Of a stretch of DNA of 59,462 bases, positions 1 to 59,462 are shown in pieces. Under the pieces are notes generated by a model. That model saw only the letters and a list, made by a program, of their open reading frames with translations, did not search any database and had not been told where the DNA came from. This stretch comes from a virus. Both the position numbers and the translations under genes were made by a program. The number at the start of each line of letters is the position of its first letter. The stretch's first letter is position 1. Location of the stretch: the UHGV virus genome UHGV-1364420; one strand, 5' to 3'.

Positions 1-1301
1 GCTGCCATAGTCTGAACCAAGTTTTGCCCGCTAAAGATAGCTTTCGAGAAGTCGAGGTTAGGTTGAATCTTAACTTTCTCAGGATCGGCGTTCATCCAAC
101 GAGCGCAAATTTTCAACAACATCTCTAGCCCTGCGGAGCCTGTTTTCGCGAGCTGTACAAGGCTAGCAGTGCGCGCCCCAATACGTGTACGCAGAGCTTC
201 ACCAGATTCCTGAGAACCTTTTGTGTTGTTAACCATCTGACCTGCTTTTAGCTGAGCTTCTGCTTTGTCATTAGCTAATGCTAAACGCTCTTCAGACAAT
301 CCTTGTGATTCAACACCAACATATTTAACGTCACCCCCAAGGGCAACGTCCATAACAGCGCCAGCGCCTACGCGAGCAGGGGCCGCGCCGTCTTCTGTTC
401 CCGCCCCAGATGCGCCGATGCGAACTAAAGTGTCTTGACCTTGCATGTACAAATGTTGACGATAGTCAGCATCGCTGATATACATGCTCAAGCACAAGTT
501 AGCAAGACCTAACATTGGCGGTACATCGGGATCGATTAAGCAGTCGGAAGCGTTAATAGCTACGAACGGAATTTCTTCTAGCTCCGTACCCCGATACACG
601 GGCGTGATAAGCTTACTTTCATCAAAGTCAGTAGTTTCAATAAACAACCCTTGCCGATAAACAGCAGTACCTTCTGGATCGTTTTCATTCAATTTACCTA
701 AACTCAGAACACGATAACGAGTCTCTTTTGACCAATCAAACTCGTTAGGCTGACGAACCATTTTTGATTCGTCCAGAACTACCATATTTAAAGAATCTCG
801 TTCAACCTGTTCTGTAGCGTCTGCTTTATCCCAATTTCGGATATTAGGAGCAAAATACACGCTAATGAAAGGTTTATTTTCAGGGCTCGGTGTAGAGTCC
901 ATATCTAGCAAAATACCGACCCGACCATTGCGAAGTTGCATCTCATTAATGAGAGATAACAAACCCATTAACGTTGCACCGTCGCGAGTTGCTTTTTCAT
1001 TCAAATACTCCATTTCAGGAGGTAATTGAATTGTTGGCGGCTTACTCCACAAAAGACCATGGTTATTCCGGACAGCTTCAGAAAAGTCGTCCGGGAAGTT
1101 AGCGCGTAAAATATATTGTTTATAGCGCTGTGAACCAAGATCTTCCGGATTAGTTACCCCATCTAAAACCATAGACGGTAAATGCGGCAGATAAGTAGTT
1201 CCTTCTTCTTTAATCTTATCTTGCCCTTCAAATACGTCGTCTAACTTTTTCCAAGTCGACTCGTATTTTTGATAAAGCGGGTGAGTAGAGTCTAAGCCCA
1301 T
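1..1301 (-). CDS. Portal protein, N-terminal about 433 aa. The ORF starts at ATG 1301-1299 and runs off the window start. It continues in frame at the window end (see 59222..59462).
   Basis: Open minus-strand frame from ATG at 1299-1301 down to position 1, with no stop (translated by hand: MGLDSTHPLYQKYESTWKKLDDVFEGQDKIKEEGTTYLPHLP...). It lies immediately downstream of TerL (TerL stop TAA at 1306-1304). The order TerS-TerL-portal-scaffold-MCP is canonical. It is not in the ORF track because it is truncated by the window edge. Confidence 0.6.
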   Translation of the reverse strand, partial: MGLDSTHPLYQKYESTWKKLDDVFEGQDKIKEEGTTYLPHLPSMVLDGVTNPEDLGSQRYKQYILRANFPDDFSEAVRNNHGLLWSKPPTIQLPPEMEYLNEKATRDGATLMGLLSLINEMQLRNGRVGILLDMDSTPSPENKPFISVYFAPNIRNWDKADATEQVERDSLNMVVLDESKMVRQPNEFDWSKETRYRVLSLGKLNENDPEGTAVYRQGLFIETTDFDESKLITPVYRGTELEEIPFVAINASDCLIDPDVPPMLGLANLCLSMYISDADYRQHLYMQGQDTLVRIGASGAGTEDGAAPARVGAGAVMDVALGGDVKYVGVESQGLSEERLALANDKAEAQLKAGQMVNNTKGSQESGEALRTRIGARTASLVQLAKTGSAGLEMLLKICARWMNADPEKVKIQPNLDFSKAIFSGQNLVQTMA

Positions 1302-1303
1302 GA

Positions 1304-2854
1304 TTAGGTACCTTTGGTCGCTTTGATGCCAGAGTAAACAGCCTGATCGAGAACCATGTAACGAACTTCATCGCCCATGTGATCTTCAGATTCTGTATCT
1401 ACGTCGTCCTGATCTGCTTCGTCCCGAGGGAGGCTAGGAACCAGATCAATAAAATGCTTGCACGTACTAAAGACGAATATACCAGGATTTTCACGTGGTA
1501 AGCCAGGTTCAGGGATACTACCCGCGAAGAATTCCCTCATTTTCTTCCAACCCACTTTACGGGAACCTGAACTCTTATCTGAACGCTTCCACGAAACACC
1601 TTTGTGAATAACGCCGTTAATAGTGACTTGCTGCGACATTGTGGCTGCCGTTGAGTTACCGTTTTCCAAGTCCCATATGGAGTTATCTGCCGGGCCAGGT
1701 ACAACTCTGTCACGAATGCCCATAATTAGTTCACGCTGTACAATTCCTCGGGCGATTTCCTTATCAAGCATACGCAAGCCTTCATTAGGCTTCCCGTTAG
1801 TTCCGTACCATTCATTAATACGGAAAAGATCGCCGCGAATTGTACTACGTGTAATACCACGAGAATCAACAAAATCCGTTCCGTCGCTTACAGCCCACCA
1901 ACCAACAGAAAATGGTTTGGAGTTACCCCAGTCAAACGACCGAGTAATTTTCCAGCTTCTAGGAATCTCAAATGGTGCAATAATGTGGTGACGCGAAGAC
2001 CACAAATCATCGAACATACCACCAGAAGTGATATCCCACGACCCGCCTAACCATGCTGCTCTTTTGTTAGGGTCTGTTTCTTCCATTAGTTTTGCAATAT
2101 ATTTAGGGTCAAGATTTCGGTTCTCACGATACGACCCGTAAATATGACATTGCGTTGTTGTGACCACAATATCCTGTTGAGTCTGCGGGTCGAATACTTG
2201 AATCTCTTTCTTGACAATCTCACCCATACGGGAGACGTCAATGAAACGCTTCTTGACCCAGTTATGCCCAACCCCAAAAGGGTTAGTAGTCGCGAATACC
2301 TCTAACGGAATACGAGGTAAATAATAAACCTTACCGTCCGCATCTTTCTGCGGGTGGTCAGCAGGAAGGAATGAGGATCGGTTACAGGACATCATCGCGT
2401 CAAAGACTAGTCCGTTTGGATATTTGGTTAATTCGTTCCAGCCAATGAAAGGATATTCATGACCGTGATACGACCAGTAATCTTCAGGCTTAGCTGCAAC
2501 ACGGAACAGAAGTTCTTCACCTGTGGGCCAAACCCACTTATAATCAGATTTTGAAGAAAGAAACTTCGCGCCGTCATTAAACTCAGGAAACCAGCGAAGG
2601 GATTTTGTCACCAAGTCGTCAAGGTTTTTATATTCACGGTCAAAGATGATACCTTTCCAGTATTTACCATAGCCTAAGCCCACACGCTGGCGAAAGCGCA
2701 TGAGCTGGCTATCAGTTTTACCTGGTCCGCGAGTACCGTGATAGATGATAATATCCGCCGGGCAGGACAGCGCCAGGGTCTGTGACCCTCTATGTGGACG
2801 CCATACAACTTTTGGCGGATTAGTGGACATTGTTATCACCCTTCTCAATGGCAC
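1304..2854 (-). CDS. terL: Terminase large subunit
   Basis: 516 aa. N-terminal Walker A-like HGTRGPGKT ATPase motif. C-terminal nuclease-type region. The position between a small upstream ORF and the portal is typical of terminase large subunits. Confidence 0.8.
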   Translation of the reverse strand: MPLRRVITMSTNPPKVVWRPHRGSQTLALSCPADIIIYHGTRGPGKTDSQLMRFRQRVGLGYGKYWKGIIFDREYKNLDDLVTKSLRWFPEFNDGAKFLSSKSDYKWVWPTGEELLFRVAAKPEDYWSYHGHEYPFIGWNELTKYPNGLVFDAMMSCNRSSFLPADHPQKDADGKVYYLPRIPLEVFATTNPFGVGHNWVKKRFIDVSRMGEIVKKEIQVFDPQTQQDIVVTTTQCHIYGSYRENRNLDPKYIAKLMEETDPNKRAAWLGGSWDITSGGMFDDLWSSRHHIIAPFEIPRSWKITRSFDWGNSKPFSVGWWAVSDGTDFVDSRGITRSTIRGDLFRINEWYGTNGKPNEGLRMLDKEIARGIVQRELIMGIRDRVVPGPADNSIWDLENGNSTAATMSQQVTINGVIHKGVSWKRSDKSSGSRKVGWKKMREFFAGSIPEPGLPRENPGIFVFSTCKHFIDLVPSLPRDEADQDDVDTESEDHMGDEVRYMVLDQAVYSGIKATKGT

Positions 2855-3383
2855 GCATAGTATCTTCGCGTAGATCTTCCTGTTGTTGAATTGCTAACTT
2901 TTCCCATTCGTCAGTATCAGCAATACCAGGAACGACCATAACACCAGTACCTTTTACGTCCGCTTTAATTTGCTTAGGAGGTTCCATGCCAAGGAGCTGG
3001 GCCAGCTTACCCAGGGCGCTAACACGGGCCGCTTGAGAGCTGCCGGGTCCATAATAATGAGCTTCTTTCTTCAGGGCATTAATAATATCGACTTTATCTT
3101 GTTCGATATCTTTTGCTCGTTGCTCAGGATTAGGATTAAGGCCAATCTCGCGGGCTAGCTCTTTTACACGCCAGATGCAATAAGGGTCTTTCGCAAAACG
3201 TTCAGCATTATCCGCAGCGAACTCCGGACGGAATCCGCACCGTAGGCAGGCTTTGGTCCAGCTATAGTCATAGAGATACTGGCGAACTACTTGCTCACGA
3301 ATATTCATTTCGTCTTGAGTCAAGTCTCTCGCCCGTTCAATATATGCTGTCCAATCAGGATTAAAATTAGATGCGTCGCTCAT
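2820..3383 (-). CDS. Putative terminase small subunit
   Basis: 187 aa ORF whose 3' end overlaps the terL start by about 35 nt. Assigned only from its position upstream of terL. No diagnostic motif recognised. Confidence 0.4.
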   Translation of the reverse strand: MSDASNFNPDWTAYIERARDLTQDEMNIREQVVRQYLYDYSWTKACLRCGFRPEFAADNAERFAKDPYCIWRVKELAREIGLNPNPEQRAKDIEQDKVDIINALKKEAHYYGPGSSQAARVSALGKLAQLLGMEPPKQIKADVKGTGVMVVPGIADTDEWEKLAIQQQEDLREDTMRAIEKGDNNVH

Positions 3384-3462
3384 ACCGCCTCCATAGGTTT
3401 TTCTGAACTATACCGACGGTATGAGCGTAAAGCAAGAGATTAGTGAAGTAGGCAGCTCTAGA

Positions 3463-3798
3463 CTACTTCGAAGAACTGCCTCCGGTCTTTGGGTTTTCAG
3501 GTTGATTAACCTCGCTTAATGTCTGCTCTGCATTACGTTGAAGCTGATTGATATTACGCTCAACACTAGGTGGTAAATCTACCCCTCTCAACTGCTGGCC
3601 TACATTAATGATTTGTTCACTCTGAGTTTTTGAATGCTCTAACGCCAACTCCTTCTTAGTGTATACTACGGCAGCAAGACCAACTGAAATCAGGAAAAAA
3701 TTTAAGACCACGTACTGTATCAGTAAACGCGGTCTCTGAAAAAGGTCTTTAGTCTCCTGAATTAGGTGTTTCATTGCGTTTCTCCGGCTCGATACCAA
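3463..3798 (-). CDS. Membrane protein with an N-terminal transmembrane helix; possible lysis accessory or antiholin
   Basis: 111 aa. Hydrophobic segment LIQYVVLNFFLISVGLAAVVY followed by a polar C-terminus. Overlaps the holin-like gene upstream. Confidence 0.3.
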   Translation of the reverse strand: MVSSRRNAMKHLIQETKDLFQRPRLLIQYVVLNFFLISVGLAAVVYTKKELALEHSKTQSEQIINVGQQLRGVDLPPSVERNINQLQRNAEQTLSEVNQPENPKTGGSSSK

Positions 3799-4096
3799 AC
3801 TTCTTGAAAGTCACAGACCGGATGATTAGGAATGTTGCCCTTGAACCTATCCAGGATGTTGCACCAATAATGGCACTCGACCAACCGAAGGATATGTTTT
3901 GCTCCATGCAAATCAAACCGGTTATGACTGCGAAAAATACGGCACTGAAACCTTCAAGCAAAACCCTCCACCAGACAAGTTTTTCATTCGCGTCGAGCGT
4001 TCGCATTGTGTAGCCCAGAGAACCGCCTAAAAATGCCAGGATGGTGAAGATGATTATCTTCCCCCAATCCCACTTCGGGTCAGGCGAAAAAAGCAT
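3749..4096 (-). CDS. Holin-like membrane protein with three predicted TM helices
   Basis: 115 aa with three hydrophobic stretches (IIIFTILAFLGGSLGY; LLEGFSAVFFAVITGLIC; SSAIIGATSWIG) and a charged C-terminus. Adjacent to the candidate endolysin and the spanins. Confidence 0.4.
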   Translation of the reverse strand: MLFSPDPKWDWGKIIIFTILAFLGGSLGYTMRTLDANEKLVWWRVLLEGFSAVFFAVITGLICMEQNISFGWSSAIIGATSWIGSRATFLIIRSVTFKKFGIEPEKRNETPNSGD

Positions 4097-4107
4097 TTGG
4101 TTATTCC

Positions 4108-4545
4108 TTATGCTAAATTAATTCCGGCCAAAATTTGGGCGTCAGTATACGGCTGCTGACCATTCTCGTGCGCGATAATTGCTTTCAGCAACTTTAACAT
4201 AATAGCACTATCGAAAACGTCAATGGGACTGTTGGCCGCTACCCCAATATTTTTGGCAACACTTTGAATATAGGCTTCGGTGTTGTTCTCGTTAGGTGGC
4301 GCCCAGCGAGAGATGATTTCACGAACAGTATCGATCTTTGGCTTGCCAACGTTTGAGATACCGGGATATTGCGTATATCGACGTAAAATCCGAGTCAAGG
4401 CACGGATACCATACTCAGGAGTTCGAAACACGCAGAAGGATTTATCGTTGGCTTGATCTTTAGGAATTAAACCCTTCCACTGGTCATTTGACCAACGAAT
4501 ATTACCAGGGTTATTGTTTCGAATGCCGCGGGGGATGGTAGCCAT
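4108..4545 (-). CDS. Conserved phage protein with an RNNNPGNIR motif; candidate endolysin or peptidoglycan hydrolase
   Basis: 145 aa soluble protein between the spanin pair and the holin-like gene. Its catalytic class was not recognised from sequence. The assignment is positional. Confidence 0.3.
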   Translation of the reverse strand: MATIPRGIRNNNPGNIRWSNDQWKGLIPKDQANDKSFCVFRTPEYGIRALTRILRRYTQYPGISNVGKPKIDTVREIISRWAPPNENNTEAYIQSVAKNIGVAANSPIDVFDSAIMLKLLKAIIAHENGQQPYTDAQILAGINLA

Positions 4546-4604
4546 AGCCCTACTCCTCTAATAAATGACAGAGTAAGGCTACATGCTTTTGATACTGTGG
4601 TCAA

Positions 4605-4814
4605 TTATTGCTTTTTGGGCCCGTTGTGCCGCTTTTGAATCTCATTTGCAAGTGTTGAGAATGCAAACAAAAAACCAGCCAACGAACCTTGACCTTCCTC
4701 AGTAGCAGCATCAAGAAGCTTTGTTAAAGATTCTACATGCTGATCATAGAGTTCTTCAACTCCAGCTTTGGAAGCATGTTTTCGAATCTGACTATTTGGA
4801 GGTAGTTTGTTCAA
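4605..4814 (-). CDS. Hypothetical protein
   Basis: 69 aa ORF in the co-directional minus-strand block between the spanins and the candidate endolysin. Confidence 0.3.
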   Translation of the reverse strand: MNKLPPNSQIRKHASKAGVEELYDQHVESLTKLLDAATEEGQGSLAGFLFAFSTLANEIQKRHNGPKKQ

Positions 4815-5346
4815 TTATTCGGTCCCTTAATGAGTCGTATTGTCGTTCGCAGGTTCGACCTGCTTCAAAAGCTCGGTCAGCGAATTCTGCATATTGGTTT
4901 GCTCGACGATTTGATTTGACGAGCATGTCGGCGAGCAGATCGACGGCTTTTGTGGTTGACGTGCTAGTGGTGACAGTTGCTCCGGCACGACTGGCGATGC
5001 TTCGTACTTTGTCGAGCGTTCGCTGCAAGCTGTCAGCAGCATCGCGAGCAGACTGAGCGTCACGATTTGCGACTTCAATATTTTGATGTGCTTCATACTC
5101 GATTTTACCTTTGTCAATATCTAACTTGTTTCGTAGCTGAGCGGCTTTGTTTTCATACTCGTCAACTACGGCCTGTTTACCGTCTTTAACACCAGCATTA
5201 TACTTGGTTTCTAATGCTTCATTCCACTTATGCTGGACAAATAAATAAAGCAGAACTGTAACCACAATAAGCACCAGCCACGGCAGCAACTTAACTGCTA
5301 GCTGTTTCAAGCCATTCACTGATAAGAGATTTAGTGGCAACATCAT
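4792..5346 (-). CDS. i-spanin (Rz-like)
   Basis: Proposed start at ATGATG 5346-5341, preceded by GGAGAAGG. N-terminal TM (LLPWLVLIVVTVLLYLFV) followed by a long charged coiled-coil periplasmic domain. A lipoprotein ORF is embedded in another frame. Confidence 0.55.
   Translation of the reverse strand: MMLPLNLLSVNGLKQLAVKLLPWLVLIVVTVLLYLFVQHKWNEALETKYNAGVKDGKQAVVDEYENKAAQLRNKLDIDKGKIEYEAHQNIEVANRDAQSARDAADSLQRTLDKVRSIASRAGATVTTSTSTTKAVDLLADMLVKSNRRANQYAEFADRAFEAGRTCERQYDSLRDRIIEQTTSK
4827..5096 (-). CDS. o-spanin (Rz1-like outer-membrane lipoprotein), entirely embedded in the i-spanin gene in a different frame
   Basis: Signal peptide plus lipobox: MKHIKILKSQIVTLSLLAMLLTAC. The mature part is Pro-rich (VVPEQLSPLARQPQKPSICSPTCSS). 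This is the classic embedded Rz/Rz1 architecture. Confidence 0.55.
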   Translation of the reverse strand: MKHIKILKSQIVTLSLLAMLLTACSERSTKYEASPVVPEQLSPLARQPQKPSICSPTCSSNQIVEQTNMQNSLTELLKQVEPANDNTTH

Positions 5347-5746
5347 TACCTTCTCCGAGTCCAAAGCAGTTGGTGTAATGAAACCAAGTCCGCTCGGATT
5401 TATCCCAAAACAAGACCATAGTTTCATCTGTAGCGCTGTCAATAATAGCGATCATAATACTTTCGTTATCAGTGACAAACATATTATGAGGTAATTCCCA
5501 ATAGCCAGCGGGATTGAACTTAGCAAGTTCTTTAACCTCAGTAGGGAATATCGTCGTTAAATCTTTCATTCTCGTAGCCCTTAAAAACTTCAGCCCAAAC
5601 CATCTTCTGACACTCGTTTCCTGCGTCCGTTCTGTACTCCATAGCAAGGCCAATGGCACGCTCTGCGCTAGCTCCTGCGTACATAGCACCATAGAGAAAA
5701 TCCATGCAAGACCCGCTGGCAATGAATTGATTCTTTGGATGCTCAA
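5291..5746 (-). CDS. Hypothetical protein (the true start may be an internal Met)
   Basis: 151 aa ORF. The track start may be upstream of the real start. Confidence 0.3.
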   Translation of the reverse strand: MSIQRINSLPAGLAWIFSMVLCTQELAQSVPLALLWSTERTQETSVRRWFGLKFLRATRMKDLTTIFPTEVKELAKFNPAGYWELPHNMFVTDNESIMIAIIDSATDETMVLFWDKSERTWFHYTNCFGLGEGNDVATKSLISEWLETASS

Positions 5747-6032
5747 TCACGCAGTATCCGTCACCATAGACGTTATAGACGTTTTTCTTTGAGTCTACAG
5801 CAACACCATAAACATTAGAAACGTCATAATCATCAATTTGTTTGATGGTATTTGTTTCTAACTGCTTAAAGAGTAAAGAGCTGCCTCTTACAGTTCCGCA
5901 AAGAGCAACAATCATTTTACCGATAATAGGATGATCAACAATTTCCATTTTGATCGAGTATCCTTTATGACCTCCGTAGTTGTACATTGTATCGGCGGCC
6001 AATGTTTTACCATCAAAAGCAATTGCTGTCAT
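5538..6032 (-). CDS. HslV/proteasome-beta-like Ntn-hydrolase peptidase
   Basis: Proposed start Met-Thr at 6032 (GAGG is 5 nt upstream; TGA/ATG coupling with the upstream gene). This gives an N-terminal Thr after Met removal (MTAIAFDGKT...), like HslV MTTIVSV. Conserved blocks align with HslV: GKMIVALCGTVRGSSLLFKQLE against [21 protein letters not shown], and IASGSCMDFLYGAMYAGAS against IAIGSGGPYAQAAARA. Confidence 0.5.
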   Translation of the reverse strand: MTAIAFDGKTLAADTMYNYGGHKGYSIKMEIVDHPIIGKMIVALCGTVRGSSLLFKQLETNTIKQIDDYDVSNVYGVAVDSKKNVYNVYGDGYCVIEHPKNQFIASGSCMDFLYGAMYAGASAERAIGLAMEYRTDAGNECQKMVWAEVFKGYENERFNDDIPY

Positions 6033-6033
6033 A

Positions 6034-6477
6034 TCAACCTCTGTCGGTAATTGTATAATCAACAATCCAGCTAAAAAGCAAGAAAGCGTTATTGACTTCA
6101 TCAGCTTCCGTTTGATCAAATGTGTAATATTTGCGCTTACCGTACCCTTTTGCAGGGTCCAACACTACAGGGCCCGCAGTGTCGCGGTAATCTACTAAAA
6201 TCTGGTGCAAGCTGCCAGGGATGTTAAGGCTAGCTACAGTTAGCAGATAAACAGCGCCCGGGTAAAGCGTTAGCACCGTGCCAGCCATTTCCCGGCGAAA
6301 TATAAAAGCTTGTTCCGCTAAAATGTCGCCAACGTCCATTGACCTTTTTACATAATATTTTTCATGATAACGATCAATTACGGATTGTGCGTCTTCCCCC
6401 ATCAGCATTGCAATACAGGTACAAACACAACCCATAGGAGTTGGCTGGGTTTGATGTACTAACTTATAATCAAACAT
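6034..6477 (-). CDS. Peptidase C39-like cysteine protease domain protein
   Basis: QTQPTPMGCVCTCIAMLMG matches the C39 Q...CG.AC.AM catalytic Cys block. A downstream His (SLHQILVDY) and LDPAKGYGK resemble the C39 ADPAKGK block of bacteriocin-processing peptidases. Confidence 0.5.
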   Translation of the reverse strand: MFDYKLVHQTQPTPMGCVCTCIAMLMGEDAQSVIDRYHEKYYVKRSMDVGDILAEQAFIFRREMAGTVLTLYPGAVYLLTVASLNIPGSLHQILVDYRDTAGPVVLDPAKGYGKRKYYTFDQTEADEVNNAFLLFSWIVDYTITDRG

Positions 6478-6880
6478 TAGTAGAATCCTTTAATATTCTT
6501 TGAAGGTGGTAAACATAGCTAGCAGATACGCCAGTCTGTTCCGCGACGCGCCTAGGTTTCAATCCCTCGCTAAGCAGGTCAATAACCTTGCCACGAAGTT
6601 CACGATCCGGATAAGTAACAAGCCTACCAGTTTCTTGCCAGGCGGGGTTAGTATGATAAACCACCTCATACTGTTTCGCTTCAGTGGTATTCTTTAATCC
6701 CAGATAGGCTTCGTTTCTTGAGCTATTCCTGATTATACAGACGCAGCAATGGGCTTTAGTCCGCTTTCTCCGCAACTCTGCTGCTTGCCTGGCTTTTTCG
6801 ATTTCGGTTAGCGGAAACTGGCAATAACCGCGACGCTTTTGGGTTGATTGCATCTTCGATCTCCGGGAGACTATGACCAT
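6470..6880 (-). CDS. Putative DNA-binding protein (C-terminal helix-turn-helix)
   Basis: 136 aa. The C-terminal RVAEQTGVSASYVYHLQR is HTH-like. The N-terminal part is Cys-rich. Confidence 0.35.
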   Translation of the reverse strand: MVIVSRRSKMQSTQKRRGYCQFPLTEIEKARQAAELRRKRTKAHCCVCIIRNSSRNEAYLGLKNTTEAKQYEVVYHTNPAWQETGRLVTYPDRELRGKVIDLLSEGLKPRRVAEQTGVSASYVYHLQRILKDSTNV

Positions 6881-7316
6881 AATAATAATGGTTAATCAGC
6901 TGAGTCAAACGCCGCCACTTCGCTTCGAGGAACTGACGATTCACTTTATTACGTTCTTTCTCGGTTTTGCAATGAGGCAGCTCTTCGAGAATATGGTAAA
7001 CCTCATTATATGCACGGACACCTAACGCGAGGTATTTCACGTGATCCATAATGATTTTACGCTCCAGCATAACACGAATAGCAGTAAACCAGAAACCAGG
7101 CAATCCGAACGTTTTATACGAGTTCAAAAGCCCATGGTGGAATGACATACGCATTACATAGAGGGTACAACCTTCTTTATGTGGGGCATGAACATAAATA
7201 CGCTTCCATTCAGGTACTTTGGTCTTACCAACTTCAGCAATAAGGCCTAAACGTTCCAGGCCAGCTTTTACATCTTCTAATTTAGAGACTTGTAAGTTGT
7301 TCATTGTACGCTCCAC
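6756..7316 (-). CDS. Hypothetical protein
   Basis: 186 aa ORF in the early block. No motif recognised. Confidence 0.35.
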   Translation of the reverse strand: MERTMNNLQVSKLEDVKAGLERLGLIAEVGKTKVPEWKRIYVHAPHKEGCTLYVMRMSFHHGLLNSYKTFGLPGFWFTAIRVMLERKIIMDHVKYLALGVRAYNEVYHILEELPHCKTEKERNKVNRQFLEAKWRRLTQLINHYYYGHSLPEIEDAINPKASRLLPVSANRNRKSQASSRVAEKAD

Positions 7317-7687
7317 AGTTCTTTTAATGTATCGTAAACACGTTTAGAGTCGGAACGAAGCCAAGCTTCCAATACTGAGAAATCGCCAGTATCGGCATCG
7401 GCATACCCTTCAAAGAAAGCTTCTTTTATGCGTTGTAAGAGTACGGTATGTTCAGTTCTTGCATCAGACTCCCACTGCCGACGAACAACGGCCGCTTCTT
7501 GGCGATCGCGTTCTATCCAGCGACTATCAGAGCCGCCACATGTTTTACACTGGCAAATATAAGCTTCTTCGGTTTCATAATAACGGAATTCACCCTCGGT
7601 GATTTTCTTTCCGCAAGAACAGCAATTCATCAGACCTACAGTGCAACTATTTGCCTCAGCATATATCCAATATTTACGCTTACCCAT
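7301..7687 (-). CDS. Zinc-finger or zinc-ribbon protein
   Basis: Proposed start ATG at 7687, preceded by AGGAGG. CxxC pairs: CCSCGKK ... CQCKTCGG. Confidence 0.4.
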   Translation of the reverse strand: MGKRKYWIYAEANSCTVGLMNCCSCGKKITEGEFRYYETEEAYICQCKTCGGSDSRWIERDRQEAAVVRRQWESDARTEHTVLLQRIKEAFFEGYADADTGDFSVLEAWLRSDSKRVYDTLKELWSVQ

Positions 7688-7755
7688 TTTCAATCCTCCT
7701 GTTGACTGAAAACAGTATAGCAAAAAGGGCAGACTCACGTCTACCCTTTTATCTG

Positions 7756-8271
7756 TCATTCAAACGGAGAATCTGACCCTTGTTTAGCCTTCGGAGGAAT
7801 ATAAGGACGAAATTCGTGAGTATCAGGGATATTGAAGCGTTTTGGAATCGTTCCCTGGTGCCACATATTGTTGGTTTCCACATATTCGGATTCACTGATC
7901 TTGCGATAATAGAACTTACTACCACCGAAACCTAAGAACTGAGACTTTTCGCACGGTTTGTTACCGCCATCGACATAATGCGTACCTTTAACAATGATAG
8001 AGCGCGGAGTCGGGCCGTTCTTGAGGCCAATATGGTGCAACCAGAACCAGCAATGGAAACAACATTGATGTTTGATAAAGTCTTTACCATCACAACTGCG
8101 TTCGGGATCTTGTGGGTATCCGCAATGCTGGCAAGTAACAATGCGCCCAGCTTCTACAGCTTCAGCATATTCGCGCTCATACATCTCTTTATTGAGATTA
8201 TAATTGCGAACGGCCAGCTCGTCGTCAGGATTGTCCTTGTGGGCTTCAATCCAGTCAGTTAATTTACTCAT
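7756..8271 (-). CDS. Cys/His-rich hypothetical protein
   Basis: 171 aa. CQHCGYP ... CDGKDFIKHQCCFHCWFWLHH cluster. Confidence 0.4.
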   Translation of the reverse strand: MSKLTDWIEAHKDNPDDELAVRNYNLNKEMYEREYAEAVEAGRIVTCQHCGYPQDPERSCDGKDFIKHQCCFHCWFWLHHIGLKNGPTPRSIIVKGTHYVDGGNKPCEKSQFLGFGGSKFYYRKISESEYVETNNMWHQGTIPKRFNIPDTHEFRPYIPPKAKQGSDSPFE

Positions 8272-8468
8272 TTCTTCGCCTCTTTATGTTCTTCGAGCAG
8301 TTTAGCCATCAATTCAGGTAAAATTGATTTACCTCTTCGACGACAGACTTCAATAAATACGTTTTTGTGCAACCAAACACCAGACACACCGTTATCTGGT
8401 TGAAAATAAACCATTTCACCAGAGATATCGCCATGTTTGGCTGTACTAAAGAAGGCTTTCCTATTCAT
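8268..8468 (-). CDS. Hypothetical protein
   Basis: 66 aa ORF, stop/start overlap with neighbours. Confidence 0.3.
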   Translation of the reverse strand: MNRKAFFSTAKHGDISGEMVYFQPDNGVSGVWLHKNVFIEVCRRRGKSILPELMAKLLEEHKEAKK

Positions 8469-8472
8469 ACCA

Positions 8473-8682
8473 TCACCAGTGTGAAATTACGTGGAAAATT
8501 GCGTCACGCAGCGTAGGGAACCACGGGCTACCACCGCCGCAGAAATAGGAGTTGCGAGAGCCTTCTTCAATGCGACGGATATAAGACGGATGTTTACCTT
8601 CGCGCTCTACACAATACAGGCCGCCACCTAAGCGACGTACTTTATAACCAGGCTTATACATTTTGTTATTCATGGTTTTCAC
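8473..8682 (-). CDS. Hypothetical protein
   Basis: 69 aa ORF in the early block. Confidence 0.3.
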   Translation of the reverse strand: MKTMNNKMYKPGYKVRRLGGGLYCVEREGKHPSYIRRIEEGSRNSYFCGGGSPWFPTLRDAIFHVISHW

Positions 8683-8974
8683 CTTTTATTTCTTGATATA
8701 AAGCGTTAAACGCATCAAAGATTTTATTGGCTTTTAAAATCTGAAACGTAAAACGATCAGCAGGCGTAACAACCTGACCCAAAGAAATCATAGCAGATAA
8801 TTTGCTGTAATACTCGCAAAGTTTGATGATTTCTGACATCAAAAAGTAATCTAATAAATCAGCTCCGCGAGTCATTTCAAGCTTGATGGTTGCTTTTTCA
8901 AACTCCATTCCCGGAGTCCAACCAACCATGAGTTCTTCTGCCCGTAAGAACGCTATTTTTTCGGAATCTGTCAT
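8666..8974 (-). CDS. Hypothetical protein
   Basis: 102 aa ORF in the early block. Confidence 0.35.
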   Translation of the reverse strand: MTDSEKIAFLRAEELMVGWTPGMEFEKATIKLEMTRGADLLDYFLMSEIIKLCEYYSKLSAMISLGQVVTPADRFTFQILKANKIFDAFNALYQEIKGENHE

Positions 8975-8976
8975 AG

Positions 8977-9447
8977 TTATCCTTCCTTTCTGACTATTTC
9001 ACAGGCTTCGCCCCACATGCGATCGCCGTATTTGTCGCGGCAGCTACGGGAGAAATACCCGTCACCTACTAAGTAGTTAGTACCTTCGTTATACGGGTAC
9101 TTGCCCAGCGCTTTCCGCGCATCGTCCAGGCACTTACTGCTAGGCTGGCGCTTAGTGTTATTTTGTTTCGGGAGCTCTTTCGGCTCATGGATTATATTGG
9201 CTTCGTCTGCAATTACATTAACCTTAGGCGCGTTCCAGGTCCACGGAACTTCAACGGAGTTCTTAAAACCTTGTTCTACAGACTCACGGATACCTCCTGC
9301 GAGAAGAACGATGTGCATTTGCTCACGAGGGTTAAGATTCTCAGTCTTAGAAAGCTCCATGAACCAGTCATAGGCTTTATCTAAGCCATCTTCTCTAACT
9401 TTTGTCATCAGCTGGTAAGCAGTGGCATTACAAAGTATCTTTCTCAT
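8977..9447 (-). CDS. Hypothetical protein
   Basis: 156 aa ORF. ATGA overlap with the upstream gene. Confidence 0.4.
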   Translation of the reverse strand: MRKILCNATAYQLMTKVREDGLDKAYDWFMELSKTENLNPREQMHIVLLAGGIRESVEQGFKNSVEVPWTWNAPKVNVIADEANIIHEPKELPKQNNTKRQPSSKCLDDARKALGKYPYNEGTNYLVGDGYFSRSCRDKYGDRMWGEACEIVRKEG

Positions 9448-9686
9448 TATTTTGCCTCCAAGATTCTCTGATAGAGCTCTTTATTCTCTACAGCTTTCTT
9501 AATGCTCTGAACAACCTCTTCAGGTAAGAACTCTAAAGGTATCTTTTCATTTTTCACACAATATTCGACAAAGCAGCGAATAGCTGCCGCTGGAAATACT
9601 TCTAAATTAGAACAAAGAAGCTTAAAGTTTTCATAATCTTCATCCTCTACTCGTGAAACAAAACCTTTCTTAGCCATTAGAGCCAT
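9447..9686 (-). CDS. Hypothetical protein
   Basis: 79 aa ORF. Confidence 0.35.
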   Translation of the reverse strand: MALMAKKGFVSRVEDEDYENFKLLCSNLEVFPAAAIRCFVEYCVKNEKIPLEFLPEEVVQSIKKAVENKELYQRILEAK

Positions 9687-9761
9687 CCTCCGAAATAGAA
9701 TCTGTAGTGCGCTGCCAGGAATAAAGCAATCAGTGTAACCACAATACAGGTTAGCATTAGC

Positions 9762-10130
9762 TCACCCGTAAAGAAATTCTACGATCTTGCTAAAGGGATA
9801 AACTACGACACTGATTATCAGGTAAATCAAACCACCCATTAAACCAATAGCGCCCACTAAACCGAACCACGCCAATACCAGCTTAATAGCGGACAGGAAT
9901 ACTTTTACCTGTTTGGGCTGAGGAGGTGTTGCAAGGTTCTTAGCGGCATCGTAAAGATGTTTGATAAATACGCTAGAACCATTTCTGTCCATTATTGTCA
10001 AAACTATTACACCGTTAATACGATGTACCGAAATTTCGTAGTCATACTGACCTAACAGTTTTACGAAAGAATCATAGACGTGTTTCTCTTCCATAGGGAA
10101 ACGATATTCAATTGCAACCACGTTAGACAT
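9762..10130 (-). CDS. Membrane protein with C-terminal TM helices
   Basis: 122 aa. C-terminal hydrophobic stretch LVLAWFGLVGAIGLMGGLIYLIISVVVY. GGAG RBS. Confidence 0.4.
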   Translation of the reverse strand: MSNVVAIEYRFPMEEKHVYDSFVKLLGQYDYEISVHRINGVIVLTIMDRNGSSVFIKHLYDAAKNLATPPQPKQVKVFLSAIKLVLAWFGLVGAIGLMGGLIYLIISVVVYPFSKIVEFLYG

Positions 10131-10575
10131 TGTATTCTCCGGATGGGTTAGCTTTCTTTAGCTTGTATGGTGAGTATACAGGAGGAATATAGATCAGGCT
10201 AGATTTAGATTTAAAAATACCTATATACAGACTGAATTATTTTAAAGTGAAAAACAGGAACAGGGTCAGGTGTACGTCTGGCACCTATTACATAACATGA
10301 CAGTTGATATTTTAGGACAAGGATACTATCAGGATAGGGAGGCCCCACCCGGTGATAATAAGCCAGATAATGATGGCGTCGGGTATAGTCACCTAAGGGA
10401 ACAGTGAGGCTGCTTCTGTGTCACAACCTCACTATCTCTTCGCGTTACCGTTTCTTTTTGTTTTTATTTGCGAGCTCAGAGTTCTCTAGCGCCATTGTTA
10501 CCCTTGCAACCATGAGCCCGATCGGTAGCGTGCATACTATCGCACCCGTAAGAGTGAGCAGACTAAATAGTAAGC

Positions 10576-10842
10576 TCATAGTTCCTCCGCTATGAATATG
10601 ATGCTCTTTCCGTCAGGCATAGTACCGCTTGCAACTATATCCCACTTAATACCTGCCAACATCGTATCAGTGTCCAGGTTCATTTCTCGAATGCAAGCAT
10701 TCGCTGCGAAACGGGCGTTCGCGCTATCGGTAAGATGCGGGTTATAGTCGGTGGTAACATGAGCCACATCAGACTTCGCAATGTAACGTTTACCTTTGGT
10801 AGCAGTTGCCGGAGCGAAGGTCACCTGGATAACTTTACCCAT
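10576..10842 (-). CDS. Hypothetical protein
   Basis: 88 aa ORF. Confidence 0.35.
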   Translation of the reverse strand: MGKVIQVTFAPATATKGKRYIAKSDVAHVTTDYNPHLTDSANARFAANACIREMNLDTDTMLAGIKWDIVASGTMPDGKSIIFIAEEL

Positions 10843-11156
10843 TATTTAGTCTCCTTCCATACCTTGGCATATTCCCATAACCCCAGCCAGCTCTGTTCCT
10901 GGTCCTCCGTATGCCACAGCTTATTGCGGTTGTGATATTCAGTGATCCACTTTACATCGCTATCACGGAGACTACCGAAGCCGATATAGTTAACAACGAT
11001 ATCATTCAACTTCGCAGTATCTTTAACATTGTCGCAGATTTTGCTTATATCTTTTTCTACTATCATTTGCTGATTGTTATGCTGCGCGATACGATTAACG
11101 CATAACGCAAAAGCGATACGGAATGAACTATCAGTCGGGAAATAAGTGCGATTCAT
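10842..11156 (-). CDS. Hypothetical protein
   Basis: 104 aa ORF abutting the downstream gene. Confidence 0.35.
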   Translation of the reverse strand: MNRTYFPTDSSFRIAFALCVNRIAQHNNQQMIVEKDISKICDNVKDTAKLNDIVVNYIGFGSLRDSDVKWITEYHNRNKLWHTEDQEQSWLGLWEYAKVWKETK

Positions 11157-11221
11157 ATTATATTCCTTTTATTAGTGAGTAGACTTATTATTGCCCACCT
11201 TACGATGGGCAAGGTATAAAT

Positions 11222-11944
11222 TTACTTCTTATCGTTAGCCCAACCGTTGTACGCGCGGCAGGCGTAATACTGGATGCCTGCTGTGGTTTTGTTAAAATCA
11301 GGGTACATACGGCAGAGCTCTTCATGAACTTCTTTCAGGCTCGGAACACGACCCGTTTGCTCGTTCATGCGTTCGGTAGTCTCCCATACCAGTAAAGTCT
11401 TGCCGCGGAGTGGGCGGCGCGCGCCGTTAACCACATTGCACCGGGTCTGCGCTTTCGGTTCTGCTTCATTCAGCTTTTCATGAATTTCCAGCTGGCGGCG
11501 CTGGCTGCGCTCTTTAGCATTTTCTTTCTTGCTTTCTTCCAGCTTGCTCGGCTTTTGTAATTTCTCCCGGCCCCAGGGTTCCATACCAGCATAGGCGTTA
11601 CCTTCGCGGCCGATGAACTTACCGTTAGCCAGGGGCTCTTTCGCATCTTTGTGAGCCTGCTCAGATAGCGCCGCGTTTACCGCTTCCAGCGCCTTGCCGT
11701 CCGTAACGCTACCCGCAGGAACCCGCTGGGATAGTGCATCCGCATCCGCTTCGCTAATGAAGCCCAGGGCGAGGTTTAAGGAAGTGTTGTTTACAGTGAA
11801 ACCTTCCGCCTGCGGCCATACGTGTTGCGCGGCGTCGTCGGTGGACAGCACTTTCCAGCCCTTGTTGGTCGCGGTCATGCGGATCGCGTTAACAGCCATA
11901 GCTTTGGTTTTGTAGATCTTAGTCAGTTCGTACATAGTATTCAC
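11222..11944 (-). CDS. Hypothetical protein
   Basis: 240 aa ORF with a charged central region. No motif recognised. Confidence 0.45.
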   Translation of the reverse strand: MNTMYELTKIYKTKAMAVNAIRMTATNKGWKVLSTDDAAQHVWPQAEGFTVNNTSLNLALGFISEADADALSQRVPAGSVTDGKALEAVNAALSEQAHKDAKEPLANGKFIGREGNAYAGMEPWGREKLQKPSKLEESKKENAKERSQRRQLEIHEKLNEAEPKAQTRCNVVNGARRPLRGKTLLVWETTERMNEQTGRVPSLKEVHEELCRMYPDFNKTTAGIQYYACRAYNGWANDKK

Positions 11945-11996
11945 CTTTTCTTAATTTTGTTATGAAGTGGGAGTCGCTTTCTCCCGATGTAATTAG

Positions 11997-12272
11997 TTAG
12001 CGAATGATAACCGAGCTGCCAGAGCCGTCCGGCGTAGCGTCCATGAACTCATAAGCTGGTGCTCCGTCCACGTCGCCGACAATTTTATAGTCTCTACCTG
12101 CTTCTTCGCTTATGCGAGCGATATGCTCGCGAATAGCGCGGATGTGGTTCAAATCAACGTTTAGCGAATAATCCCAATTAAAATACGTTGTTCTTTTCCA
12201 GCTTTTAACTTGAACGCGAGTACCTTTTGTGTTAGTTGCTGCGATTACTTTACTAACGATTAAAAATGCCAT
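11997..12272 (-). CDS. Hypothetical protein. As drawn here it starts at ATG 12272 after AACGGAG. The track ORF extends to 12383 through the duplicated segment.
   Basis: 89 aa from MAFLIVSKV. The upstream 37 codons are open in the same frame up to the 23-bp tandem duplication (see findings). Confidence 0.4.
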   Translation of the reverse strand: MAFLIVSKVIAATNTKGTRVQVKSWKRTTYFNWDYSLNVDLNHIRAIREHIARISEEAGRDYKIVGDVDGAPAYEFMDATPDGSGSSVIIR

Positions 12273-12343
12273 TTTGTTTACTCCGTTTGTTTGTGATGTA
12301 AGTAGTATCTGATAAACTACGATGCTTGGTGTGGCCTTTTGTG

Positions 12344-12688
12344 CTATTCTGATAAATAAATAACCGATCGGTTCCAGAAACATGTCGACGCGGGCGCGGA
12401 AAACATGTCGACGCGGGCGCGGATATGTGCGAGCGCTTCGTCGTAAGTTAAGAACTCATCGGTGTTTTCGTAGTCGCGTTCGGCCTGTTTCTGATCTACG
12501 AATTCGTGAACTGTGAAATTATATCCTTTTGAAGGACAGATATTCAAAGTTACAATATAGCCCAGACCAACATCTTTATGATCGAAGCAAACGGTGTCGA
12601 TTTCATTAGCTTCAGCGGACCAGGTTTCTGGCAGCTTAATGTTCAGATGTTCCAGAACTTCGTTAGCGCTTAAATTTACACTTTGCAT
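12344..12688 (-). CDS. Hypothetical protein. Its C-terminus is encoded by a perfect 23-bp tandem duplication.
   Basis: 114 aa ORF. Its last about 20 codons span the two repeat copies at 12378-12423. Confidence 0.4.
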   Translation of the reverse strand: MQSVNLSANEVLEHLNIKLPETWSAEANEIDTVCFDHKDVGLGYIVTLNICPSKGYNFTVHEFVDQKQAERDYENTDEFLTYDEALAHIRARVDMFSAPASTCFWNRSVIYLSE

Positions 12689-13175
12689 CTTGTTTACTCC
12701 GGTTCGTTGTCGTTGAAGTAATAATAGCCAGGCCGCATGATGTTGGTGTGGCCAAACGTGCTATTTATGAAGTGTTTTCAATCGCTATCAGTTTATAAAG
12801 CAACTGCGCGCGTTTAGCATAGATTGCAACAAAAGTCAGTGGCAGGAAGTGCTATCAGTTAGTTGCCATGGTGAACTATTAACCGATCATAGTATAATGC
12901 TTGCAACGAATATACAGCGCCGACAGACTGGCTAACTATTCGCAAGCTCTTTAATAACCAACTGATTGTTAGCAGACGACTGATATACCAGTAGCTGGCT
13001 AATAATATCCTGACGCTCCTCATGATGAGCCACCTATCGTTAGCCAACTCATCTATTGAAGCGGATAGATCTGCTTCTGCCAACAAAAAGCCCCGCGATT
13101 CTTACTATACGCCAGGCTTCTACAAAATTTGAAATTGACAGGAACATTTCCAGGCCCGTCCTGGGCCAGTATTTC

Positions 13176-13484
13176 CTACGCCATCCCGCCTTTCAGCGCC
13201 AGCAGAGACACCAGTTCGCCGTCGCTCTCGCGCACCTGGTAGCGAGCGGTAAGCTGTCCGCCTGTAGAACCGATAGCCCACTTCCAGTCGCGGCTGCCAT
13301 CTTCGAGTTGATCGAGCCATTTCTTCATGGTTACTTCAATCGGCTCGCCATAAGTGCCTTCAGCCGACGGCAAGTAGAGCTCGATCTGACGATACAAAGG
13401 TTTACCCTTCTCGTCGAAGTCGTATTGCACGAAAAATTTGCCGCCAGCCGACAGATATTGTTCGCTCATACCTTCAATTTTCAT
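13176..13484 (-). CDS. Hypothetical protein; first gene of the minus-strand early block
   Basis: 102 aa. AGGAG RBS upstream of ATG 13484. Confidence 0.45.
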   Translation of the reverse strand: MKIEGMSEQYLSAGGKFFVQYDFDEKGKPLYRQIELYLPSAEGTYGEPIEVTMKKWLDQLEDGSRDWKWAIGSTGGQLTARYQVRESDGELVSLLALKGGMA

Positions 13485-13662
13485 TCTATAGCACTCCTAT
13501 TCTGATTTTTCAGCTTTCTGCTGTTATGTGAAGTCGATTTCTGTAACCACATTACGTCAACGCGCTTATCTATCGCCCTTAGGACCTCGAATCTTCAGCG
13601 GCTTTGGCAATATAAGTATTCTAGCGCAGAAACGAACTCAAAACAAGTCATAAATAAGAAAC

Positions 13663-13697
13663 GAAAATCAAAATCTGAAAATCTAAAATCCAAATTT
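13663..13697. repeat. Four phased AAAATCN heptamer repeats (A-tracts) in the divergent control region
   Basis: gaaaatcaaaatctgaaaatctaaaatccaaattt. Confidence 0.5.
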
Positions 13698-13712
13698 GTC
13701 AAATTGAAATAT

Positions 13713-13740
13713 TGCTGGTCAGGTATATGCTGGTCAGGTA
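13713..13740. repeat. 13-bp direct repeat TGCTGGTCAGGTA, two copies separated by 2 nt
   Basis: tgctggtcaggta ta tgctggtcaggta, read directly. Confidence 0.6.
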
Positions 13741-13994
13741 GTTGAGTGACCACTTTCTTACCGCATTATTCGTCTCTAGAAAGAAGAAAATTCTACTAGA
13801 TTTGTACTTTAATGAACTTTATAGCCCAGAAAGCAGAGAAAACCCAGTAAATACGTATATTCATCTATATATTACTTACTACTTTACTACTTTTTTACTG
13901 AATTCAAAAAAACTCTCCTTGAAAATTATTTTTAATTAAGGTGAATTTTCCAGGGTACTTATAGCAAAAGCAGAAAGTACGAAAGCACGCTTAT

Positions 13995-14167
13995 CCTTAA
14001 TAATTTTTCACAAGTTGTTCCTTTGCTAGTGCCACAAGGGATTAAAGCATAATTTAATAATTTTTCAGTAAATCTCATTTAACTTAAAATAATTTCGCTT
14101 TCTTTAAAAATAATTCCTCTACCCTCCTTAATAATTTTTCAGTAGCAATTTCCTTAATAATTTTTAA
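13995..14167. repeat. Four copies of an iteron-like 16-17 bp motif CCTTAATAATTTTTCAG, upstream of the plus-strand early promoter
   Basis: Copies at 13995-14010, 14053-14068 (TTTAATAATTTTTCAG), 14125-14141 and 14152-14167 (…TTTTAAG). AAAATAATT half-motifs lie nearby. Confidence 0.6.
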
Positions 14168-14205
14168 GTAAAGTAACTATCGAATTTAAAATTCTTAAAT
14201 AACTC

Positions 14206-14235
14206 TTGTGATCTCTATTGACTTCAACTTACAAT
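14206..14235 (+). promoter_or_regulatory. Putative sigma70-type early promoter for the plus-strand block
   Basis: TTGTGA, an 18-nt spacer, then TACAAT, about 30 nt upstream of the first plus-strand ORF, which has an AAGAGGAAG RBS. Confidence 0.3.
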
Positions 14236-14264
14236 ATGGCTAACGCATATAAGAGGAAGCGACA

Positions 14265-14822
14265 ATGTTTTTCACGCATCTACCTGAAATGCCGGAAGGA
14301 ATGAATCCGGAGCAAATAACGCAAGCAAACGAATGGCTTCAATCCAATGTGGATAGCGAAATGTGGACAAGCGCGGAAGTCTGCAAACACTTTAAATTTT
14401 CAGGCGCCCGCCTTAATCAGTTGAACAAAGAGCACGTGATTCCAGGTCATATCAAGTTTGGTGCTACGCACGTTTATCTGATGCGCTTTGCTGGCCCGTG
14501 GTTTGCCGCGTATAAAAAGCGCGCTGACGTGCGTAAAGTAAAAGTCGAAGCACCGAATAAAAAATCCGGTCGCCCTAAAAAGGTCAAAGGTGAGTACGAA
14601 TATACGCTGTGGGGTAGTGTCTATAAGACCTCTAACGAGCCTCGTGAAGAGATGTTAAACTGGAAAGGATATATTGCCGCTCAGTACCCGCAATTCTATG
14701 ATGGCGGGGATTTTAAGAAAGTGATCGGCGAATTGATTAAGGACCAACCTCCGGAACTCAAGAACGCATTAAAGGAGATTGATCATGTGTTCCGCAAAAT
14801 CATAGCAGAGCGTGCTAAATGA
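14265..14822 (+). CDS. Hypothetical early protein with a basic AT-hook-like segment (KKSGRPKKVKG)
   Basis: 185 aa. First gene of the plus-strand block, with a strong RBS. Confidence 0.45.
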   Translation: MFFTHLPEMPEGMNPEQITQANEWLQSNVDSEMWTSAEVCKHFKFSGARLNQLNKEHVIPGHIKFGATHVYLMRFAGPWFAAYKKRADVRKVKVEAPNKKSGRPKKVKGEYEYTLWGSVYKTSNEPREEMLNWKGYIAAQYPQFYDGGDFKKVIGELIKDQPPELKNALKEIDHVFRKIIAERAK

Positions 14823-15049
14823 TAGACATGGGATCGGAGTTAAAACAAGTACGCGAGCAAATATGGAAGATTAGATATTACATTGGGCTGGATAAGTTCG
14901 TTACCGCGAAAGCGCTTATCCTGTTTCCTTCAAGCGCGTGTGATACCATAGCGCGTTTCAGCAATCACTTGCCGTTGGCTCAGTTAAAAGAGTTGAACGA
15001 GCTCTCCCACCAGTGCATAGACATATTGAGGTATTTAGATGAGCAGTGA
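14819..15049 (+). CDS. Hypothetical protein
   Basis: 76 aa. ATGA overlap with the upstream gene. Confidence 0.35.
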   Translation: MIDMGSELKQVREQIWKIRYYIGLDKFVTAKALILFPSSACDTIARFSNHLPLAQLKELNELSHQCIDILRYLDEQ

Positions 15050-15320
15050 TCCGATTCAGCAAGGCTATATGGCCTACATTAACGGCGAGTGTGAAGATTC
15101 AAATCCCTACAATGTTAATCTCGACAGCGACCGGTACTTTGACTGGCTGGACGGCTACGCCGACGCGCGAGCTGATACCGCCCGGCGTGTGAAGCGCTCT
15201 CTGAAGATTGAAGAGCTTAAATTAAAGGCACGAAACAGGCTTATAAATATTCTGATCTCTATGGTATTTGTTGCAGCCTGCTTTATAATAGGTACATTGC
15301 TTAGATACTTAATAGGGTAG
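15039..15320 (+). CDS. Hypothetical protein with a C-terminal TM helix
   Basis: 93 aa. C-terminal LINILISMVFVAACFIIGTLL. Confidence 0.35.
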   Translation: MSSDPIQQGYMAYINGECEDSNPYNVNLDSDRYFDWLDGYADARADTARRVKRSLKIEELKLKARNRLINILISMVFVAACFIIGTLLRYLIG

Positions 15321-15325
15321 ATGTT

Positions 15326-15562
15326 ATGGAACGTATAATGTGCGTTGTCAAAAATCGGAAAACTGGTAAATACCTCCGCGTCGTTACTCGCGTCAAAAAT
15401 GGTAAAACTGTACATGACGCTTCTTGGGTTGACGATATCACTTATGCTAACCGGACACCAGGTATTAAAGCGGCTGAAATTATGTTTATGTGTGTTGCTA
15501 AAGACCTGAAAGAAGACACCTGCGAAATTGTAGAAGTTGTCGTATCCGTGAGAGAAAGGTAA
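15326..15562 (+). CDS. Hypothetical protein
   Basis: 78 aa ORF. Confidence 0.35.
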   Translation: MERIMCVVKNRKTGKYLRVVTRVKNGKTVHDASWVDDITYANRTPGIKAAEIMFMCVAKDLKEDTCEIVEVVVSVRER

Positions 15563-15569
15563 CCACATT

Positions 15570-15920
15570 ATGCTGAACTTTCATTTAGATCTCCAATCAC
15601 CTCTTTTTACGAATCTCCAGAAATTTGATAATATTTTTGTGGATTGTCGTCTAAAAAGAATACCGTTCATGAAAGCGAAGGAAATTGTCCGTTCTGAATT
15701 TTCACACCTTACGGATGATCAGTTTTTTGAGATTCATTATGAATGGCAAGAGCTCTTAACTGCCCGGAATTGTAAACCGCGCCATCCTTACTGGGATATA
15801 ACTGAATCTGGTAGCAATAAAGTCCGGGATATGCTAATCGCCCGTTCAGAGTCGGACTTCGCCAAGAACCCATATTTCATCCAGTTCATGGGCCGCGGTA
15901 TGCGCAAGGGTAAAGAATGA
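15570..15920 (+). CDS. Hypothetical protein
   Basis: 116 aa ORF. Confidence 0.35.
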   Translation: MLNFHLDLQSPLFTNLQKFDNIFVDCRLKRIPFMKAKEIVRSEFSHLTDDQFFEIHYEWQELLTARNCKPRHPYWDITESGSNKVRDMLIARSESDFAKNPYFIQFMGRGMRKGKE

Positions 15921-16450
15921 ATAAGAAAAAGAAAATACCTTGGGTTGACGAATCTAATATGACTCCGGCCCAAGTAGAAGAGTCGCGCTGGCAGCGCTTT
16001 CAGCAGGAGAAAGCCAAGAAACGTATGAAGCATGACCGCGGACTGCCTGCAAATTGCCAAGGTTGTTCTGTTGGTATGCGTTGGACGCCTGTTGAAGTTT
16101 ATAACCTTGTTAGCTTTGTTATAAGCGAAACAAAAGGCAAACGTAATACTCAGCTCATGATGGTAGACCTTTGTATGAAGTTTAACAGAACTTCCAGTGG
16201 TATTTTAGGTAAGCTTCGGGAAGTCGGTATGCTGCGCTTCACAGAGTTTACCTATAAACCTTGCCCGGGCATTGGTATTAGAAAGCTTATTAATCTTTCC
16301 ATGAAGATGGATGATGTAGTAACTTTGCTAATCAAAAATGGTTGGAAGCGGACTCGCGGGGGAACTTTACTATGCCCTGAGTGGTGGTTGCACGTCAAAA
16401 TTAGTAGCAGGGGAATGAATGATGGTAAAGATATATGCTGGGATTGGTAG
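15917..16450 (+). CDS. Hypothetical protein
   Basis: 177 aa. ATGA overlap. Confidence 0.4.
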   Translation: MNKKKKIPWVDESNMTPAQVEESRWQRFQQEKAKKRMKHDRGLPANCQGCSVGMRWTPVEVYNLVSFVISETKGKRNTQLMMVDLCMKFNRTSSGILGKLREVGMLRFTEFTYKPCPGIGIRKLINLSMKMDDVVTLLIKNGWKRTRGGTLLCPEWWLHVKISSRGMNDGKDICWDW

Positions 16451-17000
16451 CCGCAAAACGCCCTCTGAAGTATGTGCTGTATTTGCTAGCTTAGCCGGGC
16501 GCTTAGGGCAAGCTGGTTGGACGTTGCGGAGCGGACGCGCACAAGGTGCCGATAGCGCTTTTGAGTATGGTGCGAGAGCTGTCCAAGGTTCTTGCGAAAT
16601 CTTCCTGCCTAACAAGCATAACTATATGAGCATGGAACAGATTACACAGGAGAATCCTGAACCTTGGAAACAAACCAGCTACTTAGACGAAGTGACTGGT
16701 TCTGTTCTAGGTTGTAAGATAATTGCGCGTCTGTTACACCCTAACGGAAAGAACTTATCACCACATGCACTTGAACTTCATGCGCGTAACACTTACCAAA
16801 TCATAGGCCAGGATTTAAACACACCTGTTCAATTTGTTATTTGCTGGACAGAGGGCGGTCGTGGTGAAGGTGGTACTGGTCAGGCTTTACGTCTTGCCAA
16901 GATGCTTAATATCCCTATACTAGATTTTGGTGTCTATGATACCCAAGAAGGTTGGTATCATATGGCTGACTATATTTGTTCAATGTACGGAGCAAAATAA
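16422..17000 (+). CDS. DprA/Smf-like Rossmann-fold protein (SLOG superfamily)
   Basis: IYAGIGSRKTPSEV ... AGWTLRSGRAQGADSAFEYGA parallels the DprA blocks VGTRNPSHYG ... SGWTIVSGLARGIDAAAHKAA. Confidence 0.5.
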   Translation: MVKIYAGIGSRKTPSEVCAVFASLAGRLGQAGWTLRSGRAQGADSAFEYGARAVQGSCEIFLPNKHNYMSMEQITQENPEPWKQTSYLDEVTGSVLGCKIIARLLHPNGKNLSPHALELHARNTYQIIGQDLNTPVQFVICWTEGGRGEGGTGQALRLAKMLNIPILDFGVYDTQEGWYHMADYICSMYGAK

Positions 17001-17449
17001 TGGAACGTGAAGAACGCTATGTGGTTTTGAAGATCAAAGATATCGAACACTTTCTCAGCACCTCTCAGAAAGATGATTTACATGATATCCGCGGAACTAT
17101 TGACGCATACCGCCGCATGACTAAGAAAGGCGAATTGAAAGCGGTTGTAGTAGAGTCCGACTGGCCGGAATACGAGCGCGTCTGGAAGATGATTGAAGCT
17201 CGTGTTGATGGGCACATTGAAGAAGATATCATGACACTTCGCCGTAAAGCTGAACTCTTCGATATGATTCGTAATCTTATGGGTTATATTGAAAACGGCA
17301 CTGATACGAGCGTTACCCTTTTTCAGGATGATACTACGCGGGGTTTTACCGTCGCTATTGGGCGCAGTCACCAGCGTAAGGGCGAATCTGCTCCAAGCCT
17401 TGAAGCTGCTATTCGTAAAATGTACGATAAATACGGAGATAAAGAATAA
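17000..17449 (+). CDS. Hypothetical protein
   Basis: Start ATG at 17000 in a TAATG overlap, with GGAG upstream. 149 aa. Confidence 0.4.
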   Translation: MEREERYVVLKIKDIEHFLSTSQKDDLHDIRGTIDAYRRMTKKGELKAVVVESDWPEYERVWKMIEARVDGHIEEDIMTLRRKAELFDMIRNLMGYIENGTDTSVTLFQDDTTRGFTVAIGRSHQRKGESAPSLEAAIRKMYDKYGDKE

Positions 17450-17997
17450 TGTCATTCTTTCCAGTTCAAACTTCAGTTGTAAGCGTTGTATACGAAAAAG
17501 ATGCGTTAGGTGAAGCCTATACTTTCAAATTCGCGACGCCAGGTGTACCTGATCTCGTTCTCCGTCCTGCAATGCTGCGGGGCGACAGCGGCTGGGATAC
17601 TAGCCCTTACTTCGACAAGGCTGTTGGTATTGCTCAGAGCAAGAACGCTAAAGATGCCGTAGCAAAAGCAGTCACTACTGCTGCGGATGCTGTCCAAGCA
17701 GCATACAATATTAAACTTTCAGGGCAACCTTTGATGAAAGAGGAATTCAATTCCCTTATTCAAGATTGCCAGAGAGAAGTGAGGCAGCAACTACGCGAAC
17801 AAAAGTCACGCGATCATTACATGCTAGTTCAAGAAATTTCTGATCGCCAGGGTAACTACAGGCATCGGGTTTTCGTAACGCTCAATAAAAACCAGAGAAT
17901 GGATCAAAAGCTGATCGAAAAACACGAAGATATAACGTGTCAAAAACTCAACCTATGGAAAGGTAGAGCCACAACCGTAGGTGTTTACAAGTTGTAA
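17449..17997 (+). CDS. Hypothetical protein
   Basis: 182 aa. TAATG overlap with the upstream gene. Confidence 0.4.
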   Translation: MSFFPVQTSVVSVVYEKDALGEAYTFKFATPGVPDLVLRPAMLRGDSGWDTSPYFDKAVGIAQSKNAKDAVAKAVTTAADAVQAAYNIKLSGQPLMKEEFNSLIQDCQREVRQQLREQKSRDHYMLVQEISDRQGNYRHRVFVTLNKNQRMDQKLIEKHEDITCQKLNLWKGRATTVGVYKL

Positions 17998-18055
17998 TGA
18001 TTCGTTATTGGGCGCTAATATAGGCGCCCTAACTACGTCCAAGGACAGCCGCCCG

Positions 18056-20491
18056 ATGAAACAATTCCAAACAGAGTTCGACGGTTATCTTTTCCCGCAA
18101 GAGATAAAAGCTATCCCTCAGTGGGTAGTTTGTTATGCGGATAAGATACCCATGTACTCACCTGGCTATCAGCAGCCACTTGAAAAAGCTTCCCCCACAG
18201 ACCCGAAAACTTGGATGTCATATGCCACAGCAGAACACCTCTGCGAAATGAATGAAGGTCTGTTACCAGGTTTCGTTCTAACCCCTGACGACCCTTTCAC
18301 TGTAATTGATATGGACGTTAAGGAAGACACACCACCTGAACACTCTCAATGGTTCTGGCAGATTGCCCAGGGTGCATTGTCCTATGTTGAATCTTCCGCT
18401 TCCGGGAAGGGCCTACATGTATGGGTTTACGGTAACCACGGTGAAGGTCGTCGCTCCTCTGACTATGGTATTGAACGCTATAGCCAGGAGCGATTCATTA
18501 TCTGTACGGGCAATGTGGTTATAAACGCGCCCATTTCTAACGGAAACGGGGTCTGCGAATACCTTGCTCAGTTTCTTGACGAAAAAGCTAAGATTATCGT
18601 CAAGGTTGAAGACCAGCCACAAGTTCGCTCAGATGAAGATGTCATTAACGATATTCTCAGCTGGGAAAACTCTGATCTGTTTGAGGTTCTTTATTACTCA
18701 CCAATCGCCCGACTTATTCCTACACAATATCCGTCAGGGTCAGAAGCAGATGCGGCGCTTATTAACTTTCTGGTGAAAGCATCCCCAAACAATGCTCAGG
18801 TTATGCGCATCTTCCGGAAAACTCCACTGGCTAACCGTGGACCTAAGCCCGGGCAGAAAGATAAGATCATGGCTGATGATAAATATCTTAGCCGTACGAT
18901 CAACAATATGCGTTCTTACCTGCAAGTAGAAATTCAGCGCAAGCAAGCAGAAACAGAAGCTCTCATCGCTATGTCTCGTAATAACGTACAGGCATGGCTG
19001 GCGAACACTGAAAAAGCCAATGCTCAGAAAGCTGAAATTAAGCAATCGTTAGCGGCTAAAGATGCAGAGTTTGAAGTAGAGAAGGTCGAATATGGCTTCC
19101 CGCCAGGGCCTATTGGTGAAATTGCTAAATGGATTTACAACACTTCAACGCTACCTGTTCCGGTTATCTCTATAACCACAGCACTCGCATTCGCCTCTGC
19201 TCTTACAGCTAAAGGATGGCGATATCGTGATAAGCATCTGAACGCTTACTATATTATCGCAGCGCGTTCAGGAACGGGTAAGAACGCCATGCACTTGGGT
19301 ATCGGGCGCATTGTTAAGAAGATGGTCGAACGTGGGGTGGAGATGAACTCTTTATTTTCATCCGCTGATATGCGTTCCACTATTGCGTGGCGTAAAAAGC
19401 TGTTAGAACAGATCAATTTATGTACGATAATGCCTGAGATTGGCGGTTTGCTGGAAGATCTTAATAACACCGCTAACCCCGCTGCGATGGAGAAGAAAAA
19501 CTTTCTCCTTAACGCCTACTCAGCATCACACGAAGGGATGTTGAGCGGCGGTGCGGAGTATTCCAATAAGGAGAATAACATTGAATCTAATTCGACTGAA
19601 GTTACATTAACAGTCATTGGTGAAACAACCTTAGATTCTCTGTTTAAGAACCTTACAGGTAAGCTGGCCGCTGATGGTTTTATGTCTCGTTTTAACTATG
19701 GTGTTTATGAGGGCTATACAACCAGTCGAAATCTGAATACTCGTTTAGATTTACCTGAATCATTAATAAGCTTGATTCATTATATCTTTGCGCAGCAAGC
19801 GGATTATCAAACTAACGGGCATTCTGTTGAAGTTCAAGAGACTCAAGAAGCCCGCGACAGGCTTTATGAAATCCAGATGTTCTTGGAAGGCAAGCTGGGC
19901 AATGAAGCCAAAATGAATGATGAAACTTTGCGTCAGATCTATAACCGTATTCAGGAAAAGACTGAGCGCATGGCCGGAACGTTCGCAGTATTTGAAAGAC
20001 CTGATCAGCCTATTGTTGAAAAGCATCATGTTGAATGGTCTTATGCTTATATAATGTCTTCTGTTAAGATGATGCTCGATCGCTATAAAAGCGGGGAAAT
20101 TGGTGAAGTTAATGAATCTAAAATCCGTCGTACTGTTGCAAATGCTATACTTCGCTACTGTACCAGCGACCTTTCAGACATTAAGAACGAAATACGCTAT
20201 ATACCCCACCAGAAGCTAAATATATTCTTACGCGGACCCATACTTGCACGATGCCAAGGTCAGCTTTCTCGTGTGGAGCAAACAAGGCGTAACTCCGGAC
20301 CTGCTGAGATACTTCGTCGCACGCTGGTAGATTTTGTTCAGGAAGGTTTAATTGAAGTAATTACAGACGGCGAAAAGTCCGCTCTAGCCACTCCTGCAAG
20401 CGCCGACATTACGCCTATTAATATCAGTAAAAATACTCATGCCTGGCGCGTACTTGATATGGATCAGCTCGAGCGTATTTGTAAGGAATAA
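18056..20491 (+). CDS. DNA primase/helicase (prim-pol-like N-terminal domain plus C-terminal P-loop NTPase)
   Basis: Start at ATG 18056 after AAGGA. The N-terminal part has VIDMDVKED and GKGLHVWVY (prim-pol-like). Walker A AARSGTGKNAMHLG in the C-terminal half. 811 aa. Confidence 0.6.
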   Translation: MKQFQTEFDGYLFPQEIKAIPQWVVCYADKIPMYSPGYQQPLEKASPTDPKTWMSYATAEHLCEMNEGLLPGFVLTPDDPFTVIDMDVKEDTPPEHSQWFWQIAQGALSYVESSASGKGLHVWVYGNHGEGRRSSDYGIERYSQERFIICTGNVVINAPISNGNGVCEYLAQFLDEKAKIIVKVEDQPQVRSDEDVINDILSWENSDLFEVLYYSPIARLIPTQYPSGSEADAALINFLVKASPNNAQVMRIFRKTPLANRGPKPGQKDKIMADDKYLSRTINNMRSYLQVEIQRKQAETEALIAMSRNNVQAWLANTEKANAQKAEIKQSLAAKDAEFEVEKVEYGFPPGPIGEIAKWIYNTSTLPVPVISITTALAFASALTAKGWRYRDKHLNAYYIIAARSGTGKNAMHLGIGRIVKKMVERGVEMNSLFSSADMRSTIAWRKKLLEQINLCTIMPEIGGLLEDLNNTANPAAMEKKNFLLNAYSASHEGMLSGGAEYSNKENNIESNSTEVTLTVIGETTLDSLFKNLTGKLAADGFMSRFNYGVYEGYTTSRNLNTRLDLPESLISLIHYIFAQQADYQTNGHSVEVQETQEARDRLYEIQMFLEGKLGNEAKMNDETLRQIYNRIQEKTERMAGTFAVFERPDQPIVEKHHVEWSYAYIMSSVKMMLDRYKSGEIGEVNESKIRRTVANAILRYCTSDLSDIKNEIRYIPHQKLNIFLRGPILARCQGQLSRVEQTRRNSGPAEILRRTLVDFVQEGLIEVITDGEKSALATPASADITPINISKNTHAWRVLDMDQLERICKE

Positions 20492-20518
20492 CTATGAAAT
20501 TACGTGGAGATATTTAGA

Positions 20519-20980
20519 ATGGTTAATATCCGCGCTAAAGGTCAACGTGGCGAAAGGGATATTGTAAATTGGTGCAACGATATCTATGCTGAAGTTCACG
20601 AGACTTTAGGTATTCCTTTACCGCCAAAGCCTATCGCCCAACGACGCCAGAATCAGTCTGCTGTAGGTGGTATGGATATCGATAATACATGCGGTTATGC
20701 GTTTGAAATCAAAAATCAGGAAAACTTAAATCTGAATACTTGGTGGAAACAATGCGTAACTTCAGCGGCAGAAACCAGGAAGCGCCCTGTTCTGATATAT
20801 AAGGACAAGCGCAAGTGGTCTGTAATGCTTGAGCTCAATCCCTGGGTGCATAACCCTGAAGAGTTTGAGTATTACCACAACAAGGCGCCGATTCGTGCTA
20901 TTATTACGCTCGACGACTTTAAAGATATATTCCGCGCTCATGCGACGGACTTTATTATCACAACCGGAGGCTACACTTAA
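20519..20980 (+). CDS. PD-(D/E)XK nuclease; putative Holliday-junction resolvase
   Basis: GERD ... GGMDIDN ... YAFEIKN gives a D...E.K arrangement. 153 aa, starting from MVNIRAKGQ. Confidence 0.4.
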   Translation: MVNIRAKGQRGERDIVNWCNDIYAEVHETLGIPLPPKPIAQRRQNQSAVGGMDIDNTCGYAFEIKNQENLNLNTWWKQCVTSAAETRKRPVLIYKDKRKWSVMLELNPWVHNPEEFEYYHNKAPIRAIITLDDFKDIFRAHATDFIITTGGYT

Positions 20981-21576
20981 TGAAAGATTTAATTACTAAC
21001 CAGTTGGCTGAAGCGATTTATAAATACAATGTTAAAGCTGGCTGGTGGGATGAACCTGTTCGTCCTGACGGCACTACCCTGGCTTTGATCCATTCCGAAG
21101 TAACCGAAGCATATATTGGCTTTGTACACGATATTCCGGATCATCATTTGCCGCAGTATCAAAACGTAGTAGTAGAGTTAGCAGATGCTGCTATTCGCAT
21201 CTATGATCTGTTTGGGCATAAAGGCTGGAATATTGAAAAAGCTGTTGACGCTGTTCTGCGTTTAGGTGCTGACGATCGCCCTACTCCGGAATATACTCAC
21301 GTCAATTTCCATAAGTATTTCCTGGACATTCACGTTCACATTTCTAACGCCTTAGAAGGTGTGCGCAAGAACCAGGTTATGCAAATCGGTGAAGCTACCG
21401 AAGACGTCCTCGACATTGCTGCATTTGAGTTAGCCATCGCAATGCTTATGATCTACCATGCAGAATGTTGGGGTTGGGATATTCCAAATGCTATTGGCGA
21501 CAAACGCGCCTACAATGCCAATCGTGCAGACCATAAGCGTGAAAACCGCGCTAAAGATGATGGTAAGAAGTTTTAA
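20980..21576 (+). CDS. MazG-like nucleoside triphosphate pyrophosphohydrolase
   Basis: ALIHSEVTEAY and VVELADAAIRIYDL resemble the paired EExxE/D helices of MazG. Confidence 0.45.
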   Translation: MKDLITNQLAEAIYKYNVKAGWWDEPVRPDGTTLALIHSEVTEAYIGFVHDIPDHHLPQYQNVVVELADAAIRIYDLFGHKGWNIEKAVDAVLRLGADDRPTPEYTHVNFHKYFLDIHVHISNALEGVRKNQVMQIGEATEDVLDIAAFELAIAMLMIYHAECWGWDIPNAIGDKRAYNANRADHKRENRAKDDGKKF

Positions 21577-21654
21577 AATCTGATTTGAGTCTTGCCTACG
21601 TTGTTAGTTATTATATACTAATGGTGTAGGCAATAACTTAGATAGGAGATAGAA

Positions 21655-22089
21655 ATGACCCCTAAATTTGACTTCAATGCCGATGATGCCGAAAAAGCCA
21701 CTAATGAAGATATCATGGAGTGGATCGGTGCTAAGAAAGATCTGGCTCGAGCGAAGGCAAAAGAAGCATTACTTCGCCAGAAGATTATTAAAACCTTTTT
21801 CGCAGCACCTAAAGAAGGTACGAACAATTTCGACCTGGGCAACAATTATGGTCTGAAATTTGTCCATAAACTACAACGCGATGTTGACGATGCTATGTTG
21901 ACTAACCTTCTTCCATCTTTGCGTGAGAAAGGTATTGACGTTGACCAATTAATTGAACGCAAACCTTCTCTCAAAATCAAAAACTGGCGCGAGCTGGACG
22001 AAGAACAGCATAAGATTTTCGATCAGTGCGTAACCACAAAACCTGCGAGCGGTACTCTCGAATTTATTAAGCCGAAAGGCGTTGAATAA
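21655..22089 (+). CDS. Hypothetical protein
   Basis: 144 aa, followed by an intrinsic terminator. Confidence 0.4.
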   Translation: MTPKFDFNADDAEKATNEDIMEWIGAKKDLARAKAKEALLRQKIIKTFFAAPKEGTNNFDLGNNYGLKFVHKLQRDVDDAMLTNLLPSLREKGIDVDQLIERKPSLKIKNWRELDEEQHKIFDQCVTTKPASGTLEFIKPKGVE

Positions 22090-22096
22090 CTGAAAC

Positions 22097-22118
22097 AGAG
22101 GGCTTCGGCCCTCTTTTG
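22097..22118 (+). terminator. Rho-independent terminator
   Basis: AGAGGGC-TTCG-GCCCTCT followed by TTTT. Confidence 0.6.
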
Positions 22119-22126
22119 GAAAAATA

Positions 22127-22684
22127 ATGAAGAAAAATAATAATACAGTTACCATCATTGCAGATGCCTCTTTCTGTTCTGAATCTAAAGCAGCTGGATA
22201 CGGTGTATGGATAGCAACCGATAATAATGGTCGCCACGGTTTTGAAGGTACTTTAGACAAGCCTTTTGATAATAACGTCGCAGAAGCAATGGCAATTGCA
22301 AACTCTTTATGGCACGGGTTCTCTACCGGAATGCTTGTTAAGAGTGATATTATTCTTATTCAGTCCGATAGCCTGACTGCAATTCGAGTATTAAGCAAAA
22401 AACAAGAGCCCTATTGTGAGCAGCTTAAAAGCGTTTTGAAGTACGTCCTGGGGCTCGTAGATCGCTTTGGTATTGTGTTGCGGTACAAACATGTACCAGG
22501 GCATACTATTGGCGATAATAACCGCACAAAGGCTCAGAACCATTGCGACGCTGCTGCTAAGCGCCAGATGCAAATACAAAGAGCGGCAATGCGGGGAGAA
22601 ATATGCGTACCTGTCCAGGGACGTAAGAAAAAACCTCAATCATCCAATTATTTACGTTCTCGCCGGAGATTTACAAATGGCTAA
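22127..22684 (+). CDS. RNase H-like protein
   Basis: N-terminal IIADASFCSESKAAGYGVWI resembles the RNase HI DGS...G.GG.G block. Confidence 0.45.
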   Translation: MKKNNNTVTIIADASFCSESKAAGYGVWIATDNNGRHGFEGTLDKPFDNNVAEAMAIANSLWHGFSTGMLVKSDIILIQSDSLTAIRVLSKKQEPYCEQLKSVLKYVLGLVDRFGIVLRYKHVPGHTIGDNNRTKAQNHCDAAAKRQMQIQRAAMRGEICVPVQGRKKKPQSSNYLRSRRRFTNG

Positions 22685-23627
22685 ACAATTCCGCGCCTAC
22701 CGTGCGGTTAATACTGATCTTTCGATGGTGCGTTATCCGACCTGGATTATGCCTAAGATTGACGGTGTTCGTGGGCTTAATCCTTTTGGTACTTTGCTGA
22801 CTAGAACTTTATCTTTAATGCCTAATGTTTTCACTCGTGAGAACTTTAGCAAGCCTCTTTATCAGGGGTACGATATGGAACTGGCGGCAGGCTTAGAAAC
22901 TGATGACGATCTTTGTCGTAAAACAGTTTCCGCTGTAATGTCGCAAGACGGCGAACCTATGGTAATTGGACACGTTTTTGATCTTTGTGATCCGTCGGTT
23001 CAACATCTTCCTTATCGCGAACGTTATGCAATGCTCAAAAACTGGATTGAGTTTCAGCATAGCATAGGACAACTAGAAGATCTTCAGGTTGTTCCTTACG
23101 TTGAAGTTAATAATGAAGAGGAGTTATTGGCGCAAGAAGCAATCTGGTTAGACATGGGTTATGAGGGATTGATTCAACGTGACCCAGATGCAAAATATAA
23201 ATGGGGTAAGTGTACACCTAAGCAGTGTAACTATACTCGACGTAAACCGTATGAAGATACGGAAGGTTATCTCATGGATGTATTTGAAGCTGAGGAGAAT
23301 TTAAATGAGGCTTTTACCGATGCCCAGGGTCTCACAAAGAGAAGTACACACCAAGCCAATAAAGTTGGCAAAGGTATGTCTGGCGCTCTTATGGTTAAGC
23401 GTCTTGATACTGGCGATATGGCGCGTATTGGACCTGGTAAAATGACCCATGCGGAGCGTATTGAGCTCTGGGAGAAATGGCAGTCTGGTGAAATACAGCC
23501 AGGCGAAAAAATAATTAAGTTCCGTCATTTCCCTATCGGTGTAAAAGAGAAGCCTCGTCAAGCACGTTATTTATCTTGGCGTGATATTAATGATATCCTA
23601 CCACCGGAGGCGGACGACGATGAATAA
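22677..23627 (+). CDS. ATP-dependent DNA ligase
   Basis: Motif I KxDGxR: MPKIDGVRG. Start placed at ATG 22677 (MAKQFRAY). Confidence 0.75.
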   Translation: MAKQFRAYRAVNTDLSMVRYPTWIMPKIDGVRGLNPFGTLLTRTLSLMPNVFTRENFSKPLYQGYDMELAAGLETDDDLCRKTVSAVMSQDGEPMVIGHVFDLCDPSVQHLPYRERYAMLKNWIEFQHSIGQLEDLQVVPYVEVNNEEELLAQEAIWLDMGYEGLIQRDPDAKYKWGKCTPKQCNYTRRKPYEDTEGYLMDVFEAEENLNEAFTDAQGLTKRSTHQANKVGKGMSGALMVKRLDTGDMARIGPGKMTHAERIELWEKWQSGEIQPGEKIIKFRHFPIGVKEKPRQARYLSWRDINDILPPEADDDE

Positions 23628-23883
23628 AGAGCAAGCGACATCTTTATGGGCTCAAGTACAAGAGAACCAGCGAAAATTGAGATCCTGTACTGGTCATAAA
23701 TTTGGCGATGTTTTGGGTTCAACCACTATACCTCCAAATCCAGGTTTCGAATGCAAGATGTGCGGTGGGTATATGAAAGCTCACGATATCTATATTTATG
23801 CGTTGGGTTATAAAGCTGGCGGAGGGAATCCTGACGATGTTGCCCGTTTCGTAGACGGAGAATCTTTAAATGATTACAATTGA
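23620..23883 (+). CDS. Zinc-ribbon protein
   Basis: CTGHKFGD ... CKMCGGY. Start at ATG 23620. Confidence 0.35.
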   Translation: MNKEQATSLWAQVQENQRKLRSCTGHKFGDVLGSTTIPPNPGFECKMCGGYMKAHDIYIYALGYKAGGGNPDDVARFVDGESLNDYN

Positions 23884-23934
23884 TATTTTCTGGTATTCTT
23901 TTTATTGCTAGGCGCAAAAAGCATCTAATATCAC

Positions 23935-23963
23935 TTGGCTCAAATAGTCAACCGCAGTATAAT
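23935..23963 (+). promoter_or_regulatory. Strong sigma70 consensus-like promoter
   Basis: TTGGCT, a 17-nt spacer, then TATAAT. Reads into the ORF starting at 24007. Confidence 0.45.
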
Positions 23964-24006
23964 ATATCTAAGGCCTCGTTGTGAGGTCATTATAGGAGAT
24001 ACAGAG

Positions 24007-24375
24007 ATGAAAAGAGTAACAGCAAACCTGATAGAGTCTGTAGCCTTTCTGGGCTGTTCTTACGTAAGTAGTGTAAACGCAGCCACTGTACCCGACTGCG
24101 ATACGATCGCTGCGGAGAACTTTGACAAATATTACGGCAAAGGGTACGCCAGTATCCGAGACTATATTATTGAGCAAGATGTAGAAGTGTGTACCATGGG
24201 CGCTTCCCTCAAAAAGGATGGGGCCACCAGAGAAGAAGTCGAAAAGATGTTAGGCGAAGTCCGTGACAAGAGCATTGAGGTAGCGGTTACTGAGCGTAAG
24301 AAACGCGAAATCATCGAGACGGTGGATCGGAAAAGAGAAGTGTTCCTGGCCGGTTATGATGGTTATAGTAAGTGA
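24007..24375 (+). CDS. Putative secreted protein or lipoprotein
   Basis: Start at ATG 24007 after GGAGAT. N-terminal MKRVTANLIESVAFLGCSYVSSVNAA resembles a signal peptide with a lipobox-like FLGC. Confidence 0.35.
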   Translation: MKRVTANLIESVAFLGCSYVSSVNAATVPDCDTIAAENFDKYYGKGYASIRDYIIEQDVEVCTMGASLKKDGATREEVEKMLGEVRDKSIEVAVTERKKREIIETVDRKREVFLAGYDGYSK

Positions 24376-24397
24376 ATATCGGGCGGGGAATTTTTAA

Positions 24398-24733
24398 ATG
24401 GGTAAAGAACGGATGGCGCTGGAAGTTATCAATAACTCAGCGTACAATGAATTTCCGGATATTATTACAACCATACAGCTTTCAATGTGGTTCGCTAAGA
24501 ACGAGCTTCGACCTGTTCCGGAAGCGATGAGGCATACTGCTCGCGAGTGTTTAAAGCGTGCGGTAAATCCTCATTTGCGTAGAACTTTGTTGGATATGTC
24601 AAGCTCTGTCGACCCTACCTTGGAAATGGCCAATCTATATATTTGCCAGCTTAAAATGCGTGACGAGCTGGCTGAAGAATTAAAGGGTAAGGTGATACGC
24701 CAACGAGATTTAAATCATCTTCGTAAGCTGTAA
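24398..24733 (+). CDS. Hypothetical protein
   Basis: 111 aa ORF. Confidence 0.35.
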   Translation: MGKERMALEVINNSAYNEFPDIITTIQLSMWFAKNELRPVPEAMRHTARECLKRAVNPHLRRTLLDMSSSVDPTLEMANLYICQLKMRDELAEELKGKVIRQRDLNHLRKL

Positions 24734-24836
24734 GCCAGATATTGTGGTTACATTAAAGAGAAGCGTCCATATAAACAGGTTGCAGATCTAAAATATAATC
24801 GCTTAAACTAACCACCCCAAGACAAAAGGTAGCGTT

Positions 24837-25571
24837 ATGGCTATTCAAGTGGTTTATTCGAGTCAGATTGTCGCAGACTCGGGCGTTAAAATGATTAATT
24901 ACGCTGAAGCGGGTATGGGTAAGACGGCTCTTATGGCCACATTACCGCGACCTGTCATTATTTCAGCGGAGGGCGGTTTATTGTCCTTGCAAAAGGAAAA
25001 CTTAGATCGTATCTTCGGGCCGACCGGTTTACCTTATTCCACTGACTTCATGACTATTGTTGTCAAAACTGTTGCAGAGCTTGAAGAAGCTTATGCGTGG
25101 TGTATTCATCCGGATACTCAAGCTCATTTTGATTCGATTGGTATTGACTCTTTATCTGAGCTAGGTGAAATTGCACTTGCCGAATATAAGCCGAAACATA
25201 AAGACCCTCGTAAAGCTTATGGCGATATGCAAGACAAGATCCTGGAAATGGTCAAGAAGTTCCGTGATATTCCTGGTAAGCATGTTTATATGTCTGCTAA
25301 GCTCGGAAAGGAAAAGGACGAAGTTACAGGCCAATTCCTTTGGGGACCTAAAATGCCAGGTCAACAGTTAGGTCCCGCACTTCCTTATCTGTTTGATGAA
25401 GTATTTCGATATCAGGTTATGCCTGGTGCCGATGGTAGTAAGCAACGAGTTTTACAAACTCAACCAGGATTAAACGATAGTGCAAAAGATCGGTCAGGAG
25501 CACTCGCTGAGTTCGAGTTTCCTCACCTGGGTTATATCATTAACAAGATCAAATCAAAAGGTAATCAATAA
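24837..25571 (+). CDS. Sak4-like RecA/AAA-family recombination ATPase
   Basis: Walker A AEAGMGKTALM. Size and position upstream of a DUF669/SSB-like gene are typical of phage Sak4 modules. Confidence 0.5.
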   Translation: MAIQVVYSSQIVADSGVKMINYAEAGMGKTALMATLPRPVIISAEGGLLSLQKENLDRIFGPTGLPYSTDFMTIVVKTVAELEEAYAWCIHPDTQAHFDSIGIDSLSELGEIALAEYKPKHKDPRKAYGDMQDKILEMVKKFRDIPGKHVYMSAKLGKEKDEVTGQFLWGPKMPGQQLGPALPYLFDEVFRYQVMPGADGSKQRVLQTQPGLNDSAKDRSGALAEFEFPHLGYIINKIKSKGNQ

Positions 25572-26524
25572 TGGCTCAATTCCAATTTGATGCTAGCCAA
25601 CACGCTGGCGCCGCGATGAACTTCGAAGCACTGCCTAAAGGTTGGTATCAGGCGGTAATCATCGAATCGAAATCGCGTACTACTAGCTCCGGCGGTCAAT
25701 CTCTCGATTTCGTTGCTGAAATCACCGCACCGGCTTTTGCGAAAGGTCGTAAAGTATTCCTCGACTATAACGTCGTCAACTCAAGTGAAGACGCTGTTCG
25801 TATTGGCCATGAGCAGTTGGCAGCTCTTTCTATGGCATGTCAACATCCTCGTTGGTCTCAAACTGAAGAGCTTCACAATAAGCCCTTCCATATCAAACTG
25901 AAAATTGATAAGGCGCCGGAAGGCTCCGATTTCGAAGATCGTAACAAAGCCAACGGCTACGACATGATTACCGTTAATCGCGCTCTGGCGGTTCAACCTG
26001 GTTCGCGTCCTGCTGGTGCTGCTCCTGCGTCTGCTCCGTTCCCTGGTGCTGCTCCTGCGTCTGCTCCGTTCCCTGGTGCTGCTCCTGCTGTCCCGGCCCA
26101 ACCTGCTGCCGTACCTGCTGCCCCGGCCGCAGCTCAACCAGCGCCCGCGGCTCCTGCTCAACCTTGGCAGAACAGCCCGCAACCGTGGGAACAACCACAA
26201 GCAGCTCAACCTGCTCCTGTTACCCCGGCGCCAGCACCGCAACCTGCTCCGGCACCTGCTCAGCCAGTAAAATCCCCTGAGCAAATTGCATGGGAACAGC
26301 AGCAAGCAGCAGCCTCCCAGCAGCTTGCTCCGGCCCCGGTTCAACAGCCTGTACCTGAACAACCTGCTCCGGTACAGCAGCCAGCAGCAACGCCGCCGTG
26401 GGCAACGCAAACCGCGCAACCCGCGCCGCAGCAAGCGCCAGCAGCCCAAGCAGCACCTGCTGCCGCTGAGCCTCCGCACCCGGCTCAGGCACAACTTCCG
26501 CCGTGGCAGCAGCCGCAAGCCTAA
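25571..26524 (+). CDS. DUF669/SSB-like recombination-associated protein with a long Pro/Ala/Gln-rich C-terminal tail
   Basis: Globular N-terminal part of about 150 aa, then about 170 aa of low-complexity sequence. Partner position next to Sak4. Confidence 0.45.
   Translation: MAQFQFDASQHAGAAMNFEALPKGWYQAVIIESKSRTTSSGGQSLDFVAEITAPAFAKGRKVFLDYNVVNSSEDAVRIGHEQLAALSMACQHPRWSQTEELHNKPFHIKLKIDKAPEGSDFEDRNKANGYDMITVNRALAVQPGSRPAGAAPASAPFPGAAPASAPFPGAAPAVPAQPAAVPAAPAAAQPAPAAPAQPWQNSPQPWEQPQAAQPAPVTPAPAPQPAPAPAQPVKSPEQIAWEQQQAAASQQLAPAPVQQPVPEQPAPVQQPAATPPWATQTAQPAPQQAPAAQAAPAAAEPPHPAQAQLPPWQQPQA
26011..26088 (+). repeat. 30-bp tandem repeat, about 2.6 copies, encoding PGAAPASAPF units
   Basis: ccctggtgctgctcctgcgtctgctccgtt repeated, read directly. 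Confidence 0.7.
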
Positions 26525-26542
26525 TCACTCTCCAGTAATTAA

Positions 26543-26566
26543 TAGCGCCTCCGGGCGCTATTTTTA
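26543..26566 (+). terminator. Rho-independent terminator
   Basis: TAGCGCC-TCCG-GGCGCTA followed by TTTTTA. Confidence 0.55.
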
Positions 26567-26581
26567 TCTAAGGATAATGAG

Positions 26582-27499
26582 ATGCCAATTTATTTAGCAG
26601 AAAAGACTAAAAACTTAATCGACCAAAAAATAGAAGAAGACCAAGGTTCGAAATATCGAGAGTGGTTGGGTAAAGTAATACCAACAATTAGCGACGCCTT
26701 TGACCCGCGAAACGGCAGACGATCTCATTTAGGGGTATCCACGATCGGCGACCCTTGCGCCCGTAAATTGTTCTTTCAGTTTCGTTGGGTAGCAAGACCT
26801 AAACACCATGGTCGTATTATTCGCTTGTTTAACCGCGGGCACATGGAGGAAGGTCGTTTCATTGCTATGCTGTTAACTGCGGGATTTAAAGTCTGGCAGC
26901 AAGATGCAGAAGGTAATCAATTTCGTATTAGCGAACTAGGCGGTCATTTTGGCTCTGCTATTGATGGCATTGTTGTTGGTTGTCCCGATATGCCCGATCC
27001 AAATCAAGCTATATTGACTGAAATGAAGACCCACGGCGATAAAAGCTTTAAGAAACTTTTAAAGGATGGTATGAAAGTTTCTAAGCCAATGCACTATGCA
27101 CAGGTCCAGGTATATATGCGAAAGATGGGTTTAGCGGCTTGTTTATACATCGCAGTAAATAAAAACGACGATGAAATATATTGCGAATTAATCCCTCTCG
27201 ATGCCGCTGTAGCAGACCAATTCATTGACCGTGGATGTAAGGTTGTAATGGCTGAGGAACCTCCTGTAGGATTAAGTACGAAAGGTGCTAGCTGGTTTGA
27301 ATGTAAGATGTGTGATTTCTCCGATAACTGCTACAGAAATGAGCCACCTTTAGTTAGCTGTAGAACTTGTTCTTATTCCAGGGTTGTTGAAGATGGTACT
27401 TGGAAATGTATTAACCCTGTAGTAAACAGAACAATAACAACAGATGAACAAATAGCCGCATGTTCTCATTACGAAATGGCCAATTATTACGGTAGATAA
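26582..27499 (+). CDS. PD-(D/E)XK exonuclease with a C-terminal Cys cluster (Cas4/RecB-like)
   Basis: 305 aa. C-terminal CKMCDFSDNC ... CRTCSY ... C four-Cys cluster typical of Cas4-like nucleases. Lies in the recombination module. Confidence 0.45.
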   Translation: MPIYLAEKTKNLIDQKIEEDQGSKYREWLGKVIPTISDAFDPRNGRRSHLGVSTIGDPCARKLFFQFRWVARPKHHGRIIRLFNRGHMEEGRFIAMLLTAGFKVWQQDAEGNQFRISELGGHFGSAIDGIVVGCPDMPDPNQAILTEMKTHGDKSFKKLLKDGMKVSKPMHYAQVQVYMRKMGLAACLYIAVNKNDDEIYCELIPLDAAVADQFIDRGCKVVMAEEPPVGLSTKGASWFECKMCDFSDNCYRNEPPLVSCRTCSYSRVVEDGTWKCINPVVNRTITTDEQIAACSHYEMANYYGR

Positions 27500-27500
27500 A

Positions 27501-29504
27501 ATGTTCAAACTTCGTGACTATCAAAATGAAGCGGTTTACAGTGTATTTCGTTACTTCGACAAGCATAAGGCCGCTTCTGGTGACCCTGTGATTGTATTGC
27601 CTACGGGTACAGGTAAAAGTCTGGTTATTGCGGAGTTCTTTCGTTTGCTTCTGACCTGGTTCCCGGGCCAGAAAGCTATGCTACTCACACACGTGAAAGA
27701 GCTTATCGCTCAGAACTATGACAAAATGATAAAGCTGTGGCCCGAAGCCCCGGCTGGTATCTATTCCGCTGGATTAAAGAAAAAATCAATACACGATCAA
27801 ATCATATTTGCGGGTATCCAATCAGTTGCTAAGAAAGCTCATTTATTTGGTAAAGTTGACATTATTATGGTTGACGAATGCCACTTAATTAGCCCTAGCG
27901 AAGCGACTGCCTATAAAAAATTCTTTGCAGCACTTAAAGAAGTAAACCCATACCTCAAAGTGATAGGTTTGACGGCAACTCCTTATCGTTTAGGTTTTGG
28001 TTCCATTGTTCGCCAGGAAGGTGACGAAGAAGCTGGTATTGATGCAATGTTTGACCACATTGTGTTTGATGGTTCTTCGGTGGAATTCTTCAACTGGTTC
28101 ATTCACGAAGGCTATTTAATGCCAGTGGTTCCTAAACGTACATCCTTCCAGCTTGATACAAACGGAGTTAAAAAACGCGGAGGTGACTTCATCGCATCTG
28201 AACTGCAAACAGCAGTCAATAAAGCCGAAGCTAACGAGGCCGCAATTGCTGAAGCAATGGAAGTAGGTCAAGATCGTAAAAGCTGGCTCATCTTCTGTGC
28301 CGGTGTTGAGCACGCTAAAGACGTTGCAGAACTTCTAAATAAAAAGGGGATACCTACGGCGGCAGTTCATAACAAAATATCGGATAAGGAGCGTGACAGG
28401 GCGATTGCAGACTTCAAATCTGGTAAACTCAGAGCTTTAACAAATAACAACGTTCTAACAACAGGTTTCGATCACCCAGGTATCGATCTGATCATTATGT
28501 TGCGCCCTACTCAGTCAACTGTCCTTTGGGTGCAAATGCTGGGGCGAGGCACCCGCCCGGACTACGCGCCAGGGTACGACATTAGCGACCGCGAACAGCG
28601 TTTACTGGCTATAGAGATGAGCACGAAACACGATTGCTTGGTGCTGGACTTCTCCGGTAACAGTAGGCGCCTTGGCCCCATTAATGACCCCGCTGTTCCG
28701 AGACGCCCTGGCGAGAAGGGTTCGGGCCCTGGTATTTATAAAGCATGTGAAGTATGCGGGCTGGATGGTCAATACCCTGCTTGGCGTTTCTGTGGGGGTA
28801 AAGAGCATCTTGACATTACTGGTTATACTTATGGGCAAGTAGCTGATCTGATAAAACAAGGTTATCGTATTTCAGGTCATATGGCTGTAGGCATTGAGGG
28901 AAGTTGCGGCGCTCCGTTTAAGTTCAAAGAAAAACTCAAAGTCGCATCTAGTAGCGAGAAGCTGATAAAAGAAACATTACCTATTATTGAAGACTTTGCA
29001 GTAGAAAATATAGTTTATCAGAAGAACATTAACAGAGGTGATCCAAGCAAGCCGCCTACACTGAAAGTGACTTATCAATGTGGTCACAAGACATTCTCCG
29101 AATATGTATGTTTGATGCACGGGGATTGGGCGGGGCGTAAAGCTTACAAGTGGTGGAAGAATAGAACAAACCTACCATTACCTGCTTCTATTGACGATGC
29201 TTTAGATATAGTCTCGACTCTAAGAGTACCAACGCATATTAAAGTTCACACTAATAGAAAGTATCCGGAAATAATGAAGTGTTGCTATGATGGTTCTGCT
29301 TTCGGTACTTTAGCGCCAATGGAGCAGGATATAGGTATTCAGATCTATAGCGGTAACAATATCGTGTCAGCTACTGCCAACAGTGAGAATATTTACGATC
29401 GTGAAAACCATGAAGTTGTCACTGACTACAATACAAGCGGATATCAAGACCTAACCCCTGCTTCACAAGGGTTTGATGAAGAAGATCTTGATGTTCCTTT
29501 TTAA
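27501..29504 (+). CDS. Superfamily 2 DNA helicase
   Basis: Motif I LPTGTGKS. Motif II MVDECH. GLTATP. Confidence 0.65.
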   Translation: MFKLRDYQNEAVYSVFRYFDKHKAASGDPVIVLPTGTGKSLVIAEFFRLLLTWFPGQKAMLLTHVKELIAQNYDKMIKLWPEAPAGIYSAGLKKKSIHDQIIFAGIQSVAKKAHLFGKVDIIMVDECHLISPSEATAYKKFFAALKEVNPYLKVIGLTATPYRLGFGSIVRQEGDEEAGIDAMFDHIVFDGSSVEFFNWFIHEGYLMPVVPKRTSFQLDTNGVKKRGGDFIASELQTAVNKAEANEAAIAEAMEVGQDRKSWLIFCAGVEHAKDVAELLNKKGIPTAAVHNKISDKERDRAIADFKSGKLRALTNNNVLTTGFDHPGIDLIIMLRPTQSTVLWVQMLGRGTRPDYAPGYDISDREQRLLAIEMSTKHDCLVLDFSGNSRRLGPINDPAVPRRPGEKGSGPGIYKACEVCGLDGQYPAWRFCGGKEHLDITGYTYGQVADLIKQGYRISGHMAVGIEGSCGAPFKFKEKLKVASSSEKLIKETLPIIEDFAVENIVYQKNINRGDPSKPPTLKVTYQCGHKTFSEYVCLMHGDWAGRKAYKWWKNRTNLPLPASIDDALDIVSTLRVPTHIKVHTNRKYPEIMKCCYDGSAFGTLAPMEQDIGIQIYSGNNIVSATANSENIYDRENHEVVTDYNTSGYQDLTPASQGFDEEDLDVPF

Positions 29505-29513
29505 GGTGAAATT

Positions 29514-29993
29514 ATGTTCGTTTTAATTAATCGTGATTCATATGATTTGATAGCGAAGCATCCTAACTGCATGGTTCTTTATAATTTGGGAATCATCAAT
29601 TGCCCGGAAAGTCAGGAAACGATACCTTTTGAAAATGGTATGTTCAAAGATTGGGACGATCATGAAGTAACTATGCTGTTTATTGGTATCACATTGGAAT
29701 CTCCTGATCCTTCATGGTCAAGAGAGCAAGTTGAATATCTTCTTATGTATTACATCAATGAGTGTAAAGAAAATATACTTGATCAGAAAGAAGTATGCGA
29801 TCAGGCTCAATACGCTATTGAATGGGATATTCAGGGATATTGTTCATTCTTAAAAGGAAAACGCGAACCTTCTTTTGATGAAGGATTATGGGATAATTTA
29901 ACCGTTGACTATGATCCGGAAATAGCGGCTACACTATTAGCCACGATGAATCCCATTGTGTTTAAGCCAGCTATACAGCGCCCTTTTGAATAG
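29514..29993 (+). CDS. Hypothetical protein
   Basis: 159 aa ORF. Confidence 0.4.
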   Translation: MFVLINRDSYDLIAKHPNCMVLYNLGIINCPESQETIPFENGMFKDWDDHEVTMLFIGITLESPDPSWSREQVEYLLMYYINECKENILDQKEVCDQAQYAIEWDIQGYCSFLKGKREPSFDEGLWDNLTVDYDPEIAATLLATMNPIVFKPAIQRPFE

Positions 29994-30129
29994 CTCTTAA
30001 AACAGCGGAGATTAAAAGTAACCACAATACCGAAAATAAAGCTTGCACGATCTAAACGGCTCTGTTAAGTTTCGTTCTGTCTTGTGGTATAACCCTCTTA
30101 AACATTAAACAGATCATGTGGAGTGCAAT

Positions 30130-30888
30130 ATGGAAAACGTAGAACTGACCCCTGAACAGAAAAAAGAAAAAGCCGCCCAGGCGAAAAAAGAAGCCGCTGA
30201 AAAAGCGAAACTGGCTAAAGAGCAGAAAGATCAGCAGAAAGCTGATGAAAAAGCTCAAGCCGAAGCGAACAAGCTGGCTGAAGCCAACGAAAAAGTGACC
30301 GCCGAATTCACCACCCTGAAAGGTCACACCGATAACGGTACCGCTTCTCTGGCATCGTTGACCGAAGAAAGCACCGTCGATCAGGTTAACACTGCGGGCG
30401 AAAACGCCGGCGCTTCTCTGAAAGCTGCTCGCGAATCGCTGAAGCTGATCAAAGCGACCGTTAAAAAACTGAAAGAGCCGGGTGAGTTGGCTGCTGCTGT
30501 AACTTCGGCTGAAGGCCTGGTCTCCTCTCTGGACGAAGCGCTGAAAGGCGTCAAAGGTAAAGTGGCCGCTGCCAAAAAAGCAGCGAAAGAAGCTGAAAAA
30601 GCTGAAGCGAAGCGCCTGAAAGACGAAGCGAAAGCTGCCAATGCAATGCCGAACCAGAACGGTATCACTCGTCCGCGTCCGGATACCGCTTGCGGTAATG
30701 CCTGGGCACTGATGGACGAACTGTCCGCCAAGCTGAGCCAACCGGCGCCAATCAGTATCGTCCTCCAGGGCGCTGAGCAACGTGGTCTGAACTACGACAC
30801 CGTTAAGACTCAGTATGCGCGCTGGAAGAAGTTCAACGGCATCGAAGGTCGCGTCGCTATTCCTCTGCCGCAGGGTCTGCTTGACTAA
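30130..30888 (+). CDS. Lys/Ala/Glu-rich coiled-coil protein with a globular C-terminal domain; unknown function; codon usage typical of highly expressed host genes
   Basis: Start at ATG 30130 after GGAG. Strong bias to CTG, GAA, AAA, GCT, CCG and CGT codons. Has its own promoter-like element and a strong terminator. Confidence 0.5.
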   Translation: MENVELTPEQKKEKAAQAKKEAAEKAKLAKEQKDQQKADEKAQAEANKLAEANEKVTAEFTTLKGHTDNGTASLASLTEESTVDQVNTAGENAGASLKAARESLKLIKATVKKLKEPGELAAAVTSAEGLVSSLDEALKGVKGKVAAAKKAAKEAEKAEAKRLKDEAKAANAMPNQNGITRPRPDTACGNAWALMDELSAKLSQPAPISIVLQGAEQRGLNYDTVKTQYARWKKFNGIEGRVAIPLPQGLLD

Positions 30889-30912
30889 TTAAGCATTTAG
30901 CGAGTAAACTTA

Positions 30913-30937
30913 AAAGCGTCCTAATTGGACGCTTTTT
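30913..30937 (+). terminator. Rho-independent terminator
   Basis: AAAGCGTCC-TAATT-GGACGCTTT followed by TT. Confidence 0.65.
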
Positions 30938-30941
30938 AATT

Positions 30942-31031
30942 GGTATAGTAAGACACTCTAGTTAATAATCAATAACCCCTTTTGGATTAGAGGCTACGAG
31001 TAGGTGTTGAACTCTAGAGTGTCTCACTATA
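30942..31031 (+). repeat. 20-bp near-perfect inverted repeat flanking a loop of about 50 nt, immediately 5' of the tRNA
   Basis: ggtatagtaagacactctag ... ctagagtgtctcactatacc. Confidence 0.6.
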
Positions 31032-31033
31032 CC

Positions 31034-31122
31034 GGATAGTTGGCTGAGTTGGTCTAAGGCACCTGGTTGCTAACCAGACGAGTCGCAAGGCTCCATCCGT
31101 TCGAATCGGATACTATCCGCCA
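31034..31122 (+). tRNA. tRNA-Ser (anticodon GCU), type II with a long variable arm
   Basis: Folded by hand. 7-bp acceptor stem GGATAGT/ACTATCC. Discriminator G, then CCA. Anticodon stem of 4 bp plus a C-A mismatch, with loop TTGCTAA. Variable arm of about 16 nt with stem GAGTC/GGCTC. T-arm ATCCG-TTCGAAT-CGGAT. Confidence 0.7.
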
Positions 31123-31167
31123 CATCTACAATCTGGCAAACTCGCCTAGGAAACAGGGATAAAAACC

Positions 31168-31869
31168 ATGAAGCTGAATTCTCAGACCCCAGAAAAGAAA
31201 GATTATCAATCTACTCTTGAAGTACATTCCATTTTCAGCACTATTCAAGGCGAAGGTCCTTTCTGCGGTCGTCCTGCTGTATTTGTCCGCTTAGCTGGCT
31301 GCAATCTTCAGTGTCCTGGCTGTGATACTGAGTATACCGACAACCGTCAACGTATGCGATACGAAGCGATTCTTTTTAGTATCAAGCATCGCTTGGCTGT
31401 CACAGACAGTAATGCAAATCTAATCGTAATTTCCGGTGGCGAACCTTTCCGCCAGAACATCGCCCCTTTCTGCGACTTCCTTATCGAAAACGATTTCGAT
31501 GTTCAAATTGAAACCAACGGCTCTATGCAAATACCAATGGAGCTCTCTCAGTTGGTTACGGTTGTGTGTTCCCCTAAAACCGCTAAATTGCATCCGAGCG
31601 CCCTGCACCGTGCCAACGCCTTTAAGTATGTAATGAAGGCCGGGAACATGCGGGAGGAGGACGGTTTACCCCTGCAAGCTTTAGATCATCGTGCCACCCC
31701 TTATATTGCGAGACCTCATAAGTCATTCCGTGGTAAGATATATTTACAGCCGATGGACGAGAAAAACGTATTTCAGAACTTTAAAAATACTCAAGCGGTC
31801 CTGGCTAGTGCAATGAAGCATAACTATACAGTTCAACTTCAGATTCATAAGCTATTAAATGTGGAGTAG
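31168..31869 (+). CDS. queE: 7-carboxy-7-deazaguanine synthase QueE (radical SAM)
   Basis: GCNLQCPGCDTEY radical-SAM cluster motif, matching QueE GCNLRCSYCDTPY. Confidence 0.8.
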   Translation: MKLNSQTPEKKDYQSTLEVHSIFSTIQGEGPFCGRPAVFVRLAGCNLQCPGCDTEYTDNRQRMRYEAILFSIKHRLAVTDSNANLIVISGGEPFRQNIAPFCDFLIENDFDVQIETNGSMQIPMELSQLVTVVCSPKTAKLHPSALHRANAFKYVMKAGNMREEDGLPLQALDHRATPYIARPHKSFRGKIYLQPMDEKNVFQNFKNTQAVLASAMKHNYTVQLQIHKLLNVE

Positions 31870-31871
31870 TT

Positions 31872-32132
31872 ATGAGCGAAAAGTACATGTTTGAAAACCG
31901 CCCTATTGGCGGCATGACCTGGAACGAACTTCAGGAAGCAAGTTGTCACGGTGCATTGGTTTGCACCAAAGAAAGTGATGTTGAAAAAGCCGGTCCTGTT
32001 TACAAGCTCCGTGACCCTTGTAGCGAAGAAGTATGCTATGTGTTCACTGATGAAGCTGAACAGTTTAGCAATCCGTACCGCACCGCTGATGAAGCTGCGG
32101 AAATGAGTCGCAAATATGCGGACGAATTATGA
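31872..32132 (+). CDS. Hypothetical protein
   Basis: 86 aa ORF inside the deazaguanine cluster. Confidence 0.35.
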   Translation: MSEKYMFENRPIGGMTWNELQEASCHGALVCTKESDVEKAGPVYKLRDPCSEEVCYVFTDEAEQFSNPYRTADEAAEMSRKYADEL

Positions 32133-32326
32133 CACCACAAGAAGCCAAAGAACATGCTAAGAAAATCAAAGATGCTGTAGCAGATTTGAACTTAGCAATC
32201 CGGGAAGGTCACAACGAAGGCGTTTATGTCCAACTTGTGATCAGACAAGTTCAACAAATCGGCTGTCAGTATTACGATATTGTTGAATTAGAAAACATTA
32301 GTGCCAACATTGATATTCTGGAGTGA
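32129..32326 (+). CDS. Hypothetical protein
   Basis: 65 aa ORF. ATGA overlaps on both sides. Confidence 0.3.
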   Translation: MTPQEAKEHAKKIKDAVADLNLAIREGHNEGVYVQLVIRQVQQIGCQYYDIVELENISANIDILE

Positions 32327-33063
32327 TCATGAAAGTATCTGCATTCAAAGTGAACGAAGTTGTTGAATTTGTGAAGGGTAACTCCGCCGTTGTTGTCCTG
32401 TCTGGCGGCCAGGACTCCGTGACCTGCTTAGGGCTTGCTCTTCGCAACTTTAAAACTGTACACGCTGTGGGGTTCGTATATGGGCAGAAGCACGAAGTTG
32501 AAATCCACTGCGCCAAGCGTATCTGTGAAGAACACGGCGTACCGTTTACCGTCTTTTCAATCCCCGCCCTGCAATCTATCGGGAACAGTGCGCTCATTCG
32601 CGGAACTGAACAAGGCGATGTCAGTGCTAAACATGCCCAAAACGCTAACCTTCCGGCTTCCTTTGTGCCGAATCGTAACGCCCTCTTTTTAACCACGGCC
32701 CATGCTTATGCGCAAAAAGTCGAAGCGGATAGCCTCATTACTGGTGTTTGTGAAACTGACTATAGCGGTTATCCAGATTGCCGTGACGAATTCATTCGTT
32801 CACTTGAAGAAACCCTAAACCTCGGTTATCAAACTAACATTAAAATCCATACGCCATTAATGTGGTTAAATAAAGCTGAAACTTTTGCGCTAGCCAAAGC
32901 AGTTGACTTCTTGACGGTAGTTCTTGAAGATAGTCACACCTGCTATAATGGTGACCACAATACTAGCTTCGTATGGGGCTATGGCTGCGGCGAGTGCCCG
33001 GCTTGTAAACTCCGCGCAAACGGTTTTGAAGCTTTCATTCAAGCCAACCCTTTTAACTTCTAA
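32323..33063 (+). CDS. queC: 7-cyano-7-deazaguanine synthase QueC
   Basis: PP-loop SGGQDS. C-terminal zinc site CYNG ... CGECPACKLR. Confidence 0.85.
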   Translation: MIMKVSAFKVNEVVEFVKGNSAVVVLSGGQDSVTCLGLALRNFKTVHAVGFVYGQKHEVEIHCAKRICEEHGVPFTVFSIPALQSIGNSALIRGTEQGDVSAKHAQNANLPASFVPNRNALFLTTAHAYAQKVEADSLITGVCETDYSGYPDCRDEFIRSLEETLNLGYQTNIKIHTPLMWLNKAETFALAKAVDFLTVVLEDSHTCYNGDHNTSFVWGYGCGECPACKLRANGFEAFIQANPFNF

Positions 33064-33097
33064 TCGTCCCGGCGCAAGGATGCGCCTCGGAGAAATT

Positions 33098-33706
33098 ATG
33101 AATACTAAAATTTCATCACCTGAAATTACGTTAAGCGAAGTTTATCCATCTCTTCGCGGTGATATTCAAGAAGGTGGTTGGGTAACTCTTCATAATAAAA
33201 GCTTTGCGGGTCAGAGAACTTCATTGGACGCATTAAGCCATTTACATATAGAGGGTTTTAATTTCGATATTGAAACCAATGACGGTAAATTGCTTCAAGA
33301 CGTTAATCTTAACGATGCTCACGTTAAATTAGAGTATAACGTCGCGCCCGCTGTTGAAACTTTTCCTGCAAACGGAATAAATTGTTGGCGTTTATCAAGT
33401 AGACGTCGGATATTTCCTAATCCGACTTTTGCCAACAAAGGATACTTTGAAGGTACTGTCTGTGCGCAAGGTCCGATCATGCACTACGCTAACGACAAGT
33501 ACAAGCGTGAAATCAAGCCCGGCGTTTTTGTTGATGTTTACGACGTGATTGATTGTTTTGAAGTAACCTCTGGCGCCTTGCAACATGCCATTAAGAAGCT
33601 TCTGGCTGCTGGAAAGCGCGGACACAAAGACTACGAGCAGGACTTGATTGATATCCTGTCCTCTGTTGAGCGTGCTTTATTCCAATATCAGGAAAAGACA
33701 AAATGA
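33098..33706 (+). CDS. Hypothetical protein inside the deazaguanine cluster
   Basis: Start at ATG 33098 after GGAG. 202 aa. No motif recognised. Confidence 0.4.
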   Translation: MNTKISSPEITLSEVYPSLRGDIQEGGWVTLHNKSFAGQRTSLDALSHLHIEGFNFDIETNDGKLLQDVNLNDAHVKLEYNVAPAVETFPANGINCWRLSSRRRIFPNPTFANKGYFEGTVCAQGPIMHYANDKYKREIKPGVFVDVYDVIDCFEVTSGALQHAIKKLLAAGKRGHKDYEQDLIDILSSVERALFQYQEKTK

Positions 33707-33966
33707 AATTTCGTAAAAAACCAGTTGAGATTGAGGCTTTTCAGTTTCAACCCTTTCTTGACTACTCAAATGGAACTTTGCCAGGGTGGTTTGCTAGCGC
33801 CGTGATAGAGGGTATTGCCATTGACAATGGTGATCATTTAATCATAAAAACTCTAGAAGGTGATCATCGAGCGGATAGCGGTGATTATATTATCCGGGGT
33901 GTAAAAGGTGAACTTTATCCTTGCAAACCTGATATTTTTGAACTTACTTACGATAAGGTGAACTAA
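33703..33966 (+). CDS. Hypothetical protein
   Basis: 87 aa. ATGA overlap. Confidence 0.35.
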   Translation: MKFRKKPVEIEAFQFQPFLDYSNGTLPGWFASAVIEGIAIDNGDHLIIKTLEGDHRADSGDYIIRGVKGELYPCKPDIFELTYDKVN

Positions 33967-34452
33967 ATGAAATTCATCATCGCATATCTGTTAATGGTTG
34001 TTTTCGTAAACCTCGGCTTTAGTTACCTGCCGATTGTAACCACTCCGCTGGGCCCGGTTCCGCTTATGGCGTTCTTCGTGGGCTGTGTGTTCGTCCTGCG
34101 CGATTACGCCCAGCGTAGCGCTGGCCATAACGTCCTGTGGGCTATAGCGCTAGCGTGTTTAATTAGCTGGTGGTTGGGCGATCCCGTTGTGGTAGTGGCA
34201 TCTGTAACTTCTTTTGCTGTTAGTGAGTTACTGGACTATACTATCTTTACGATCACGAAAAAGCCTTTCCATCAGCGGGTGGTAATAAGCTCATTCATAG
34301 CCGTTCCTGTTGATTCATTCATATTCCTGCATATGATTGGATTCGCTTCGTGGGGGTCGATCATTGCAATGAGCCTTTCCAAATTCGCAGCATCGGCTGT
34401 ATTATATGTCATCTATGAAGGCCGTAAACGAAACGGCTTAACAGTCGCCTAA
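33967..34452 (+). CDS. YhhQ/COG1738-like membrane protein; putative 7-deazaguanine precursor transporter
   Basis: Polytopic membrane protein. VLRDYAQRSAGHN and SELLDYTIFTITKK resemble the YhhQ blocks TDLTVRIFGAPLAR and GQILDVHVFNRLRQ. Confidence 0.45.
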   Translation: MKFIIAYLLMVVFVNLGFSYLPIVTTPLGPVPLMAFFVGCVFVLRDYAQRSAGHNVLWAIALACLISWWLGDPVVVVASVTSFAVSELLDYTIFTITKKPFHQRVVISSFIAVPVDSFIFLHMIGFASWGSIIAMSLSKFAASAVLYVIYEGRKRNGLTVA

Positions 34453-34494
34453 TAATGGGCTAGCCATGGAAGGCTTTAACTGAGGTGAATAAGA

Positions 34495-34689
34495 TTGAGC
34501 ACAAATCACTATATTGTATGTAAGTCCTGTAAAAAGTGCATGGATATTGCTCAAGGTTATCCCGATGAAGTCCGTCCAACTTCGTCTTCAAATGATATTG
34601 TTAGCTTTCTTGACAAACATAGAGGTCATGAATTAATGTTTGTAAGCGAGAACAATGAAGACATTTTACCAGAATGCGAGGAAGTTTAA
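34495..34689 (+). CDS. Small Cys-rich protein (probable TTG start)
   Basis: 64 aa. CKSCKKC plus a His pair. GAGGTG RBS. Confidence 0.3.
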   Translation: MSTNHYIVCKSCKKCMDIAQGYPDEVRPTSSSNDIVSFLDKHRGHELMFVSENNEDILPECEEV

Positions 34690-35205
34690 ATGTCATACTC
34701 TGTAATTCGTACTCACGAAATTTGCGCTGGACACCGGGTAGTAGGTCACGAAAGCAAATGTCGTCACCTGCATGGTCACAATTACAAATTTCATTTTAAA
34801 GTTGCACCGAAGCCGCTTGACAGTGAAAGCGTTAAAGGTGACCCGCTGGACCAGGTTGGTCGCGTTATCGACTTCAGTGTTGTTAAGTCTACTCTCTGCG
34901 AGTGGCTGGAAACCAATTGGGATCATAAATTCCTGCATTGGGAACACGATAAGCTGATCGAAGGCCTGGTTCGTTTAGTTCACGATGAAGAAAACTTACC
35001 AGCCGATCAGCGTTGTGTTCAGGATAAAGACGAAACTCATTTCCTGAACTCTTTGGTAGAACTGCCGTTCAACCCTACGGCGGAAAACCTGGCCGCTCAT
35101 ATGGTCAACGTCATTGGGCCTGAGCTGCTCGACCCTTACGGCGTTGAATTAGTAGAATGCCGCATTGAAGAAACCTCAAAATGTCACGTGGAGTACACCA
35201 AATAA
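34690..35205 (+). CDS. queD: 6-carboxy-5,6,7,8-tetrahydropterin synthase QueD
   Basis: CAGHRVVGHESKCRHLHGHNY contains the QueD Cys and HGH zinc motif. Confidence 0.8.
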   Translation: MSYSVIRTHEICAGHRVVGHESKCRHLHGHNYKFHFKVAPKPLDSESVKGDPLDQVGRVIDFSVVKSTLCEWLETNWDHKFLHWEHDKLIEGLVRLVHDEENLPADQRCVQDKDETHFLNSLVELPFNPTAENLAAHMVNVIGPELLDPYGVELVECRIEETSKCHVEYTK

Positions 35206-35855
35206 TGGAACAGTTAAAATTCGAATCGGTTGAAACCTACAGCGACACGAAGATCGACGACCCGCGCAACGTTAGCGAAATTAAAACACTGATCGTGAAT
35301 GTGCTGCGCGTTATTGAGCGTCCTGACGATCTTCTGCGCGAAGGTCTGCGTGAAACACCTACCCGCGTAGCGAAAGCCTACGCTACCTGGTTCGGCGGAT
35401 ACGATGTTGACATCGCTAGCTTGTTCAAAGTTTTTGAAGATGGTGCGGAAGGTTCGAATGAAATGGTTATCGTTCGTGATATTCCTGTCTATAGCCATTG
35501 TGAGCATCATATGGCCCCTATCATTGGTCGCGCTGTGGTCGGCTATGTCCCCAATGGAAAAATCGTTGGGCTTAGCAAGTTATCTCGTGTGGTTGATGCT
35601 TTTTCCCGGCGCCTACAAGTACAGGAACGGCTGACTAACCAAATCGCGGACGCTATCCAGGAACACCTGCAACCGCTGGCTGTTTGCGTTTATATTGACG
35701 CCAAGCATATGTGCATGGAATCGCGGGGCGTTAAACAGGTATGTGGCTCAAGCACAATTACAAAGGCTTTCCGCGGAGCTACCGATCTAAACTCCGTTGA
35801 ATATATTGCTGAAGGCGGGTTTTGGCGGCGCGAGTTCCTTGAAGCCTGTAAATGA
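35205..35855 (+). CDS. folE: GTP cyclohydrolase I FolE
   Basis: VYSHCEHHMAPI ... GYVPNGKIVGLSKLSRVVDAFSRRLQVQERLTNQIADAIQ is nearly colinear with the E. coli FolE active-site region. TAATG coupling with queD. Confidence 0.9.
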   Translation: MEQLKFESVETYSDTKIDDPRNVSEIKTLIVNVLRVIERPDDLLREGLRETPTRVAKAYATWFGGYDVDIASLFKVFEDGAEGSNEMVIVRDIPVYSHCEHHMAPIIGRAVVGYVPNGKIVGLSKLSRVVDAFSRRLQVQERLTNQIADAIQEHLQPLAVCVYIDAKHMCMESRGVKQVCGSSTITKAFRGATDLNSVEYIAEGGFWRREFLEACK

Positions 35856-35877
35856 TTAAAAACGTAGTATATAATTA

Positions 35878-35899
35878 GGCCCAGAGATGGGCCTTTTTT
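35878..35899 (+). terminator. Rho-independent terminator
   Basis: GGCCCA-GAGA-TGGGCC followed by TTTTTT. Confidence 0.6.
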
Positions 35900-35911
35900 A
35901 TTGGAGATAAT

Positions 35912-36145
35912 ATGAAAAAGATTATTTGGCGTGCGGGTCAATTTAAATACCGTGACGCAACCTTCGCGTATGTTAATCAAATCAAAGTGGCTGTAGTTAC
36001 TACATTGCATGATGGTAGTAAATGCGACGCGCGTCTTTTGCTGCCGGGTATGCCAAAAAGCACCAACTCATTTTCAACTATCGACAGTGCTAAACGTGCT
36101 TTAGAAAAACGTATCAATGATTGGTTTGAATTGGTGACACAATGA
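35912..36145 (+). CDS. Hypothetical protein
   Basis: 77 aa ORF. Confidence 0.35.
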   Translation: MKKIIWRAGQFKYRDATFAYVNQIKVAVVTTLHDGSKCDARLLLPGMPKSTNSFSTIDSAKRALEKRINDWFELVTQ

Positions 36146-36339
36146 CCAGAAAACAAAAGTTAGAACAAATCTTTTATGAATTGAAAGCGGCCACGCAAGA
36201 CGCTGCTTCTTGCGTTCAAAACGATGCGCCTAACCATATCTTAATTGATCAGTTAGTGCAATCTCAGTCGACAGTGTCTAACGCTTTTAATAAAGCTTGG
36301 CGCGATTTGATTAACTTAGGACTGGAAGATGAGGTATAA
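36142..36339 (+). CDS. Hypothetical protein
   Basis: 65 aa ORF. ATGA overlap. Confidence 0.3.
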   Translation: MTRKQKLEQIFYELKAATQDAASCVQNDAPNHILIDQLVQSQSTVSNAFNKAWRDLINLGLEDEV

Positions 36340-37263
36340 ATGAACTTATATCTTGCGGCTGTTTACACAAACGGATTTCGCAAAGGTCAGTCGACTTATC
36401 CAAAGCTGAACGAACGCGAAGCCGAAATTGTGGATACCATACCCAACATCTTGGAGTCGTACCACTATGTTAATCGTCAGAAATATGTCGATGAAATGCG
36501 GGCCGACGGAGCTCAGGTATTTCTTGACTCAGGGGCTTTCTCTGCTTGGAACATGGGAGCAACGATCAGCTTACCTGGCTATTGCAAATACATTCAAGAA
36601 AACGAAGACATTATCCGAAAGGATGATGGAGTCATTATGGCCTCTGTACTTGACGGAATCGGAGATCCCCTTCAGACTTGGCGAAATCAAAACGAAATGG
36701 AAGCCAGAGGAGTTACTCCTTTACCCTGTTTTCACTTCGGCGAGGATGAACGATATCTTGAGTATTACATGTCAAAATATCCCTACATTACCCTCGGAGG
36801 TATGGTCGGAAAGACTGTCGAACAACTTATCACATGGCTTGACCGAATTTGGGAAAGATACATCATTGACGGGGCAGGGCGCCCTAAAGCCAAATTTCAT
36901 GCCTTTGGGATCACCTCCGTCCGTGTTATGGAGCGATATCCTTGGTATAGCGTCGATTCATCATCCTGGATTCAATTCGGAGCTTATGGCTCAATGTTTA
37001 TCCCCAACGGGGTACCTTATCGTGTTTCAGAAAAAGCCGGAACCATACACGAAGCTGGCAGACACGTACTCACTCTTAACCCACTTGAAAGGGCTTATAT
37101 AGACAAGGTTATTGAAGAGAGCGGTTTTGAACTTGAGCGTTTAACCACAATATATGAAACTCGCGCCACCTTCAATATGTGGAGCTATCGCCAGATCGCA
37201 GATCGTATCAATTTAGATAAACACTCCCGCATATTCGAACCAACGATAATGGAGTTATTCTGA
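36340..37263 (+). CDS. dpdA: DpdA, tRNA-guanine-transglycosylase-like DNA 7-deazaguanine transglycosylase
   Basis: TGT-like fold. FLDSGAFSAW catalytic-Asp block matches the TGT LDSGGFQ block. Lies within the que cluster. Confidence 0.7.
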   Translation: MNLYLAAVYTNGFRKGQSTYPKLNEREAEIVDTIPNILESYHYVNRQKYVDEMRADGAQVFLDSGAFSAWNMGATISLPGYCKYIQENEDIIRKDDGVIMASVLDGIGDPLQTWRNQNEMEARGVTPLPCFHFGEDERYLEYYMSKYPYITLGGMVGKTVEQLITWLDRIWERYIIDGAGRPKAKFHAFGITSVRVMERYPWYSVDSSSWIQFGAYGSMFIPNGVPYRVSEKAGTIHEAGRHVLTLNPLERAYIDKVIEESGFELERLTTIYETRATFNMWSYRQIADRINLDKHSRIFEPTIMELF

Positions 37264-37427
37264 TGAGTGTTAAATTATTAGGTAAACACTTTCTTCTCTA
37301 TCCTATCGAGGAACTTCAAAGAATGTATGAGAACCAAAACATTATAACTCGTATTGTTCATATCAATACCCGCGAACCCTATCTTTCAATAGTTTTTATT
37401 TGTAAGGATGAAATGGAAGATGCTTGA
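37263..37427 (+). CDS. Small hypothetical protein (54 aa)
   Basis: TGATG coupling to the dpdA stop. Below the 60-aa track threshold. Confidence 0.25.
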   Translation: MSVKLLGKHFLLYPIEELQRMYENQNIITRIVHINTREPYLSIVFICKDEMEDA

Positions 37428-38382
37428 GGCACTTAAATTCGCATCATCGGCAGTGGGTAAACGTGCTTTTGTTCCAGGCACTACCCACTTTTTGATCAAA
37501 GATGGGATGGTCCGCGCCACTAACGGGGTTATTGCAATGGCTGCGCCTATCCCGTTAGCCGTAGAGTGCGCCCCGGAAGCAATCCCAATGGTAAAGGCGA
37601 TAGCAAACTGCGAGGACGCAACGCAGTTAACGCTATTAGCAAACGGTAAGCTACATATTAAGTCCGGAGCGTTTAAAGCCAACATACCTTGTACAGATGA
37701 AATATCCGCTCACGTCGACCCGGAAGGAGAGTTTTATGAAATTAACGGAGCCGAACTTGTCACTGCTGTTAAAACTGTTAGTCCTTTTATCGGCACTGAT
37801 GCTTCTCGTCGATTCTGTATGTCTGTACTTATTAAAGGAGGGTCTGCCTACGCCACAAATAACGTTACTATTGCTCAGTATTGGTTTGGTAGCCCATTCC
37901 CTCTTGATGTTGTATTGTCTAGTGAAGCTTGCGAAGCACTGGTTAAGATTAAAGAGGCACCAGTTCGAGCGCAAGTAACAAAGAACTCGATCACTTTCCA
38001 TTACGAATCAGGTTGCTGGATGAAGAGCACCTTAATGGAGAATGAATGGCCTTTAGAAATCGATCGCTTGTTTGAAGTTAAAAGTAACCCGACAACTATC
38101 GATCCAGTCCTTTTTGAGGCGCTTGCTAAGCTGAAACCTTTTGCTACGGATAGCGGCAGGGTTTATATCGAAGAAGGGGTGGTAAGAACCCATGCGGACG
38201 AAAGCGAAGGTGCATCTTATCGCCTACAAGATGAGTCTATTCGCGGTATATTTGCGTTAGAAATCTTAATGTTGCTAAAGGACAATGTGGACACAGCAGA
38301 CTTGACGCTCTATCCTAACCCCTGCACGTTCTTTGGTAAGAACTTACGAGGCATACTCTTAGGTCAAAGAGAAAGGGTATAA
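37408..38382 (+). CDS. DNA polymerase sliding clamp (DnaN-like)
   Basis: N-terminus MLEALKFASSAVGKRAFVPGTTHFLIKDGMVRATNG parallels DnaN LKPLQQVSGPLGGRPTLPILGNLLLQVADGTLSLTGTD. Further colinear blocks. 324 aa, immediately upstream of the polymerase. Confidence 0.5.
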   Translation: MKWKMLEALKFASSAVGKRAFVPGTTHFLIKDGMVRATNGVIAMAAPIPLAVECAPEAIPMVKAIANCEDATQLTLLANGKLHIKSGAFKANIPCTDEISAHVDPEGEFYEINGAELVTAVKTVSPFIGTDASRRFCMSVLIKGGSAYATNNVTIAQYWFGSPFPLDVVLSSEACEALVKIKEAPVRAQVTKNSITFHYESGCWMKSTLMENEWPLEIDRLFEVKSNPTTIDPVLFEALAKLKPFATDSGRVYIEEGVVRTHADESEGASYRLQDESIRGIFALEILMLLKDNVDTADLTLYPNPCTFFGKNLRGILLGQRERV

Positions 38383-38383
38383 A

Positions 38384-40348
38384 ATGAGAACAGATGCCAT
38401 TGGTTTTTTCTGGCAGGATTTGCCACCTCCTCCAAAAGTTAAGAAAGAAAAGATCAAACGCACGCCACCACCGCGTACTTGGGAACGTCCGGACTATTTG
38501 CCGGGCATTGACGAAGCACGACGGGCAGTTGTTAACATGTATACGGTTGAAGAACTCATGGAGGCCCAGAAAGCAGGTGAGCCACATGTATTCGATATCG
38601 AGTGTTATCCTAACTATTTCTTAATAGCATTCCGCAACGTTAAGACTCAGAAAGTTATCTACTTTGAAAAGTATCTTGGATGCGAATTAAATGTAGAATG
38701 GTTGAATTGGGTGGTTCATAACTTCTTATTGGTCAGCTACAACGGTCTTGGGTACGATGAACCAATCTTAACCCTTGCCCTTAATGGTGCAACTAATTCC
38801 GAAATGAAGCAAGCTACTGATCGTATCATCTTAGAAGATTGGCGTCCTAGCGACATTTTAAAAGAAGCAGGGCTAGATCGATTAAATCTTAACCACATTG
38901 ACGTCATGGAAGTGGCACCCGCTGGCGGTAGCTTGAAACAACGTGCGGGGCGTTTACATCGTAAGCGACTGCAAGATCTACCTTTCCCGCCAAATATGAT
39001 GCTTACCCATGATCATATGCTTATTGTGCGTCATTACTGTATCAATGACCTGGACGCAACCGAATCGCTATTCCTAGCTTTAGAAGATGAAATTCACTTA
39101 CGTGAAATCATGTCTAAGGAATACGGTGTTGATCTTCGTTCCCGTTCCGATGCACAAATTGCGGAGGACGTAATACGCCACGAAATACAGCGCATTACCC
39201 GCAAGCGCGTACAACGAGCAAGGGTGGAGCCGGGTAGGCGTTATAAGTACAACGTTCCTGGCTTCTTAGTTTATCAGACTCCTTTGATGCGTAGCGTTAT
39301 AGACTTAATCAAGAAATGCGATTTTGTTATTAGCGATAAAGGTTCTGTTGAATTACCTTGGCAGCTTAAAAACCTCCGTATCAATATTGGTAATGCAACT
39401 TACCAAATGGGGATTGGCGGCCTGCACTCAACTGAAGAAGCTGCCTGTCACCGATATGTTAAGGGGCGTAAAAAACGTGATATCGACGTAACCTCCTATT
39501 ACCCCAGCGTGATATTAGGGCAGAGACTGTTCCCCGAGCACCTTGGAGAAGTATTCCTTCGTGTTTACAAGAAGATCGTTGATAGACGTGTTCGCGCTAA
39601 ACATACAGGAGACAAGAAAACTGCTCAGACACTGAAGATTGTTATCAACGGTTCGTTTGGTAAGCTGGGCTCAATGTGGTCAGTATTATATGCTCCGCAA
39701 TTGCTCATCCAGGTAACCATCACCGGTCAGTTGTCACTCTTAATGCTTATTGAAGCTTTTGAGTTGATGGGTATTCCTGTTATATCTGCTAACACCGATG
39801 GTATTGTTATCGATTATGCAGAAGAACAAGAGCAGCTCGTTGAAACTATCATTAGTTGGTGGGAGAAGCAAACGGGGTTTGAAATGGAATCTAATTTCTA
39901 TCGAGCCCTATTCTCGGCAAACGTTAACAACTATGTTGCTATCACTGACGATGGTCATTTGAAATGCAAAGGCTGGTTTGCTGACTCGGGATTGTCAAAA
40001 AACCCGACAGGTGAGATTATCGTAGAAGCTGTAAGAGCTAAGCTGAAGGATAATATACCCGTAGAGCAAACAATACGCGAATGTCGCGATGTGCGTAAAT
40101 TTGCAGTAGTGCGCAACGTTAAGGGTGGAGCGGTTTGCAACGGACACTATCTTGGTAAGGTTGTACGCTGGTATTATGGGCCTGAAGATTCTCCTGAAAT
40201 GGTTTATGCTGCTTCTGGTAATAAGGTAACAAACTCAACTGGTGGTGTTCCGATGATGGAATTACCTGAAGAGTTTCCAGAAGACCTTAACCATGAAACT
40301 TACATAGCGAAAGCTAATAAATATCTTGAAATGATGGGGTATCAATGA
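38384..40348 (+). CDS. DNA polymerase, family B (compact, with 3'-5' exonuclease motifs)
   Basis: Exo I FDIE. Exo II YNGLGYD. Exo III YCIND. Pol motif A DVTSYYPS. Motif B KIVINGSFGKLG. Motif C SANTDGIVI. Confidence 0.75.
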   Translation: MRTDAIGFFWQDLPPPPKVKKEKIKRTPPPRTWERPDYLPGIDEARRAVVNMYTVEELMEAQKAGEPHVFDIECYPNYFLIAFRNVKTQKVIYFEKYLGCELNVEWLNWVVHNFLLVSYNGLGYDEPILTLALNGATNSEMKQATDRIILEDWRPSDILKEAGLDRLNLNHIDVMEVAPAGGSLKQRAGRLHRKRLQDLPFPPNMMLTHDHMLIVRHYCINDLDATESLFLALEDEIHLREIMSKEYGVDLRSRSDAQIAEDVIRHEIQRITRKRVQRARVEPGRRYKYNVPGFLVYQTPLMRSVIDLIKKCDFVISDKGSVELPWQLKNLRINIGNATYQMGIGGLHSTEEAACHRYVKGRKKRDIDVTSYYPSVILGQRLFPEHLGEVFLRVYKKIVDRRVRAKHTGDKKTAQTLKIVINGSFGKLGSMWSVLYAPQLLIQVTITGQLSLLMLIEAFELMGIPVISANTDGIVIDYAEEQEQLVETIISWWEKQTGFEMESNFYRALFSANVNNYVAITDDGHLKCKGWFADSGLSKNPTGEIIVEAVRAKLKDNIPVEQTIRECRDVRKFAVVRNVKGGAVCNGHYLGKVVRWYYGPEDSPEMVYAASGNKVTNSTGGVPMMELPEEFPEDLNHETYIAKANKYLEMMGYQ

Positions 40349-40530
40349 AACGTTATACAACCGTAGATGAATCCTTAGGTCTTGATGAAGATCGTATGGA
40401 TGAAGGTTTAAGTTTGCAAGGTGTTTGCGAATTAACAGATTGGTCAGAAGAGGAGTTCGACCAAATCAGTGACCTTTTAGTTGGTGAGAAAGTTAAATTT
40501 AATGATATTAGTGTGGAGCGCACCGAATGA
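40345..40530 (+). CDS. Hypothetical protein
   Basis: 61 aa. ATGA overlap with the polymerase gene. Confidence 0.3.
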   Translation: MKRYTTVDESLGLDEDRMDEGLSLQGVCELTDWSEEEFDQISDLLVGEKVKFNDISVERTE

Positions 40531-40931
40531 AACGAACTATTATCAGCATTTTTATTTCTCTACAAATTGAAGCAATCCGCCAAAACCTCACTCGTTATTA
40601 ATATCTGTTGACTTGAAGGAGTGTCAGGGACGATACTCTATACAGAAACAACAAGGTAGTAACCACATTATAATCTACCTTGTTCAAGTCTTATTAAGAA
40701 TACTCGTTTATAGGAGAATGAAAAAAAAATGTGTACGGGCTCGGGAAAAATTCCCGCTTATCAAGCTCACCTTTCTCCTCCGGCGTGATACCATATTTAC
40801 AGGTCACACTCGAACGAACGGCACAGGCTCTTACATGGCTCTTCCTTGCACTTATATCGATAGTCGCAGCGGCCCACCTTTCGGAGGGCCGGAGAGATAC
40901 GCCCGTCAAACGGACGGCCTATGTTCGCGCT

Positions 40932-43900
40932 TTAATCCGTCTGCAACAGTTTTAATGCCTCCTCAATGCGCTCAAGTCTCCGGCGCTGATAAGCATTCTC
41001 CATTACGCTGCACTCGTCCATCACCAACCGCCACTCGCTACCAGCCGGTATTGCTTCCTTGATAACGCGCGATCCTGCCTGGCGTACAAGAACCTGCGTT
41101 TCCTCAGAGACCTTAACCCCCTGCTCATCGTACTGCGCCGGAATGGTTTCGTACTCATCGTCCCATGACTCCACCTGTTCTGGCTGGGCATCCCATTCGT
41201 TATGGACAACCAAGGCCCATTCAGTAGCATCTTCCCCTGCGGCTGCAAACGCTTCAACGATATCTTGTGCAATGTAGCCCACATGCCAGCGAGCGCCATC
41301 CTCGCCTTTCTCCGCAATAGCCCAATCATACTTATAGCGTACGGCCGGAATGGTTCCCCAGATATCTAAAATCTTATCTGGGATTGCTTCTACTACAGGT
41401 TTGTGGTCTCTATCAGACACCACAGTTACTGCGTTCTGGGAGTAGATATTTTTAACGGTGTTACCAGACGAGCCGATATCCCAGGTATTTGTAGCGCTGA
41501 ATCCAATGTTACCACCAAAGACAATAGCCGAGGCGTTAAGGCCAAGGGAGGTTCCGTATGCGTTTATATCGGCGGATTTAGTGGTGCCACCTCCGACATA
41601 AAACTCAATGATGCGTGTACTTGTCGACCCAGCGTTATACCCGAAGCGCATTGTAGTACCACGCAGTGTAAAACTGCCGTTTGCGGTCAAGGCGTCTGCA
41701 GTATAGTCGCGGCGATAAGTACGTGCCGTGAGCGTTCTCTGGTTAATATTCAGAGCATCGCCAACGGCACCAACGACCGCATCAAGAACATACTGACCGC
41801 TAAGAGTTCCATCGGTTTTCAGGTTACGCTTATGAATGCGCACTTCCCCTGTATAGCCGGTAGAAGACCCACCAGTAATATTAAGAGGAACACCCATGAA
41901 AACGTATGGCTTATACGCGGCGGGTACGTCTACGGTTGTCCGGCCATTAGTGGAGTCAACCTCAACGACAGTTACGGTAAACTCCTTAGCGAAGAAGGCA
42001 CCGATGCTATTCCCGCCTTTGATGATTAACGGCAGATTCGTAAAGCCATAGTCCTCGTAAGCAGTGGTTGCGAACTTGTAATTTGTGTTCGCACGTTGGT
42101 GCGCCGTCCACGGATAGATAACATCCTCTGGCATGAAGATACCACCGCCAACCTTTTTGAACAGGTTGTACTTAAACCCGTTACTCGGATTGACGTGACC
42201 CCATACACATAAATCTGACGTCTCAGGACGATAATCCAGTCCGACAGGGAATACCGGAATACCGCCAGTGAAAGCCTGAACGGCCTTGAGAATAATGGGG
42301 GTGGTGTCAGGGATAATAAACTGCAAGGACTGCTGGCTGCCCGCTGTGCCAACGCCGTCATTGTTGTTCCATTTCAGGTTCTGGATAATCGCCATTTTAT
42401 ATCCATTACCGTAGTCAACTGCCATCTCCGCGCGAGCAAAGAAGAGGTTCTGGTTGTAACCAGCATCTGCGGAATTCTGGTCGATGTTGGCATTAGTCCA
42501 GATAGCGATGTTGGAAAGGTCGAAACTTCCGGTCAGGTCTTTGTACCAGATACAGATATTGCTGTGCATCGCCGGCGACAACACCGGTAGTTGCAGGATG
42601 CCATTCGCCGCCATCAGCCCATACGGAGAGAACATCTCCTTGGTGGTTTTGTGCCCGCGCAGGCTGTCAACATCAGGCGGATTAACGTAGGTACTATTGG
42701 TGTTGTACATCACACCATAGGTGCCGTATTTGAAGTCAAATCCGCCATGTGGGAATGCACCAATGTCATGTGTCGGACTACCGAAGCGAACAAAGTCAAT
42801 GCCGTTGGTTGATGGATAGGAGCCATATCCGGCTGGCGGCACCCAGTTCTCATTCGCATCGTAATACCCAAACGCACCAGCCTCGAAAGTCAGGTACTTA
42901 TAAGTTCGGTCAGGACGGTATTGTGAACCGATGCAATCGATATTTAGGCCGAATCCCTTCTCATTGCCATCATTCCACCACTGGTTCAGGATGGTGACAT
43001 AGGATGGGGTGTCTTCCATGTAGCACGCGGAGTAGACGGAGCCACGAGCAGCGGTAGCGATAACGGACTTGTTTGGTTTGCGTTCGGTCGGGTTGTACGC
43101 CGGGATACTGAGGTACGCACCAGAGCAATGGAATCCGTGCCCTGTTTCAATCAGGTAATAATCACACTGCTGGCCGCTGACCGAGCTAGCCCAACGCCCG
43201 TTGTTGGAGATAGTCCCACCAATCCACTGACACCAGTCAATATGCAATCGCACGCAGCAATATCGCGCGGTGCTAACGTACAAGTTTTTGAAGACGCAGC
43301 TATAGAAGTTCCCAATCTTCTCTGGCAGCAAACTGGACTTGTAGGGGACTATGCTGCTCGGTAGTACGCCGTCTTCGTCAATTCTAACCTGCATCCCGAC
43401 GAGGTTAACCCTAAAATTCTCTATACGGATATCTTCGAACGAACAATACCACGGGTTGAGAGCCAAAATGCCCACGCCGGAGGTGCAATCCGCGTCAAGC
43501 GTTCCGGGAACATGATCACCAATGACCTTTCCGCCAGTCATCTTGGTAAAACCGAGGCTTACCGACTCCCAGTAAAGTTTGTTTCCGAGCGCTGTGTACA
43601 CCTGCTCGACATCTTCTACGGAGTGTTCGAACCCGTTAAGGTATTTCCCCGTGACTTGGAACTTTCTGGATGCGCTGGCTTTAACGTATATGGTCGCAGC
43701 ACCAAGGTTATAGACAACATTGGACCGAAGTTTCGCAGCTTCTTTCCCGATACGCCACAGCCCGGATGAAATATTGAAGGTGACTACCGAATAAGTACTC
43801 TGGTCATTGATGTTGTTGCCCGGCTGCATCCACAACGGAATAGCACTGATAACTCCGTTGACTGCCTGCCCAAGACAGACAAAATTGTCTGTATCGAGCT

Positions 43901-44864
43901 GTGTTTCTGCGTAGTTGGCGGCTTCTTTCGCCCCGTTGGCTTTGGGACTTATGATGCCCATTCCAACACCTACCTGCAACAGATATTCAACGCCACTAGC
44001 ATTATAGATTTTCGCTTCGGTGATGACGTGAGTTCCAGCCTTTGAGGTATCAGTGTTTCCAGTGGCTACCCACGTACCCTCCCCACCATCATTAGGTGTA
44101 TAAAAGCCACGAACACGAATTGATGAGTACGTATCTGTCGAACTGAGCACGGCTGATACAGATGGCAGCCACTGACCGAATTGATACTGCACTTGCTGTC
44201 GGATATCATTATCGCCGATAGCCACAAGATGAAGTGAATCGCTCGCCCAGGAAGTAGAATCATTCCCGGTTGTCGCGAACGGAACATCAGTATCGGCAGC
44301 AAGTCGGTACGCCACCCCATTGTATACAGTTACCTGGCTGCGATTTGTAAATGTAACTGGCCCATCTACATAGTCAGCCAGCCATGAATAGCCCGAGGCC
44401 GCGAGCATGTCGTTGAATTCGTTACGCTGTTCTGTGATTTGTGCCGTAAACTCACTGCGCTGGTCAGATAACTGTTGATTAATTATCGCCGTCGTATCGT
44501 CTGCTGCATTTTGCGCCGCATTTACCGCGTCGTTCTTGGCCTGTAAGATCTGCGCAAGTATCTCCGGCGTCACCTCGTCCACGCCCGGTATCGTTAAGAA
44601 GTCCTCCAGTGTGCCGGGCACAGAATCCGTAAATATTTGTATTTGGCCGACAACAACCTGTGAGACGGAGTTTAAACCCATTGATACGGCATAAGTGCCT
44701 ATGGCGATGTCAAAGGAGTAAGACCCATCGGCGGATGTTTTTAGCTCCGTCTTCGTACTTATGATTGTTTCAAGATTCGTCCGCAGAGACGTCAAAGTTA
44801 TACCAACGTTGGCCATCGGCTGCCCATTGGCGTTTTTCAGAATTCCTGATATTAAAGTGGACAT
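40932..44864 (-). CDS. Tail fiber with a C-terminal peptidase S74-type intramolecular chaperone domain
   Basis: 1310 aa. The C-terminal about 150 aa (…HVGYIAQDIVEAFAAAGEDATEWALVV … RLERIEEALKLLQ) resembles the auto-cleaving chaperone domain of endosialidases and T5 L-shaped tail fibers. Confidence 0.6.
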   Translation of the reverse strand: MSTLISGILKNANGQPMANVGITLTSLRTNLETIISTKTELKTSADGSYSFDIAIGTYAVSMGLNSVSQVVVGQIQIFTDSVPGTLEDFLTIPGVDEVTPEILAQILQAKNDAVNAAQNAADDTTAIINQQLSDQRSEFTAQITEQRNEFNDMLAASGYSWLADYVDGPVTFTNRSQVTVYNGVAYRLAADTDVPFATTGNDSTSWASDSLHLVAIGDNDIRQQVQYQFGQWLPSVSAVLSSTDTYSSIRVRGFYTPNDGGEGTWVATGNTDTSKAGTHVITEAKIYNASGVEYLLQVGVGMGIISPKANGAKEAANYAETQLDTDNFVCLGQAVNGVISAIPLWMQPGNNINDQSTYSVVTFNISSGLWRIGKEAAKLRSNVVYNLGAATIYVKASASRKFQVTGKYLNGFEHSVEDVEQVYTALGNKLYWESVSLGFTKMTGGKVIGDHVPGTLDADCTSGVGILALNPWYCSFEDIRIENFRVNLVGMQVRIDEDGVLPSSIVPYKSSLLPEKIGNFYSCVFKNLYVSTARYCCVRLHIDWCQWIGGTISNNGRWASSVSGQQCDYYLIETGHGFHCSGAYLSIPAYNPTERKPNKSVIATAARGSVYSACYMEDTPSYVTILNQWWNDGNEKGFGLNIDCIGSQYRPDRTYKYLTFEAGAFGYYDANENWVPPAGYGSYPSTNGIDFVRFGSPTHDIGAFPHGGFDFKYGTYGVMYNTNSTYVNPPDVDSLRGHKTTKEMFSPYGLMAANGILQLPVLSPAMHSNICIWYKDLTGSFDLSNIAIWTNANIDQNSADAGYNQNLFFARAEMAVDYGNGYKMAIIQNLKWNNNDGVGTAGSQQSLQFIIPDTTPIILKAVQAFTGGIPVFPVGLDYRPETSDLCVWGHVNPSNGFKYNLFKKVGGGIFMPEDVIYPWTAHQRANTNYKFATTAYEDYGFTNLPLIIKGGNSIGAFFAKEFTVTVVEVDSTNGRTTVDVPAAYKPYVFMGVPLNITGGSSTGYTGEVRIHKRNLKTDGTLSGQYVLDAVVGAVGDALNINQRTLTARTYRRDYTADALTANGSFTLRGTTMRFGYNAGSTSTRIIEFYVGGGTTKSADINAYGTSLGLNASAIVFGGNIGFSATNTWDIGSSGNTVKNIYSQNAVTVVSDRDHKPVVEAIPDKILDIWGTIPAVRYKYDWAIAEKGEDGARWHVGYIAQDIVEAFAAAGEDATEWALVVHNEWDAQPEQVESWDDEYETIPAQYDEQGVKVSEETQVLVRQAGSRVIKEAIPAGSEWRLVMDECSVMENAYQRRRLERIEEALKLLQTD

Positions 44865-44872
44865 AATTTACC

Positions 44873-47122
44873 CTATACTGGAATTATTGGAGTTCTGCCT
44901 TTTTTGTACAAGGCCACCCACGGTATTTCTCTTACGACCCTACCCACTAACTCCATTGCCCCTGAGCCGCTATCAGCTTTTAAAGTCTGGACTGCCAAAG
45001 GTGTGAAGAATGACGCCCCAGACGACCTGTTTTCCCCAACAACACACACCAGTTGGCAAGGCGTATCCCTGTCAGTAGCTGGAACCGTTATCCCGTTGAG
45101 CTGCACCACCGCCGGGGAGTTCTCACCGCCGTTACCTGTGTCGATAGAAGCTACCTGTTGATCCAGTCGTCCTGGCGCTCGCATCAATATTGTGAAGTAT
45201 TGCCTCTGTGACGATGTCAACGTTAAGTACAGGTTAGAGTCCATCGTCCTATCAAATTCTTCACCTGGAATGGACCAGACCACATGTTCCCCCGCGTTCG
45301 ATGCCCACGGGAACCCACTTCCGTATGTATCCGACACATTAACATACGGAATGCTGCCAGACATCTTGTTGTAAACGTCACCGACAATATTGTTCGCGTA
45401 AATAGTCCCTTTAAAATAACCGTTGTTTGCGTAAATGTCACCATAATACTTCGAGTCAATAGCGAGCACGAACTGTAATGTGGCCACATTACTCAGGATT
45501 CCACCCTTAGCAGAGTTACGCAAATACGCCGTATAGGTAACACCTCGATCTAACCCATTGATCTGAATCTTAGTTTCAGTTGATTGTTGGCTAACAATTG
45601 TCTTACCGTTACCCTGAATAATGATCTGAGTAAAATCAACTGTAGTCGGGTTAACCCACGACAACTCACCCTGATAGTTAACCTCAGCATTTGAGGCCAC
45701 AGGAATAAATTGAATGTTCGTTGGTGCCGGTACGTTCGGCCCTGGTAAGTTCGTTAGATCTGGTCTGTCAATAGGTTTACCAACAGCATCACCCCAGACG
45801 TCAGCGTTTTCTTGCCGAACGGTAATTTTAATACCCGTACCGTTAGGATTCAGAGCCCATTTAGTAACCCGGAATTCCTCCATAGCAATGCCTAGCTGCG
45901 GTATATTAATTTTAACATACCTCCCCGGGCGATAAGGGTAGCCCGCAAAGTTTAATGATATATCCATCGTGCGCCCCAGGCGCTTGCGGTTTATCGTTAT
46001 CTGGGCCAGTCGCTGGGCTTGAAACTCTGAAGTAACAAAGCGGTATTTCTGATCTGTTGTGAACTCAGCACCATCTTCAATGATATACGCATCAACTTTT
46101 ACAGCTGGGTAATCAACCTCCGTATAACCTTGCTCGGGATCGATGAAAGTACCTTGCACAATATTAATGCGCTCGCTCCATGAAGTTTCAGGAACGATCT
46201 TTATATCCCCGACAATCTGACTTTCGTCCAACACCATAGTAGCTGGGCCATAATAAGCACCCACCAGAAGACCATGCTTCCCGCCAATGTAAGTCGGTTC
46301 ACCTGCACAGCATAAATGAAGATCATCCAATGTCGACGAAACAGCTTCCGACGCATCGAAAACCCCATTGATTGTATAACGAGGTTCGGAATAATTGTTA
46401 CCGTTGATAGTTTCATCGCAAAGGTTTGCAGCTTCGATGAATTCCTCCATCAGCAATTCTGAATCTGGTACTTTCAGATAATCGCGATAATAATCGAGGA
46501 TACATAAAGCAGCATTATTGGAATATTGGGTTAGACCTGATCGTGGATCATAAACTTTCTTACCCTCAACAAGGAAAGTAATATTCGGCAAACCAGAAGG
46601 GAATTTTTCCTGATTGAACTTGAGAGATAAGCGTACCCAGCAGATGCCTTGACCAATCATGTCAGGCTTCCATGACGGTGCTCGCGAAAGCATATCCGAC
46701 ACATCGGTCGAATTATTATGAACTTGGTATTGTGCGTATTCGCCGTAGGTACTAATATTGTCGTCGCCCAAATAAACAGCTAATATAGCATTTACTTCAT
46801 GGGCACAAACAGCAATGGCAATATGGAGCCATTCTTTATCAGCTTGATCTCCAGCTTGTTCTTCAGCAAAGAACATTACGCCAGACATTTTAGTCTTACC
46901 GTAAATATAGTTCTTTGGCGCCGCCGAGGATCGTAAGACTTGTTTTCGGTCCTGTTGTGAAGTATACGCCCCTAACGAAGGTACAGAAACTTTCGTTAGC
47001 ATAGCGCCCGCAACCGTTGCAGTCATTGAAATAATAAGGGCGGTTGTTATTGTGATATATCCGGCATAGGCAGCCGCTGAGGCTCCGATTGCAATCGCTC
47101 CGGCAATTATTGCTGGTGGCAT
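44873..47122 (-). CDS. Tail tip or host-specificity protein (lambda J-like)
   Basis: 749 aa. Positioned after the minor tail proteins. Confidence 0.5.
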   Translation of the reverse strand: MPPAIIAGAIAIGASAAAYAGYITITTALIISMTATVAGAMLTKVSVPSLGAYTSQQDRKQVLRSSAAPKNYIYGKTKMSGVMFFAEEQAGDQADKEWLHIAIAVCAHEVNAILAVYLGDDNISTYGEYAQYQVHNNSTDVSDMLSRAPSWKPDMIGQGICWVRLSLKFNQEKFPSGLPNITFLVEGKKVYDPRSGLTQYSNNAALCILDYYRDYLKVPDSELLMEEFIEAANLCDETINGNNYSEPRYTINGVFDASEAVSSTLDDLHLCCAGEPTYIGGKHGLLVGAYYGPATMVLDESQIVGDIKIVPETSWSERINIVQGTFIDPEQGYTEVDYPAVKVDAYIIEDGAEFTTDQKYRFVTSEFQAQRLAQITINRKRLGRTMDISLNFAGYPYRPGRYVKINIPQLGIAMEEFRVTKWALNPNGTGIKITVRQENADVWGDAVGKPIDRPDLTNLPGPNVPAPTNIQFIPVASNAEVNYQGELSWVNPTTVDFTQIIIQGNGKTIVSQQSTETKIQINGLDRGVTYTAYLRNSAKGGILSNVATLQFVLAIDSKYYGDIYANNGYFKGTIYANNIVGDVYNKMSGSIPYVNVSDTYGSGFPWASNAGEHVVWSIPGEEFDRTMDSNLYLTLTSSQRQYFTILMRAPGRLDQQVASIDTGNGGENSPAVVQLNGITVPATDRDTPCQLVCVVGENRSSGASFFTPLAVQTLKADSGSGAMELVGRVVREIPWVALYKKGRTPIIPV

Positions 47123-47125
47123 CTG

Positions 47126-47533
47126 TTATACTCCCCACGCTTTTGTGATCTTGTTCTTCATTCTTGGGAACAATTTAACACCTTCAGGAGCATGTAACCA
47201 TACCTGGCCCATACTCCAAAAAATACCGAGAGTATCACCAAGATCTGTGGTTACCAGGACAACATCGCCGCGCTGTGCAAAGTTAACATCTTTACGGGGA
47301 AGAACTGAATCAATATATTCTACCAATCCACCTTTTTCTTCTAAAAGAGCCTTAGCACCTTCTTCCGTTATGTACTTGCCACGGAAAGGTTCAGCATAGT
47401 CTTCACCAGTCATTTCCCTTACGACATCAGCAGCGAATAGGCAGCAATCGTATTTACCCCACTCAAACGGAACTTCTTCACGAGATTCTGTAAGAGCCAA
47501 TAAACGCACTTGCCAATCAATATATCTTTTCAT
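47126..47533 (-). CDS. Minor tail protein (lambda K-like, with an NlpC/P60-like Cys block)
   Basis: 135 aa. YDCCLFAADVV. Confidence 0.35.
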   Translation of the reverse strand: MKRYIDWQVRLLALTESREEVPFEWGKYDCCLFAADVVREMTGEDYAEPFRGKYITEEGAKALLEEKGGLVEYIDSVLPRKDVNFAQRGDVVLVTTDLGDTLGIFWSMGQVWLHAPEGVKLFPRMKNKITKAWGV

Positions 47534-48114
47534 GAGTATGTGAACCCCGGAGCGTCTTTTTTGCTACCCCAATAAATAGAACGTTCAGACATTTGGCCAA
47601 CATATCTGAAAATCCTGTCGCCTGGATGATCTTTAACATGTGACTCGTCAGTGAAGCGGTATGGCTTACTTTTTGACCATTCCTGAAAGATGTTACCCAC
47701 ATTATAAGAAATCGCACAAGTACCGCCCGCGCTTAAAGCAGGTTGAGCGATCTTTCCTACGTAGATAATGTTATACGCCATTGCTGTATAATCATCGTCA
47801 AAAACGACAATGTAGCAAGTCACCCGACGACCGACGACTTTTTCATTTAAAGCTATTGCTACGAGCTCGTTATTTAAGCCGTTAAGCGTCAAGTTAATTT
47901 GTTGGTCAGAGGTATTGTTCTCTTCATTAATTACAGAGCAGTCGCCTAGCTGACCTGTTCCATAAAAGATCTCACCACCAATTTCTATTTGACCTGTGGC
48001 AGAGTGATAGCGCGATATACCGGAGTTAAATTCAATCTCCGTTGCAAGCGCAAGGTTTACGTTTCCTTGCGCCAAGTAATATGCAACCTCTTCAGATAAA
48101 TCTGCGGTAATCAT
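47530..48114 (-). CDS. Minor tail protein (lambda L-like)
   Basis: 194 aa. Assigned by position. Confidence 0.4.
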   Translation of the reverse strand: MITADLSEEVAYYLAQGNVNLALATEIEFNSGISRYHSATGQIEIGGEIFYGTGQLGDCSVINEENNTSDQQINLTLNGLNNELVAIALNEKVVGRRVTCYIVVFDDDYTAMAYNIIYVGKIAQPALSAGGTCAISYNVGNIFQEWSKSKPYRFTDESHVKDHPGDRIFRYVGQMSERSIYWGSKKDAPGFTYS

Positions 48115-48704
48115 TCTATGTACTCCATGAAGGATAAGTTGAAATCATTGGAGAACGCAGGTTTACGATCAACACCGTTCTCGTTTTCCGTTAGCATGAA
48201 AATACCGCGAGGACTTTGGACCTCAATAGGTGCGCCGGCAGCAGGGGAAACGCGAAGCATAGGGCCTATGCGGATAGTTGCAAAACCCTGCTCATCAGAC
48301 CACGCATCGTTAAGCACCATCTTCATTTCATCGCCAATTGTTAAATATTGCCCGCGAGCAAGGATCATACGATCTGGCAGCCATCCAGCTGTATTGATGC
48401 TTTTCCCTGTTTGGTTAGCTCCGCTGATTATAGGAGCACCTTGAGCAGGTACACCATAACGACCGAAGTCGCCCATGCGAATACGCCCGCCCATGCCATC
48501 GAGATCTACAATAATAGATTCAAGAAGGCGAGAGTCGAAATCGTCTAAATCTTGGAAGTTCATCGATACCTTCCATTTGGAGCCAGGAAAGGTAACAGTT
48601 TGTGTCGCCTTATTGAAGACGCTTTCAAACATTGACCCGCTAGATAAAAGCGTCCAACTCATTGAAGAAGGCCGGAGATGTTCCGGCCAGTCTAATATTG
48701 CCAT
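48111..48704 (-). CDS. Minor tail protein (lambda M-like)
   Basis: 197 aa. Immediately after the tape measure gene. Confidence 0.4.
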   Translation of the reverse strand: MAILDWPEHLRPSSMSWTLLSSGSMFESVFNKATQTVTFPGSKWKVSMNFQDLDDFDSRLLESIIVDLDGMGGRIRMGDFGRYGVPAQGAPIISGANQTGKSINTAGWLPDRMILARGQYLTIGDEMKMVLNDAWSDEQGFATIRIGPMLRVSPAAGAPIEVQSPRGIFMLTENENGVDRKPAFSNDFNLSFMEYIE

Positions 48705-48730
48705 GTTATCGTCCTGTTATAGTGACCACA

Positions 48731-51700
48731 TTAACGACCAATCGAACGGCTAATATTACCGCGCGAGCTGGTATCCCGCAAGACCATATCATAACCTTGT
48801 TTAGCACCATCTTTCGCGGCCTGCTGCATAGCCTCTTTGAGTGTTTTATCACCATTGCCGGTAACAGTAATATGTTGAACGATTGTAACGCCACCCTGTG
48901 AACCAGCAGAACCGCTATTACCCTTACTCATAAAGTTAGTAAAGTCGGCGTTCTGCTGGGCTGAAAGTACACGTTCACCTTTCTGAAGTAACCATGTACC
49001 TTCTTTTGGGATCTCCGTAATACCATCGTGCGCCATACCTGTCATACTTGCACCGACAATTTGGTTTATCAAATTAGCACCTGCTGCTGCAACCATGGCG
49101 TAGTTTGCGAACTTCTGCATTGGTGTAAGCGCTGTTGGGTCCGCCATAGCTTGAACCATTGCAGTAGTCAGCTTTATTGATGCTTCGGCAATTGCAAAAG
49201 ACTTTGACAAAGCAAACATGGCTTTATAAGCACCAGAGTTCTTGGCCCCCATGTTCTCCAAGACGCTTGACATACTGTTCGCCATGCTCGAAGTAGCGTC
49301 TAAGAAACCTAGAACTTCCTGGTTCTGAGCTACTGCTTGTTTCTGCAAGTAGTCGGTATAATACTGGTGACGCAGATCGTAAAAACGCTGGTCTTCAACT
49401 AAGCCAAGGTTATGCGCTTCAGTCAGCGAGGCTAATTGTTGGTCGTATTCGTTCTGGGCAGCTTGTACCGGATCGTATTCGCCTTTCAACTGATCACGTT
49501 CGCTTACCGCGTACTGTTGCGCCAGTTGCATCTTAGCTTGAAGGTATGTCGCTTCTGCCGTGAGCTTGGCGTTGTTAACCTGCTCCTGATCAAGTAAGCC
49601 CGCTCGCTGTAACTGACCAATGGTTTTAAGAGCCTCTTCGTACTCAGTTTTTGCTTTACCCGCAGGGTTAAACTGGTCAGCAATTTTCTGACGTTCTCTC
49701 GCATACTTCGCGTCAATAGCAGTTAAAGCATTACCAAGCTGCTCCTGCGTAGCATTCGCGCGGGTAGCCTTATCAGTTATTACACGGACCTCTGCTTCCT
49801 GCTGTATCTTCAAACGGTCTAAGGCGGTAGCGCCCCAGGCTTCAGTTCGTTCGTAGGCTTTATCCCACTGCTCTTCATAACGAGCGGCGGCAGCTTCATC
49901 ACGCTTGCCTTGCGCTTCATCTTTCTTCATCTGACGAAGCTTCTCTTGGGCATCGAAAGCTTTACCGGACTGATCGATAAATTCTTTGATACCAAGCTGC
50001 TCGTTAGTCATAACTGTGGTCAAACCAGCATGACCTGCAATCAAATCGTCAATGAATGCTTTGTTCGCTGCGTAAACTTTAGGCATACGCGATTGAACAT
50101 CAGCAAGCTGAGCAGCGGCGCGGGCATTACCAGCCAGTTTAAGCTGCGCAACGTCATTTTCTGCGTTCTGCGCTTGCAGGGCCCGAGTAAGGTCGTCAGA
50201 GCGCTGCGTGGCTGCTTTAGTTGCCAGGTTCATGGCAGTGTTAGTATCATCTACAGCAGCCCGGAGACCGCGTTCACCTGCCGCCAGGTTCTCGGTCACA
50301 ACGCGCAAGTTATCGCGAGTTTGATTCAGTTCTTTCTGAGTTGTTGATAGCTCACCGTTTTTGATTTTAGCGTCACCAGCTAAGCGGTTAGCAGTTTCAA
50401 CAGCACTGTTACGAATGATCATCGATTGGCTTTCATCACGCGAAAGCGCGATCTGGTTTTTAACGCCAATCTGAAGAGACTCATAGGCTGCCTTTTCTTT
50501 CGCTAGCTGTTCTTCTAACTTAACGGCAGCGCGTTTTAATTCGACCTGTAGCGCTTCCTGTTGCGCCGTAGTCATATTTTTTAGCTTATCAGTGAGAGTT
50601 TCAGTATCTGTCGCCAGCTTACGAGCGTTTTCAATAGCCCTCTCTTGATGCTGGTTCCACATAATGATTGCACCAACCGCCAACATAATAGCGCCGACAG
50701 GTCCGCCCACTAAAGCAAGGGCGGTTCTCAGACCTGTCATAGCAGTCGCCATAACAGTAGCCCGGGTTGTAGCTGTAGCCACAACATCATTCATCGTCGT
50801 AGTAGCGGCAGTCAAAGCTGTTGTAGCAGTCTTGACTTGGTTCTTCGCCTGATAATATGCGTTGAGTGTTGGTATACCTTTATAATAAGCCTGATTTGAT
50901 TGTAAAGCAGCAAGCGCCGCCGCTTTATCCGCTTCGGCTACTGCCAGAGTCGCTCTTGCTTGCTGTACTGCTGCCGCGGCATCCTGTACGCGCGTACTAG
51001 TCAGAGCTTTTGCGGTTGCCATCTCTATAGCTTGAGCCGCCGCCACGCGCATAGAGGCAGCCTGGCTAGCAATAAGGGCCGTGACCAATTTACCAGTAAA
51101 GGCAGTAGCTACCACGCCCACAATCGTTGCGACAGTATCGAGGTTCTGTGACAGTAAGAGAATACCATCGCCCAGCACAGACGTAGCACCACCTACAGAC
51201 TCATTAGTTCCTGCGAACTTCAAGAGGTTGTTATTGGCAACGGTCAGTTTCTGGCTGAAAGTGGCAGTGGTATTATTGAACTCTTTGTCGATTGCAGCAG
51301 AAGCGTCATAGATGGCTCTTGCTACAACGTCGGCGGTGAGTTTCCCTTGTGCTGCTAGAGCCCTGAGCTCACCTGTGGTTACACCAAGGCTATCTGCCAT
51401 AGCTTTAAGCAGACGCGGAGCCTGTTCAGCAACAGAGCGGAATTCATCCCCTCGGAGGACACCAGACTGGAGGCCCTGGGAAAGCTGAATGATAGCGGCG
51501 TTGGCTTCCTGCGCGGTCGCACCGGAAACAATCATTGCCTTGCTTACCGTTTCCGTTACACGAGCAATCTGCGCGGAGGTTGCGCCGTACTGTGCAAGCG
51601 AACGCTCCAAACGCGCGTATAGCGTAGCAGTCTCCTCCAAACCTGTACGCGACCTTTGCGCGATATCAAAGACTCGTTGCTGTACCACTACAAGATCTTC

Positions 51701-51991
51701 ATGTGCGCTATTTGCGTTGACAAGTTTGTTAGTCAGGCTAGTATAAGTATCATTGAGTTTAGCAACACCGCCAACAAGACTCGCAAGAAAGGTAACAATA
51801 CCGAGAGAGTGCATTGCTTGCATTGCAACAATATTAGCCTGAATTGCCCTGTTGTTATGTTCAAAAGCACGGGCCATAGAGTCAGTGACAACTTCAGTAC
51901 GCACGCCGACATCGCCGAGGCGCTTGAGCGCGGTCTCAGCAGCGGCGGTACCGTCTGTTCTGACTCGGATAATGATATCTGAATCGGCCAT
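48731..51991 (-). CDS. Tail tape measure protein
   Basis: 1086 aa. Ala/Gln-rich and alpha-helical. Lies after the G/GT chaperone pair. Confidence 0.8.
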   Translation of the reverse strand: MADSDIIIRVRTDGTAAAETALKRLGDVGVRTEVVTDSMARAFEHNNRAIQANIVAMQAMHSLGIVTFLASLVGGVAKLNDTYTSLTNKLVNANSAHEDLVVVQQRVFDIAQRSRTGLEETATLYARLERSLAQYGATSAQIARVTETVSKAMIVSGATAQEANAAIIQLSQGLQSGVLRGDEFRSVAEQAPRLLKAMADSLGVTTGELRALAAQGKLTADVVARAIYDASAAIDKEFNNTTATFSQKLTVANNNLLKFAGTNESVGGATSVLGDGILLLSQNLDTVATIVGVVATAFTGKLVTALIASQAASMRVAAAQAIEMATAKALTSTRVQDAAAAVQQARATLAVAEADKAAALAALQSNQAYYKGIPTLNAYYQAKNQVKTATTALTAATTTMNDVVATATTRATVMATAMTGLRTALALVGGPVGAIMLAVGAIIMWNQHQERAIENARKLATDTETLTDKLKNMTTAQQEALQVELKRAAVKLEEQLAKEKAAYESLQIGVKNQIALSRDESQSMIIRNSAVETANRLAGDAKIKNGELSTTQKELNQTRDNLRVVTENLAAGERGLRAAVDDTNTAMNLATKAATQRSDDLTRALQAQNAENDVAQLKLAGNARAAAQLADVQSRMPKVYAANKAFIDDLIAGHAGLTTVMTNEQLGIKEFIDQSGKAFDAQEKLRQMKKDEAQGKRDEAAAARYEEQWDKAYERTEAWGATALDRLKIQQEAEVRVITDKATRANATQEQLGNALTAIDAKYARERQKIADQFNPAGKAKTEYEEALKTIGQLQRAGLLDQEQVNNAKLTAEATYLQAKMQLAQQYAVSERDQLKGEYDPVQAAQNEYDQQLASLTEAHNLGLVEDQRFYDLRHQYYTDYLQKQAVAQNQEVLGFLDATSSMANSMSSVLENMGAKNSGAYKAMFALSKSFAIAEASIKLTTAMVQAMADPTALTPMQKFANYAMVAAAGANLINQIVGASMTGMAHDGITEIPKEGTWLLQKGERVLSAQQNADFTNFMSKGNSGSAGSQGGVTIVQHITVTGNGDKTLKEAMQQAAKDGAKQGYDMVLRDTSSRGNISRSIGR

Positions 51992-52733
51992 TATTTTTTA
52001 CCTTTTTGCGACTTGATAAAGTCTTGCTGACGTTTAAAGTCGAAGGCTAAACGCTCAAGACATAGTTGGCGTATCAGCTCGGCTTCCCAGTATGCAAGAT
52101 CAAAGCCAATAAACTTCTGCCATGATTGAAGCTCAGTATAACTAAACTGATCTCCGTTGTAAAAGTCTTGAAAGTAAAGATAAATATAGGCCAGTTCTTT
52201 AGGCAACTCTTTGCTCTCGTATTCTTCGAGCTGTGAAGGGGTTTTCCCAGTTGCCTTGCGAACATGTTCGAGTTGGGAGAGGAGGGAGGAAGTCGCCCCA
52301 ATGGGTGGCAATGCCATCTTCCAATGGAGCAACGCATATTCGATTACTTTTTCTCGACTTTCTTTAAAAAAAGGGTGTCCTGAGCGGCGGTAGTATTGAT
52401 CAGATCGTATACCTGCGGGTTTGCATCGAGGAATTCAATGATGTTTTCCACGGTGCATTCTTCTTCAAAGGACCAGTCAGCGATCAGCGCGGCGAACTGA
52501 GTATCTTCGATTAATTTGATTTCGTCTTCGTCCAGATCCTTGCCTTTGCGGGAAATAGTCAAAGTGGAAATCTGACGTGTAGCTTTTGCTTTGGCTTCAC
52601 GAAACTCTTTGCTGTACTGGCTGCGAATAGTCAGAGTTTCACCTGTATCACCGATTCCTGGGTATACAAGTTTAAGGACGTAGGTGGAGTCCTGGAAATC
52701 ACGAACTGTATTATATTTCTTGAAGCTGCCCAT
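51991..52733 (-). CDS. Tail assembly chaperone G (52733..52344) and its G-T fusion product made by a -1 frameshift at T_TTT_TTA (52371..52365) reading on to 51991
   Basis: The zero-frame reads …DTLFLKKVEKK*. The -1 frame from the heptamer is open (FFKESREKVIEYALLHWKMALPP…) and is identical to the track ORF 52332..51991. That track ORF's start was called from a TTG codon, since the track accepts non-ATG starts (the first codon is TTG here), and it ends in a TAATG overlap with the tape measure start. Confidence 0.6.
52365..52371 (-). other. Programmed -1 ribosomal frameshift slippery heptamer T_TTT_TTA
   Basis: Minus-strand CTT TTT TTA codons. The G and GT frames are contiguous. Confidence 0.55.
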
Positions 52734-52786
52734 TATTATTCTCCGGGAGGATTAGGTCAAAACTGAATATAGCAAGAAAGCGCCCA

Positions 52787-52810
52787 AAAGAAAAGGCCCC
52801 CGGAGGAGCC
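52787..52810 (-). terminator. Intrinsic terminator after the major tail protein gene
   Basis: Minus-strand GGCTCC-TCCG-GGGGCC, then TTTTCTT. Confidence 0.45.
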
Positions 52811-52828
52811 TTTTTGAAGTCTACACTA

Positions 52829-54004
52829 TTAAGAAATAGAGCCGATTCGAGCGGTACCAGAAACAGTGTTTGTTTTCGTTGACGTTGCGACAATAGTAGT
52901 TTGACCAGTTGCAGCTTCGTCAGCAGTAAACAAACCAGACGGGGTAATAGTACCGTTACCTGTTGGTTCAACAGACCAGGCGACTCCCTGTGCTGTGGTG
53001 CCCAGAACAGTTGCATTGAACTGCTGAGTAGCCCCACCCTCTACAGTGTCCACATAGCCAGGGCTAACAATCACGCCTTCGGCATCCGGCACCACAACTT
53101 TACGCACAATCTTAATTGAAGTCGCCTCAGTTGGGTCTAACAGGCCGCGGTAGGAGATGTTCTGCATGATATCGCCTTCGCCGTCGATCGGGCGCGGTGC
53201 TTCAGTCAGTTTGACTTTCGGCATAGTGATCTCATACGTGTTACCAGACACACCGTCCGACAGCGTCATTACAATTACTTGCGGCAGCTCGTTCAGGTAA
53301 GCCAGACGTAAGCTGTTATCTTCAAAGTAAGCGGTGAGTGAACCAGTCACGTTACGGCTCTTCGCACCAGGGCGGATCGAGTATTTGGAACCAACGACAA
53401 AGCGCGGCTCAATACCGTTGGCAATGTCAATAGAGAGCTCTGTAATAACGTTGTTTTTCACACCGTTGGCAGTCAGGCCGCCAGAGAAGGCGTCCATCGG
53501 GCTGGTAGTTGATCGAGAACCCACAGTCCAGCCTGCTGGTAAATCTGCACGCTGTTCCATGGTCCGGCCGACAATACCAAACTCAACGGTCACCATCGCA
53601 GATGCAGAGATTTTGATGTTCAACGAGTTCACTTCACAACCACGATAGATGGTGTAAGGCAAATCGTTGATGTCGGCGTTGTAGTCGACGAATGTGAAGC
53701 TCGGGCGCAGAATGCCCGCAACCAGGGTGTCAGATGCCCAGGCGCCGCGGAGAGCTGCCGCCAGCAAATCGTCGAACGTCCCGTAGGATAGTTCCGCTGA
53801 TGCAGTGCCTTCAACGTGACGAGCGCCTAAACGAAAATCAGCAATTTCAGCGTCATTACGAATCTCTTCAGACTGTAACGGCGCGATACTGATATCTAAA
53901 CCAGACTTAGTCGGACGAAAAACTTTCAGGGCGGCATTCGCAGGAGTAACGCCGCTCGATAGTTCTTGTACGAAGTAGCTGGCATAACGTGAACCTTCTG
54001 CCAT
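52829..54004 (-). CDS. Major tail protein with a C-terminal Ig-like (Big_2) domain
   Basis: 391 aa. The C-terminal part, …GYVDTVEGGATQQFNATVLGTTAQGVAWSVEPTGNGTITPSGLFTA, is Big_2-like. Confidence 0.65.
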   Translation of the reverse strand: MAEGSRYASYFVQELSSGVTPANAALKVFRPTKSGLDISIAPLQSEEIRNDAEIADFRLGARHVEGTASAELSYGTFDDLLAAALRGAWASDTLVAGILRPSFTFVDYNADINDLPYTIYRGCEVNSLNIKISASAMVTVEFGIVGRTMEQRADLPAGWTVGSRSTTSPMDAFSGGLTANGVKNNVITELSIDIANGIEPRFVVGSKYSIRPGAKSRNVTGSLTAYFEDNSLRLAYLNELPQVIVMTLSDGVSGNTYEITMPKVKLTEAPRPIDGEGDIMQNISYRGLLDPTEATSIKIVRKVVVPDAEGVIVSPGYVDTVEGGATQQFNATVLGTTAQGVAWSVEPTGNGTITPSGLFTADEAATGQTTIVATSTKTNTVSGTARIGSIS

Positions 54005-54016
54005 TTTATTGCCCTC

Positions 54017-54466
54017 TTATCTAGGCTCACGTGCGAGCCAATAAACAGTGATATAATTCGCGTCCCATAAGCCTTCAGTACCACCAGCCGTAGAGTCTGC
54101 TAGTGAAGTCTGGCCACCTTGCCCACTAGACTTCGAAGTTAATCGAAGAATACAACCTTCAGGAGCTGATAAATGCGTAGGAATTTTCATCAGCTCGTTG
54201 ATACGGTTCAGAGCGGTATCCGCTTCTTTGGTTCCTGTACCAGCTTTCTGGTAAACACCGATTTGAATGAAACCTTTGAGCTCGTTATCGCCATGTATTC
54301 CAAGCGTAATGGCATCTTCAGTGATAGGAACGTAAATTACTTTTAACCACAATATACGATTAGCCGGGTCGAATTTCAAATTCTTCCAGGCTATGTCTTT
54401 TACATATTCAGGCAGACCGTTTGCAACATACCCCTGAACTATATCTTTCACCCATTCAAAGGCCAT
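54017..54466 (-). CDS. Tail terminator or tail completion protein
   Basis: 149 aa. Assigned by position. Confidence 0.35.
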   Translation of the reverse strand: MAFEWVKDIVQGYVANGLPEYVKDIAWKNLKFDPANRILWLKVIYVPITEDAITLGIHGDNELKGFIQIGVYQKAGTGTKEADTALNRINELMKIPTHLSAPEGCILRLTSKSSGQGGQTSLADSTAGGTEGLWDANYITVYWLAREPR

Positions 54467-54879
54467 TAGAATTCTCCTATATAGATACCTTTGAAGCGCT
54501 CACCGCCCAGAATAATATTTTTGCGCACCATACCCGAAGGAGCTTGTTTTGACCAGCCTTCGTATTCAATCTTATGAGCATAAGGTACTGGAGTACCAAA
54601 GAGAATTTGCCAATCCATATGAATGGGAAGGTAACGAATCTTCTGTAGAAGGCGTTGCTTAGTTGCTATACCGCTAGGATCGGGTGGTAGGTCTTCGAGG
54701 AATTCCGCACCTGTTTTAACAATCTGCCAAGAACCTTTTAGCTTACCGCTAAGAACAGGAGTGTCGTCAACTACGGCACTGACAAAACCCATAAGGCGGG
54801 CCTTCGCTTCTTTTGAAACGGCTTGCATAGCTTTTAAAGTTGCTTTATCAAACTGATCACGAAACGAAGGCCTGGCCAT
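54466..54879 (-). CDS. Head-tail joining protein
   Basis: 137 aa. Assigned by position. Confidence 0.35.
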   Translation of the reverse strand: MARPSFRDQFDKATLKAMQAVSKEAKARLMGFVSAVVDDTPVLSGKLKGSWQIVKTGAEFLEDLPPDPSGIATKQRLLQKIRYLPIHMDWQILFGTPVPYAHKIEYEGWSKQAPSGMVRKNIILGGERFKGIYIGEF

Positions 54880-54880
54880 A

Positions 54881-55255
54881 TTAGGTACCTATAAGGAGTT
54901 TAAACATAATGGGATTATCGTTGAGCTCTGTTTTCTCAAACGTTTTAATTTGCCACTTATTTGAGTCGGCGTCTACCCATGTGGCTAATAATAAGGAAGC
55001 CTCAGGAACATCGGTCTGAACTAAGACAGCCTTTTGACCAGTAGCTATCACCGTGCCGTTAACCATGTTGTTTTTTGGCTTATAGTAAAAGCACGTAACA
55101 TCATGGACTTCAGGTTCAGAAACTGGTAGTTCCCAAGGCTTTGATGGATCGGGCGGTGGTGCGTCAACGGGAACAAGTATCTGAGCATTAGAACAGATAT
55201 CTGGGTCGCTGAGCATTTCCTTAGCCATTTCATAGAAATCGTCGAAGGTACTCAT
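54881..55255 (-). CDS. Head-tail joining or head closure protein
   Basis: 124 aa. Assigned by position. Confidence 0.35.
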   Translation of the reverse strand: MSTFDDFYEMAKEMLSDPDICSNAQILVPVDAPPPDPSKPWELPVSEPEVHDVTCFYYKPKNNMVNGTVIATGQKAVLVQTDVPEASLLLATWVDADSNKWQIKTFEKTELNDNPIMFKLLIGT

Positions 55256-55743
55256 CTTATTAAGTATCCCCCGCGACCGCCATAAATCTGGTAAGGGCCC
55301 ATAAGGAAGTCGTAAAATTTATGCTCCGCATTAGGCTTGTAAGCTGCGTAAGAACCAACAGCCCATTCCTGCTCCAGACCTTCCAGTTTGCGGCGTTTAA
55401 GCGCAAACTGGCGAGAGCTAGTCATCAATGCTCCGCTCTCTTTGATATCGATAAGGAGTTGCGCCTGTGCTTTTTTGATATCTGAAGAGACGCCAAGCGA
55501 AGGTCCGCCAGACGTCTCTTTGCGAGGGAATTCGAGTCCTTGATCAGAACTGTATACGTACCCTTTGTACGGTCCAGTCGTTTCCATGTAGTCAGCAGCC
55601 AAAACCAGGTTGGCTGCAATGGCATCATCAGAACCAAGAGTAACACCGCGATTCTCAGCATAGGCTTTGGCCTCCGCTACTGTAATATAAGTATTCGCGT
55701 CGACAACTCCAGAACCGTCTTCAACAATTAAAGTAACAGTCAT
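55252..55743 (-). CDS. Head-tail connector or adaptor protein
   Basis: 163 aa. Assigned by position. Confidence 0.4.
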   Translation of the reverse strand: MTVTLIVEDGSGVVDANTYITVAEAKAYAENRGVTLGSDDAIAANLVLAADYMETTGPYKGYVYSSDQGLEFPRKETSGGPSLGVSSDIKKAQAQLLIDIKESGALMTSSRQFALKRRKLEGLEQEWAVGSYAAYKPNAEHKFYDFLMGPYQIYGGRGGYLIR

Positions 55744-55752
55744 AACATTGCC

Positions 55753-55884
55753 TTATTCTGTAGTTTCTGGCGGTGGTGTTGTATTGACAAGTTCATCAGC
55801 CTCCTCTCGACGTTTACGGTTACGCTGAACTAACCATGCTTTAAACGGCTTGTCACTTCGCATACGAGGAGGCTTCATTTTCAT
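55753..55884 (-). CDS. Small basic ORF (43 aa), not in the ORF track
   Basis: MKMKPPRMRSDKPFKAWLVQRNRKRREEADELVNTTPPPETTE. Fills the gap between two minus-strand genes. Confidence 0.25.
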   Translation of the reverse strand: MKMKPPRMRSDKPFKAWLVQRNRKRREEADELVNTTPPPETTE

Positions 55885-55889
55885 TTACC

Positions 55890-56498
55890 TTATCGACGGT
55901 TCAAAGGAGGAACAATCGCAGCAGCGCGGGCGCGTGGGCGGTCCACTTCTTGATACTTACCAGCATTCGCCAGATAGACCTGCTTCACGATATCAGAATG
56001 GTTGTCTTTCGGAACAGAGCGGTCATAAGCCGCTTCAATGTTAACCAGCTGGTTCATTTCAGCTTCGATTGCTTTCAGCATTTCTTCGCGGAGGTTGATC
56101 AGCTGATTGCGACGTTCCGGAACCTGCGGCATCAGATCTTTCAGTTGCTCAAGCGTCAGCTCTTCAACTTTGATATCAAGAGCGTCGCCCAGAAGAGCAC
56201 GAATAGCATCTGAGAACTGAACTTCTACCAGCAATTTGATTTCGCCAGTGACCACATTACTGCGATCTTTCGCTGGGCTTTCTACAGCAGATTTGGGTTC
56301 CGCTGTTTTAGTCAGAAAGTAGGTTTCAGAGTTTTCACGATTGAAACCAGGGGCCGCTTCTTCCAGCTGTTCGCGGGTAACTGCTTCACCGCCCAGCACG
56401 AATTTAAAACCGTTCAGGTTGACCAGGCCATCTTGGGTCCACTGAGCGTCGACTTTGGCGTCCAGAGTTTTCAGGCCTTCGATAATCTTTTCGTTCAT
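55890..56498 (-). CDS. Hypothetical structural protein
   Basis: 202 aa, in the head module. Confidence 0.4.
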   Translation of the reverse strand: MNEKIIEGLKTLDAKVDAQWTQDGLVNLNGFKFVLGGEAVTREQLEEAAPGFNRENSETYFLTKTAEPKSAVESPAKDRSNVVTGEIKLLVEVQFSDAIRALLGDALDIKVEELTLEQLKDLMPQVPERRNQLINLREEMLKAIEAEMNQLVNIEAAYDRSVPKDNHSDIVKQVYLANAGKYQEVDRPRARAAAIVPPLNRR

Positions 56499-56607
56499 TA
56501 TAATTCCTCAGGTGAAAAAGAAAGGTACTACCCTTCGCGAGTGTAGCACCTTCGTCTAAATATGGAAATAGACCAAAACCCCTTTCCACCCTCTTCCATC
56601 GTGCTCT

Positions 56608-57018
56608 TTAAGCAGCCCACGCTTGAGTCAGCGCAGTACCTGCAACGGCGTTACCTTTCTTATCGGTAACTGTTACATTGACAGAGAAAGTCTTACCAAC
56701 CATGCCAGCTGGCGCAGTTCCGCTAATACGCGCCACACCATTGGAAACATTAGTAAGACTCAAACCGTCACCAGTACCTGCTGCAATTGCAAAGTTATAC
56801 GTGTAGAACCCGGTATCAGCAGGGGTCACAGTTTTAGGACGAACAAAGAAGTTCAAAGCGGTGCTGACTTTCATAGTATCCGCTGGAATTGAATCAACCC
56901 AAGTGGTACCATTAGCCGAATATTGCACGGCGCCAACTGCCGTGATAACCGGTAAAGGATCGTGACGATCATGCCGGATATAGCGACGGTGTCGCATATG
57001 TCTTGAATGACGTGGCAT
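56608..57018 (-). CDS. Ig-like domain decoration or head fiber protein
   Basis: 136 aa. Basic N-terminus, then a beta-rich Ig-like region (…TYNFAIAAGTGDGLSLTNVSNGVARISGTAPAGMVGKTFSVNVTVTD). Confidence 0.4.
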   Translation of the reverse strand: MPRHSRHMRHRRYIRHDRHDPLPVITAVGAVQYSANGTTWVDSIPADTMKVSTALNFFVRPKTVTPADTGFYTYNFAIAAGTGDGLSLTNVSNGVARISGTAPAGMVGKTFSVNVTVTDKKGNAVAGTALTQAWAA

Positions 57019-57031
57019 TTTGTATCCTCCT

Positions 57032-57056
57032 AAAAAAGGCGGCCGGAGCCGCCCTC
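57032..57056 (-). terminator. Intrinsic terminator after the major capsid gene
   Basis: Minus-strand GGCGGC-TCCG-GCCGCC, then TTTTTT. Confidence 0.55.
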
Positions 57057-57070
57057 TTAGTTAACCGGTA

Positions 57071-58141
57071 TTAGACCTCTTTCGTAATCAGACGCGCGAT
57101 GCGGATCTGTTTACGTTCGCGGAATACGCGGATGAAGGAACCTGCCGCACCGAGCTCGGTGTTGGACGGGCCACCTTTCTTGGCAGCAGTGCCTTTCCAG
57201 GCGTGACCGACCGGGTGGATGATCCATTCCCAACGGTTGAACAGGATTTCTTCACCCGCACCGTCGTTGGCTTCTTCGTTGCGCTTCACAGCGACCGGAA
57301 CTTTCGGAGAACCTACGCCCAGGGCAGTCGCGCCAGTACCGATCAGGAAGGTCTGGTAGACACCACCGGTGTTCGGCATACTGTCATCAACGATAACTTC
57401 GCGGCCCATGTAGTACGCGATGTTAACTTCACCGCGGGAGTCCGGGATGAAGTCGATCAGGTTCAGGTTCATCAGGCGCTGATAAACAACGGAGTGCATC
57501 ATGACCATGGTGAGGTCACCCATGCTGTCGCCCATCAGGCCGCAAGCTGCAATGAATGCAGAAGAGCTAAACTTCGCAGCATCGCCAGTCTGAGCGGAGA
57601 TGTCGAGGGTCAGGTCTTTCGCAACGTGAGTAGAACCACCAGCCGGAGCGGCGTCGTTAGTAGCGAACACGCCCTTCATTGTGGCCAGCCACGCACCCTG
57701 CAAACGGCGAACACGCCAGTCGGCAACACGGTTAGCAATCGCGTTCATCGGGTCGTTACCCGCCAGCGCAGCTACCAGGTCAGCAGAACCCCAGGATTTG
57801 TTACGCGACATGCGGATCTGAATTTCAGTCGCTGCCTGGATGTTATCCGGAACGGAGTCGGGGCCGTTGTCCGAAGAGATGTTTTCAGCATGGTCGCCAT
57901 CGCTGGACAGCAGATCGTGATAGAACGGCTGGTTAAAGGTCAGACCGCCGCCAGCAAGGTCGGCGTTCAGACGTTCGTCCATGACGAGCGCAGAAGACTG
58001 GATCAGACGGGATTTTTCCTGAGTCAGGGTCTGAACGTAGCCTGCAAAGATCTCCGGAACTACGATATCAGAAATACGGGTCAGGTCAGTAGCACCCAGA
58101 CGAACCGGGGCGAAGCCTGGAAGGTGAACGATACGAGACAT
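57071..58141 (-). CDS. Major capsid protein
   Basis: 356 aa. Follows the scaffold. Codon usage typical of high expression. Confidence 0.7.
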   Translation of the reverse strand: MSRIVHLPGFAPVRLGATDLTRISDIVVPEIFAGYVQTLTQEKSRLIQSSALVMDERLNADLAGGGLTFNQPFYHDLLSSDGDHAENISSDNGPDSVPDNIQAATEIQIRMSRNKSWGSADLVAALAGNDPMNAIANRVADWRVRRLQGAWLATMKGVFATNDAAPAGGSTHVAKDLTLDISAQTGDAAKFSSSAFIAACGLMGDSMGDLTMVMMHSVVYQRLMNLNLIDFIPDSRGEVNIAYYMGREVIVDDSMPNTGGVYQTFLIGTGATALGVGSPKVPVAVKRNEEANDGAGEEILFNRWEWIIHPVGHAWKGTAAKKGGPSNTELGAAGSFIRVFRERKQIRIARLITKEV

Positions 58142-58267
58142 AATTCTTCTCCATAAGGAAAGCTTTTAATTTTTTGTAAGCCTTTCCCCATGGAAGGCCT
58201 AAATGATTGAAGACCATGCTTCATGAACGCAAAATTAGCGTATTCAAAAAGCACGGTCAATATCAGT

Positions 58268-59146
58268 TTAGGACTTTTTCGCCGGGCGCTTCGGATTTAA
58301 CGGATCAACGCCGTTGCGCTTCGCCAGTTTCTTAGCACGTTCCGGATCAACTTTGAACAGTTTCATCTGTTCAGTTACCGACCAACCATCGTGGGAATAC
58401 GGGTCTTCGCCGCCGCCCTGGCCGCCTTTACCACCAGAAGCACCGCCACCGAAGGAATCTTCAAGCCAGTGCGGGCGGCTCGTAATCAGATCGCGCAACA
58501 TATTTTCGGCATCCAGGAATGGGGTAACGCCAACGCCTTCTTTGGTGACCACATTGCCGGATTCGTCGACATGCAACAGGCGCTCGCCATACATGATGGC
58601 GTCTTCGATCGCCGATTCGCGGATTTTCAGGGTTTTCGCAGCTTTACGAACTACGTCCGCGACGGTCGCCTTCACTTCTTTGCCTTTGTAGCCTTCGATC
58701 GCTTTATCTTTCTCTTGAAGCAGGGCAGTCGCTTCGTCGAGTTTACGCTGCAACGGCGCCAGGCGGGCAGTGACTACCTTTTCAAGGTCTGCCGGGTCGC
58801 CCTTACCTTGCTTGGCTTCGAGCTCCGGAATACGGTCCAGGCTTGCTACAATTTCTTCAACCGTGCCGTAACTGGCCAGAGAGGAAAGCTGCTGTTTAAC
58901 GGCCTTGTGGTCGCTACGTTCTTTCGACAGAGCAGTATTGAGACGATCAATATCTGCTTGAGTTTTCAGACCTTTGACACGAGTAAGAACATGCTTACCG
59001 TCTTTTTCGGTATAAAGGCTTTCAAAACCCGCCGGGATGTCATCAGCGCTATCGTAGGAAACTTCGAGTTCCGGTGTACCGTCACCAAGACGAACACCAA
59101 TCATACCGAAATGAGGCATAGCGAGGGTGATAAGGTTACGTTTCAT
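58268..59146 (-). CDS. Scaffolding protein
   Basis: 292 aa. Charged, coiled-coil-like central region with a Gly-rich C-terminus. Lies between the portal and the MCP. Confidence 0.5.
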   Translation of the reverse strand: MKRNLITLAMPHFGMIGVRLGDGTPELEVSYDSADDIPAGFESLYTEKDGKHVLTRVKGLKTQADIDRLNTALSKERSDHKAVKQQLSSLASYGTVEEIVASLDRIPELEAKQGKGDPADLEKVVTARLAPLQRKLDEATALLQEKDKAIEGYKGKEVKATVADVVRKAAKTLKIRESAIEDAIMYGERLLHVDESGNVVTKEGVGVTPFLDAENMLRDLITSRPHWLEDSFGGGASGGKGGQGGGEDPYSHDGWSVTEQMKLFKVDPERAKKLAKRNGVDPLNPKRPAKKS

Positions 59147-59168
59147 GTTTTCTCCTGTTGCCCATGCA

Positions 59169-59199
59169 ACAAAAATTAAGCGTCCGACATTGGACGCTT
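59169..59199 (-). terminator. Intrinsic terminator between the portal and scaffold genes
   Basis: Minus-strand AAGCGTCC-AATGTC-GGACGCTT, then AATTTTTGTT. Confidence 0.45.
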
Positions 59200-59221
59200 A
59201 GACTATATTACATCAGAGATT

Positions 59222-59462
59222 TTATTGTCCAGAGTCATTTTGCTTTTGCTGTTTAGCTCCACCAGAGTCTACCTGCGAGCCTTGCGCTTGCTGAGTAGCA
59301 TTCTGATCAGCTTTGCCTGTGTTTAGCAACTTAATCTGGGGATAAGTATCAAACTCATAGGCAATCTGTTTCATTTCTTCTTCAAAAGTCAGCTTGGTCA
59401 ATCCCTGATCCGTTAAATATTCATGAATTGTTTTCAGAGACAACGGAGCGGCCAGGTTACGA
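59222..59462 (-). CDS. C-terminal about 80 aa of the portal protein. It continues the ORF that leaves the window at position 1, assuming a circular or circularly permuted genome.
   Basis: The frame is open from the window end (59462) to a stop at 59222, with no ATG (the track start at 59443 is a TTG). Joining …GC (pos 2-1) to T CGT AAC … (59462 downward) preserves the portal reading frame: …QTMAARNLAAPLSLKTIHEY…. Confidence 0.5.
   Translation of the reverse strand, partial: RNLAAPLSLKTIHEYLTDQGLTKLTFEEEMKQIAYEFDTYPQIKLLNTGKADQNATQQAQGSQVDSGGAKQQKQNDSGQ

Follow-up and report, generated by a model that had tools for sequence, protein, structure and literature searches.

Two questions are raised by the cluster of 7-deazaguanine genes in this phage: whether it modifies the phage's own DNA and, if so, with which base. 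The window (the whole stretch of DNA analyzed; 59,462 nucleotides, ~59.5 kb) is an entire Queuovirinae siphophage genome. The Queuovirinae were named after queuosine-pathway genes. Genes for preQ0 are a common trait of this group (PMC10484667). The cluster (31168-37427) encodes QueE, QueC, a short Vut_1/YhhQ-family membrane protein, QueD, FolE, and DpdA. All of its ORFs lie on the plus strand, at the coordinates given beforehand by an ORF listing (Table 1). It is flanked by a helicase gene on one side and by clamp and DNA polymerase genes on the other, with gene order as in relatives. The cluster is real but already known, and it is ordinary because near-identical clusters have already been published.

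Table 1. Features in and beside the cluster, in order along the window
Feature	Position	Strand	Basis
tRNA-Ser (anticodon GCT)	31034..31122	+	ARAGORN; Rfam RF00005, 47.9 bits
QueE, 7-carboxy-7-deazaguanine synthase (radical SAM), 233 aa	31168..31869	+	phrog_2076, motif, CAjan identity
o86, 86 aa, variable slot	31872..32132	+	
o65a, 65 aa	32129..32326	+	phrog_26258, E 2.6e-6
QueC, 7-cyano-7-deazaguanine (preQ0) synthase	32323..33063	+	PF06508, TIGR00364, motifs
o202, 202 aa, two-domain protein	33098..33706	+	PHROG, tblastn, model
o87, 87 aa	33703..33966	+	phrog_419
Vut_1/COG1738 ("YhhQ-like") multi-pass membrane protein, 161 aa	33967..34452	+	PF02592, CAjan gp41 identity, hydropathy segments
o64, 64 aa, TTG start	34495..34689	+	ORF listing
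QueD, 6-carboxytetrahydropterin synthase, 171 aa	34690..35205	+	PTPS profile, motif
FolE, GTP cyclohydrolase I	35205..35855	+	PF01227, TIGR00063, CEHH
Terminator-like GC-rich hairpin AGGCCCAGAGATGGGCCT, then T-run	35877..35902	+	best-scoring site
o77, 77 aa	35912..36145	+	ORF listing
o65b, 65 aa, directly upstream of dpdA	36142..36339	+	phrog_20065
DpdA, DNA guanine transglycosylase, DpdA1 subfamily, 307 aa	36340..37263	+	phrog_887, fold model, active-site residues
o54, 54 aa, after dpdA	37263..37427	+	

The cluster encodes four enzymes for preQ0 synthesis, as an earlier note on this DNA had claimed. Family profiles were matched by all four, and their catalytic and metal-binding motifs were found. 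QueE matches phrog_2076 (E 4.2e-62). It contains the CxxxCxxC cluster motif at residue 45 (CNLQCPGC), and its only Pfam matches are Fer4_12 and Radical_SAM. QueC matches PF06508 (E 5.6e-76) and contains the SGGQDS (ATP) and CGECPAC (Cys-rich, zinc) motifs. It is a single domain without a Gat (amidotransferase) extension. Gene callers place its start at the ATG at 32329 (244 aa), and the longest ORF runs from 32323. QueD matches PTPS (PF01242; E 2.9e-22) and contains the Cx3HGH motif as CRHLHGH. Like CAjan QueD, it contains ~50 inserted residues that the PTPS profile lacks. FolE matches PF01227 (E 6.7e-62) and contains the zinc motif CEHH. Its start is most likely at 35205, with a 1-nt overlap with the queD stop codon; the longest ORF begins at 35181. 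In the profile search that the earlier note proposed, QueC exceeded the TIGR00364 equivalog cut-off (245.8 bits versus 150.3) and FolE that of TIGR00063 (190.5 bits versus 181.6), whereas QueE stayed under the curated cut-off of every NCBIfam QueE model (E about 2e-29 to 4e-20), QueD stayed under that of TIGR03367 (E 5.6e-17), and DpdA had no match in the Pfam scan, the TGT profile included.

The short Vut_1/YhhQ-like protein is a putative preQ0 importer. It scored 23.5 bits against PF02592 (E 8e-5), missing the gathering score of 27.2, but all 40 of its aligned family members match that profile (best E 2.5e-9). Pairwise comparison with E. coli YhhQ showed no similarity, and hhalign gave this pair a probability of 16.7% (E 0.0015). 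The protein belongs to the Vut_1/COG1738 family and shares 64% identity with CAjan gp41, called YhhQ in the literature (PMC7544227).

DpdA matches phrog_887 (E 2e-80) and reaches E 1.3e-3 at best against the NCBIfam DpdA model. It is 57 to 62% identical over its full length to DpdA of phages 9g (57%), Iggy, and CAjan (62%). The AlphaFold model (pLDDT 89.8) has a tRNA-guanine transglycosylase fold, and its top PDB matches are tRNA-guanine transglycosylases only (archaeal, bacterial, and eukaryotic), the best being 1j2b_A (E 3.9e-7, probability 1.0). tRNA TGTs are known to contain a Cys3-His zinc site. DpdA lacks this site because it has just two Cys residues. The pocket and catalytic residues of CAjan DpdA are D63, S64, F67, D105, H132, G153, G154, F189, and D206 (PMC7544227). 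All nine are kept here and are invariant across 43 homologues, and Asp206 and Asp63 are predicted to be the nucleophile and the general base, respectively. The TGT-like DpdA of the earlier note was thus confirmed by identity, fold, and an intact preQ0 pocket.

Since this is also the fold of tRNA TGTs, the cluster might be an auxiliary metabolic module that raises tRNA queuosine during infection and leaves the DNA unmodified. DpdA still goes by the name queuine tRNA-ribosyltransferase in the public annotation of Klebsiella phage vB_Ko_K4PH164 and in PHROG, and a tRNA gene adjoins the cluster. We consider this explanation very improbable. The adjacent gene encodes tRNA-Ser(GCT). Queuosine is known solely from tRNAs with a GUN anticodon (Asn, Asp, His, and Tyr), and Ser tRNAs are not known to be substrates, so that no functional link between this tRNA and the pathway is implied. 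DpdA does not contain the C-terminal tRNA-binding domains of arcTGT (307 aa versus 576 aa in the template). The genes for later steps towards queuosine (queF, queA, and queG) are absent from the Pfam scans and the K4PH164 annotation. The 62%-identical DpdA of CAjan is needed for dPreQ0 in DNA (PMC6884629), and the DNA of EC151, whose DpdA is 95% identical, is restriction resistant (PMC8310023).

Modification of the DNA itself has experimental support in two relatives: CAjan DNA is modified and protected, and EC151 DNA resists restriction. Enterobacter phage EC151 (MW464860) shares the order tRNA-Ser(GCT), queE, queC, ~250-aa ORF, preQ0-transporter-like gene, queD, folE, small ORFs, dpdA, clamp, and DNA polymerase. 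The EC151 paper (2021, Viruses) describes the same six-gene set and a tRNA-Ser-GCT gene in the genome (PMC8310023). Nucleotide identity is ~81% over 71% of the region, and protein identities are 95% (DpdA), 93% (YhhQ-like), 85% (QueE), 81% (QueC), 73% (FolE), and 65% (QueD). EC151 lacks o86, o65a, o87, o64, and o54. Its DNA resists Acc65I, KpnI, ApaI, and XmaI, that is, type II enzymes with G/C-containing sites, and is cut by DraI (PMC8310023). This published pattern differs from that predicted by the GA and GGC motifs of CAjan.

The nearest deposited genome is that of K4PH164 (OY979482, unclassified Queuovirinae), with 95% nucleotide identity over 74 to 87% of the query. Its DpdA, YhhQ-like protein, and o87 are each 100% identical, QueE is 90% identical, and QueD is 87% identical. 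It lacks o86 and o65b, and its o202 homologue is longer (242 aa) and just 59% identical. Its cluster is annotated as QueE-like, QueC-like, QueD-like, GTP cyclohydrolase, and queuine tRNA-ribosyltransferase.

Escherichia phage CAjan (Seuratvirus) has genes for all six assigned functions, at the corresponding place in its replication module. Full-length identities are 62% (DpdA), 60% (QueE), 66% (QueC), 66% (QueD), 81% (FolE), and 64% (YhhQ-like). Its dPreQ0 system comprises 12 genes: folE, queD, queE, queC, yhhQ, dpdA, and six without an assigned function. There, yhhQ directly follows queC, and the unassigned genes gp40 and gp39 come after yhhQ instead of before it. CAjan DNA contains 70,628 dPreQ0 per 10^6 nt, ~32% of G, with other derivatives at <6 per 10^6 nt (PMC6884629). 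Its dPreQ0 sites are GA and GGC (PMC7544227). A dpdA mutant lost dPreQ0 and its DNA became restriction sensitive (PMC6884629). Deletion of folE or queC brought modification under the nanopore detection cut-off, and deletion of yhhQ had no effect; the queC mutant retains ~12-fold less dPreQ0, ascribed to host-made preQ0 (PMC7544227).

The cluster is very probably a CAjan/EC151-type (DpdA1) system with which the phage places 7-deazaguanines in its own DNA after replication. The earlier note had assigned it to the restriction-evading phage systems, and this interpretation is supported. The observations made here concern gene content, motifs, fold, and homology; for this phage we infer the identity of the base, the modification level, and the target motif. 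FolE would convert GTP to dihydroneopterin triphosphate, from which QueD would form 6-carboxytetrahydropterin. The radical SAM enzyme QueE would convert this to 7-carboxy-7-deazaguanine, and QueC, with ATP and ammonia, would yield 7-cyano-7-deazaguanine (preQ0). The YhhQ-like protein would probably import external preQ0 as a dispensable supplement. DpdA would act by TGT-fold base exchange, flipping selected guanines out of double-stranded phage DNA. Its Asp206 would cleave the glycosidic bond and preQ0 would be inserted, so that dPreQ0 would occupy a large minority of G positions, with an upper bound of ~32% of G if the GA/GGC specificity of CAjan applies. DNA modified in this way would withstand many type II restriction enzymes.

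The predicted product is dPreQ0 because QueC is plain and Pfam scans of 20 further ORFs did not reveal QueF, Gat, ArcS, or any other tailoring enzyme; the K4PH164 annotation lists no tailoring enzyme either. Enterobacteria phage 9g (Nonagvirus, Queuovirinae) also encodes a DpdA1-type transglycosylase with FolE, QueD, and QueE, but it encodes a Gat-QueC that leads to archaeosine (dG+) (PMC10516641). A phage-encoded yhhQ-like gene, present here, is not reported for Nonagvirus in the literature consulted (PMC8310023).

The same enzymes could instead leave another base in virion DNA (dADG, dCDG, dG+, or an undescribed derivative), through a QueC that stops early or an unassigned ORF, such as o202, that modifies preQ0 before or after insertion. 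Similar phage gene sets give eight different 7-deazaguanine derivatives, and QueC-like proteins can halt at ADG (PMC10516641). Eight ORFs within or beside the cluster have no assigned function, and any of them might alter product or specificity. The model of o202 is confident (pLDDT 87.7) and had no match in the PDB. We nevertheless regard another base as unlikely. QueC scores above its equivalog cut-off and shares 66% identity with the enzyme of dPreQ0-bearing CAjan. The cluster and the 20 further ORFs yielded no domain of the amidotransferase, reductase, methyltransferase, or formyltransferase type. The N-terminal domain of o202 occurs only in the EC151-like clade, and only its C-terminal ~70 aa, a helical domain common to many small phage proteins, is shared with CAjan gp40. 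Its PHROG matches are confined to this C-terminus, which has weak structural similarity to SaV-like/DUF3310 proteins (BFVD).

The other small ORFs are poorly conserved among relatives, which also counts against another base. CAjan counterparts are limited to the o202 C-terminus, o65a, and o65b, and most small ORFs are unrelated to its genes. o86 is absent from K4PH164, EC151, and CAjan, and relative L008 has a 148-aa ORF in its slot. o87 is absent from EC151 and CAjan. o64 contains four Cys as two CxxC-type pairs and occurs solely in K4PH164 and close relatives. o77 is 93% identical in K4PH164 and 68% in EC151. o65b is 48% identical to CAjan gp36 and 82% to its EC151 homologue. In EC151 and relative L009, a 139-aa NADAR-domain gene takes the place of o54. 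o65a is 95% identical in K4PH164. Its 65 aa are too few for a radical SAM enzyme, despite its phrog_26258 label. This label ("radical SAM domain-containing protein") is also attached to CAjan gp44 (70 aa).

Seven of these ORFs lie between queE and dpdA (86, 65, 202, 87, 64, 77, and 65 aa) and the eighth follows dpdA. The earlier count of at least seven interleaved small ORFs stood, but the one after queC is 202 aa long and starts at 33098. Seven of the eight were called independently on an identical public contig; the exception is the TTG-start o64, which is not called as a gene on public contigs.

Genes are gained and lost in these accessory slots among relatives, and the yhhQ-like gene of L009 is frameshifted by a 5-nt duplication. 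The cluster could accordingly be a decaying remnant, inactive in this phage, which we regard as the least credible explanation. All six core ORFs are intact with each catalytic residue kept, and packing is tight, with overlapping start and stop codons. The same layout recurs on at least 39 public contigs of phage size, and DpdA is 87 to 100% identical across many relatives.

The phage tRNA reported before the cluster was recovered by both ARAGORN and Rfam. It lies 45 nt upstream of queE. K4PH164 and EC151 carry it in the corresponding place, and the annotated record of CAjan shows none at this locus. The terminator-like hairpin separates folE from the dpdA sub-cluster. The hairpin and T-run are kept in K4PH164 and EC151, and also in CAjan with a different sequence.

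By homology and predicted structure, the cluster is very probably a DpdA1-type phage dPreQ0 system. It encodes FolE, QueD, QueE, a plain QueC, and DpdA. The earlier note had described a complete 7-deazaguanine hypermodification cluster here, and both its observation and its interpretation proved correct by profiles, motifs, fold, and homology. Its coordinates and gene list agreed with our ORF calls, and the tRNA that it placed before the cluster was recovered with both ARAGORN and Rfam.

The window covers the full genome of a siphophage: it encodes a terminase and head and tail proteins and has modules for lysis and replication. Genome-wide similarity and synteny place it in the Queuovirinae (siphophages of ~55 to 62 kb). 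Klebsiella phage vB_Ko_K4PH164 (OY979482; K4PH164 below), which has Queuovirinae in its taxonomy line, shares 95% nucleotide identity over 74 to 87% of the window, and the cluster is already annotated there. Enterobacter phage EC151 (MW464860) shares ~78 to 81% nucleotide identity. Escherichia phage CAjan has the same gene order in the replication module, and its modification module likewise lies between the helicase gene and the clamp and polymerase genes. Near-identical genomes were present in dozens of public assemblies. A search of the public assembly collection for the exact protein of o202, one of the small cluster ORFs (named by length in amino acids), matched 50 index blocks, and phage-sized contigs are present in 39 of these. 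The genes of an ENA contig of 59,517 bp are laid out as in the window. The EC151 paper reported the same six genes, including a "preQ0 transporter," plus a tRNA-Ser-GCT gene (PMC8310023). In the EC151 record, this tRNA is directly upstream of queE. Systems of this kind have been described before, and in practice so has this very instance. Beyond correct annotation it has little consequence, and its practical effects are already known. The K4PH164 label "queuine tRNA-ribosyltransferase" should be changed to DpdA, DNA transglycosylase.

The four preQ0-synthesis enzymes are all recognizable by their signature motifs, as had been claimed. FolE matches PF01227 (E 6.7e-62) and TIGR00063 (190.5 bits; cut-off, 181.6) and contains the zinc-site CEHH at residue 107. 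QueC (246 aa) matches PF06508 over residues 22 to 237 (E 5.6e-76) and TIGR00364 (245.8 bits; cut-off, 150.3). It contains SGGQDS and CGECPAC. QueD matches PTPS (E 2.9e-22), contains CRHLHGH (Cx3HGH) at residue 24, and is 66% identical to CAjan QueD. QueE contains CNLQCPGC, matches the phage QueE family phrog_2076 (E 4e-62), and is 60% identical to CAjan QueE; its Pfam matches are to generic radical-SAM only. The profile matches that the earlier note expected were obtained for all four enzymes, and those of QueC and FolE pass the NCBIfam equivalogs. QueD scores 61.9 bits against its equivalog, under the cut-off of 89.25, and QueE matches five QueE equivalogs (E 2e-29 to 4e-20) and reaches the cut-off of none.

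QueC contains no amidotransferase (Gat) domain. Its sole other Pfam match is a weak, overlapping one to NAD_synthase, which has the same ATP-pyrophosphatase fold. A plain QueC without Gat is the feature that separates dPreQ0 systems from dG+ systems, and it is found here.

DpdA is the weakest link of the cluster at the profile level. It had been called TGT-like and expected to match TGT profiles. No match was found to Pfam (TGT) or in a PDB sequence search, and the NCBIfam bacterial DpdA model was matched at E 1.3e-3 only. The phage family phrog_887 was matched at E 2e-80. Homologues were present in 236 phage records, and full-length identity was 62% to CAjan and Seurat, 60% to Vid5, 59% to Iggy, and 57% to 9g. 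An AlphaFold model made from 43 homologues had a pLDDT of 89.8 and a pTM of 0.87. In a fold search of this model against the PDB, the matches listed were all tRNA-guanine transglycosylases. The best was Pyrococcus horikoshii arcTGT (1j2b_A; E 3.9e-7, probability 1.0, TM 0.55). In CAjan DpdA, Kot et al. ascribed a role in the preQ0/guanine pocket or in catalysis to nine residues, namely, Asp63, Ser64, Phe67, Asp105, His132, Gly153, Gly154, Phe189, and Asp206 (PMC7544227). The window DpdA has all nine at identical numbering, and they are invariant in the homologue alignment. Together, the phage homology with phrog_887, the predicted fold, and these nine residues settle the assignment as a predicted DpdA and confirm the TGT-like call. 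The window enzyme falls in subfamily DpdA1, together with that of 9g (PMC10516641).

The encoded pathway would lead from GTP through FolE, QueD, QueE, and QueC to preQ0. In duplex DNA, DpdA would then put preQ0 in place of selected guanines, with Asp206 acting as the nucleophile and Asp63 as the base. The exchange would occur after replication, and restriction sites with a modified G would become protected. It is improbable that the same enzymes give a virion base other than dPreQ0. Neither the cluster ORFs nor 20 other Pfam-scanned ORFs contain QueF, QueF-L, ArcS, Gat-QueC, or DpdL/M/N, in a scan that, outside the cluster, did not take in every ORF shorter than ~120 aa. K4PH164, whose genome is nearly identical, has no tailoring enzymes in its annotation either. 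We expect dPreQ0 as the end product in the window phage because QueC lacks Gat and the search for tailoring domains such as QueF and ArcS found none in the ORFs scanned. Homology, predicted fold, and active-site residues are direct results for the window; the identity of the base, the modification density, and the target motif are inferred.

CAjan is the experimental reference for dPreQ0; EC151 is a reference for restriction resistance only. CAjan DNA contains ~70,600 dPreQ0 per 10^6 nt, or ~32% of G; the modification is gone in a dpdA mutant, which is then restriction sensitive (PMC6884629). It occurs at GA and GGC and requires folE and queC (PMC7544227). With CAjan specificity, GA and GGC would account for 32.1% of the G in the window, or ~73,000 sites per 10^6 nt, as counted in the sequence. 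The same count on the CAjan sequence gives 28.1% of G. The DNA of the window phage would probably resist many restriction enzymes. In CAjan, dPreQ0 lowered nanopore read quality (PMC7544227), and this drop may apply to the window phage too.

In the EC151 paper, which predicts dPreQ0, the phage DNA resists Acc65I, KpnI, ApaI, and XmaI, is digested in part by SalI, and is sensitive to DraI (PMC8310023). The KpnI/Acc65I site (GGTACC) and the XmaI site (CCCGGG) contain no internal GA or GGC, and at XmaI sites a motif could arise only via the following base. The site of the partial cutter SalI (GTCGAC) does contain GA. The window has 36 sites for EcoRV (GATATC), 140 for HaeIII (GGCC), 34 for DraI, 13 for SalI, 7 for KpnI, and 6 for XmaI. 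The DpdA of the clade of EC151, K4PH164, and the window might recognize a context different from or broader than the GA/GGC of CAjan or the GA only of Iggy. We regard this as rather unlikely; it is hinted at because EC151, with a DpdA that is 95% identical, resists enzymes without GA or GGC in their sites. If true, the clade would help map the DNA-sequence specificity determinants of DpdA1 enzymes. As a secondary possibility, one of the unassigned cluster ORFs might tune specificity or product, and o202, with its SaV/DUF3310-like C-terminal domain, would be the main candidate.

Palindrome avoidance was tried as a source of the DpdA motif and rejected as uninformative. In the window, the observed/expected ratio of 6-bp palindromes is 1.05 for those containing GA and 0.73 for others containing G (Mann-Whitney p 0.0085; nine motifs tested). 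EC151 and K4PH164 have similar trends. The CAjan positive control, with its known GA/GGC specificity, has no such contrast (0.74 versus 0.67; p 0.35), and unmodified lambda leans weakly the same way as the window. With Markov expectations of 5 to 11, CTTAAG, ACGCGT, ATGCAT, GCATGC, and GTGCAC are absent from the window (0 each), and AGTACT and CTGCAG are nearly absent (1 each). All seven depleted palindromes lack GA and GGC; the GA-containing ones are at expectation.

The YhhQ-like protein contains 161 aa (E. coli YhhQ, 221 aa). It has ~five hydrophobic segments over residues 1 to 150 (merged Kyte-Doolittle windows of >= 1.6) and is predicted to be a multi-pass inner-membrane protein. Its match to PF02592 (Vut_1) has 23.5 bits (E 8e-5) and does not reach the gathering score of 27.2. 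All 40 of the 40 aligned homologues match PF02592 at E <= 1e-3 (best, 2.5e-9), and many homologues carry the source label YhhQ or queuosine precursor transporter. The protein is placed in the Vut_1 family because of the Pfam matches of its homologues. BLASTP against E. coli YhhQ found no similarity (E 1.0). An hhalign alignment of the family profile to E. coli YhhQ is weak (probability 16.7%, E 0.0015, 103 columns), yet it still superposes the conserved RD, SE..D, and PVD(T) motifs. CAjan gp41, treated as YhhQ in the literature, is 64% identical to the window protein. The name given in the earlier note, a YhhQ-family membrane protein, was upheld on these PF02592 matches and on gp41, and "YhhQ-like" is acceptable as a family label. 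Transport of preQ0 is a putative function. Deletion of yhhQ in CAjan left modification unchanged (PMC7544227). The counterpart in L009, a close relative of the window (Logan SRR30494806), has a 5-nt tandem duplication (GCGCA) within the conserved RDYAQR motif. The resulting frameshift leaves a product of 61 aa; the duplication is either a natural loss or an assembly error. The CAjan deletion and the L009 frameshift fit a dispensable, supplementary role for the YhhQ-like protein.

All substantial ORFs in the cluster are on the + strand and are tightly packed. The junctions are mostly gaps of 0 to 4 nt or overlaps. Four spacers are larger, with 45 nt between the tRNA and queE, 34 nt between queC and o202, 42 nt between the yhhQ-like gene and o64, and 56 nt between folE and o77. 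The likely folE start shares 1 nt with the stop codon of queD and is preferred to 35181 because it agrees with the EC151 annotation and with the genes called on an identical public contig. The tRNA is the only one in the whole window. The Rfam search returned this tRNA alone, with no preQ1 riboswitch or other RNA element. K4PH164, EC151, and CAjan also have a hairpin and T-run at this junction after folE, with a different sequence in CAjan. Because this conserved hairpin and T-run lies between folE and the dpdA side, the dpdA-clamp-polymerase genes may form a transcription unit separate from that of the preQ0-synthesis genes.

Coordinates of the cluster, its neighbors, and counterparts in related phages
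Feature	Coordinates	Strand	Description
256-aa protein gene	30118-30888		Lys/Ala/Glu-rich product; just upstream of tRNA-Ser
tRNA-Ser(GCT)	31034-31122		Found with ARAGORN; same one from Rfam
Modification cluster	31168-37427	+	queE through o54
o86	31872-32132	+	Window ORF in the queE/o65a slot
queC	32329 (start)	+	ATG start in gene calls on identical public contig
o202	33098-33706	+	Largest small ORF; two-domain
yhhQ-like gene	33967-34452	+	Putative preQ0 transporter
folE	35205 (likely start)	+	
Hairpin and T-run	35877-35902		Terminator-like, GC-rich; directly after folE; best-scoring such site in region
dpdA	36340-37263	+	
o54	37263-37427	+	Window ORF in the slot after dpdA
148-aa ORF, L008	L008:8585-9031		queE/o65a slot in a relative
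139-aa NADAR gene, EC151	L003:8619-9038		Slot after dpdA in the EC151 record
yhhQ-like counterpart, L009	L009:2156-2890		Carries GCGCA duplication
139-aa NADAR gene, L009	L009:5439-5858		Slot after dpdA in L009

The 256-aa protein encoded before the tRNA is conserved in K4PH164 (99%), EC151 (80%), and CAjan, where gp46 (53%) bears the annotation "FtrA domain-containing." A Pfam search with the window protein gave no match.

Of the eight small ORFs, seven are interspersed from queE to dpdA and the eighth comes after dpdA. Searched against Pfam at E up to 5, they had chance-level matches only. The CAjan cluster of 12 genes likewise holds six genes without an assigned function (PMC7544227). No homologue of o86 was found in K4PH164, EC151, or CAjan, and this ORF is unique to the window lineage. 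o87 and o64 are missing from EC151 and CAjan. o65b is the counterpart of CAjan gp36 and is missing from K4PH164. Because this conservation is patchy, it argues against an obligatory role of the small ORFs in modification.

The N-terminal domain of o202 is confined to the EC151-like clade. Its C-terminal helical domain of ~70 aa, with the conserved motif NDKYKREI..DVYDV..QHAxKKLLAAGxRGxK..DL, recurs in CAjan gp40 and in many small phage proteins. The o202 model is confident, with a pLDDT of 87.7. Sequence searches of Pfam and the PDB and a PDB fold search with the model returned no match. In BFVD, it matches mostly uncharacterized phage proteins, and the C-terminal domain weakly matches entries labeled SaV-like, DUF3310, and "nucleotide kinase."

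Two slots of the cluster vary in content. The slot between queE and o65a holds o86 in the window and a 148-aa ORF in L008. The slot after dpdA holds o54 in the window and a 139-aa NADAR gene (PF08719; "swarming motility"/YbiA-like) in EC151 and L009.
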